Part shown: in pieces, positions 1 to 39,071 of the stretch | How positions within the stretch are numbered: the first letter of the stretch is position 1 | How the letters are laid out: the number at the start of each line of letters is the position of its first letter | Assembly: GCA_025358525.1 (NCBI GenBank) | Contig: JANYJI010000111.1 | Location: 1-39,071, forward strand | Reading direction: 5' to 3' | DNA: 39,071 nucleotides | Origin: Chloroflexota bacterium | Lineage (GTDB): Bacteria > Chloroflexota > Limnocylindria > Limnocylindrales > CSP1-4 | The notes under the pieces: model-generated | The model's input: only the letters and a program-made list of their open reading frames with translations | Told to the model about the DNA's origin: nothing | The model's database searches: none | Translations under genes and position numbers: made by a program

Positions 1-18
1 CACGGCATCCTGGAACCC

Positions 19-1104
19 GTGGCGATGGCCGGTCTCCTGCTCGCTCTCCGCCCGACGAGACGAGGACTGGCGCTAGTGGCCATCGTCCTGGGCATCTCCG
101 TAGCTCTGGGCGGTCTGCTGAACATGATCCAGACTATCCCGGCCATGCCGTCGCTGTCGGTGATACAGACCAACAGGCTCCTCTTTTCACGCCTCACCTA
201 TTTCAACGTCGGTCTCTTCGGCGAGATGCTGGCCATGGCGTTGCCCCTTCTTCTGGTGGCTCTGATGGCTCGCCGCCAACTCAACCTCCGCCGGGCCGTC
301 GTGGTCCTGCTTGTGGCCGCGCTGCTGGTCTCTCTCGCGAGTCTCTTCCTGACATTCTCCAAGAGCGCCTATCTGGCCGCGTTTGGCGGCTGTCTCGTCC
401 TGCTGCTGCTGGTTGTCCGAAGTTGGCGGCGGCGAGCTTCGATCGTTCTGACTTTGGGCCTGCTCTCCACGGCGATGATCCCGTGGCCGGCTTTCTTCCT
501 CCAGGTGAGTCCGCCTCTCCAGCAGGCCTACCAGGACACGATGGTTTCGCTCGTGGGGGAGAGTCGCTACGACTCCTGGGATCCATCGACTCTGTCCGGC
601 CGCGGCTCACTCCTGGAGCGCTGGTACGCGACGCGGGCCGCAATGCAAATGGCCCTCGATCATCCGATCCTTGGAGTCGGCCTCGACCAGTTCAAGGGGC
701 AGTACGTCGGCCACTACCGGCCGCCGGAGGCGAAGCTGGACCTCGACTGGGCGCATTCGATGTGGCCCGAAGTCGCCGCGGAGCTGGGCCTTCCGGCGCT
801 TGCGCTGGACCTGATCATCTACGCTGCGGCGATGCTCGCATTGTGGCGGGTGTACCGGGCGCCGCCTGACGCGTTGTCGCGGCTGCTCGCCTGCGCCCTG
901 TTGGCCGCCCTCGTGTCGTGGCTGCTGGTCGGCACCGCCTTCGCGGGCGACATGTATCGGCCGTGGCGGAACATGGCCTCGGACTACGTGATGATGACGG
1001 TCCTGGTGGCGAGCGCCTTCGCCCTTTATCGGCTGACCCGCGACCGAGCCATTGCCGCGGCCAGGACCACGGCCGGAGCCACTACCGGAGCCACTACCGG
1101 CTGA
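19..1104 (+). CDS. O-antigen ligase (WaaL/Wzy_C)-family polytopic membrane protein, probably 5'-truncated by the window edge
   Basis: Many TM helices; TFSKSAYL after a TM; ER...A..M..DHPILGVG and AHS.W.EV.AELG motifs typical of O-antigen ligase/O-OTase proteins; frame open to the window start. Confidence 0.8.
   Translation: MAMAGLLLALRPTRRGLALVAIVLGISVALGGLLNMIQTIPAMPSLSVIQTNRLLFSRLTYFNVGLFGEMLAMALPLLLVALMARRQLNLRRAVVVLLVAALLVSLASLFLTFSKSAYLAAFGGCLVLLLLVVRSWRRRASIVLTLGLLSTAMIPWPAFFLQVSPPLQQAYQDTMVSLVGESRYDSWDPSTLSGRGSLLERWYATRAAMQMALDHPILGVGLDQFKGQYVGHYRPPEAKLDLDWAHSMWPEVAAELGLPALALDLIIYAAAMLALWRVYRAPPDALSRLLACALLAALVSWLLVGTAFAGDMYRPWRNMASDYVMMTVLVASAFALYRLTRDRAIAAARTTAGATTGATTG
1073..1100. 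repeat. 12-bp tandem duplication (CCGGAGCCACTA x2.3) encoding the ATTG-ATTG C-terminal tail
   Basis: Read directly from the sequence. Confidence 0.85.
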
Positions 1105-1112
1105 CGGTCAGG

Positions 1113-1769
1113 CTAGAAGCCGAGTTCGGCCAGAATGCGGTGCATCCGTTGGGCTGCCTTGCCACGGTGCGAGATGCGGTTCTTGGCCTCAGTCGTCCAC
1201 TCGCCGAGAGTGCGGCCGCCGGGCTTCTCAGTGGCCGGCTCGAAGATTGGGTCGTAACCGAAGCCGCCGTTCCCCTTCGGCGCCGTCGCGATTCGGCCTG
1301 CCAGCGTACCGTGCGTCAGCCGGACTGGGACGCCGCCGCGAGGCCCTCGGGTCTCGGGCAGAGCCAGAGCCAGGACACAGCGATAGCGGGCCCCGCGCCG
1401 CGATGCCGCCAACCCATCCAGGGCACCGAGCAACTTGACGTTGTTGTCTTCGTCAGTGGCGTTCTCGCCGGCGTAGCGTTTCGTTCGAACGCCCGGCCCG
1501 CCGTTGAGGGCATCAACCTCCAGACCGGAGTCGTCCGCCAGGGTGGGCAACCCGCATAAGGCCGCAAAGAAGCGGGCCTTCTTGGACGCATTCGTCTCGA
1601 ACGTCTCGCCGTCCTCAACGACCTCATCGGGGACGTGGAGGTCGTCGAGATCGATTAGTTCGGCCCTCAGGCCCAGGAGCTCGCGCAGTTCGCGGAGCTT
1701 GTGGGTCGAACGAGTGGCAACCAAAAGGCGCGATCGATCGGACGCCAGCGCTGACAAGTGAGCCGTCAC
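1113..1769 (-). CDS. rdgB: Non-canonical purine NTP pyrophosphatase (RdgB/HAM1, dITP/XTP)
   Basis: AT..HK..E, E.GETF..NA..KA, ADDSGLEVDALNG.PGV, GFGYDPIF and KNRISHRGKA motifs; directly downstream of rph. Confidence 0.95.
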   Translation of the reverse strand: MTAHLSALASDRSRLLVATRSTHKLRELRELLGLRAELIDLDDLHVPDEVVEDGETFETNASKKARFFAALCGLPTLADDSGLEVDALNGGPGVRTKRYAGENATDEDNNVKLLGALDGLAASRRGARYRCVLALALPETRGPRGGVPVRLTHGTLAGRIATAPKGNGGFGYDPIFEPATEKPGGRTLGEWTTEAKNRISHRGKAAQRMHRILAELGF

Positions 1770-1784
1770 GTGCGCTGAAGCCTG

Positions 1785-2519
1785 CTAGCGCTTGACCGAG
1801 GCGAACGCCTCAGCCTGCGCAGCGAAGAGCCGCTCGAGCCCGCCGGCTGCCAGATCGAGCATTCGGTCAACGTCCGAACGGTCGAACGGCTTGCCTTCGG
1901 CGGTACCCTGCAGCTCTACGTATTTGCCCGCGTCCGTGGCTACGACGTTAAAGTCCACCTCGGCCTTGGAATCCTCGGAATAGTCGAGGTCCAGGAGAGT
2001 GACGCCATCGAATATGCCGACACTCACTGCGGCTACGCGCCCGATCAGGCAGCGTTCCATGCCGTAGGTCCGCATCGCGGCCGCCATGGCCACCCAGCCG
2101 CCGGTGATCGAAGCGGTGCGGGTTCCGCCGTCGGCGTTGATTACGTCGCAGTCGACTGTGATCGTGCGCTCGCCCAACTTCGCCATGTCGACGACACCCC
2201 GCAGTGACCGACCGACCAGGCGCTGAATCTCGAACGTTCGGCCGCCGACCTTGCCTTTGGCGGCTTCGCGGATGGTCCGCTCGCTGGTGGCGCGGGGCAG
2301 CATGCTGTACTCGGCCGTGACCCAGCCGGAGCCCTTACCGCGCAGGTGGGGCGGAACCTTGTCTTCGATCGTGGCCGCGCACAGCACTTCCGTGCCGCCA
2401 ACCTTGATCAGGCACGAGCCCTCGGCCCACTTCTGCACGCCCAGAGTGAGGGTCAAGGGTCGCAGGTCGTTCGGGAGGCGGCCGTCGGTCCGCTGCAGCG
2501 ATCGAGCCCCGATGGTCAT
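1785..2519 (-). CDS. rph: Ribonuclease PH
   Basis: RTDGR..N.LRP, GWVTAEYSMLPRAT, RTFEIQRLVGRSLR, DCDVI.ADGGTRTASITG, DL.Y.EDS, ELQGTAEG motifs. Confidence 0.97.
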   Translation of the reverse strand: MTIGARSLQRTDGRLPNDLRPLTLTLGVQKWAEGSCLIKVGGTEVLCAATIEDKVPPHLRGKGSGWVTAEYSMLPRATSERTIREAAKGKVGGRTFEIQRLVGRSLRGVVDMAKLGERTITVDCDVINADGGTRTASITGGWVAMAAAMRTYGMERCLIGRVAAVSVGIFDGVTLLDLDYSEDSKAEVDFNVVATDAGKYVELQGTAEGKPFDRSDVDRMLDLAAGGLERLFAAQAEAFASVKR

Positions 2520-3742
2520 TTGGTCGACTCCTCATTCGCCGCCGGCAGGTGGCCCCTGGCCTCGGCGCGCGCCTCGGCCTTTGCAGCATCCCACAACTCG
2601 TCGAGTTCGGCGAAACTCATGTCGCGTAGCTGAACACCACGCTCGCGGGCCATTCGCTCGACGCGGTGGAAGCGGCCCCGGAACTTGTCGGCCGCGGCCC
2701 GCAGAGCGCCCTCAGCCTCGACACCGTGGCGCCGGGCCAGGTTGGTCACGACCAGCAGAAGGTCGCCGACTTCCTCGCGCTTCTCCTCGTCCGTCTCGGC
2801 CGCGGCCAACTCGGCCATCTCCTCGTGGACCTTGTCGAGGATGCCGACGATTTCCGGCCAGTCGTAGCCCAGATGAGCTGCCCGCTCCTGCATCTCCTGG
2901 GCCGCGGCGAGCGCCGGCATGGATCGAGAGATGCCGTCGAGGGCGCCGCGAACTTCGGTTGCCTCGCCCGGTGAGCCGCTGGCGCCCTCAAGCCGCGCGC
3001 CGCGCGATGCTTCGTCTTCGCGCTCGACCCGCTTGATCTGCTCCCACTGCCGATTGACGTCGCTCGCCGTGGAGACGCGGGCATCGCCAAAGACGTGAGG
3101 GTGGCGGCGAACGATCTTGCGGCTGATCGCTTCCTCGACGTCCGTCATGTCGAAGACGCCGGCTTCGGCGGCGAGTTGGGCGTGGAGCACGATCTGGAGG
3201 TATAGGTCGCCCAGCTCGCCGGCCAGCTCGGGCGTAGCCCCACCGTCGAGAATGTCGTAGACCTCGTACGCTTCCTCGAGCAGGTGCTTCTTGAGCGATT
3301 GATGGGTCTGCTCACGGTCCCACGGGCAACCGTCCGGCTGGCGCAGTCGAGCCGCGATCCAGGGCAAAGACCAGGGGCTTGCGGTCGCGCGCTCAGGCGC
3401 CAACGGCGCCAGGTATAGAGGGCCGGCCAGAGCCGCAGTGTCCAGCTCGCCAACGGTAGTGGCGTCGGCCACGCCGATGCGCCCGACGACATGGTCGGCT
3501 GGGTAGAGGCGCCGCAGGATGGCCAGCGCGCCACCGTCGGCCGGCGCGTGTCGGCCCGGGAGTGGCGACGCCCCGGCCGAAGTCGGTTCAGGAACGTGGA
3601 GGGCTGTCAGCGGAACCAGGAGCAGCGGCCGCGAGGGCTCGATTGGCGTTTCTGCCAGCCGATCAGCCGTGGCAATCTGCAGCCCGGCCGCTGGGTCGAG
3701 CCCCCAGCGGATTCGAGCCTCTGCGACGAACGCGTCGAGCAC
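2516..3742 (-). CDS. mazG: Nucleoside triphosphate pyrophosphohydrolase MazG with YabN-like N-terminal remnant
   Basis: LRQPDGCPWDREQTH.SL..HLLEEAYE, ELGDL, RRHPHVFG and a second EE..E/E.GDLL module. Start moved to GTG 3742 just after the upstream gene's stop. Stop overlaps the rph start (ATGA). Confidence 0.93.
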   Translation of the reverse strand: MLDAFVAEARIRWGLDPAAGLQIATADRLAETPIEPSRPLLLVPLTALHVPEPTSAGASPLPGRHAPADGGALAILRRLYPADHVVGRIGVADATTVGELDTAALAGPLYLAPLAPERATASPWSLPWIAARLRQPDGCPWDREQTHQSLKKHLLEEAYEVYDILDGGATPELAGELGDLYLQIVLHAQLAAEAGVFDMTDVEEAISRKIVRRHPHVFGDARVSTASDVNRQWEQIKRVEREDEASRGARLEGASGSPGEATEVRGALDGISRSMPALAAAQEMQERAAHLGYDWPEIVGILDKVHEEMAELAAAETDEEKREEVGDLLLVVTNLARRHGVEAEGALRAAADKFRGRFHRVERMARERGVQLRDMSFAELDELWDAAKAEARAEARGHLPAANEESTK

Positions 3743-3755
3743 CAGTCCCGCGCGG

Positions 3756-5546
3756 CTACGGAGTCGGCGAAGGCGGGGCCATGGCAGCCAGGCCAGGGGC
3801 GTCGGTCCAGACGAGGGCCGTGCCCTGGAGGTCCGCCAGCCAACGCTGGTAGACGAGCTTCTTGAGCCTTGCCTGGGTGTCCGCATCGGCGACCCGGGTC
3901 TGCTCGTCCAGGACCTTAAACACCCAGTAGCCGCTGTTGGAGACCATGCGGCTCACGCCGCCGATGGGCGTCTGCCAGATCGCAGCTTCCTGGTCGGTCG
4001 TGAGCATGTACTTCGTGACCCAACCCATATCGCCGCCCTTGGCTGCGTCGGCTGCGTCGCTGATCTGCTTGGCCTCCTCGACGAAGTCCACGCCCGAGTT
4101 GATCAGCAGCTGGGCGTTGGCGATTCGCTGCTCCGGCGCCGCGCGTCGGCTCTCGAACTGAACTACGACATATCCCTTGGACGGCTCCTGGATCGGGTCG
4201 AGGAGCGTGCCGGTCACAAGACCATCCTTGTAGAGCGCCGCGGCCACGTTGGTCATGCCAAGCCCTTGGCTACCGGATGCGGTTTGGGCAGCGAACCATG
4301 AGTTCGTGATCCAGGGCACCTCGCCGCTGCGGGTGTTGACCATCTGGTCGTCGTTCACCTTTGTATCGACGGCCATGCTCGCGAACTTGGTCGGGTCACT
4401 GCGGAGGGTGGCGACTGCCGCATCGGCGCGCTTCTTGGCATCGTCCCACGATGGGTCGGTCGTCGGGACCGTCGAAGCGTTCGCCTCGCTGTGGGCTGGG
4501 GAGAAGACGAGCAGCCGGAACTTGACCTCATCGCCATCGCCCGGCGGGCTGGCGCCAGGCGCGATCGCGATCTCGAGAACATGGCGCTGATTGGTCGCGC
4601 CGCTGACGTACTGGGCCTCGATCTTGTTCTGGACGGCCTTCGAAAGGGCCCCGGCCCGGGCATAAGCCCGATATGTGTCACCGTGGCCCACCGACTTTTC
4701 CCAATCTGCATCCACGAACTTGGGCACGATGCTCGTGACCGTGGCGAAGCGGAAGATGCCGTCTGAGCCCTTGATGACGGTGGTCATGTCGTTGACCTTG
4801 GCCAGGGCGAAGACGGCGTCGATCATCTCGGGGTCGAGGCTGAGCGAGTCTTTGCTAACCAGCCCCAGATCGCCGAGACTGCCGCCGTTGGCGACGGCGT
4901 CCTGGCCCGACTCGGTGGCGACGTCTGCCCACTTTTTGCCGCCCTTAACCTCGTCCAGGAGCGTCTGAGCCCTGGTCTGGGCAGCGAGCACGTCCGAAGG
5001 TGTGGGCGCAGTGGCAGGCGGCGTTGCATTAGGCTGAACGCCGATAACCATTACGTGGCGCAGGTCCGGGATCGTGGCCTCGACCTGGATCTGGTCGTTC
5101 ACCTGAGCGTCGGTTACAGAGATGTTGTTTTTCGCCGCGTACTGACGGAGCGTAGCCTCATGCTTCAGCTGAGTCAGGGCATCGTTTTGGATCGTCGTCG
5201 GATCCTGGGCTGTCATGGGCGCGTTGGCAAGGGACTGAAACTCGGCTGACGTGATCTTGCCCTGGTTCCTGAGTGCGGTCAGGTCGTCGACCTGGCGCTT
5301 GTAGAGAGACACGTTCATCGCCGCTCGATCCCGAACCGCGTCCTTGCCGATGACCTCGCCATTGACTGCCGCGATCGGGGCCCAGTGGTCCGTGTAGTAA
5401 CCGGCTACAAAGACGCCTCCCATAAGCGACAGCGCAGACGCGATGGCCAGCGAGAAGGTGAGCGTGATGTAGATCGATCGACGGCTGTCGTCGCGTCTGG
5501 CTCGGCGGCGTGTGGGCTGCGCGGCCGGTCGGGAACGGAAGGTCAT
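3756..5546 (-). CDS. Membrane-anchored SurA/PrsA/PpiD-like foldase with parvulin-type PPIase domains
   Basis: N-terminal basic stretch plus one TM; AAVNGE.I SurA_N-like region; two rotamase-like segments (G..WADVA...S.D..GDLG.V; G.DF.E.AK..SD....KGGDMGWV). Confidence 0.8.
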   Translation of the reverse strand: MTFRSRPAAQPTRRRARRDDSRRSIYITLTFSLAIASALSLMGGVFVAGYYTDHWAPIAAVNGEVIGKDAVRDRAAMNVSLYKRQVDDLTALRNQGKITSAEFQSLANAPMTAQDPTTIQNDALTQLKHEATLRQYAAKNNISVTDAQVNDQIQVEATIPDLRHVMVIGVQPNATPPATAPTPSDVLAAQTRAQTLLDEVKGGKKWADVATESGQDAVANGGSLGDLGLVSKDSLSLDPEMIDAVFALAKVNDMTTVIKGSDGIFRFATVTSIVPKFVDADWEKSVGHGDTYRAYARAGALSKAVQNKIEAQYVSGATNQRHVLEIAIAPGASPPGDGDEVKFRLLVFSPAHSEANASTVPTTDPSWDDAKKRADAAVATLRSDPTKFASMAVDTKVNDDQMVNTRSGEVPWITNSWFAAQTASGSQGLGMTNVAAALYKDGLVTGTLLDPIQEPSKGYVVVQFESRRAAPEQRIANAQLLINSGVDFVEEAKQISDAADAAKGGDMGWVTKYMLTTDQEAAIWQTPIGGVSRMVSNSGYWVFKVLDEQTRVADADTQARLKKLVYQRWLADLQGTALVWTDAPGLAAMAPPSPTP

Positions 5547-5603
5547 CTGGGCGTCCTGGTTGCGAGCGTGGCCCGACGAGACACGCCGGGGTAACGGAGC
5601 CGT

Positions 5604-5609
5604 ATGCTA
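5604..5609 (-). promoter_or_regulatory. Putative -10 element (TAGCAT) for the PPIase-mazG-rph-rdgB operon
   Basis: ggTAGCAT about 57 nt upstream of the ATG; the same TANNNT pattern occurs at other operon heads. Confidence 0.45.
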
Positions 5610-5688
5610 CCGCATTCTGCTTCCTGAAACGGCGGATCGCCGAGCCAGTGCGGCCGCGGAGGAGACTGTGTGCGGGCCGTTGCGTTGA

Positions 5689-6927
5689 CTACCGTGATGG
5701 CTTCCGCCTCGCTCCGGTTCGGCGCGAACGGGCCAGGAGCCGATCCACGACTGCCCGATACGCGGCCGCCTGGCGTGTCCAGCTCAACTCTTCCACGCGG
5801 CGGCTGGTCCGCTCGATACGCCCCTGGCGGTCGGCGGGGTCGTCGGCGAGGCCCATGATGGTCGCGGCCAGCGATTCGGGATCGCCTGGCTCGTAGACGG
5901 CCAGCGTGTCGGGCTCGAAGTAGCGCTCGACGGTGGGCAGGCGCGAGGCCACGACCGGCTTCTCCATGGCCGCATATTCGAGCAGCTTGGTTGAGAGGCT
6001 CATGCCCGTGAACGGATCCAGGCGGGTGGGGGCGATGCCGATGTCCGCTGCGGCGACAGCCCGGGGAACGGCCTCGATGGGGATGCGGCCGGGGAAGGTG
6101 ACCAGTTCGGCGATTCCGAGTTTGGCGGCCAGCGCTTCGAGGCTGGGCAGAGCGTCGCCACGACCGTAAAACGTGGCCTCTACCGGCAGGTCCGGCCGAA
6201 CACGAGCTATGGTGGCTACGGCCCGCAGGACTACATCTAGCTCGTACGTGGGCGTCAAGGCGCCTGTGTAGACGATGCGCAGGACTCCGTCGGCCATGAA
6301 CTCACGGCGGGGCTGCGCCGTCGGGTCGAAGAGGCCCAGGTCCGGGCTGTTGAGAACGACGGCCAGACGGTCGGGCTTGACGCCCAGGCCTCGAAGGCGT
6401 TCGGCCAGTGGCTCGTTCACCGTCAAGACCTCGTTGGCCAGCCAGATGGACAGCTTTTCCTGCAGGCGGAGCAGTCGGTAGCTGATTGGATTGGCGGCCC
6501 TGGGGAACCGACTTCGGAAGAATTCGGGCATCGCCTCGTGCAGGTCGAGCAGGACCGGCACTCCGGCCAGCTTCATTGGCAGGGCGGCGAAGACAAGGTA
6601 ATCCGGGAGCGAGTGCACCTCCACCAGGGCGTAGCGGCGGCGGCGGCAGGCACGAGTGGCGGCCCACATCGAGCGGAGCAGAAAGGCCCCGTATTCGGCG
6701 AGGTAGACCGGCAGACCCGCGCCCTGATGGCGACGGACTGGCAGGCGACGCACATTGACACCCGCCACGATCGTCCGATCGGCCTCGCCTGGCCGGCGCA
6801 GGCCGTAGACGTCGACATCCCAGCCGGCTGCCACGAGGGCCTCCGCCTCGCGCCTGACTCTGGGGTCTTCCTCGTAGTACGCATGGACGATCATGCAGAT
6901 CGGCCGCCGCGGGGTGTTTGTCGTCAC
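5689..6927 (-). CDS. Glycosyltransferase family 4 (GT-B)
   Basis: DPRVRREAEAL..AGWDV, LDLHE, and C-terminal K..EY.AM.KPVVAS nucleotide-sugar-binding motif; start overlaps the wecB stop. Confidence 0.9.
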   Translation of the reverse strand: MTTNTPRRPICMIVHAYYEEDPRVRREAEALVAAGWDVDVYGLRRPGEADRTIVAGVNVRRLPVRRHQGAGLPVYLAEYGAFLLRSMWAATRACRRRRYALVEVHSLPDYLVFAALPMKLAGVPVLLDLHEAMPEFFRSRFPRAANPISYRLLRLQEKLSIWLANEVLTVNEPLAERLRGLGVKPDRLAVVLNSPDLGLFDPTAQPRREFMADGVLRIVYTGALTPTYELDVVLRAVATIARVRPDLPVEATFYGRGDALPSLEALAAKLGIAELVTFPGRIPIEAVPRAVAAADIGIAPTRLDPFTGMSLSTKLLEYAAMEKPVVASRLPTVERYFEPDTLAVYEPGDPESLAATIMGLADDPADRQGRIERTSRRVEELSWTRQAAAYRAVVDRLLARSRRTGARRKPSR

Positions 6928-8057
6928 GCTCGGGTTCCGGCGACGTCGCGGCTAACGGGGAATGCGCTCGCGATTCGCTCCGCAGCGCCCGAGCCCCCCA
7001 GCCGCAGTGTGGCCGCCCGCTCGGCGGCCGCTTCCTCGGACCGGGCGAGTGGCGCTCGTGCGGCCATCTCACGCACGGCCAGGCCACGGTCAAGGCCGAC
7101 CAGGACGGCCGAGCTGCCGGCCCCTCCGACGGTCTCGACCCATTCGGTCGTGGTCCGCAGGACCAGGCACGGAACTCCCAGCCAGGCCGACTCGCGCTGA
7201 ATGCCGCCCGAGTCGGTCAGGACGGCTGCGGCGTGCAGCTGGAGGGCCAGCGAGGTTCGATAGCTTTGCGGCTCAACGACGGCCACTACCTCTGGGAGGG
7301 TGACGCCGGCCGCGTCGAGGGCGGCCCGGGTTCCGGGATGGAGGGCCAGAACAACAGGTCGATCGCGTGATGCGACCGCGCCTAGCAGGGCCGACCATTC
7401 GGTCATCGCTTGGGGCGTCCGGTTTTCGGCCCGATGGACCGTCGCGAACAGAAAGTGGCCGGGCGTCAGTGGGATGCCCAAACGCTCAGCGATGGGGGCC
7501 AGGACGGCCGGATCGCGAACCTCTTCGGAGACTCGGGCTGCCAGATCGAGCATCAGGTCGCCGACTTCGGTGACGCCCCGTGTGATCCCTTCGGCCGCCA
7601 GGTTGGCCAGGGCCGCAGCGGTCGGGGCGAAGAGCCAGGTGGATAGATGGTCGGCCACGACTCGGTTCAGCTCTTCTGGCATGCGCCGGTCGAAGCTGCG
7701 CAGCCCGGCCTCTACGTGAGCCACGGGAATTCCCAGCTTGGCCGCCGCCAGGGCCCCGGCCAGCGTGGAGTTGGTATCGCCGTAGACGACAACCACGTCC
7801 GGCTTCTCGGCCGTGAGCAGCGGCTCCAGAGCCATCAGCATGCGGCCGGTCTGGTCGCCGTGGCCGCCTCCGCCCAGCCCCAGCGAGTAGCTCGGCTGGG
7901 CGAGCCCGAGCTCACCGAAGAAGCTGCCGGCCATCGCCTCGTCGTAGTGCTGGCCGGTGTCCACAAAGATGTCCTCGTGGAAGCGGCGAAGTACCGGCTG
8001 CAGCGCGGCCGCCTTGATCAACTGCGGTCGCGTGCCGACGACACTGACGATTCGCAC
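6924..8057 (-). CDS. wecB: UDP-N-acetylglucosamine 2-epimerase (non-hydrolysing), WecB/WbpI-like
   Basis: VVGTRPQ.IK, TGQHYD, GDTNSTLAG, HVEAGLRS, MPEE.NR, TDSGG.Q.E, LR.TTEW.E motifs; start set to GTG 8057. Confidence 0.92.
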   Translation of the reverse strand: MRIVSVVGTRPQLIKAAALQPVLRRFHEDIFVDTGQHYDEAMAGSFFGELGLAQPSYSLGLGGGGHGDQTGRMLMALEPLLTAEKPDVVVVYGDTNSTLAGALAAAKLGIPVAHVEAGLRSFDRRMPEELNRVVADHLSTWLFAPTAAALANLAAEGITRGVTEVGDLMLDLAARVSEEVRDPAVLAPIAERLGIPLTPGHFLFATVHRAENRTPQAMTEWSALLGAVASRDRPVVLALHPGTRAALDAAGVTLPEVVAVVEPQSYRTSLALQLHAAAVLTDSGGIQRESAWLGVPCLVLRTTTEWVETVGGAGSSAVLVGLDRGLAVREMAARAPLARSEEAAAERAATLRLGGSGAAERIASAFPVSRDVAGTRA

Positions 8058-8070
8058 CGGCGGCCGCCGC

Positions 8071-9510
8071 CTACTTGCCGGCCGGAGCGTAGTCCGGGCG
8101 GCGTCGCGTAGCGGCCTGCACACCGATGCCCATGTAGCGGACGTTCGGCGGGAGATCGATTTCGCGCAGGCTGTTGCGCCCGTCCAGGATTACTTCGAGC
8201 TCGGGGAAGAGTGAGAAGTCGATCGACTCCCAAAGGTTGTCGGCCGTCTGGGTGACGATGGCGCGGAAGCGGGCGGGTTGGCCCCATTGATACGGGCCGG
8301 CGCAGCAGCGCTCGATCTCTGCGATGGAGAGGAGCGGGTCGTAGGCCGCCACCTCGGCGCCGTGGAACGACAGGCGTTCGATAAGGGGCAGGGCGCGCGA
8401 GTAGGCCAGCTCCTTGACCGTCTCGCGGTAGGTCAGTCCAAGGACGAGGATCGGCACATCGTCGAGACCGCCAAGCAGCCCTTCGAGGGCCTTGATGGCC
8501 ACTCCAACCTGGGCATCGTTGGTACGGCGGGCGACGGCGACGACCTCGAGATCCGGGGCGCGGCTCAGGAGAAGATGCGGGTACACGGGAATGCAGTGGC
8601 CGCCGACGCCGATGCCCGGCTGGTGAATGTGCGAGTAGGGTTGGCTGTTGGCGCCTTCGATGACTTCCTGAATGTCGACGCCTACGCGATCGGCATACCG
8701 GGCGAAGTCGTTGGCCAGGGCGATGTTGACGTCGCGGTAGGTCGTGTCGGCGATCTTGCTGAACTCGGCCGCTTCGGAACAGCTCATGGCGACTATCTCG
8801 GCGTCCAGCACGGAGTCGTAGAAGTTGGCTGCGCGCCGCCCCGACTCTGGACCAATACCGCCGACCAGCTTGGGATAGGTCGCCAGGTTGGCGAATACGG
8901 CGCCCGAGAAGAGGCGCTCCGGTGAGAAGGCCACGAAGAAATCCGTCTCCGCCTGCAGGCCGGTCGCCGCTTCCAGTCGCGGGGCGAAGCGGCCGCGAGT
9001 GTCGCCGACCGGGAGAGTGGTCTCGAAGATGATCGTGACGCCGGAGTGGACGCCGCCGGAGATCGAATCCACGGCCGAGTCCATGTAGCGGTAGTCCGGC
9101 TGCTGGGCGTCGTCGAGCATGACCGGCACGATCAGGACGACCACGTCTGCCTCGCGCGTGGCGGCCGCGGCGTCTGTGGTGGCGCTCAGCCGGCCTACGG
9201 CGTGGACCTCCGCCACTGCCTCGGCCAGCCCCGGCTCTTCGGCCACATGCGAGCGGCCCTCGTTGATCGAGGCCACGACGTTGGGATTTACGTCCACAGC
9301 CGTCACGGTCCAGCCGTGGCGGGCGAACTGAACAGCGAGGGGTAGGCCCATCTTGCCGGCACCCACGACGACGGCCCTGCCCGCCGTGCCCGGTTCGCCG
9401 GTCCACGGGTTGACCATTCGAGGTGTGCCGTGGGTGCATGGATTGACCGGCGGCGTAATGGAGCCACCGAGAAGGCTGACGACGCGGGATGGGCGGGTGA
9501 CGATGGTCAT
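8071..9510 (-). CDS. Nucleotide-sugar dehydrogenase (WecC/WbpA-like UDP-HexNAc 6-dehydrogenase)
   Basis: GAGKMGLP Rossmann motif, ETT.PVG.T, FSPER, AE..K, catalytic GGHCIP; ATG 9510 overlaps the upstream stop. Confidence 0.9.
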   Translation of the reverse strand: MTIVTRPSRVVSLLGGSITPPVNPCTHGTPRMVNPWTGEPGTAGRAVVVGAGKMGLPLAVQFARHGWTVTAVDVNPNVVASINEGRSHVAEEPGLAEAVAEVHAVGRLSATTDAAAATREADVVVLIVPVMLDDAQQPDYRYMDSAVDSISGGVHSGVTIIFETTLPVGDTRGRFAPRLEAATGLQAETDFFVAFSPERLFSGAVFANLATYPKLVGGIGPESGRRAANFYDSVLDAEIVAMSCSEAAEFSKIADTTYRDVNIALANDFARYADRVGVDIQEVIEGANSQPYSHIHQPGIGVGGHCIPVYPHLLLSRAPDLEVVAVARRTNDAQVGVAIKALEGLLGGLDDVPILVLGLTYRETVKELAYSRALPLIERLSFHGAEVAAYDPLLSIAEIERCCAGPYQWGQPARFRAIVTQTADNLWESIDFSLFPELEVILDGRNSLREIDLPPNVRYMGIGVQAATRRRPDYAPAGK

Positions 9511-10532
9511 TTGGCTGCGAGCCTCGAAGGTAGGTCCGAGAGGTCGATGGGCCGGCGCTCGGCAGCTGCGGTCAGGAGGCCGTTGGCGATCGCCACTGCC
9601 CACAGCCCGTCCTCGGCGTCGACATAGGGCCGGTCGCCCGTGCGCAGGACCCGTACGAACTCGTCCAGTTCGGCCCGCAGCGGTTCCACGTTCGTGATCG
9701 GGATCTCAGCCACGTCACCGCTGAAGGTGGTGGCGTAGCCACGAATCATCTGCGGCCGTTCCACGTTGGAGCGAGTGAAGGTCAGCTTCTGGGTCAGGTA
9801 GTCCAGCTCGAACATGCCCTCCTCGCCGACGGCGACCAGGCTGCGACGCTTGACGGGGGTCAGCCAGTCCACGTCCAGGAACCCGATCGCCCCGGACGGG
9901 AAGTGCATCAGGCCGAAGGTCAGGTCCTCGTGAGTGGCGTGCAGGCGCTGGGCCGTTTCGGCGTAGACGCGGACGGGTCGTTCGTCGGCTATCCAGCACA
10001 GCATGTCCACGTCGTGCGTGCCCAGATCCACGGTCACGCCCACGTCGCGGATCCGGGCCGGGAAGGGGCCGGCGCGCCGGCAGGTGATGGCGTAGATCGT
10101 GGACAGCCAGCCCTCGCGGAGCAGCCGCCCCATCTCGAGGACGGCCGGGTTGTAGCGCTCCACGTGACCGACCTGAACGCGCACGCCCTGCTTGCGAGCG
10201 GCATTGACGATCATCAGGCCGTCTTCGACGGTCGCCGCCAACGGCTTCTCGACCAGGACGGGCAGGCCGCGCTCGATGGCCGCGAGGGCCAGCGAAACGT
10301 GGGCCGTGGTCGGCGCTGCCAGAACGACACCGTCGAGGTTTGCCTCCTCGATCATGGCCAGTGGGTCGGCGAAGCCTCGGGCACCGGTCTGCGACAGCGC
10401 CGCTTCGAGAGCGGCGGCATCCGGGTCCGAGATGGCCGTCAGCTCGGTCTGGGGGTGGTTTGAGATCACCCGCAAGTGGTTTCGGCCCATAGAGCCCAGC
10501 CCGGCCAGGCCGAGGCGCAGGGGCATCGTCAT
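9507..10532 (-). CDS. Gfo/Idh/MocA oxidoreductase (WbpB/WlbA-like sugar 3-dehydrogenase)
   Basis: GLGSMGRNH, VLVEKP, GHVERYNP, DLGTHDVD motifs; operon context. Confidence 0.88.
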   Translation of the reverse strand: MTMPLRLGLAGLGSMGRNHLRVISNHPQTELTAISDPDAAALEAALSQTGARGFADPLAMIEEANLDGVVLAAPTTAHVSLALAAIERGLPVLVEKPLAATVEDGLMIVNAARKQGVRVQVGHVERYNPAVLEMGRLLREGWLSTIYAITCRRAGPFPARIRDVGVTVDLGTHDVDMLCWIADERPVRVYAETAQRLHATHEDLTFGLMHFPSGAIGFLDVDWLTPVKRRSLVAVGEEGMFELDYLTQKLTFTRSNVERPQMIRGYATTFSGDVAEIPITNVEPLRAELDEFVRVLRTGDRPYVDAEDGLWAVAIANGLLTAAAERRPIDLSDLPSRLAAK

Positions 10533-11635
10533 GAGCGTTCGCCCACACCGACCGTGTTGCGTAGGATGGCCGTGCGCAGAGCCTCGATGACCTGCTGCTG
10601 CTCGGCCTCAGTCAGGCCGGGGTACATCGGCAGTGACATGCTCGCGGCCGCCGCGGCGTCGGTGACCGGCAGATCCGCGTCCAGGCCGAGTTCCATGACG
10701 TAGGCCTGGCGGTGGCACGGGATCGGGTAGTAGATCCCGCAGATCACTCCCGCATCCTTCATCTCGGCCACGATCTGGTCGCGCGCCTCGCCCACGCCCA
10801 GGGTGTACTGGTGGTAGACGTGAGTGCGGCCTTCGGGGCAGATCGGAAGCTGAACCGGAAGGTCGGCGAAGGCCGCGTCGTAGCGGCGAGCGATCGCCTG
10901 GCGGCGGGCCGTGTTGCGCTCGAGCTTGTCGAGCTGAACGAGCCCGATCGCCGCCGCGATGTCTGTCATTCGGAAGTTGTAGCCCAGGATCTCGTGGTGG
11001 TAGCGCTCTCGCATGCCCTGATTGCGGTACATCTTGATCCAGTCGGCCAGCCGATCGTCGTTAGTGTTGACGAAGCCGCCCTCGCCGGTGGTCATGTTCT
11101 TGGTGCCGTACAGGCTGAAGGCCGCGTGGCCGAAGCCGCCGGACCGCCGGCCGCGGTACATCGCGCCGTGAGCCTGGCAGGCATCCTCGACCACCGCCAG
11201 TCCGTGGCGGTCGGCGATGGCCCCGATGGCATCCATGTCGGCGATTACGCCGAAGAGGCTGACCGGGCAGATGGCTCTCGTACGGGGTGTGACCGCGGCC
11301 TCGATGCGGCCGGCGTCCATGAGGTACGTGTCCGGCTCGATGTCGACGAAGACCGGCGACGCGCCGGTAAACAAGATCGAACTGACCGTCGCATTGAAGG
11401 TGTGGGAGACGGTGATGACTTCGTCGCCGGGGCCGAGGCCCAGACCGGCGAAGATCGACATCAGCGCGACCGTGCCGTTGGACAGGGCGATGGCGTGCTT
11501 GGCACCGCAGAAGGCGGCCCAGCGCTCCTCGAACTCGGCGACCTTACGACCCTGAGCGATCATGCCGCTCTTTAGTACTTCGGTTACGGCGGCGATCTCC
11601 TCGGGGCCTAAATCGGGGCGAGCTGGCGGGATCAT
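10529..11635 (-). CDS. DegT/DnrJ/EryC1/StrS PLP aminotransferase (WbpE/WlbC-like)
   Basis: SNGT.AL, GPGDEVIT, VEDACQAHG, SLYGTKNMTTGEGG, GYNFRM motifs; start set to ATG 11635, overlapping the upstream stop. Confidence 0.93.
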   Translation of the reverse strand: MIPPARPDLGPEEIAAVTEVLKSGMIAQGRKVAEFEERWAAFCGAKHAIALSNGTVALMSIFAGLGLGPGDEVITVSHTFNATVSSILFTGASPVFVDIEPDTYLMDAGRIEAAVTPRTRAICPVSLFGVIADMDAIGAIADRHGLAVVEDACQAHGAMYRGRRSGGFGHAAFSLYGTKNMTTGEGGFVNTNDDRLADWIKMYRNQGMRERYHHEILGYNFRMTDIAAAIGLVQLDKLERNTARRQAIARRYDAAFADLPVQLPICPEGRTHVYHQYTLGVGEARDQIVAEMKDAGVICGIYYPIPCHRQAYVMELGLDADLPVTDAAAAASMSLPMYPGLTEAEQQQVIEALRTAILRNTVGVGERS

Positions 11636-12294
11636 GCTGAGACTCCTGTGCTCGAGGCGGGTCGCTCCACCAGCGAACCGATTTGCAAACTGAACACGTA
11701 GACTCGGCCGCATCGCGGACAGGCGAGGGCTGCGTCGGACGTGGGACTTGGGGCGGCGTTGGCCCCACTGGAGTCGGCCAGCCGAGCTCCGCAGGCACAT
11801 ACCCAGCCGAGGCGCCGAGCCGGATTTCCGACAACGAGGGCGTAGTCGGGAACGTCGCGGGTCACAACTGAACCGGCTCCCACCGTGGCGAACCGGCCCA
11901 CCGTGACGCCAGCCACAACAACGGCTCCCGCGCCGATCGAGCAGCCTTCTCGAAGTTCGATGGGGCTGATCGTCCAATCGTCGCCACGGGCAAGCTCGCC
12001 GGTGGCGGTGACGGCACGCGGGTATCGATCGTTGGTTAGGATCGCGCCCGGGCCGATGAAGACGCCATTGCCGACGCTCACTCCGTGGTAGATGAGGGCT
12101 CCGTTCTGAACCTTGACGCGATCGCCGAGGCTGACCCCGGCATCGATGAAGGCATCCCGGCCGATGACGCACTCCGACCCCAGACTGACACCGCTGCGCA
12201 GCACAGCGCGATTCCATACGTCCGTGTGGGGCCCGACGCTGACGTCGGCTTCGAGCTCTGCCGACGCGTGAACCCGCGCCGTGGGGTCGATCAC
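11632..12294 (-). CDS. Hexapeptide-repeat N-acetyltransferase (WbpD/WlbB-like) with C-terminal Cys cluster
   Basis: Left-handed beta-helix repeats, KVQN, FIGPG...TND..PR, VVGNPAR..GWVC.CG...CP.CG. Confidence 0.9.
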   Translation of the reverse strand: MIDPTARVHASAELEADVSVGPHTDVWNRAVLRSGVSLGSECVIGRDAFIDAGVSLGDRVKVQNGALIYHGVSVGNGVFIGPGAILTNDRYPRAVTATGELARGDDWTISPIELREGCSIGAGAVVVAGVTVGRFATVGAGSVVTRDVPDYALVVGNPARRLGWVCACGARLADSSGANAAPSPTSDAALACPRCGRVYVFSLQIGSLVERPASSTGVSA

Positions 12295-12359
12295 GAGGCA
12301 CTCCTGTGGCGGAACGGAGGTGGCGGAGGGATCCTCGGACGCCGCTCAGCTGGCTCCAG

Positions 12360-12365
12360 AGTATA
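12360..12365 (-). promoter_or_regulatory. Putative -10 (TATACT) for the wbpD-E-B-A-I-GT4-like operon
   Basis: ggTATACT about 65 nt upstream of GTG 12294; AGGAG Shine-Dalgarno before the start. Confidence 0.55.
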
Positions 12366-12471
12366 CCGGACACTCTTCCGACCGCCCTTGCGCGGAGCGC
12401 CGGGCAGGCCGACTGTCTGTTCGGTGAGGCCTGGCGGTCGGGCGGGACTCTGGGTCTGCAGACGCAGCCTC

Positions 12472-13230
12472 TCAGCTCCGGCGGCGAAGACGAAGCAGCC
12501 CGGCCGCAACGGCCATTCCGGCTCCGAGGGCGAGGGCTGCGCGCCAATCCAGCACGGTCCGAACGTTGCCCTCCACCTTACGGGCAATCAGCATGAACGT
12601 TCCCGCCGGACCCTCGAAGGTGACGTTGCCTGCGACGACCGCCTGCGCGCCACCCTGACGGATTCGCACATCTCGAGCAAGGACGGTCCGCGCGAACCCC
12701 TGGGTCAACGAGACTTCGTTGCCAACGACAAGACCGACCGCGCCGAGTTCCACTGAGATGCGGTCGCCCCGAGCGATACCGACGCCCCCCAGTCGGACGG
12801 CAATGTCGTCGGCTTGAGCCTGGCCGATGCCGCCCATTGACACGCTGATGTCCTCGGCCGATGCGGCGCCGATACCGCCCTGGGTGACGCTGATGGACTC
12901 GGCCTCGACCTCGCCAGCCCCACCCTGAGTAATTGTCACGCTGGTGGCCTCGACGCGGTGACCGCGTGGCTCAGGCGCCACGACCGTGTGGGGCGTGGCG
13001 GCGGGTCTCGATGCAGGGCCGATGGGCTGGGCCTCCGAGGCGAGGGCAGCCGCTTTGGCTGTGGCTTTGGCTGTGGCTTTGGCCGGGGCCTTGGCTGTGG
13101 CTTTGCCCGGGGCCGTTCGTCGCGCCCGCACCGGCTTCGGCATATCCGGCTCCGCGGCTTTGCTGGTGGTCCGCCTTACGGTTTCGCGGCCTGACTTCGC
13201 CGCGCTATCGTTGCCCGGCTCCTCGCTCAT
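12472..13230 (-). CDS. Hypothetical protein: K/A-rich N-terminus, about 8 x 15-aa beta-solenoid-like repeats, C-terminal hydrophobic anchor
   Basis: Periodic repeats (e.g. GEVEAESISVTQGGI/GAASAEDISVSMGGI); GGAGA SD before ATG 13230; TAGGCT -10 at 13293-13298. Confidence 0.75.
   Translation of the reverse strand: MSEEPGNDSAAKSGRETVRRTTSKAAEPDMPKPVRARRTAPGKATAKAPAKATAKATAKAAALASEAQPIGPASRPAATPHTVVAPEPRGHRVEATSVTITQGGAGEVEAESISVTQGGIGAASAEDISVSMGGIGQAQADDIAVRLGGVGIARGDRISVELGAVGLVVGNEVSLTQGFARTVLARDVRIRQGGAQAVVAGNVTFEGPAGTFMLIARKVEGNVRTVLDWRAALALGAGMAVAAGLLRLRRRS
13052..13105. repeat. 12-bp imperfect tandem repeat encoding KATA/KAPA units
   Basis: GCTTTGGCTGTG x~4.5. Confidence 0.8.
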
Positions 13231-13362
13231 GTTCTCGTCTCCGCTATTGCGAGTCCGCCGACCCTGGCCGGCCGGCAACGACTGCTTGCGCCAGCCTACA
13301 GCGAGCGACCCCGCCAGCGTTAGTGGCCGACAATGTCGAGCTCGAGGTCCGGGCGCACCGAC

Positions 13363-13977
13363 TCAGCGTGGACGAAGGCTCTGGACAAGCTCCGCCAGGG
13401 TCGGGTTCGAGCGATCCCGGTCGGACAGAATCGGCCGGCCGTCGGGCGTCCCGTCGACACCCGGCCAGGGCACACCGACGGCTGGATCGTCCCAGGCGAA
13501 GCCGAGTTCGTCGGTTCCGTCGTACTCATTGGTAACGAGGTAGAGAAGCTGCAGCGGCTCCAGGGCAAGGAAGCCATGGGCGACGCCTGTGGGGATCGTG
13601 ACGCTTTCAGCCGCGCCTAGCTCACGCATCTCGATCACGGCATGAGCGGTTGAGTCGGCAAGAACCGGCCGTACATCAACGAGAGCCACGAGCGCCCGGC
13701 CACTCACGACGGTCCAGTAGTCGAGTTGGCGGCGATGGTAGTGCAGTCCGCGCAGGGCGCCTGGCGCGGACGTCGAGAGGTTGGCCTGGACGAAGCGCGC
13801 GTCGGGTTGGCCGGCCTCATCCTCAGTCAGCTGCCCAAGGGTCGAGGCTCGCCATATCTCAACGAAGGAGCCGCGTGAGTCAGCCAGCCGGTTGCGGCGT
13901 CGATAGCGCACCCCCCGGAGCCGCGAACCAACCTCGCCCGCAGGAACCTCGCCCGCAGGAACCTCGCCCTGACTCAT
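13363..13977 (-). CDS. rfbC: dTDP-4-dehydrorhamnose 3,5-epimerase (RmlC)
   Basis: DSRG.F.E, Q.N.S.S..G.LRGLHYH, IP.GVAHGF.AL, Y.VTNEY, WDDP.VG..WP, ILS.RD motifs; ATG 13977 overlaps the rfbD stop. Confidence 0.92.
   Translation of the reverse strand: MSQGEVPAGEVPAGEVGSRLRGVRYRRRNRLADSRGSFVEIWRASTLGQLTEDEAGQPDARFVQANLSTSAPGALRGLHYHRRQLDYWTVVSGRALVALVDVRPVLADSTAHAVIEMRELGAAESVTIPTGVAHGFLALEPLQLLYLVTNEYDGTDELGFAWDDPAVGVPWPGVDGTPDGRPILSDRDRSNPTLAELVQSLRPR
13930..13969. repeat. 15-bp tandem repeat (GEVPA x2.7) at the rfbC N-terminus
   Basis: AACCTCGCCCGCAGG x2.7. Confidence 0.85.
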
Positions 13978-14945
13978 CGTCCAGCCTCCGTTCTTCGGGT
14001 GATCAACTTCATGTATTCCGCGGCTGCATCCTGCCATGACCGCAGCAGCCCTCCTGGCAGCGGCGTCGGTTCGAGCACGCCCCACGGCGGCGGGTTCGAC
14101 GGTCGCGGCCACGAGCTCAGCGGCACGTCCTCGGTGGTGACGTAGATGCCGACCAGTCGCAGCACCTCGCGGGCCCACTCCGCGCGCGAGGCCCTTCCCG
14201 TGTTGACGATGTGGTGGATTCCGCCGAGGTTGCGGCCACCGGGCCGGCTCCACTCGACGATCAGGGCGACGATCGCGCCGGCCAGGTCGGGGGCGTAGGT
14301 CGGGCAGCCCACCTCGTCCGAGACGAGGCTCAGCGTTTGCCCGGCACCTCGAGCCTTTTCGGCCGCCGCGACGATCTTCTGCGGGAAGTCCAGGCCGGGC
14401 AGACCACACAGCCATGCGGTTCGGACTATGGCCAGAGCGGGCGCGGCCGATGCCACCAGGCCCGCGGTCTCGCCCGAACCGGCCGCCGCCGCGAAACCTT
14501 CCCAGGTCGCGCCGTAAGCTGCTCGGGCAGCCTCCTCGCCGGCAAGCTTGGCAGCGCCGTAAGGATTGCCCGGGTTGGGACAGTCAGTCGGGCGGTATGG
14601 CAGGCCGTCCGTTCGGCGCCCGTCGAACACTTCATTCGTGGACAGCATGACCATGGCCGCTCCGGCATCGACGCAGGCTTGAGCCATCTCGCCGGCGGCC
14701 GTTCCGTTGCGGCGCATGGCCAGCTCGGGGTCGCGAGCGCAGCCGTCGACGTCCGTCCAGGCCGCAGTGTGGATAACGACGTCAGGCCGATGGAGGGTGA
14801 CCAGCCGGCGCGAGGAAAGGGGGTCGTCGAGGTTGTGCACGGGTAGGTCCCAGGCCAGGACCTCGTGTACCGCCGTAGCCTCCGTGAGCTGCTTGACCAG
14901 GGAGGTGCCGAGCCGCCCGCCAGCTCCCGTGACGGCAACTCGCAT
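13974..14945 (-). CDS. rfbD: dTDP-4-dehydrorhamnose reductase (RmlD)
   Basis: VTGAGGRLG, H.AAWTDVDGC, ST.EVFDG, YGAAK..GE, RTAWL, GCPTY..DLA motifs; start set to ATG 14945. Confidence 0.9.
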   Translation of the reverse strand: MRVAVTGAGGRLGTSLVKQLTEATAVHEVLAWDLPVHNLDDPLSSRRLVTLHRPDVVIHTAAWTDVDGCARDPELAMRRNGTAAGEMAQACVDAGAAMVMLSTNEVFDGRRTDGLPYRPTDCPNPGNPYGAAKLAGEEAARAAYGATWEGFAAAAGSGETAGLVASAAPALAIVRTAWLCGLPGLDFPQKIVAAAEKARGAGQTLSLVSDEVGCPTYAPDLAGAIVALIVEWSRPGGRNLGGIHHIVNTGRASRAEWAREVLRLVGIYVTTEDVPLSSWPRPSNPPPWGVLEPTPLPGGLLRSWQDAAAEYMKLITRRTEAGR

Positions 14946-14958
14946 TAGTGCGACGACC

Positions 14959-16050
14959 TCATCTGGCCTCTCGGGAGCCGGCCAGCCGGGCTCCGTACTG
15001 GCGCTGGTAGTAGTCCTTCCACTCCCCGGACTTGATGCCCCGCCACCAATCCTGGTTCTGGATATACCAGTCCACGGTTGCGGCAAGACCCTGCGCGAAG
15101 GGCATCGTGTTAGTCCAGCCCAGGGCGGCGAGCCTGGAGCTGTCCATGGCGTAGCGGCGGTCGTGACCAGGCCGATCCGCAACCTGCCGGACGAGAGACC
15201 ACGGCTTACCCAGGTGTTCCAGGAGTGCCGTCACGATCTCGCGGTTGGTTCGCTCATTGTTCCCGGCGACGTTGTACGTCTCGCCGGAGACGCCGTGATC
15301 CAGGACGTGGCCGATGGCTCCGGCATGGTCGGCGACATAGAGCCAGTCACGGCGCTGGAGGCCGTCGCCGTAAAGCGGCAGCTGCTGGTCGTCGATCGCG
15401 TTCGTCACGAAGAGCGGGATCAGCTTCTCGGGGTGGTGGTACGGGCCGTAAGTGTTGGACCCGCGAGTGATAACCACATCGAGGCCGTAGGTAACGAAGT
15501 AGGAGCGGGCGAGCAGCTCGCCGCCCGCCTTGGCCGAAGAGTATGGGGAGCGCGGTTCGAGGCGGTCGTCCTCGCGGCTCTCGCCGGTTTCGACCGAGCC
15601 GTAAACCTCGTCGGTGGAGACTTGCAGGAAGCGCGGAGCGGCCGCGCGCGCCCCGACCCTGGCGCGTTCCTGCTCGGTTCGACAAGCCTCGAGCAGAATG
15701 TGAACCCCCAGGACGTCCGTCCGCAGGAATGCCTCGGGATCCAGGATGGACCGGTCCACGTGTGATTCGGCGGCGAAGTTGACGACGGCGTCGGCTTCGG
15801 CCGCGAACCGCGCCACGACTGTCTGGTCAGCGATGTCGCCTGCCACGAAGCGGAGTCTGGCGGACTGCTCGGGATCCGCATCGACCGGAGCCAGGTTGGC
15901 GCGATTGCCGGCGTAGGTCAGCTTGTCGATTACCGTGATGTTCGTTCCGTCCTTGCGGGCGAGGACGTCTCGTACGAAACACGAACCGATAAAGCCGGCT
16001 CCGCCGGTGACGAGCAGCCGGGGGAAGCGCGGAGTCCCGGTCTCGGTCAC
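14959..16050 (-). CDS. rfbB: dTDP-glucose 4,6-dehydratase (RmlB)
   Basis: VTGGAGFIGS, DKLTYAGN, NFAAESHVDRSI, VSTDEVYG, PYSSAK, PEKLIP, DRPGHDRRY motifs. Confidence 0.96.
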   Translation of the reverse strand: MTETGTPRFPRLLVTGGAGFIGSCFVRDVLARKDGTNITVIDKLTYAGNRANLAPVDADPEQSARLRFVAGDIADQTVVARFAAEADAVVNFAAESHVDRSILDPEAFLRTDVLGVHILLEACRTEQERARVGARAAAPRFLQVSTDEVYGSVETGESREDDRLEPRSPYSSAKAGGELLARSYFVTYGLDVVITRGSNTYGPYHHPEKLIPLFVTNAIDDQQLPLYGDGLQRRDWLYVADHAGAIGHVLDHGVSGETYNVAGNNERTNREIVTALLEHLGKPWSLVRQVADRPGHDRRYAMDSSRLAALGWTNTMPFAQGLAATVDWYIQNQDWWRGIKSGEWKDYYQRQYGARLAGSREAR

Positions 16051-16805
16051 GCTTTTGGCCTCGTCGGTGGGGCGGTCATCCGGCCTGCGCGCGACTCCTG
16101 TTCGGAAAGCTCGGCCGCCCGGATGAGCGAGGTTACGGTGCCCGCGTCGGTCCAGAGGCCTTCAAAGCGGCGGGCGAACAGGTTGCCGGGCAGGTAGTGG
16201 TTGAGGAGGTCGGTGATCTCGAGTTCGCCCCGGCCCGATGGCACGAGTTGATCCACGATCGCAAATGCGCTCGGGCGGAGGAAGTAGACACCGATCGGGA
16301 TCAGGTTGCTCTTGGGCTGGGCCGGCTTCTCCTCGAAGTTCACGACGTTGCCCGCGACGTCGAGTTCGGCGACACCGAATCGCTGCGGATCGGCGACCTC
16401 GTAGAGGAGCGTGCCCGCGCCGCATGGTCCGGCCTCGAACTCGCGGGCTGTCTCCGCCAGCGGCGGCCCGAGCAGGACGTTATCGCCGAGGACGCAACAG
16501 AAGGCGTCATCGCCAACGAAGTCGCGCGCCAGCCCGATGGCGTGGGCGATACCCATCGCCCCGCGCTGATAGCGGTACGTCAGGTCCAGCCCGAAATGCT
16601 CGCCGTCAGCCAGCAACTCAACCACATCGCCGACGCTCTTGCCGCCGACGATGACCATAACCTCCCGGATGCCCATGCTCGCGAGGGTGGCGATCGGGTA
16701 GTAGATCATCGGCCGGTCATAGATTGGCAGAAGGTGCTTGTTGGTAACGATTGTTAACGGGAAGAGGCGAGTGGCCGTGCCGCCCGCGAGAACGAGACCC
16801 TTCAC
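16047..16805 (-). CDS. rfbA: Glucose-1-phosphate thymidylyltransferase (short RmlA/SpsI type)
   Basis: GLVLAGG.ATRL.PLT...NKHLLPIYD.PMIYYP, LGDN, FGV, EKP, RGELEITD, W.DAGT motifs; gene order A-B-D-C as in Bacillus spsIJKL. Confidence 0.92.
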   Translation of the reverse strand: MKGLVLAGGTATRLFPLTIVTNKHLLPIYDRPMIYYPIATLASMGIREVMVIVGGKSVGDVVELLADGEHFGLDLTYRYQRGAMGIAHAIGLARDFVGDDAFCCVLGDNVLLGPPLAETAREFEAGPCGAGTLLYEVADPQRFGVAELDVAGNVVNFEEKPAQPKSNLIPIGVYFLRPSAFAIVDQLVPSGRGELEITDLLNHYLPGNLFARRFEGLWTDAGTVTSLIRAAELSEQESRAGRMTAPPTRPKA

Positions 16806-16832
16806 TCGGCTCCAGTCAGTGCGTGAGAATCG

Positions 16833-16838
16833 AGAGTA
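16833..16838 (-). promoter_or_regulatory. Putative -10 (TACTCT) for the rfbABDC operon
   Basis: gcTACTCT 27 nt upstream of GTG 16805, with a GGAG SD. Confidence 0.5.
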
Positions 16839-16883
16839 GCAGTTTTGTCCCGGGTGTTGCCTGCCTCGCCCTACCGCCGGCGA

Positions 16884-17837
16884 TCAGCACTTGGGGGTTG
16901 GCGATGCCCCTGGCTTGGCGGTACCAGCAGGACGTGGCGACTCGGATGCGCCCGGGATGGCCGATGGGATCGGCGGACCGAAACCGCCGTGGTAGTCGAC
17001 GATTACCAATACGAATGTGGCATCAGTCAGATGGGCGGCGGGCTGGATCGTCGCGGTCTGAACGACGGCATTCGGGTCCTTTGACACGTCGGTAATTTCG
17101 CCGATGAGCAGCATCGGCGGATACGGCGATCTATCGTTGGTGCACGGGAGCGCCTCGCCTGCCGAAACAACGGCTTCGCCCTTGGTGAGCTTCACCAAGA
17201 CGTCCACGTAGGACATCTGGAGCTGGCCACTGCTGGAGCCGCGGATTGTGCCCGTGGCGCCGCTCTTGGCCTCCTTGCCCACGACCACGGCCGACGGGTC
17301 GCTCACGAGAAGGATTGTCGCAACGGTCGCGTCGACTTCCGAAAGCCGGCCGACCAACGCTCCGCCGGCATCTATCACTACCTGACCCGCCGTTAGCCCA
17401 TCGCTGCTGCCCTTGTTGATGACGAGGGTTCGGAGTCGAACGTCCGAAAGGTCGCGCACGATCACGCGGGCCGGGGTTGTCCGATATGGCACCGACTGTT
17501 GGGCTGCCGTGATCTTGGTCCAGTCATCGTTGATCTTGGAGACCGCCGGCATCCGGTCTAGCTGCGCCTTGAGAGTCTGGTTCTCCTGGCGCAAACGTTC
17601 ACTGTCCGTCCTGAGTTTGTCGATCTGGGTCAAGGCCGACCAGTAGGAACCGGCCGTGTCGGCCGCACTGCTCAGGGCCGTCTCGACCGGGTTGGCTGCC
17701 CAGTTGACGGCCGATTCGACGCCATGGGCCTGCGGGGTATCGGAGATGCCCATCAGGCCGACGCTAAGGATCAAGAGCGTGCCCCAGGTAGTCCATTCCC
17801 GTCGGATCGTTCGTCGGGTCGCTGTAATTGCGTTCAT
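16884..17837 (-). CDS. mreC: Rod shape-determining protein MreC
   Basis: N-terminal TM, coiled coil (L..EN..LK), A.VI.RD, INKGS.DG, G.LVG, G..V.S.G, YP....IG motifs; follows mreB. Confidence 0.9.
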   Translation of the reverse strand: MNAITATRRTIRREWTTWGTLLILSVGLMGISDTPQAHGVESAVNWAANPVETALSSAADTAGSYWSALTQIDKLRTDSERLRQENQTLKAQLDRMPAVSKINDDWTKITAAQQSVPYRTTPARVIVRDLSDVRLRTLVINKGSSDGLTAGQVVIDAGGALVGRLSEVDATVATILLVSDPSAVVVGKEAKSGATGTIRGSSSGQLQMSYVDVLVKLTKGEAVVSAGEALPCTNDRSPYPPMLLIGEITDVSKDPNAVVQTATIQPAAHLTDATFVLVIVDYHGGFGPPIPSAIPGASESPRPAGTAKPGASPTPKC

Positions 17838-17865
17838 TCGGCCCCCATGGCCAGGCGGCTCGGCG

Positions 17866-18924
17866 TCAGCGAGACGGGCGGGCGTACGTGTCCGACACCA
17901 GGACTTCTTCCATCAAGTCGAGTTCCTCGAGGACAACACCAGTCCCGCGAGCAACGCAGGTCAGCGGGTCGTTGGCCACGTGGACGGGCATCTGCGTCGC
18001 CTCGGCGATGCGGCGATCGAAACCCGCAAGCAGCGCGCCGCCGCCGGCGAGCACGAGGCCCTGGTCCATGATGTCGGCCACGAGCTCCGGCGGTGTCTCT
18101 TCGATCGTGTCCTTGATCGTGTCGACGATGAGTTGGAGCGAGGGCTCGATCGCCTCGCGAATCTGCTCCCCGCCGACTTCGACTGCGCGCGGTAGGCCGG
18201 TCAGGAGGTCGCGGCCGCGCAGCGTTACGCGCTGGATATCCCATTCGCCAGGGCTGGCCGAGCCGAGAGCGATCTTGACGTCTTCGGCCGTGCGCTCTCC
18301 GAGGAGGAGGTTGTACTCGCGGCGAGCGTAGGCAACGATATCAGCGTCCATCTCGTCGCCACCGATCCGGATGCTTCGGCTGACGACGATGCCGCCCAGG
18401 CTGATGACCGCGACTTCGGTGGTACCGCCGCCGATATCGATGATCAAGCTGCCGGTGGGCTCGTTGACCGGCAGGCCGGCTCCGATGGCGGCCGCCATGG
18501 GCTCCTCGATCAGGCCAGCCCAGCGGGCGCCGGCGTTCATGGCTGCGTCGCGGACGGCGCGCTTCTCGACTTCGGTCACGCCCGATGGGACGCCTAGTAA
18601 CATGCGCGGCCGCGGCACCATGCCAATCCGGTCGTGAACCTTGCGTACGAAGTACTCGATCATCTGCTGAGTCACGTCGAAGTCGCTGATGACTCCGTCC
18701 CGGAGCGGACGAATCGCGATGATGTTCGCCGGAGTCCGGCCCACCATGCGCTTCGCCTCGGCACCGACGGCCAGGACCCTCCTGGTCTTGGCGTCCATGG
18801 CGACCACGCTGGGTTCGCTGATGACGATGCCGCGGTCACGGACGTGGACAAGGGTATTCGCTGTGCCTAGGTCAATCCCGATGTCTCGCGAGAAGAGGCC
18901 GAGCAGAGCGTTCAGGCCAAACAT
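17866..18924 (-). CDS. mreB: Rod shape-determining actin homologue MreB
   Basis: DIGIDLGTANT, EPSVVA, IRPLRDGVI.DF, EEPMAAAIGAGL, DIGGGTTEVAVISLGG, TPPEL.ADI, LAGGGALL motifs. Confidence 0.98.
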   Translation of the reverse strand: MFGLNALLGLFSRDIGIDLGTANTLVHVRDRGIVISEPSVVAMDAKTRRVLAVGAEAKRMVGRTPANIIAIRPLRDGVISDFDVTQQMIEYFVRKVHDRIGMVPRPRMLLGVPSGVTEVEKRAVRDAAMNAGARWAGLIEEPMAAAIGAGLPVNEPTGSLIIDIGGGTTEVAVISLGGIVVSRSIRIGGDEMDADIVAYARREYNLLLGERTAEDVKIALGSASPGEWDIQRVTLRGRDLLTGLPRAVEVGGEQIREAIEPSLQLIVDTIKDTIEETPPELVADIMDQGLVLAGGGALLAGFDRRIAEATQMPVHVANDPLTCVARGTGVVLEELDLMEEVLVSDTYARPSR

Positions 18925-19102
18925 GACTAGAGGCTGTTCTTTCTACGTGGCGCTGGCTTCCCCCGACGGGAGGGAGAGGGTCTACCAGCCTGAGTAGCCC
19001 GATTGGTCGAGTGGGTCGGAAGCCCTTGGATTGCGACGGCGTTTGTCCAATCCTATTTGCGGTTAGTCCAGTCGCCCCGCCTCGATCCTGGAAAGCGGTA
19101 GC

Positions 19103-19108
19103 AGTATA
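19103..19108 (-). promoter_or_regulatory. Putative -10 (TATACT) for mreBC, implying a ~170-nt leader
   Basis: ggTATACT in the radC-mreB intergenic region. Confidence 0.5.
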
Positions 19109-19242
19109 CCTGCCCGTTCATGGCGGACCTCTTGGAGAGCCTTACCACGCTCGGCGGGCTGCGGCAGTCTACCGCTCCGGCGCAAGTCCTGGCCAATCGG
19201 CCGCGTCCTCGGCGAAATTCGGTCGCTGCTCGCGGCGCCTCG

Positions 19243-19926
19243 TTAGGACGGCCTGTCGAAGGCGATTCCTCGGTCCCGGAGGGAAACGAAGCCGTCCCCG
19301 GCGACGATCAGGTGGTCAAGCAACTGGATGTCCAGGAGGCGTCCGGCGGCGAGGGTTTCGGCCGTCAACCTCAGATCGTCCGGACTTGGCGTGGGGTCGC
19401 CGGACGGGTGGTTGTGGACGAGGATCAAGCCAGTGGCGTTGAGGCGCACGGCATCGCGGAACAACTCACCCACGCGCACCAGGCTGGACGACACGTTGCC
19501 CTGGTACACGGTCACGAGGCGGAGAACAGCGTTGCGAGTGTTCAGCAGGACGACTCGCAGCTCCTCGCGCTCCAGATAGCCCATCTGTGGCACAAGACGT
19601 TCGCCGACGTCGCGTGGCGAGTGGATGATCCAGCGGCCCTGGGGCCAATCTGCGACGACACGGCGGCCTAGCTCGAATGCAGCGCTCAACTGTGCCGCAC
19701 GCACCGGGCCGACGCCTGGGACCGTCTCCAGCTCCACGTCGGTGGCCCGAGCCAGGCCGACGAGCCCCTCGTGACGCCGCAGGGCATCGGCAGCCGCATC
19801 GGCGGCCGTCTTGCCGTGAGATCCGGATCCCCAGAGCACTCCGATCAGCTCGGCGGCACTCAGGGCTGCGGCGCCATGGGCCGCGAGGCGCTCCCGAGGC
19901 CGCTCGTTCTCCGGCAGGCGGCTCAT
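19243..19926 (-). CDS. radC: RadC / JAB-domain (UPF0758) protein
   Basis: LPENERPRERL...G..ALS.AEL, HhH GVG..RA, and JAB metal motif HNHPSGDPTPS.DD; classic radC-mreB-mreC linkage; start set to ATG 19926. Confidence 0.93.
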   Translation of the reverse strand: MSRLPENERPRERLAAHGAAALSAAELIGVLWGSGSHGKTAADAAADALRRHEGLVGLARATDVELETVPGVGPVRAAQLSAAFELGRRVVADWPQGRWIIHSPRDVGERLVPQMGYLEREELRVVLLNTRNAVLRLVTVYQGNVSSSLVRVGELFRDAVRLNATGLILVHNHPSGDPTPSPDDLRLTAETLAAGRLLDIQLLDHLIVAGDGFVSLRDRGIAFDRPS

Positions 19927-20122
19927 CGGCCCTGAGCGTCGTTCCGCGGCTCCCCTGGAGACTCGCCCCTGCCCTTCCTTAACGCAACTCTGACGCACCG
20001 ATTCGAGCCCCGCTATCTTCCGGCGAGCCTAGTACAGCACCTGCTCCCGGAGCCAGACGACGGAAGCCCGCCGATTCCCCCCGCCATCGGGCTCCGGGAA
20101 CGAGCGGAGATTACGCGTTGCC

Positions 20123-20154
20123 GCTTATCAGCCAACCAACTCCGGCTTATCAGC
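20123..20154. promoter_or_regulatory. Direct repeat GCTTATCAGC x2 (22-bp period), candidate operator upstream of radC
   Basis: Identical 10-mers at 20123-20132 and 20145-20154; putative radC -10 TAGGCT at 20026-20031. Confidence 0.35.
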
Positions 20155-20201
20155 TGACCGTGGCCTGGTATCGGCCCACTGCGTACCCGCGGAAGCCTGG
20201 C

Positions 20202-21656
20202 TCAGTAGGACGCGAGGATTCCAAGGATCACGATGAGCGCGTTGTACGAGCCATGCAGCGTCGCCGAGGCGACGAGCGAGCGGCGCCGCATATAGATCCA
20301 CGTCAGAGCGATGGCTACCGGGATGCGGACCGCCATGTTGAAGACGGCGGCCCGAAAGGAGAGGCCGGCGTTTGTGCTCGTGACGTTGATCACGTGAACG
20401 GTGGCGAAGAAGAGGGCGCCGCGCAAGATCGTGGAATTGCGACTCAGCGATCGGCCCCAGGCGTTCGTGGCAAAGCCTCGGTAGAAGATCTCCTCACCCA
20501 GCGGGACAAGGATTGCCACGGCGAGCATCGTGATCCATCGCTCAAAGTCGGTGACTGTCGTGGTTACGGGGGAACTGATGTCGCTTTCGTGCAGCCCGAG
20601 AGCCACGGACAGCAGCGCCGACAGAAGGACCGAGACGAAGAACAGCGGCAGGAGCATGGCCAGTGCCAGGAGGATGTCGCCGGCGGCGCCCAAGGCGATT
20701 CTCGACCGCCAGCTTTGCACCCGCCGACCCAACGCGTCCACGAACTCCGGTTCCTGAGGCGCGGCCGCCCAGTCGTCCTGGCTGGGAGCCAGCCGCCGCG
20801 GCCTGACGATGTCCCGCCAGGTCAGAGCGCCGGTCTTCACGACAATGAAGTGGACAACACCGACGTAAGCCGTCAGGTACAGGAGGACGTGCAGCATCGT
20901 GGAGTCGGCTGTCCCCAAGCGGACTCCGGCCTGTGCGAGGCCGTACTCGAGAGGCAAGGAGAGGCCGGTGATTAGCGCCAAAAGCGCCCCTCCAACCAGA
21001 AGAGGCGCGGGCCCTGCGTAGTCATTCCAGCCGTCCGCCCTGCGCTGGCGTGCCTGGGCGAGCGAGGCACCGAACAAGCCGACGGCCGCCACGACGCTGA
21101 TCGCCTCGACCAGCAGCGAGGTTGGGATCGGCGCCCCTCGGAAACTGATGCCTGAGCGAGCCCCTATCTCTAGGAAGAGCAGGGCAGCCAAACCGGGCAC
21201 GCCCAGAATCAGACTCAACAGGTACAAGCGGGGGGACGCGCGACCTCGGAGGGATAGAAACGAGCGGCGCGACACCGGGTGGAAGTTGCCGGGTGACTCA
21301 AGGACGGGGGCAACGGGTGGCGCTGATGAGTAGCCCCACGGCACGAATCCGGGCGGCCAGGCAGCGGGTGCGGCTGCATATCGGTATGGCCACGCACTGG
21401 GCGGCTGCCACGCACTGGGCGGCCAGCCTGCGGCCGGCGTTGGGCCTGTAGATCGATCGTTGAAGGGCCGCGGCTCGAGGTCCGGGCCTGGATCAGCCGC
21501 GGGCTGGTCCGCTTTGCTGCAGGGCGGCCGTGCCCGATCGGCGAGCGTGGAGCTTGGCCCTCCGGCCCCAAATGGTTCGGGGTTAGGCGCACTTGCACCA
21601 CTGCCTCGGTCGAAGCTCTCGCCCTCCCCTTCGGGTGCCCGCCGATCATCGGCCAT
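20202..21656 (-). CDS. CPBP (CAAX protease/Abi)-family intramembrane glutamic endopeptidase with a Pro-rich N-terminal extension
   Basis: P..EEIFYRG, F...HV and H..YN motifs in the C-terminal TM domain. Confidence 0.88.
   Translation of the reverse strand: MADDRRAPEGEGESFDRGSGASAPNPEPFGAGGPSSTLADRARPPCSKADQPAADPGPDLEPRPFNDRSTGPTPAAGWPPSAWQPPSAWPYRYAAAPAAWPPGFVPWGYSSAPPVAPVLESPGNFHPVSRRSFLSLRGRASPRLYLLSLILGVPGLAALLFLEIGARSGISFRGAPIPTSLLVEAISVVAAVGLFGASLAQARQRRADGWNDYAGPAPLLVGGALLALITGLSLPLEYGLAQAGVRLGTADSTMLHVLLYLTAYVGVVHFIVVKTGALTWRDIVRPRRLAPSQDDWAAAPQEPEFVDALGRRVQSWRSRIALGAAGDILLALAMLLPLFFVSVLLSALLSVALGLHESDISSPVTTTVTDFERWITMLAVAILVPLGEEIFYRGFATNAWGRSLSRNSTILRGALFFATVHVINVTSTNAGLSFRAAVFNMAVRIPVAIALTWIYMRRRSLVASATLHGSYNALIVILGILASY
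21389..21423. repeat. 18-bp tandem duplication (PPSAW units)
   Basis: GCCACGCACTGGGCGGC(T) x2. Confidence 0.85.
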
Positions 21657-21689
21657 GAGGCGCTATCGAACCTCCGGAGGAACGAAGCC

Positions 21690-22286
21690 TCAGCCGCCAG
21701 CGGCAGGCTTGGTGTTGGTGATCCTACCGCGCGCGCGATGGCCCGGTAATACCCGGTCGACACTGCCGGGCACTGCCGCACCCGCGCCTTCGGGGATGGC
21801 GACGGGGCGTTCGAAGTCCTTGCCGCACCAGGCGCAGAGGGTCCAGTCGAGGCCCACCAGGCGTTCGCAGTTCGGGCAAACGCGATTGAGGCGAGCCCGG
21901 CACCACGGACAGAGGATCCATTCCTCCTGGACGCGCCGATCACACCCGCGGCAAGTCTTGATTGCCTCCACTTCGGCCAGGAGAGCTTCTTCCGCAAGGT
22001 TCCGCTCGTAGACCTCGCCCAGCCGTTCGGCCGGCCGGATGACCCGGTATACGATCACTCCGAAAACGAAGAAGAACGGGGTGAAGACGATTATCAGACC
22101 GGAGGCCAGGTAGGGAAGGACCGGGTTCTCGGTCCTATCGTGCATGTCGCGGAAGGCCCAGTACGCCGCGGCAAGCCAGACGAGGAAGAGGTACAGGACA
22201 ATCGAGTACAGGACCAGCTGGACGACAGCGCTCCCGAAGAACGCGCCGAAGGCGTTCCCCACCTGGCCGGCTAGATCGGTTGGCAT
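21690..22286 (-). CDS. Membrane protein with a double zinc ribbon (DZR)
   Basis: Two N-terminal TM segments, then CRGC..CPWC..CPNC..CAWC; TACACT -10 at 22351-22356. Confidence 0.85.
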   Translation of the reverse strand: MPTDLAGQVGNAFGAFFGSAVVQLVLYSIVLYLFLVWLAAAYWAFRDMHDRTENPVLPYLASGLIIVFTPFFFVFGVIVYRVIRPAERLGEVYERNLAEEALLAEVEAIKTCRGCDRRVQEEWILCPWCRARLNRVCPNCERLVGLDWTLCAWCGKDFERPVAIPEGAGAAVPGSVDRVLPGHRARGRITNTKPAAGG

Positions 22287-22493
22287 TGCGTCTGTTCTCT
22301 CTCGACTCGGCCCCAGGAGGCTTGTGCCGTCGCTCCGAAAGGCGTTGGGCAGTGTACCAGGCTGGCCTTCGAAGCCGGCCCGTTGATGCCTGGCTGTGAC
22401 GCGGTAGCTCGATCGGAGGTGACGGCCGGGCAGTCGTGCGAGCCTTCGGCCGCCCGGATCGAACCCGACTCTCCGACTGGGTAGGCGGGCTGT

Positions 22494-23762
22494 CTACTGG
22501 GGCTTAGGGGCTGGCTCGGACGGGACGATGAGGGCGACGACCGATCCGGCTACAAGGAGGACTGCGGCGACCAGCAGGATGACTATGCCCAAGCCGTATC
22601 CAAATGACGACGGCAAGGTCACGTATAGGAGCACGACACCCAGATAGAGGCCGCCAAGGATCATCGGCAGGACGAGGTCCGTGACTCTGGCGATGACCGA
22701 TGCGAGCTTCGGCAGTTCGAGCTGGACACGGTTGCTGCCGGCGATGCCGCCCAGCACGAGGGCCGTGATCAGGAGTAGTGGAATTCCGGCCGGCATGTCA
22801 AAGGCCCACTTGTTGGTGGTCACGTTCCCGCCGGCCAAGCTGGTCGTACCCACGCCTATGCCAGTCGCGCCTGTCCAGGGCAGGAAGAAGCTGGCGATCC
22901 CGAGAGCGGCCCCGGCCACGCTGAGCCCGAAGGCCACCAGCTCCTGCACCGACTCCTTGCGGTCTGACTTGACTTCAGGCTGAGCAGATGCTCCGGCAGG
23001 CGGCTGCTCGGTCTTTGCGGGTTCGACGGGGAATGCGCCAGGCCAGGTCGATGGGACCGATGGGGCCGACGGGTCAACCTGGGCAGGGTCCTTTCCAAAG
23101 GCAGGCGAGCGCATGTTTGACGCGGAAATCGGAACGGCTCCGACTGAGAGGCTTGGGCTCGAGCCCGGGCGGCGCGCCCCGAGGCCCGATGTACTCGACG
23201 GCTGCAGCGTCCAGGGCGAAGGTGGGGAACCGCCAGCCGGTGGTAGGTAGCCGCCGGGGATGCGGCCTGCCCCGTCGGCTCCGCGTTCAGCGATGGGTGC
23301 CTTGTCGCGCCCGGGCGTAGGCCCCGGCTCGAACGTGGAGCCTGGCGTGACGGGCCGGCCGAAGGGCGGCCTGGACGGTTCGGCGAGGCTTCCGGGCGGG
23401 GCGGGCGTGAGGTCCGGGGCCAGGCCCAGTGCCACGGGTGCCACGGGTGCCACGGGTGCCGGCCGGCTCAGTCCGAGAGCTGCCAGCCGAGGGTCGACGG
23501 CCTGGGGTGCGGGCCTTTTGGCAGCCGGTGCGCGCTCGACCGCCGATCCTGCACGGGCTGCGCCACGAGACGCGCCTTTGGACAGAGGTATCGAGGTGTG
23601 TTGGGCCAGGCCCTGCGGAGAGCCAACAGGGGCTCCTGCCTCAGGCGATGCCGGGTCTGCCGCGGCCCGGGCGCCCGTCAGCGATGCTCCGCAGTTGGGG
23701 CAGAATGCCTGGCCGGGCAGGACTGGAGATGTGCAACTCGGACAGCGCGTCGATTCGACCAC
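22494..23762 (-). CDS. Zinc-ribbon / Pro-rich linker / 4-TM membrane protein
   Basis: CPSC..FCPNCG at the N-terminus, long Pro/Ala/Ser linker, four C-terminal TM helices; GGAGG SD before GTG 23762. Confidence 0.75.
   Translation of the reverse strand: MVESTRCPSCTSPVLPGQAFCPNCGASLTGARAAADPASPEAGAPVGSPQGLAQHTSIPLSKGASRGAARAGSAVERAPAAKRPAPQAVDPRLAALGLSRPAPVAPVAPVALGLAPDLTPAPPGSLAEPSRPPFGRPVTPGSTFEPGPTPGRDKAPIAERGADGAGRIPGGYLPPAGGSPPSPWTLQPSSTSGLGARRPGSSPSLSVGAVPISASNMRSPAFGKDPAQVDPSAPSVPSTWPGAFPVEPAKTEQPPAGASAQPEVKSDRKESVQELVAFGLSVAGAALGIASFFLPWTGATGIGVGTTSLAGGNVTTNKWAFDMPAGIPLLLITALVLGGIAGSNRVQLELPKLASVIARVTDLVLPMILGGLYLGVVLLYVTLPSSFGYGLGIVILLVAAVLLVAGSVVALIVPSEPAPKPQ
23429..23460. repeat. 9-bp tandem repeat (PVA units)
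   Basis: GTGCCACGG x3.5. Confidence 0.85.
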
Positions 23763-23836
23763 GCGGATCCTCCGCCTATACGTCCGCGGCACCCTCGGCC
23801 GCGCAATACCGAGGTTTCCCGCGGCGATCCTCTACG

Positions 23837-24916
23837 TCAATGGCCAGATGTCGCTGGCCCTATCTCCGATAGTCCCAATTGCGATTCTGACGGCTTGCCG
23901 ACCGGCCGTGAAGTGGCCTCTGCAACCTCGCCCGTAAGGGCCGCGCTTCTCCAGGCCGAGGCCATGCCTGCCAAAGTCGAGGCGGCAACCCAGGCGACGC
24001 CGACTGCGAGGGCGGCAAGCAAGAATACGGCGGTCCTGAAGTCACGTGTCGTGCTGAACTGGCCGATGGCCAGGCTCAAAGGGATTGGCTGTTGGGTCCT
24101 GGCCGCGACTCGGAACCAGTCGAAGGCGACGGCGGTCAGACCGAGGCCGGCCGCCATGGCCAGCGCGCTTGCGAGGTAGGAGAGGAGCACCGTCGCGGCC
24201 GACGTCACCGGTCGACGGACCAACTGGAGGACGGCACCCCCGATAGCTCGCCAGATTCCGCAGCCGGTCAGCACCAGCCGGCGAACAGCAATGGCGCCGA
24301 TCGTTTCCTCCAGCAGCCAGACCACCATGACGACGGCCACAGCGTCGGTCGCGGCCAATACCGTTCGCACAGGCAGAGGCACCGCCAGGTTGGACGGGAT
24401 CGTCAACTCGTTGTAGGCCGCGGTGTAGATCCTCGAGCCAGCCCAAGCCAGGGCTATGGCCAGCGGCACGAGGCAGATGGCTCGTATGCCTGCCAGGCCG
24501 AGGAGTTGCTCGAGGCGGGGAGGCGGGCGCGGACTCCGCAGCGATCGACCGTTCGGGTTGAGCGCGGTCTCGATCAGCCACACGTCGATCAGCGATCCGA
24601 CGACCATTGCCGCCAGAAGCCAGACCGCCGCCAAGACGGAGACGATGGCCACCAGCTCGAAGAAGGGCGGCATGGGCCGTCCGTCGATGCCAAAGGCGTT
24701 GACCCCCACCGCGCCGGCCAGGCCGATGACTGAGGGCAAGACCGCGCTCGGTACGGCGAGCACGACTATCCCGCCCCGGAGCATGAAGCCGGCCAATGCG
24801 ACCACGACCACGTCGCGGCCGGAGAGGCCGAAAGCCAGTGCGCGCCGCATCCGTCCGGGCCAGCCGAGGCGGGCCCGGACGGACATTGCTGCCTGAAGTT
24901 CCGACGCCTCAGCCAC
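23837..24916 (-). CDS. Hypothetical polytopic membrane protein
   Basis: About 6 hydrophobic segments; GTG start 1 nt after the UPF0182 stop (translational coupling). Confidence 0.7.
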   Translation of the reverse strand: MAEASELQAAMSVRARLGWPGRMRRALAFGLSGRDVVVVALAGFMLRGGIVVLAVPSAVLPSVIGLAGAVGVNAFGIDGRPMPPFFELVAIVSVLAAVWLLAAMVVGSLIDVWLIETALNPNGRSLRSPRPPPRLEQLLGLAGIRAICLVPLAIALAWAGSRIYTAAYNELTIPSNLAVPLPVRTVLAATDAVAVVMVVWLLEETIGAIAVRRLVLTGCGIWRAIGGAVLQLVRRPVTSAATVLLSYLASALAMAAGLGLTAVAFDWFRVAARTQQPIPLSLAIGQFSTTRDFRTAVFLLAALAVGVAWVAASTLAGMASAWRSAALTGEVAEATSRPVGKPSESQLGLSEIGPATSGH

Positions 24917-24917
24917 G

Positions 24918-27900
24918 CTACTTCGTGGTTGGCGCCGGTGTGCCGAGCACCGTCTGGAGCTGCGTCAGCAGCTGCCCTACGGTGTCCATCTCGTGCGAGT
25001 AGGTCGGCAAATCGCCGTTGCGAAGTGCGGTCTGCGCCGCCTGGTAGTGCTGGCTGGCCTGGGCGATCAGTTGCTGAGCGCTTCCGCTGAGCGAGACGCT
25101 AGGCAGTGGAGTCGGCGACCCGGGCGCCGTCGACGTTGGGACCGCCTGGCTGGGAAGGGCGGACGCTCCGGGAACGGGCGAGCCGGTCGGAGCCGTGGCG
25201 CCCTGGCCGGCGTAAATCTGGCTGAGGGCCCCCTGCAGATTGTCAGCCCAGACGATCTGCGTGGGCGTGCCCACGATGACCTTCTGGAAGACAGGCAAGG
25301 GGTTGTTGGCGGCCTGCAGGTAGACAGGTTGGATGTATAGGAGCGAATCCTGGAGCGGGATCACCAGCAGGTTGCCCATGATGACGCTGCTGTTGACCTG
25401 GCCCCACAGCGTGATCTGCTGGCTTATGTCCCGGTTCTGGGCTATCAGCGACTCGATCTGCTCCGGTCCGAAAACGTTGGAGTTGCGGGGGAAGTCGAAG
25501 ACGCTGACCTGGCCGTATTTGGCCGGATCGTTGTGGGCGGCCACCCAGGCGATCATGTTCTGCCGCCCCTGGAGGGTCATCGGCTGCAGAAGCACGAACT
25601 CGGGGTTGGGTTCACCGGGAACGCGCATCTGAACGTAGTAGGCCTCGAGGCCGAGCTGTGTCTGGCCTTTGCCGGAGTCGGTATCGCCGGTTGGCGGTAG
25701 GCGCCAGACGTCGTTGCCCTGATAGAAGACGCTCGGCTCAGTGACGTGATAGCGGGTGTACTGCGCCGTCTGGGCGTTGAACATGTCTTCGGGGTAGCGG
25801 AGATGGCCGACGTTGGTCGCGTCGCCGCGGATGTCGGCCGGCATCTGGGAGATGGGCTTGAAGAGGTTGGGGAACACGCCCGACCAGGCTTTGATGATCG
25901 GGTCTGTGGAATCGGCGACGTAGAAACTCATCGTCCCGGCATAGGCGTCCATGACGACCTTGACGCTGTTTCGGACGTAGTTGAAGGGCTCGCCGGCCAG
26001 CCCGCTCTTGCTACCCGGGTCGTAGGTGTTCGCGTCGGGGAAGAAGCCGCTGGTTGTGAAGGCATCCTGGACGTAGGCCAGGCGGCCGCTCGAGGTCACG
26101 ACCATGTACGGGTCCTTGTCGTACCGGAGGAACGGTGCAATGGCCTTGGTTCGTTCCTGGATCGAGCGATTGAAGAGGAGCTGGCTGCTGCCCGTGACCT
26201 GGCTGCTGATAAGCATGTTCAGGTCACCGAAGCGAGCTGCGAAGAGCAGCTTGGCGAGCGGCGTGTCGAGCTTGACCCCGGACTTGCCGCTCCACGTCGT
26301 GAACTGGTCGCAGCCCTGGCAGGCGGCCGAGGGATAGTCGAATTCCTGGCTGGCGGCGTTGACGATCACGTAATTGCTCGACTGCGTGCCGAAGTAAATG
26401 CGGGGCTCTGTGATCTTCGGTGCGCCCGGGGCTGAGCTGGGCGGGAAGTCCTTGATAAGCAGAGCCGGCTGGCCTCCGGGCTGGACCTCGTTGACCGGGG
26501 TCATCACCAGGCCGTAGCCGTGGGTGTAGGTGATGTGCTGGTTGACCCAGGACTGGTCGCCCTTGGTGAGCTTGGCCAGCTGGTCGGCGTCCAGCTCGCG
26601 GCCCGCGATCATGACCTGTCGCACGCAGGGTGCCGCCGACGGAGCGCAACTCTTGGCGTCGGTGAAGACGTAGCGATCGGTGTCGACATCGAAGAATTTG
26701 TAGTACTGGCGGACGACCTGCAGACCGTCGAGCGTCTTGGCGAGCGGGCGGTAGTCCCATAGCCGGACGTTCTGGATGGTCGAGGACTCGCCTTCCACGG
26801 TGGCTTGAGTGACTGTTTGACCGGGCGTGTATGTAGTGCCGCCCCAGCCGCCCAGATTGAAGCCGAGCCTGGTCATATCGATGTTGTTCTGGATATACGG
26901 CGATTCCTGGGCCTGCTGGTTGGGAATGACAGACAATCGCTGTACGAGCTGCGGATAGCCATAGTCGACAATGGCGAAGGCGCCAATCCAGACGATGACC
27001 GTCAGGACGAGGGGGACTCGCCAGCGGGTGTAGGCGAAGCCGAGAATGAAGCAGCCTACGAATGCCGAGATGACGGTCATGACGTTGATGGCGAGCATCT
27101 GGGCGTTGGCGTCGGCGAAGCTGACGCCTTGGAAGAAGCCACTCGTGTTGCTGTAAACGAGTTCGTAGCGGTCGAGCTGCAGGCCTACGGCCCCCGACCA
27201 TAGGTAGAGCATCGCCAGGAGACCGAGGTGCACCCGGGTCGAGGTCGGCATCGATGCCCCCGAGATCACCGCAACCAGATACCTGATGCCCACAAGCGCG
27301 AGCGACGCGAGCAGCAGCCCGCTTACGTACGACTGGATCAGCCGGTAGAAGGGCCGCTCAAAGAGGAAAAAGGATATGTCGAGGTGGAAGGTGGGGTCGG
27401 TCTGGCCGAATGGTGTTCGGTGCAGGAAGAGCTGAATCGTGTCCCAGCCGCCGTTGGCCATTGCGCCCATGCCCAAGGCGATGAGAGTGGCGATGCCTAG
27501 CAGGGTCCAGAACACAGGGCGGCCCAGATCCGGGACCTGGACGGCGTTCGATGACCCGCCGACCGTGCGAGTCCGAGGGCGGCTGAATGGGCTGGAGCCA
27601 AACTCACTGCCCGTATAGCGCTCGAGGTTGAAGCGATCGAGGAAGTCGTCCAGCGAGAACCGGCGCAGCTGGCCCTTGGGAATGAAGTGTCCGGCCAACC
27701 TCAAGTTGACCCAGAAGAAGACAAAGGCGAGCAGCCCACCGACGACGAAGAAGAGGATCTGTGACCCGATCCGAGTCGAGAAGACATCGCCGTAGCCGAC
27801 GCTGTTGAACCACATCCCGTCGGTGATCAATCCGACCGTCAGGGTGAAGATCGAGGCCAGGACCAGGAGGCCGACCACGCCGACACCCAGCGCGATCCAG

Positions 27901-28268
27901 CCCTTGGTCAGGTGAAACTCGGGGAGGTCAGCCGACGGTCCACCCGGACCACGTCGGGAGCCCCGGCCGCCACGTTCAAAAATCGACCATGGACTGCGGT
28001 CATCGCCCGATGGACCCTCGCCCGATGGACCCTCGCCCGCAGGACCCTCGCCCGCCGGACTCTCGTGGCGATCGGCGTCGTCCGATCCGGAGCCGTTTGA
28101 CCTCACCGTGTCTTCCTCCCGTGGCCCTTCGCTGGATCTGGCAGTTTCGTGGCGATCGTCGGCGCCAGTGGCGTCGGTCGACCTGGCCTTGGGCTGCTTG
28201 TTGGCGTCGTCGCGCGCAGCCTGCCGGCGGCGCAGCTCCTCCATGAACTCTTCAAACATGTTCGGCAT
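24918..28268 (-). CDS. UPF0182-family membrane protein
   Basis: D.MWF.SVGY..VF, TDP.F..DISFF.F..PFY, E.PYI..NI..TR, N.RLWD, W.N.H..YTHGYG, AP.L..D.DPY, NYVRNSVK, HLRYPED.F, GNLL..P....LLY..PVY motifs. Confidence 0.93.
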   Translation of the reverse strand: MPNMFEEFMEELRRRQAARDDANKQPKARSTDATGADDRHETARSSEGPREEDTVRSNGSGSDDADRHESPAGEGPAGEGPSGEGPSGDDRSPWSIFERGGRGSRRGPGGPSADLPEFHLTKGWIALGVGVVGLLVLASIFTLTVGLITDGMWFNSVGYGDVFSTRIGSQILFFVVGGLLAFVFFWVNLRLAGHFIPKGQLRRFSLDDFLDRFNLERYTGSEFGSSPFSRPRTRTVGGSSNAVQVPDLGRPVFWTLLGIATLIALGMGAMANGGWDTIQLFLHRTPFGQTDPTFHLDISFFLFERPFYRLIQSYVSGLLLASLALVGIRYLVAVISGASMPTSTRVHLGLLAMLYLWSGAVGLQLDRYELVYSNTSGFFQGVSFADANAQMLAINVMTVISAFVGCFILGFAYTRWRVPLVLTVIVWIGAFAIVDYGYPQLVQRLSVIPNQQAQESPYIQNNIDMTRLGFNLGGWGGTTYTPGQTVTQATVEGESSTIQNVRLWDYRPLAKTLDGLQVVRQYYKFFDVDTDRYVFTDAKSCAPSAAPCVRQVMIAGRELDADQLAKLTKGDQSWVNQHITYTHGYGLVMTPVNEVQPGGQPALLIKDFPPSSAPGAPKITEPRIYFGTQSSNYVIVNAASQEFDYPSAACQGCDQFTTWSGKSGVKLDTPLAKLLFAARFGDLNMLISSQVTGSSQLLFNRSIQERTKAIAPFLRYDKDPYMVVTSSGRLAYVQDAFTTSGFFPDANTYDPGSKSGLAGEPFNYVRNSVKVVMDAYAGTMSFYVADSTDPIIKAWSGVFPNLFKPISQMPADIRGDATNVGHLRYPEDMFNAQTAQYTRYHVTEPSVFYQGNDVWRLPPTGDTDSGKGQTQLGLEAYYVQMRVPGEPNPEFVLLQPMTLQGRQNMIAWVAAHNDPAKYGQVSVFDFPRNSNVFGPEQIESLIAQNRDISQQITLWGQVNSSVIMGNLLVIPLQDSLLYIQPVYLQAANNPLPVFQKVIVGTPTQIVWADNLQGALSQIYAGQGATAPTGSPVPGASALPSQAVPTSTAPGSPTPLPSVSLSGSAQQLIAQASQHYQAAQTALRNGDLPTYSHEMDTVGQLLTQLQTVLGTPAPTTK
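28003..28062. repeat. 15-bp tandem repeat x4 (GEGPS/GEGPA units) in the UPF0182 N-terminal extension
   Basis: TCGCCCGATGGACCC x2 plus two variant copies. Confidence 0.85.
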
Positions 28269-28274
28269 GAGGCG

Positions 28275-28280
28275 AGTCTA
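28275..28280 (-). promoter_or_regulatory. Leaderless-type -10 (TAGACT-N6-ATG) of the UPF0182 gene
   Basis: gcTAGACT exactly 6 nt before ATG 28268; no SD. Confidence 0.6.
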
Positions 28281-28369
28281 GCGACCGGCGCCCAATCGGG
28301 ATACGGGCGGCAGTTGCCCAGGTTGCCGCCAGGGACTGGCTCGGCCGATCTGCTCGCTCTTTGATCTCG

Positions 28370-28831
28370 CTAGTAGGAGAGTCGCAGCAGGGCGTCGCGG
28401 AATGCCCGCAATACCGTCTGGCCCAGCTCCGAGTCGCGCATGGCAAGTATCCGGGCCGGCTCGAAGCGAAACCCCGCGAGCACTACAAGAGGCGCTTGCC
28501 AGGGCACCTCTTCATCTTCGGGCGGCTGCCCGAGGCGCAGACGGAGCTGCTGTCGGCCGTTCTCCTCAAGTATGAGGCCGGAGAGTGTCCCCGAGAGGCC
28601 GGGCCCCAGCCGCAACATCGGCGAGCCCGGCGGGGTGCCGTAGTCCGGGGCCAGGTCGTTGAAGACGCTCAGTCGGCCGTCCTCTTCGCACCACAGAAGC
28701 GCCACCCACCAGCCGTCGGCCAGGACCTGGGGCTGGGAGATACCAACCTGTTTGGAGCCGCCTGGCCGAAGCTGTAACTGGCGCAGGTAGGATGGACCGG
28801 GTGAGGGGAGTCGCCGGTTGGTGTCGGGCAT
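28370..28831 (-). CDS. Hypothetical soluble protein (153 aa)
   Basis: Globular-looking composition; TATTCT-N6-ATG leaderless promoter at 28838-28843. Confidence 0.65.
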   Translation of the reverse strand: MPDTNRRLPSPGPSYLRQLQLRPGGSKQVGISQPQVLADGWWVALLWCEEDGRLSVFNDLAPDYGTPPGSPMLRLGPGLSGTLSGLILEENGRQQLRLRLGQPPEDEEVPWQAPLVVLAGFRFEPARILAMRDSELGQTVLRAFRDALLRLSY

Positions 28832-28878
28832 GATTCGAGAATAGCGGCCAGCGGCGAGGGTCCCAGTCTGGCGAGTGC

Positions 28879-29952
28879 CTAGGTGCGCGGGTTGCGGCGG
28901 CGCGGTTCCGCCGACCCGGGAGTGGCTTCGGGAGTGGCTTCGGGAGGTCGTGCAGCTTCGTTCGAGGCAGGCTGGCGACCGGGGTCCACCTGCCCGGCGG
29001 CGATGTCAGCGTCCAGGCGGGCCATCTCGCCCCGCAGCTCACGGCTCGGCGGCCTCAGCGCGGCTGCGTCACTCGGCGGTGGCGCATCTGTTTCCGAGCT
29101 CACGGCTGTGTCGCTAAAGATCATTTTGAGCAGGCTCGATCGCCTCTTGCCGCCTCGGGACGCCTGGGCGTAGGCACGTAATTCGGGCTGGACCTGCGTC
29201 AGACCGGAGATAGCCATGGAGTCGGCTGCCGGAGCGTTGAGCGAGGCTTTGCAGGTGGGACAGGTCGTGGCTTCGACGGCCACGCTGGCCGAACACCATT
29301 GGCAGATTGTCCCGGCCGCCGCCTTCCTGATTTGCTTGCGTCTACCCGTCCGGGTCCCGGCCGATGGCGGGGGCTCAGGCGGCACGCCGGCCGATGCGAT
29401 CGAGGCCGTCGTCATCGGCTCCAGGACGGGCGTGGTCCAGGCCGTCGATTCTATGGCGGCCCCTGGTGCGGCGTTGGGATCTGAGGGATCGTCGCCAGCC
29501 GGCTCGGCCACGTCGAAGACCCAGGTTTGGAGTGGGCCAAAGCGCTGCCTGGTACCGCCCACACCCTCCGCAGCTTTCTCCAATTGCAGCAGCCGCCCGC
29601 CGACTGCCATGGCAACCGCGCCGACCAGAACCGGGAACCCGAAGGCGCGGCCAAGCTGATCGGGAGCCAGGAAGACGCCGACAGCTGCCATGCCGACCGC
29701 CGTTGCGTATAGATTGCGGTGCGCACTTACGGCGAACATGGCCATGGCCAGCGGAATCGCGGTGACGAGCGCGGCGGCCACGAAGACCCACACAAGGACG
29801 GCGGCCGAAATTCCGTAGACGGTCGTGGTCGGCACCGGCCCCTCGCCCTGGTTCAGGCCGAGGAACTGCGACGCCACCAGGCCTGCCATCGCCCCAACTG
29901 GAAGGGACGCCCAGCCGATAAAGATGGCGATCGCGGCCTGGACTCTGCGCAC
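28879..29952 (-). CDS. Hypothetical membrane protein (4 N-terminal TMs) with a cytoplasmic zinc ribbon
   Basis: TM helices, Pro-rich linker, CQWC..CPTC; GGGAGAG SD before the GTG. Confidence 0.7.
   Translation of the reverse strand: MRRVQAAIAIFIGWASLPVGAMAGLVASQFLGLNQGEGPVPTTTVYGISAAVLVWVFVAAALVTAIPLAMAMFAVSAHRNLYATAVGMAAVGVFLAPDQLGRAFGFPVLVGAVAMAVGGRLLQLEKAAEGVGGTRQRFGPLQTWVFDVAEPAGDDPSDPNAAPGAAIESTAWTTPVLEPMTTASIASAGVPPEPPPSAGTRTGRRKQIRKAAAGTICQWCSASVAVEATTCPTCKASLNAPAADSMAISGLTQVQPELRAYAQASRGGKRRSSLLKMIFSDTAVSSETDAPPPSDAAALRPPSRELRGEMARLDADIAAGQVDPGRQPASNEAARPPEATPEATPGSAEPRRRNPRT
28917..28946. repeat. 12-bp tandem repeat (PEAT units)
   Basis: CGGGAGTGGCTT x2.5. Confidence 0.85.
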
Positions 29953-30027
29953 GCTTCTCTCCCGCTGCTTGGCTATCTGTCCAATCCGTCTGTCCGCACG
30001 GTCCGGCCGGCGCCGCCAAATCCCACG

Positions 30028-30051
30028 AGGTCCAGGCTCCTGCCCTGACCT
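30028..30051 (-). terminator. Possible hairpin just downstream of guaA (no U-tract)
   Basis: AGGTC...GACCT arms with inner GC pairs, 9 nt after the guaA stop. Confidence 0.25.
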
Positions 30052-30060
30052 AGCCGGTCG

Positions 30061-31677
30061 CTACTCCCACTCGATTGTGGCGGGCGGCTTCGAGCTTATG
30101 TCGTACACGACACGGTTCACACCGGGCACTTCGTTCACGATCCGAGCGCTGATCTTCCCAAGGACCTCATACGGGAGCTTGGCCCAGTCGGCGGTCATCG
30201 CGTCCTCTGAGGTGACCGCGCGGATGGCGACGAGGTTGCCGTAGGTTCGTCCGTCGCCCATGACTCCAACCGACCGAATGGGCGTCAGGATCGCAAACGA
30301 TTGCCAGACTTCGTGGTACAGCCCGGCCGCCTTGATCTCATCGAGGACGATCCAGTCTGCCTCGCGGAGGGTATCGAGCCGATCCGCCGTGATCTCGCCG
30401 ATGATTCGGATGGCCAGACCGGGGCCGGGGAAGGGCTGGCGCTGGACCATCGAGTCGGGCAGGCCTAGCTCCGTACCTACGGCCCGGACCTCATCCTTGA
30501 AGAGGTAGCGCAGTGGCTCGATCAGCTGGAAGGTCATGTCGTCCGGCAGGCCACCCACATTGTGGTGGGTCTTGATCTTGCTCGCCGACTTCTCCTTGTC
30601 GGATGTCGCCGATTCGATCACGTCGGGGTAGAGCGTGCCCTGGGTCAGGAAGGCGATTTCGCCGAGCTTTGCCGCCTCCTCCTCGAAGACCCGGATGAAC
30701 TCGTTGCCGATGGCGTGGCGCTTCTGCTCGGGGTCCGTGATGCCGGCCAGCTTGCGCAGGAACCGCTCTCGGGCGTTGACGACGATGACGCGCACGCCGA
30801 GCTGATCGAACGCCACCTGGAGCAGTTCCGTCTCGTTCTTTCGCATCATGCCGTTGTCGACGTGGACGCAGATCAGGCGGTCGCCCACGGCGCGGTGGAC
30901 GAGGGTCGCGGCAACGGCCGAGTCCACGCCGCCGGAGAGGGCGCACAGGACCTTGCCGTCCGTACCCGTGGCGCGGCTGTGGTCATCGACGCGACGGCGA
31001 ATCGCCTCCACGTTGGAGGCGATGAAGTTGGCGGGGGTCCAGGTTTGGCGGGCGCCGGCGATGTCCACAACAAAGTTGCGCAGGATGTCGCGGCCGCGTT
31101 TGGTGTGAACGACTTCGGGGTGGAACTGGATGCCATACATCTTGCGTTCCGTGTGGGCGACGGCGGCGTACGGGGTCGAATCGGTTCGGGCTGTCGGGCG
31201 GAAGCCGTCCGGCAGGCGTTCGATCGAATCGCCGTGGCTCATCCAGACCGACTGCTCGGGCTCGATGCCGGCGAAGAGGCCCTCCTGGTCGGTCACCGAG
31301 ACGACGGCCGGCCCGAACTCCTTGCGCTCGAACGAGACAACCTCGCCGCCGAGCGCCTCGGCCATGAGGTGCAGCCCGTAGCAAATGCCGAGGATCGGGA
31401 TGCCGCCGCTCCACAGCGCGGGATCGGGGTGGGGCGAGCCGTCTTCGTAGACGCTGGCGGGACCACCGGAGAGAATCACTGCCGCCGGCTTGCGGGCGGC
31501 GATCACGCTCCATGGGGTGTCGAACGGGAGCAGCTCGGAGTAGACGTTGAGTTCGCGGACGCGGCGGGCGATCAGCTGGCTGTACTGGCTGCCAAAGTCC
31601 AGGACCACGACCGAGGCCACGTCTGCGATGGCCTCGCCAGGAGGCTTCGTTCTATCCGCCACTTGCCCGTCCCTCAA
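30061..31677 (-). CDS. guaA: GMP synthase (glutamine-hydrolysing)
   Basis: [81 protein letters not shown] motifs; GGAGG SD; TAGACT -10 at 31705-31710. Confidence 0.98.
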
Positions 31678-31806
31678 TCTCCGCCTCCGCTTCAGTTGCC
31701 GCTAAGTCTAGCGGTCGAAGGGGCGCTCATACCTCAACGAGAGGGGACCGGCGCGCCTGGCGAGGGTCAGCCTCGCGCCGCCTGCTCATCGACGCCCCGG
31801 GAAGCG

Positions 31807-32619
31807 CTAAGTGCCCTGGCTGGGGCCGCGGCTGGCGGCGGGCGCAGTCTGTGGTCCTCCCGGGATCGAGGCTGAGCGTGGCCGGGCGGATGGATCGCTA
31901 GCTGCGCGCGGTCTGACCCTCATGGAGCCGCCTGGACGTCGCTTAGCGCTTCCCCGGGCGTCATTGAGGAGGAACCAGATGCCGCGCATGTCCCGATCCG
32001 ACGTCTTGAGCCAGCCGAGAACATTGGCGGTCCGCTCGGGAAGCGCGGCCGTGAAGACCGAATCGAAGCGATCCACCGCGTTTCGCGCCCATGTTTCCGC
32101 CGGCACCACCAGTACGCTCCCGACCACTAGCGGCCTCCAGTCCTCCGCACGGGCGATGCTCGGTGCCAGGCGGCGCTTCTTGTCCATGGTCGCAAGTAGA
32201 TCCTGCAGGTCGGCCAGCTTGGTCTTGACCTCGACACAGAGGAGGGCACGGGTGGCGGGCTGCCAGGCGAGCACGTCTACGGAGCCGCGTTCCCCCCAGA
32301 CGTTGAATGTGTGCTCGGGAAAGGCTTGCCAGCCAAGGCCGGTCAGCCTCGTAACAACTGCCCGAACCAGTCGGGCGTGCCTCTCATCGAGGAGTGTTGC
32401 CGCCTCGGCTCCGCGCCACCGGGCCTCGAGTTCAAGCGTGATGCCAAGCGCGGTCGACACGCGCCGGACGAGGCGCATCGAGGTGTGTTCCAGCAGGCCG
32501 CGTTCGATGCTCGACACAACCGCCCGGCTGATGCCTGCCGCCTCCGCAACTTGCCTTTGGCTCATGCCGCGCCTGATTCGGACCGCTCGAAAGACCGACC
32601 CGACTTTCGCGTCATCCAT
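31807..32619 (-). CDS. XRE-family HTH fused to a PD-(D/E)XK restriction-endonuclease-like domain
   Basis: R.RRGMSQRQVA.AAGISR..VS.IERG HTH; C-terminal E..F...GERGSVDVL...LCVEVKT with a D...EVK nuclease motif. Confidence 0.8.
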   Translation of the reverse strand: MDDAKVGSVFRAVRIRRGMSQRQVAEAAGISRAVVSSIERGLLEHTSMRLVRRVSTALGITLELEARWRGAEAATLLDERHARLVRAVVTRLTGLGWQAFPEHTFNVWGERGSVDVLAWQPATRALLCVEVKTKLADLQDLLATMDKKRRLAPSIARAEDWRPLVVGSVLVVPAETWARNAVDRFDSVFTAALPERTANVLGWLKTSDRDMRGIWFLLNDARGSAKRRPGGSMRVRPRAASDPSARPRSASIPGGPQTAPAASRGPSQGT

Positions 32620-32622
32620 GTC

Positions 32623-32667
32623 GCGACCTTACCGGCGGTCGCTCATCGCAGGCTTACTTTGCGATGA
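32623..32667 (-). promoter_or_regulatory. Leaderless promoter (TAAGGT-N6-ATG) with two inverted repeats; candidate autoregulatory operator
   Basis: -10 at 32626-32631; GCGACC-N8-GGTCGC (32623-32642) and TCATCGCA-N9-TGCGATGA (32643-32667). Confidence 0.55.
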
Positions 32668-32736
32668 ACGCCGATTGCATGGAGTGTCCCACGGTGAGGT
32701 TGCTGAGGTTCTGCGCGGAGCCCGATGACTGGGCCA

Positions 32737-35700
32737 CTAGTCGTCCAGGTTGGGGGCGAGCCAGCGCGCAGCTTCGTCCACGGACCAGCCCTTGCGCCGT
32801 GCGTAGTCCTCCAGTTGGTCGCGGCCGATGCGGCCGACGCCGAAGTAGTGCGCCTCGGGGCGCCAGAAGTAGAAACCGGAGACAGACGCCGACGGCAGCA
32901 TCGCGAACGAGTCGGTCAGGCTGATCCCGGTCCGCGCCTCGGCCTCGAGCAGCGCGAATAGGGTCGCCTTCTCGGAATGTTCCGGGCAGGCCGGGTAGCC
33001 GGGGGCAGGTCGAATGCCTTGATACTCCTCGTGGATCAGCGCGGCGTTGTCCAACGCCTCGTCCGGCGCGTAACCCCACAGCTCACGGCGGACCCGCTCG
33101 TGGAGTCGCTCGGCGAAGGCCTCGGCGAGGCGATCGGCCAGGGCCTTGACCATGATGGCGCTGTAGTCGTCGTTGGCGGCCTCGAACTGAGCGACCAGCT
33201 CGGCCGAGCCGGCGCCAGCGGTCACGGCGAAGCCGCCGAGATAGTCCGGTGTGCCGGCGACGCGCGGCGCCACGAAATCGGCCAGCGCCTCGTTGGGGCG
33301 GCCGGGCTGCTTCTCCATCTGCTGGCGAAGCGTGTGGACGACCGCGAGCGTGGCGGCACGGGCGTCTGGTTCCTGACCGGCTCCCGGCCCCCCGTCGGCA
33401 CGCGAGGCTCCCGGCTCCCCGTCGGCACGCGAGGCTCCCGGCCCCCCGTCGGCGTACAGCTCGATGTCGTCGCCGACCGAGTTTGCCCGCCAGAAGCCCA
33501 CGACGCCTCGCGCCCGCAAGAGCCGCTCCGAGACGATGCGGTCGAGCAACCGGCGGGCGTCCTTGTACAGCGGACGCGCCGACTGACCCAAGACGGGTGA
33601 ATCGAGGATTGCCGGATATGTGCCCTTCAGTTCCCAGGCGTTGAAGAATGGGGTCCAGTCGATCCGCCCCGCCAACTCCTCGAGGGGGTAGTCGTCGAAG
33701 GTCCGAACGCCCAGGAAGCTCGGCCGGGGAGCGGGCACCGACAGGTCCACCGGCGTCCGATTAGCCCGCGCGGCCTCGATGGAGACACGGGTGATGCGTT
33801 CCTGGCGTCCGGCGCGCTCAGTCCGAGTCTGCTCCTGGTCCGCTTGGACTCCAGCGGCATACGCCGCCGCGCCGTCACCGAGCAGCTTCGAAACAACGCC
33901 CACCGCCCGCGACGCATCTGCCACGTGCACGACCGGCGCGGAGTAGCGAGGCGCGATCTTGACCGCGGTGTGGGCACGTGACGTTGTGGCACCGCCGATC
34001 AGCAGCGGCAGGCGCAACCCCTCCCGTTCCATCTCTGCGGCGACGTGGGCCATCTCTTCGAGCGACGGCGTGATCAGGCCCGACAGCCCGACCACGTCCA
34101 CGTTTTGGGCGCGGGCTTCTTCCAGGATGCGGGCGGCCGGAACCATCACCCCCAGGTCGACGACTTCGTAGTTGTTGCACTGCAGGACCACACCCACGAT
34201 GTTCTTGCCGATGTCGTGGACGTCCCCCTTGACCGTGGCCATGAGGATCTTGCCGCGCGCCCGGGTGTCGCCGGCCGCCGCCTTCTCCGCCTCGAGATAC
34301 GGCACGAGGTGCGCGACCGCCTTCTTCATGACGCGGGCGCTCTTGACGACCTGCGGCAGGAACATCTTGCCGGCCGCGAACAGGTCTCCGACGGCGTTCA
34401 TGCCGGCCATCAGCGGGCCCTCGATGACATCGATTGTGCGGGCGGCCGCGAGGCGTGCCTCCTCGGTGTCCACGACCACCCAGCTATCGATGCCCTCTAC
34501 CAGGGCGTGCCGCAGGCGATCGATGACCGGCCATTCACGCCAGGCCAGGTCTGCTTCCGCTCGCGCTGAGCCCGAGCCGGCGTACTTCGGGGCGATCTCG
34601 AGGAGCCGATCGGTCGCGTCCGGGCGGCGGTTCAGGACGACATCCTCAACGCGTTCCAGCAGGTCGGCGGGGACCTCCGAGTACACGGCCAGCTGGCCGG
34701 GGTTGACGATGCCCATGTCCATGCCGGCGGCAACGGCGTAGTAGAGGAAGACGGCGTGCACCGCCTCGCGCAACGTGTCGTTACCGCGAAATGCGAAAGA
34801 GACATTCGAGACGCCGCCCGAGATTCGAACGCCGGGCAGCTCGGCCTTGATCCGCCTGACGGCCTCGATGTAGGCGACGGCGTAGCCAGCGTGCTCCTCG
34901 ATGCCGGTCCCAATGGCAAAGACGTTGGGGTCGAAGACGATCTCGTCCGACGGAAACCCGACCTGCTCGGTCAGCAGCCCGTAGGCGCGCCGGCAGATCT
35001 CGACCTTCCGTTCGACCGTGTCGGCCTGGCCCTTTTCGTCGAATGCCATGACGATGACCGCCGCGCCGTAGCGGCGAGCCAGCCGCGCCTGGCGCAGGAA
35101 CTGCTCCTCGCCCTCTTTGAGTGAGATCGAGTTCACGATCGGCTTGCCGCCGACGCAGCGCAGCCCGGCCTCGATCACGGACCACTTCGACGAGTCGACG
35201 ACGATGGGCACGCGGGAAATCGCCGGCTCTGAGGCGACGAGATTGAGGAAGCGCGTCATCGCGGCTTCCGAATCGAGCATGGCCTCGTCCATGTTGATGT
35301 CGATCGCCTGGGCGCCGCCGTCCACCTGGCGACGGGCAATGTCGAGGGCACTGTCATAGTCGCCATCGACGATGCGGCGGGCGAAGGCCCGCGACCCCGA
35401 CACGTTCGTCCGCTCGCCGATGTTGAGGAAGAGGCTCCCCTCGCCGACGTTCAGGGCCTCGAGGCCGGCAAGACGCAGGGCCGGCGGCCGTTCCGGCACG
35501 CTGCGCGGCGCCAGGCCGCGGGCCGCCTCAGCAAATGCGGCCACGTGCGCCGGGCCCGTTCCGCAGCAGCCGCCGACGATATTGACGATGCCGGCCTCGG
35601 CGAAGTCGCGAATAACCGCGGCCATAACCTCGGGCGATTCGTCGTATCCGCCGAACTCGTTGGGCAGGCCGGCGTTGGGGTGCGCGGCCACGAACGTGTC

Positions 35701-36462
35701 CGCCAGACCGGAGAGTTCCTCTACATGGCCGCGCAGCTGCCGTGCCCCCAGCGCGCAGTTGAGGCCCACGATTAGTGGCTGGGCGTGGCGGATGGCGTTC
35801 CAGAACGCCTCGACTGTGTGGCCCGAGAGCGTCCGACCGCTGGCGTCGGTAATCGTGCCGGAGATCCAGAGCGGGAGGCGGACGCCCAGCTCATCGAAGA
35901 CGCCCTCAATCCCGAAGATGGCTGCCTTGGCGTTCAGGACATCGAAGACGGTCTCGACCATGATCAGGTCCGCGCCGCCGGTGATCAGTCCGCGGGCGGC
36001 CTCCGCATACGCCTCTGCCAGCTCTACAAATGTTACCGAGCGGGTGGCCGGGTCGGCCACGTCCGGTGAGATGGAGGCGGTCTTGTTCGTCGGCCCAATC
36101 GAGCCGGCGACGAAGCGGGGCCGGCCTGGCTCGCGCGCCTCGGCGGCGTCCGCCGCTGCCCGAGCGATTCGGGCCGCCTCGACGTGGATCTCGTAGGCGA
36201 CGCCCTGCAGCCCGTAGTCGGCCTGGGCGATGCGCGTGGCCGTGAACGTGTCGGTCGAGATGATGTCGGCGCCGGCCGCCAGATACGCGTCGTGCACAGC
36301 CCGCACAACATCAGGCCGGGTCAGGCAGAGCAGGTCGTTGTCGCCCCGGAGATCGCGGGGGTGATCGCGGAACCGTGGGCCGCGGAAGTCGGCCTCGGAC
36401 AGGCCGTAACGCTGGATAAGCGTTCCGGTGGCGCCGTCGAGCACCAGGATTCGCTCGCGCAA
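32737..36462 (-). CDS. metH: Cobalamin-dependent methionine synthase (full-length; true start probably upstream, at ACG 36618)
   Basis: [23 protein letters not shown] (Hcy/Zn); IGERTNV.GS (folate); [33 protein letters not shown] (B12); [13 protein letters not shown] (activation domain). Confidence 0.97.
33379..33453. repeat. 27-bp tandem repeat x2.8 inside the metH activation domain (ADGGPGASR units)
   Basis: GGCTCCCGGC(C/T)CCCCGTCGGCACGCGA repeated. Confidence 0.9.
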
Positions 36463-36618
36463 CAGCGGCCGGAGCAGGAGCAGGCGTTCCTCACGTGTTC
36501 TGGCGCCGGACGTCGCGCCGGCTACTGACGTCGAAGCGCCAGCGGGCGTCTGTGCGCCAACCGGCGGTTCAGTGGTATTGGTCGCCGGTGAGCGCGGGGA
36601 AACGTGAGTGTCGGTCGT

Positions 36619-36731
36619 CCTGCCTCCTTCTGGGGTTCAGTTTAGCCGCCACATCGAACTGCGCCGAGAGATCCGCCCGGGCGCCGTCCTCAGGTCCCGA
36701 TTTGAGCGCCGCGCAGGCGGCTCACTGGGGC
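36619..36731 (-). ncRNA. Candidate structured 5' leader (riboswitch-like) of metH
   Basis: GACAAT -10 at 36735-36740; stems CCC/GGG with TGAGC/GCTCA, and CAGTT/AACTG just before a perfect AAGGAGG SD; no confident match to a named riboswitch from memory. Confidence 0.4.
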
Positions 36732-36742
36732 ATCATTGTCCT

Positions 36743-37858
36743 ATGAGCGAATCAGGTCAGTCAGGCGCACTGAACAACTCGGGCCAGCCCGCTCCTCAAG
36801 CGGGTCCGTCCGACCAGCCGGACGGCGCCCCCGATCCGGTGTACGACTGCGCCATCGTCGGAGGCGGCCCGGCAGGACTTTCTGCGGCCGTCAACCTGGC
36901 GCGCATGCGCCGCTCCGTCCTCGTCATCGACGATCGCGACGGCCGCTCGCTCTGGAGCCAGATCAACCGCAACTACCTCGGCTTCCCGGATGGCATTCCG
37001 GCCACCGAGATAAGGCTCCTGGGCCGGCGTCAAGCGGCCACATACGGGGCCGGTTTCCTGCTCGGCCGGGTCACTGCCGCTACTAGCGATGGCGGCCTGT
37101 TTCGGCTCCTCGTGGAGGGGAACGTGGGCGGTGGCGCCGGGACCGACGCCAACGTGACGCGCGATGAAGAGCTGGGCCGATCCCTGGGGGAGCTCCAGGC
37201 CGGCTCCCCGCAGGCGGTCATCGCCCGCACCGTCATCCTGGCGACGGGAGTCCGCGACCCCTTCCCCGAGTTCCCAGGTCGAGACGAGTGCGTCGGCCGC
37301 AGCCTCTTCTGGTGCATCGCCTGCGACGGCTACGAGGCGATCGACTGCTCAGTCGGCGTGGTGGGGCACACCGAGGAGGCAGTGGAGATGGCCCTCGACA
37401 TGCTCCAGTTCACCGGCCAGGTCACCATTACGGCGGGTCGATCTGAGGGCTTCAGCGTCCCCGAATCGCGGCTGGCCGAGTTGGCCGCGAACGGCATCGC
37501 CGCCTATCGCTGGCCTGTTGCCTCGTACCCGAACGAAAACGGCCAGATCCAGGCACTCGTACTGGGCGATCCGAAAAGGACCAGGATCCCGGTCGAGATG
37601 GTCTTCACCGCCCACACCCCGACCGCACGAAATGAGATTGCCAGACAGCTTGGGGTGGCCTTGAACGCGCTGGGGCAGATCGTTGTGGACTCCGACCAGC
37701 ACACCGGCGTGCCCGGGGTTTACGCCGCCGGCGATGCCACCAGCGTCCACGATCATCAGGTCAGCGCCGCGGTCCATGAGGGCAACCAGGCCGCCTGCGC
37801 CGCCAACTACCGTCTCTATCGGCCCGTCCAGAGGGCGCCCGGCACGGAGGAGTGCTAG
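36743..37858 (+). CDS. Thioredoxin-reductase-like FAD-dependent disulfide oxidoreductase
   Basis: AIVGGGPAGLSAA, NYLGFP.GI, ILATG, CIACDGYE (CXXC), T.VPGVYAAGD motifs; start set to ATG 36743 (CATCAT-N6-ATG). Confidence 0.88.
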   Translation: MSESGQSGALNNSGQPAPQAGPSDQPDGAPDPVYDCAIVGGGPAGLSAAVNLARMRRSVLVIDDRDGRSLWSQINRNYLGFPDGIPATEIRLLGRRQAATYGAGFLLGRVTAATSDGGLFRLLVEGNVGGGAGTDANVTRDEELGRSLGELQAGSPQAVIARTVILATGVRDPFPEFPGRDECVGRSLFWCIACDGYEAIDCSVGVVGHTEEAVEMALDMLQFTGQVTITAGRSEGFSVPESRLAELAANGIAAYRWPVASYPNENGQIQALVLGDPKRTRIPVEMVFTAHTPTARNEIARQLGVALNALGQIVVDSDQHTGVPGVYAAGDATSVHDHQVSAAVHEGNQAACAANYRLYRPVQRAPGTEEC

Positions 37859-37925
37859 GTCGCCCTAGTCGGCGGTAGTCGATCGTGGTCAACCGGCGCG
37901 ATGCAAGTCAGCCGACCTGGGCCGA

Positions 37926-38660
37926 CTATCGGTCCCCCTTGCGTGCCAGGAGGAAGACCGACGGCCCAGGTGTGATCGAGCCGAGTGGCTCCTGAAGCAG
38001 GGCTTCGACTCGGGCCAGAACGGTCGGTGGCAGTCGCTGGCTCAGGCCGGGCACGCGGAAGAGCGATGCCGCCCGCATTCGATCGATCGAGAAGCCGGCT
38101 ATGCGTATGGCCCGACTAACACTGACGGGGGCATGGTCGAAATGGTGCGGCTTGTAGGCCACCGATCCCGGGGCGAACGGCGACCAACTCTGCCGGCGCA
38201 ACAGCCGCCGCCCGATCGATTTGAGGTTGCGCTTGTTGGCGAACTCGAGGATGAGGACGCCGCCTGGCCGCACGACTCGCCCCAATTCTGCGATGAGTGG
38301 CCCTGGATCGCCGAAGTGATGCAGGACCCGGACACAGACCGCGACGTCAAAGTGGCCATCAGGGAAGGGCAGCGCGAGGGCGTGGCCGAGCTGGACCTCG
38401 TACCGGGGATCGCCGCCGAGACTCTCGTTGGCGGCGGCTACGTGGACCTCTGACGAGTCGAGCAGGACAACCCTATCGAAGCCGGTGTACTCGCCGGCCA
38501 GTCGGCCGAAGCCGGCCCCAACCTCAATGAGCCGCCTGCCCCCGGACGGCAAGAAGGCGCGCAGGGCGATCCGGTCGCAAGCATCCTCGTACGTCCGGGC
38601 GGCCCAAAAGACGTCCCGATAGCCCAGGTCCTCATATGTAGCGAGGGGCCGCTGGCTCAT
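37926..38660 (-). CDS. Class I SAM-dependent methyltransferase (Methyltransf_11-like)
   Basis: LIEVGAGFGR, LLD.S, LPFPDG.FD, VLHH, RV.RPGG..ILE motifs; TAAGGT-N7-ATG leaderless start at 38660. Confidence 0.88.
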   Translation of the reverse strand: MSQRPLATYEDLGYRDVFWAARTYEDACDRIALRAFLPSGGRRLIEVGAGFGRLAGEYTGFDRVVLLDSSEVHVAAANESLGGDPRYEVQLGHALALPFPDGHFDVAVCVRVLHHFGDPGPLIAELGRVVRPGGVLILEFANKRNLKSIGRRLLRRQSWSPFAPGSVAYKPHHFDHAPVSVSRAIRIAGFSIDRMRAASLFRVPGLSQRLPPTVLARVEALLQEPLGSITPGPSVFLLARKGDR

Positions 38661-38735
38661 GTACGGGACCTTACGGGGCCTTTGCGCGGAGGTTGCGTCA
38701 TGGGGCGCGGAGCAAGGACTCCACGTCTCGTCCAA

Positions 38736-38912
38736 TCAGGACGGGCTTGCGGCCCCGACTGCCCGACGATGGACAGCAAAGTCGTCGGCGTTACCTGACC
38801 AGCCGCAATCGCAGCGGACGATGTTGGTCCGCGCGTTGTACTCCTCGATCAGATGAGACTTCGGCGGCCGGAGAGGGTTTGGGGCGACTGCCGTGCGGAC
38901 GGGTCGAGCCAT
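38736..38912 (-). CDS. Small (58 aa) protein with an H...CxCGW...H putative zinc-binding motif
   Basis: Strong GGAGGAGG SD before ATG 38912; SHLIEE...RCDCGWSG...HRR. Confidence 0.6.
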   Translation of the reverse strand: MARPVRTAVAPNPLRPPKSHLIEEYNARTNIVRCDCGWSGNADDFAVHRRAVGAASPS

Positions 38913-39023
38913 GGTTCCTCCTCCATCTCCCAGCCCTGGCATCAACAGCCTCAACGCGACCGTTACCGGACGCGTTCGTGGGCATTCGGTAACCACGACG
39001 CCATTCGGGGAGTGCCACTCATT

Positions 39024-39069
39024 CTAGCAGAGGAGCCGCCATCGCCCTAGCAGAGGAGCCGCCATCGCC
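39024..39069. repeat. 23-bp perfect tandem duplication at the window end
   Basis: CTAGCAGAGGAGCCGCCATCGCC x2; overlaps the TAGAAT -10 at 39021-39026 on the minus strand. Confidence 0.85.
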
Positions 39070-39071
39070 CC

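Follow-up and report, generated by a model that had tools for sequence, protein, structure and literature searches.

On the minus strand of the window, by which the whole analysed stretch of 39,071 nucleotides is meant, a gene located between metH and guaA encodes a protein of 270 amino acids in which an XRE-type helix-turn-helix (HTH) domain is fused to a domain with the PD-(D/E)XK nuclease fold. In the best explanation, to which we would assign about half of our confidence, this gene is one paralogue of a family of HTH-nuclease proteins which is expressed from a leaderless tandem-box promoter, belongs to a DNA-processing regulon set by another factor, and has come into a variable slot as a young duplicate. 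The HTH dimer would place a PD-(D/E)XK endonuclease on DNA, and a single, special type of promoter would give rise to leaderless mRNAs for all copies; it consists of tandem RTAAGC-like boxes from −38 and −27 together with a NANNNT hexamer located 6-7 nt upstream of the start codon. The regulon, including recJ, a second ssb, and comEA, would be set by a factor other than the family gene, and the copy in the window would have arisen by duplication of a lipA-linked paralogue as a promoter-plus-gene unit of 938 bp.

The coding sequence ranges from position 31807 to 32619, as given by the open reading frame list and its translation, with an ATG start codon at 32619 and the stop codon at 31807–31809 included. 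A search with the protein yielded 268 homologues at E ≤ 0.001 (best E 1.1e-150). Residues 1–66 (32422–32619) form the XRE/Cro-C1 HTH domain, residues 80–221 (31957–32382) the domain with the nuclease fold, and residues 222–270 (31810–31956) a disordered tail rich in arginine and proline (pLDDT about 47–56), which contains a conserved GGSMRVRPR stretch with R234 being arginine in 140 of 150 aligned family representatives. Gene and flanks have equal GC content, and Rfam returned two chance matches over 31000–33500, both below threshold. A first-pass annotation had described an N-terminal XRE HTH, the motif stretches GSVDVL (D115) and CVEVKT (E130, K132), and neighbours without a methyltransferase, antitoxin or integrase. 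All of these descriptions stand, the HTH being recognised by Pfam, both motif stretches being found in the translation, and the adjoining genes of the open reading frame list being metH and guaA according to Pfam.

The HTH domain matches HTH_3 (PF01381) over residues 11–63 with 45.1 bits at a cut-off of 23 (E 1e-11). Its five-helix fold is like that of the solved XRE repressors HipB, HigA2, and C.AhdI (Z 10.8–11.0 over 63–69 residues). A homodimer was predicted with a score of 0.47, the best of three controls reaching 0.01, and passed a mark that 20 of 30 proteins of solved homodimer structure attain, compared with 1 of 23 whose solved structure has a single chain; XRE dimers are already among the solved structures, so that this pass may reflect likeness to them. 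The prediction runs agreed in at least 68% of the contacts, with a partner pLDDT of at least 84. The predicted interface is formed by residues 1–66 and the strand 58–68, residues 60–68 pairing with residues 60–68 of the partner, and according to this model the protein probably dimerises via the HTH domain and this strand. HipB/HigA-type dimers (Z 10.8–11.0) have the same arrangement of an HTH and a following strand, the strand of the present protein being the predicted site of pairing between the two subunits. They act, however, as antitoxins or repressors and their toxin is a separate protein, whereas here a nuclease fold follows at the C-terminal side and no partner gene was found to be conserved at the 15 family loci inspected. 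The controller (C) proteins of restriction-modification systems, C.AhdI, C.BclI, and C.Esp1396I, match the HTH as closely as any other proteins do (E 9.8e-9 for the profile match to C.BclI, Z 10.8 to C.AhdI), and some controller genes are leaderless. In contrast to C proteins and C-REase fusions, the present gene has metH and guaA as neighbours, and no methyltransferase or restriction partner was found there or at the 15 family loci. Instead of palindromic C-boxes, its conserved upstream elements are direct repeats common to unrelated genes, the palindromes not being conserved in close relatives.

The AF2 model of the nuclease domain (mean pLDDT 84.2) contains the alpha-beta-beta-beta-alpha-beta core of the PD-(D/E)XK superfamily, formed by helix 79–94, strands 98–107, 110–120, and 125–131, helix 138–158, and strand 165–173. 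Structure comparison yielded Z values of 8.0–10.7 to seven PD-(D/E)XK chains. This included XisH (2okf, Z 10.7), AF1548 (1y88, Z 9.9), NucS (2vld, Z 9.2), and Upx (9wuf, Z 8.7), with 104–119 residues aligned in the matches of Z 8.7–10.7. XisH, the fdxN element excision controlling factor, is the best structural match (rmsd 2.7 over 112 residues) but is a stand-alone chain of 129 residues without HTH and gave no match at the sequence level. NucS/EndoMS resembles the present protein in having an N-terminal DNA-binding part and a C-terminal PD-(D/E)XK domain (104 residues aligned), but its N-terminal domain is a different one and there is no sequence similarity; NucS is also usually single-copy. 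The only solved chain found by sequence was the C-terminal domain of Upx (profile E 0.0028), in which a G-x-x-G-x-x-D-x-x-A-W ... E-x-K pattern aligns and D115, E130, and K132 fall onto D1161, E1176, and K1178. According to the Upx publication, these three residues make up the active site and were the target of mutation, and defence was abolished in the E1176/K1178 double alanine mutant (PMC13099982). Upx differs in being a dual-nuclease defence protein of 1272 residues without XRE-HTH, whereas here the domain is fused to an HTH of 66 residues and occurs in many copies. The C-terminal domain gave no match reaching threshold in Pfam, NCBIfam or PADLOC. Mrr_cat, the domain of Mrr and type IV restriction enzymes, matched one of seven paralogues with E 0.12, and for Shedu (SduA, DUF4263) no PADLOC or Pfam match was obtained on residues 70–270.

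From all columns of the family alignment, which comprises 150 representatives 28–63% identical to the query, only four proved to be invariant (150/150 each): E102 (codon 32314–32316), the first acidic residue of the motif, D115 (32275–32277), the D of PD, and E130 and K132 of the ExK motif (E130-V131-K132, 32224–32232). The restriction enzyme-like fold and the nuclease motif proposed in the first-pass annotation are both found, the motif being intact. Judged from the alignment, the conservation of these residues is a mark of selection on the site and does not reveal the substrate; we infer from it and from the fold that the domain would be an active metal-dependent DNA endonuclease. The protein could also be a plain transcription factor, with the XRE-HTH dimer sitting on a paralogue-specific dyad and the nuclease fold serving as a sensor or oligomerisation module which does not cut, and we consider this unlikely, though deserving of serious attention. 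The HTH is a typical XRE domain, relatives are labelled "transcriptional regulator" in the sources, the predicted symmetric dimer fits palindromic sites, and expanded XRE families with C-terminal sensor domains have been published (PMC10364602; 10.1101/2020.07.29.226225). A non-catalytic module, however, would not need four catalytic residues, so that their being the sole invariant columns, while HTH positions vary across the same 150 sequences, counts against a plain transcription factor.

The upstream region bears on this point as well. Two inverted repeats at 32623–32670, which had been proposed as operator-like palindromes, do exist: a long one with 11-nt arms at 32640–32650 and 32660–32670 (91% complementary) and a short one with 6-nt arms at 32623–32628 and 32637–32642. 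As a conserved feature they did not hold up: of three relatives with 89–93% protein identity, one retains the left arm of the long repeat and one has a degraded short repeat, and this lack of conservation speaks against a transcription factor acting through them. Across the family, dyad symmetry around the second of the two boxes described below is weakly above shuffles (mean stem 3.85 compared with 3.52 ± 0.15, the observed value being reached by 6 of 300 shuffles), a small excess which a transcription factor would explain. A strong departure from randomness is shown by boxes in direct repeat and by a −10-like hexamer, both at fixed distances from the start. The hexamer TAAGGT (32626–32631) is located 6 nt before the ATG, and NANNNT ending 6-7 nt before the start is found in 49 of 50 family genes, as compared to 1–7 of 50 at control offsets, with a Shine-Dalgarno sequence in 3 of 50. 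This agrees with the leaderless TAAGGT-N6-ATG start of the first-pass annotation, and expression of the gene is probably leaderless. A simple sigma-70 and terminator scan found no sites here. Contigs from two RNA libraries, which are assemblies from relatives of about 94% similarity, cover portions of the gene, and carry no start, strand or level, extend about 58 nt upstream of the ATG; if these contigs are RNA, DNA carry-over being possible, a longer transcript also exists.

The tandem RTAAGC-like boxes are direct repeats at −38 and −27, spaced by 11 nt. In the window box 1 is GTAAGC beginning at −38 (32652–32657), a position at which (−38/−39) 39 of 50 family genes have an RTAAGC-like word, and box 2 is GATGAGC beginning at −28 (32641–32647), the conserved second box with an invariant A. 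With a position weight matrix, 65 of 80 loci of the family in other species score at least 12 in their upstream region, a partly circular result since the matrix was trained on family promoters picked for having box 1. In the source metagenome-assembled genome (MAG, G000), 19 sites score above 18 compared with one in a shuffle preserving base composition only, and 13 of these sites lie away from full-length family genes. Within the genus, scores of at least 12 occur before recJ at 29 of 29 loci, before comEA at 26 of 28, and before the second ssb at 19 of 27 (at least 10 at 25 of 27), and none of 400 random windows reaches 10. The boxes were also seen upstream of genes for a STAND-like NTPase, a DUF4160 protein, and a MerR-DUF433 protein, and upstream of an XRE plus IrrE-like pair adjoining type I restriction fragments. 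Since the same boxes precede recJ, the second ssb, and comEA genus-wide, the gene would belong to a regulon set by another factor: judged by promoter comparison, it is probably one of the targets in a DNA-processing regulon common to the genus, and not under its own control. Self-regulation through palindromes, as suggested by the first-pass annotation, gives way to this reading, as the conserved elements are the boxes common to these unrelated genes.

As to the regulator, a classical SOS or damage regulon was rejected, as no LexA match was found in the source MAG (84.56% complete) and no box is located before recA, where the best score is −3.0. The family protein as binder of the boxes is weakened by two genomes, G004 and G011 (both MAGs, completeness 83% and 90%), in which family-profile matches are restricted to the HTH and no full-length member was found, yet boxes are kept before recJ, ssb, and comEA; in addition the predicted dimer is symmetric and the boxes, as direct repeats, are not. 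The XRE plus IrrE-like pair (contig C30), which itself carries the boxes, was also rejected, having been found in only 4 of 31 genus genomes. Genome-wide the box pattern gave 246 matches compared with 120 for a backwards control in 24 genus genomes, and 25 compared with 39 in 16 sister-family genomes, a co-occurrence of boxes and family which did not separate the two.

The gene is neither solitary nor a single-gene cassette, as had been thought, but a member of a large family with seven full-length paralogues, 37–55% identical to each other, in the 2.6-Mb source genome. Of 24 genus genomes, 21 gave 2–13 family matches, the numbers over all genomes ranging from 0 to 13, and matches are found in none of 16 sister-family genomes. 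At E ≤ 0.001 the family comprises 2013 clusters at 50% identity, and among 80 kept of 463 related stretches 75 have Chloroflexota-type labels; by these counts it is almost confined to Limnocylindrales (Chloroflexota). At 15 family loci, the Pfam matches among flanking open reading frames were to genes of metabolism and transport, to further chromosomal genes, and to a single tyrosine recombinase; lipA adjoins the family gene in six loci, and some paralogues lie by coordinates within a few kb of comEA across species. Solitary PD-(D/E)XK nuclease paralogues scattered between housekeeping genes of one genome are also known from the Rpn (YhgA-like) proteins of E. coli, a different family with another domain order and no XRE-HTH. 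This distribution bears on a role as anti-phage or anti-plasmid effector, a restriction-like nuclease acting without methyltransferase in a type IV-like manner or by abortive infection and kept in several variants, which appears quite improbable to us. The closest relatives in sequence and fold do include the defence nucleases Upx, Can2, and Card1 (Z 8.1–8.2 for the latter two) and SduA (Foldseek E 3.6e-5), some of the genes sharing the boxes, namely the STAND-like NTPase, DUF4160, and MerR-DUF433 genes and the pair near type I restriction fragments, would fit, as would the variable slot between metH and guaA. The SduA match, however, has a TM of only 0.22/0.16, PADLOC matches fall on the HTH only, no methyltransferase or recognised defence gene is among the flanking Pfam matches at the 15 loci, the paralogues near lipA and comEA hold their position across species, and no full-length match occurs in 50,697 phage and 72,556 plasmid records. 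As judged by sequence comparison, the paralogous family is large and mostly vertically inherited.

The slot between metH and guaA is filled by a family gene in 4 of about 28 genus loci. The first-pass annotation had asked whether metH and guaA are adjacent without the gene in relatives, and this is so in four genomes (G001, G003, G010, G018), the gene not being syntenic in all. In one DNA contig of run X5, with a depth of 8.14 and 88 letters on the shorter side, position 31791 is linked to 32730, so that the unit of 938 bp at 31792–32729, promoter plus gene, is absent from this contig of a relative and nine other letters stand in its place. The joint has no shared letters, no terminal repeats were seen by eye, and alignment of metH–guaA spacers across the genus for defining insertion ends failed as these are too diverged. 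In the tree the window copy groups with the metH–guaA copy of another genome, G013 (93/80), nested in the group with lipA context, and on these grounds it is taken as a young duplicate of a lipA-linked paralogue. A discrete presence/absence unit in a slot so seldom filled, a copy nested in the lipA-linked clade, and 0 to 13 matches per genome could also suggest a selfish free-standing endonuclease spreading its own gene to intergenic sites in a manner resembling intron-less homing. We hold this to be very unlikely: neither the defined ends of a mobile cassette, with target duplication or terminal repeats, nor recent identical copies are seen, the identity of 37–55% between paralogues points to an old date for most duplications, the family genes keep their positions from species to species, GC does not differ from the flanks, the joint is as described above, and phage and plasmid records hold no copies.

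For the family, these results concern about 2000 clusters at 50% identity which are now labelled only "XRE transcriptional regulator", with a nuclease domain absent from the profile libraries searched (Pfam, NCBIfam, PADLOC); a literature search found no description of the HTH-nuclease family or of the tandem boxes. A bolder picture, which we consider rather doubtful, is that in this uncultured class of Chloroflexota an undescribed promoter type drives an uptake and processing regulon together with a battery of HTH-guided nucleases, each of which would cut its own dyad, so that they would act as methyltransferase-less chromosomal gatekeepers for incoming or resident DNA and seed intergenic copies. 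If active, the protein would be a compact nuclease directed by an HTH, with variants of different specificity available in nature. The promoter, which brings recJ, ssb, and comEA together in a regulon not involving LexA or recA, would be a first handle on regulation in Limnocylindria, a class without a cultured model, and the approximately 50 family genes may serve as natural examples for testing leaderless initiation in Chloroflexota.

The gene between metH (B12-dependent methionine synthase) and guaA (GMP synthase), two neighbours identified by Pfam, occupies positions 31807..32619 of the minus strand and starts with an ATG codon, its translation yielding a protein of 270 amino acids. A first-pass annotation made from the sequence alone had placed it there as a solitary, leaderless and self-regulating fusion of a helix-turn-helix (HTH) domain to a nuclease, and both its position and the fusion were borne out. 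Residues 11–63 match HTH_3 in Pfam (E 1e-11; 45.1 bits, where the cut-off is 23), and the strings GSVDVL and CVEVKT, from which a nuclease had been read, are contained in the translation. At the sequence level the C-terminal domain rose above threshold in none of the profile libraries searched, with faint sub-threshold matches to MmcB-like, UPF0102/YraN, VRR_NUC, HSDR_N_2, and Mrr_cat. In the AlphaFold2 model (mean pLDDT 84.2), for which 27 sequences of the family were used, five helices make up the N-terminal domain; a linker connects it to an alpha/beta domain at residues 80–221, after which comes a disordered basic tail. When the structure was compared with representatives, residues 1–70 resembled the XRE repressors and antitoxins HipB, HigA2, and C.AhdI (Z 10.8–11.0), and residues 80–221 resembled seven chains of PD-(D/E)XK proteins, namely XisH (2okf, Z 10.7), AF1548 (1y88, Z 9.9), NucS (2vld, Z 9.2), Upx (9wuf, Z 8.7), SPO1766 (3dnx, Z 8.5), Can2 (8bao, Z 8.2), and Card1 (6wxw, Z 8.1). 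The best Foldseek match was the Shedu nuclease SduA, yet with a TM score of just 0.22/0.16.

Among solved chains, a profile of the seven paralogous C-terminal domains hit the C-terminal Upx nuclease alone (E 0.0028) and aligned D115, E130, and K132 of our protein with D1161, E1176, and K1178 of Upx. In the Upx report these three residues form the active site, and the E1176A/K1178A mutant is without defence (PMC13099982). A defence effector is a less probable reading of the gene examined here; the PADLOC matches of its protein were confined to the HTH. When the protein was aligned with 149 representatives of 50%-identity clusters (28–63% identical to it), the sole invariant columns were E102, D115, E130, and K132, each present in 150 of 150 sequences. 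As judged from the alignment, such invariance is the signature of a site selected for catalysis, and it is the main reason for reading the C-terminal domain as a probably active nuclease. Less probably, the protein is a regulator whose nuclease fold has been co-opted, a reading favoured by the repressor-like N-terminal domain and opposed by the invariant site.

The HTH domain and residues 58–68, which form a strand, make up the predicted interface between two copies of residues 1–225. The dimer score was 0.47 as compared to 0.01 for the best of three controls. Of proteins solved as one-chain pairs 20 of 30 attain this mark, and of those solved as single chains one of 23; contact agreement between runs was at least 68% and the partner pLDDT at least 84. 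As XRE dimers have already been solved, this result may reflect likeness to them. Being symmetric, the predicted dimer would be better matched to a site with dyad symmetry than to direct repeats.

Upstream of the gene, on the minus strand, the words GTAAGC (box 1, 32657-32652) and GATGAGC (box 2, 32647-32641) are followed by TAAGGT (32631-32626), six further bases, and the ATG, the last arrangement being just as annotated. In an alignment on the start codon of 50 family genes from the same assembly and related genomes, 39 had a word resembling RTAAGC whose first base was at −38 or −39, and a second box with an invariant A came 11 nt after the first. The hexamer NANNNT, most commonly CATCCT, ended 6 or 7 nt before the start in 49 of the 50 genes (1–7 of 50 at five control offsets), and GGAG, GAGG, or AGGA occurred between −18 and −5 in just three. 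A −10-like hexamer at fixed distance together with the lack of Shine-Dalgarno words supports leaderless expression as a putative trait of the whole family. Contigs from RNA libraries, about 94% alike, reach about 58 nt upstream of the ATG; they do not show a transcription start and may be DNA carry-over.

The palindromes which had been taken as operators fared less well. Both inverted repeats are present, the long one with 11-nt arms (32640-32650 and 32660-32670, 91% complementary) and the short one with 6-nt arms (32623-32628 and 32637-32642), but they are poorly kept in three relatives with proteins 89–93% identical: one of the three retains the left arm of the long repeat, and in one the short repeat is degraded, while upstream conservation extends from box 1 to the ATG and ends abruptly beyond. 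Across the family, the dyad excess around box 2 is weak (mean stem 3.85 versus 3.52 ± 0.15, reached by six of 300 shuffles), and other centres showed none. The suggested self-regulation through the palindromes does not hold up, the conserved upstream elements being boxes common to recJ, ssb, and comEA.

Nor is the gene solitary. Its own assembly (2.58 Mb in 260 contigs, 84.56% complete; like every genome compared a metagenome-assembled one) contains seven full-length copies including this one, all with open frames of 251–274 amino acids, the others being 37–55% identical to it. A promoter scan of this assembly additionally found a truncated, HTH-only relative on contig C14 and, at C166:6431-7084, a distant protein of 218 amino acids with an HTH_31 domain (Pfam) and boxes upstream. 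By eye, the C-terminal part of the latter resembles a diverged nuclease fold with EAE replacing ExK, and the protein may belong to a remote offshoot of the family that is possibly inactive. Matches at E ≤ 1e-10, which are not strict copy numbers, numbered 2–13 in 21 of 24 genomes of the genus, and none occurred in 16 genomes of the sister family. A full-library profile search yielded 2013 clusters at E ≤ 0.001, 557 of them at E ≤ 1e-30, and a scan of one genome per species 463 related stretches. Eighty of these were kept, 75 labelled Chloroflexota or Limnocylindrales-type and five labelled as other phyla (L161, L167, L179, L194, and L195, in bins labelled Steroidobacteraceae, Polarisedimenticolia, Verrucomicrobiia, Gemmatimonadales, and Dormiibacterota). 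Since four of these five loci carry the boxes (score 21–35), mis-binned Limnocylindrales contigs or transfer along with the promoter are suggested. Full-length relatives were found neither in 50,697 phage records nor in 72,556 plasmid records, which gave three and four HTH-only matches, respectively, and literature searches turned up no account of this HTH-nuclease family or of the tandem boxes.

A weight matrix of the upstream region scored at least 12 at 65 of 80 further family loci from other species. These family scores are partly circular because the matrix was trained on family promoters picked for box 1; that choice has no bearing on the sites at recJ, ssb, and comEA. In a scan of the entire assembly 19 sites scored above 18, as compared to one in a base-composition shuffle; six of the 19 precede full-length family genes, and the boxes of the gene described here score 16.1. 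Further sites lie before or near recJ (DHH, DHHA1, and RecJ_OB domains), a second ssb, a ComEA-type gene (SLBB and HHH_3), a MerR-DUF433 gene, a STAND-like NTPase, a DUF4160 gene, two ORFs on C46 and C36 that match no Pfam family, a short ORF on C169, a ParA-like gene 150 nt away, and an XRE gene with an IrrE-like M78 peptidase gene behind it (C30:14012-15212, L269). This last pair adjoins type I restriction (T1RH-like_C) and SWI2/SNF2 fragments. Before the ComEA-type gene, four to five tandem ATAAGC boxes are spaced by 11 nt (C68:871-920; L122, L240), and a further paralogue of the family, together with leuS and a tyrosine recombinase gene, lies 4–6 kb away on C68. Across the genus, boxes scoring at least 12 were found at 29 of 29 recJ loci, 26 of 28 comEA loci, and 19 of 27 loci of the ssb paralogue (25 of 27 at a score of at least 10, which none of 400 random windows reached), the ssb boxes lying at a constant 59–62 nt from the start in most loci. 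No box was found at recA, and no LexA was found. The protein of the ssb paralogue (C89:3552-4061; L094, L129; L092-L121) is 91–100% identical across species as compared to just ~77–88% for MetH, and in G001, G016, G021, and G005 the paralogue occurs as partial copies 5–15 kb apart, as if a mobile element integrates into it.

In the three genus genomes lacking a family match, a profile search hit only the HTH in G004 (83% complete) and in G011 (90% complete), and in G020 it hit a C-terminal piece at the end of a contig. G004 and G011 bear boxes before ssb, recJ, and comEA. Together with the symmetry of the predicted dimer this argues, within the limits of incomplete assemblies, that the boxes are read by another, genus-wide factor, with the family genes as its targets. 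The XRE and IrrE-like pair was ruled out as this factor, being present in just four of 31 genus genomes. At −38 and −27 the boxes lie over the −35 position and the spacer, which would presumably fit a repressor, or an activator replacing −35 recognition. Systems for comparison are Rpn paralogues, MerR/OmpR/SARP-type or PafBC-type promoters, DdrO/IrrE, and competence regulons.

The annotation had also considered a selfish endonuclease inserted between housekeeping genes, a rather unlikely reading of the gene. Among 28 genus loci with a metH end (with the split L088 and L089 left out), the space before guaA is filled by a family gene in G000 (the present assembly), G007, G008, and G013, by a rhodanese-like gene in most others, and is empty in G001, G003, G010, and G018, where metH stands directly beside guaA. 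In three further species (proteins 89–93% identical) the gene lies upstream of guaA, with metH on the other side in two. In one DNA contig of a relative, from a permafrost metagenome (depth 8.14, 88 letters on the shorter side), 31791 and 32730 are joined: the 938 bp between them, exactly the promoter and the gene, give way to nine different letters, and no letters are shared at the joint. A tree of 19 copies pairs the gene with the G013 copy from the same space (support 93/80), and both nest in a group whose remaining members adjoin lipA or an adenosine deaminase gene and an ABC transporter. Besides the copy in this space, G000 and G007 also possess a lipA copy. Other paralogues stay in place across species, one beside lipA in six loci and one, by coordinates, a few kb away from comEA in some ten genomes. 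The GC content of the gene equals that of its flanks. The family is therefore for the most part old and passed on vertically, now and then duplicating into a further intergenic site.

The rhodanese-like gene is preceded by a conserved stretch around GCTACTATTCC, open in two frames (for example L061:2240-2780, L063, L075, L081), possibly a leader or an RNA element. Within metH, at about 33200-33600, an in-frame low-complexity repeat of 13 protein letters occurs twice and GC rises to 0.74. An ORF of 357 amino acids at 28879-29952 (minus strand) has hydrophobic N-terminal segments and CxxC...CxxC, with no Pfam match at E ≤ 1e-5.

The best-supported reading is a dimeric, HTH-guided nuclease, one of a lineage-specific set of paralogues, which would be expressed without a leader from a promoter class common to recJ, ssb, and comEA and which, because of that promoter class, may have a role in DNA processing, uptake, or surveillance.
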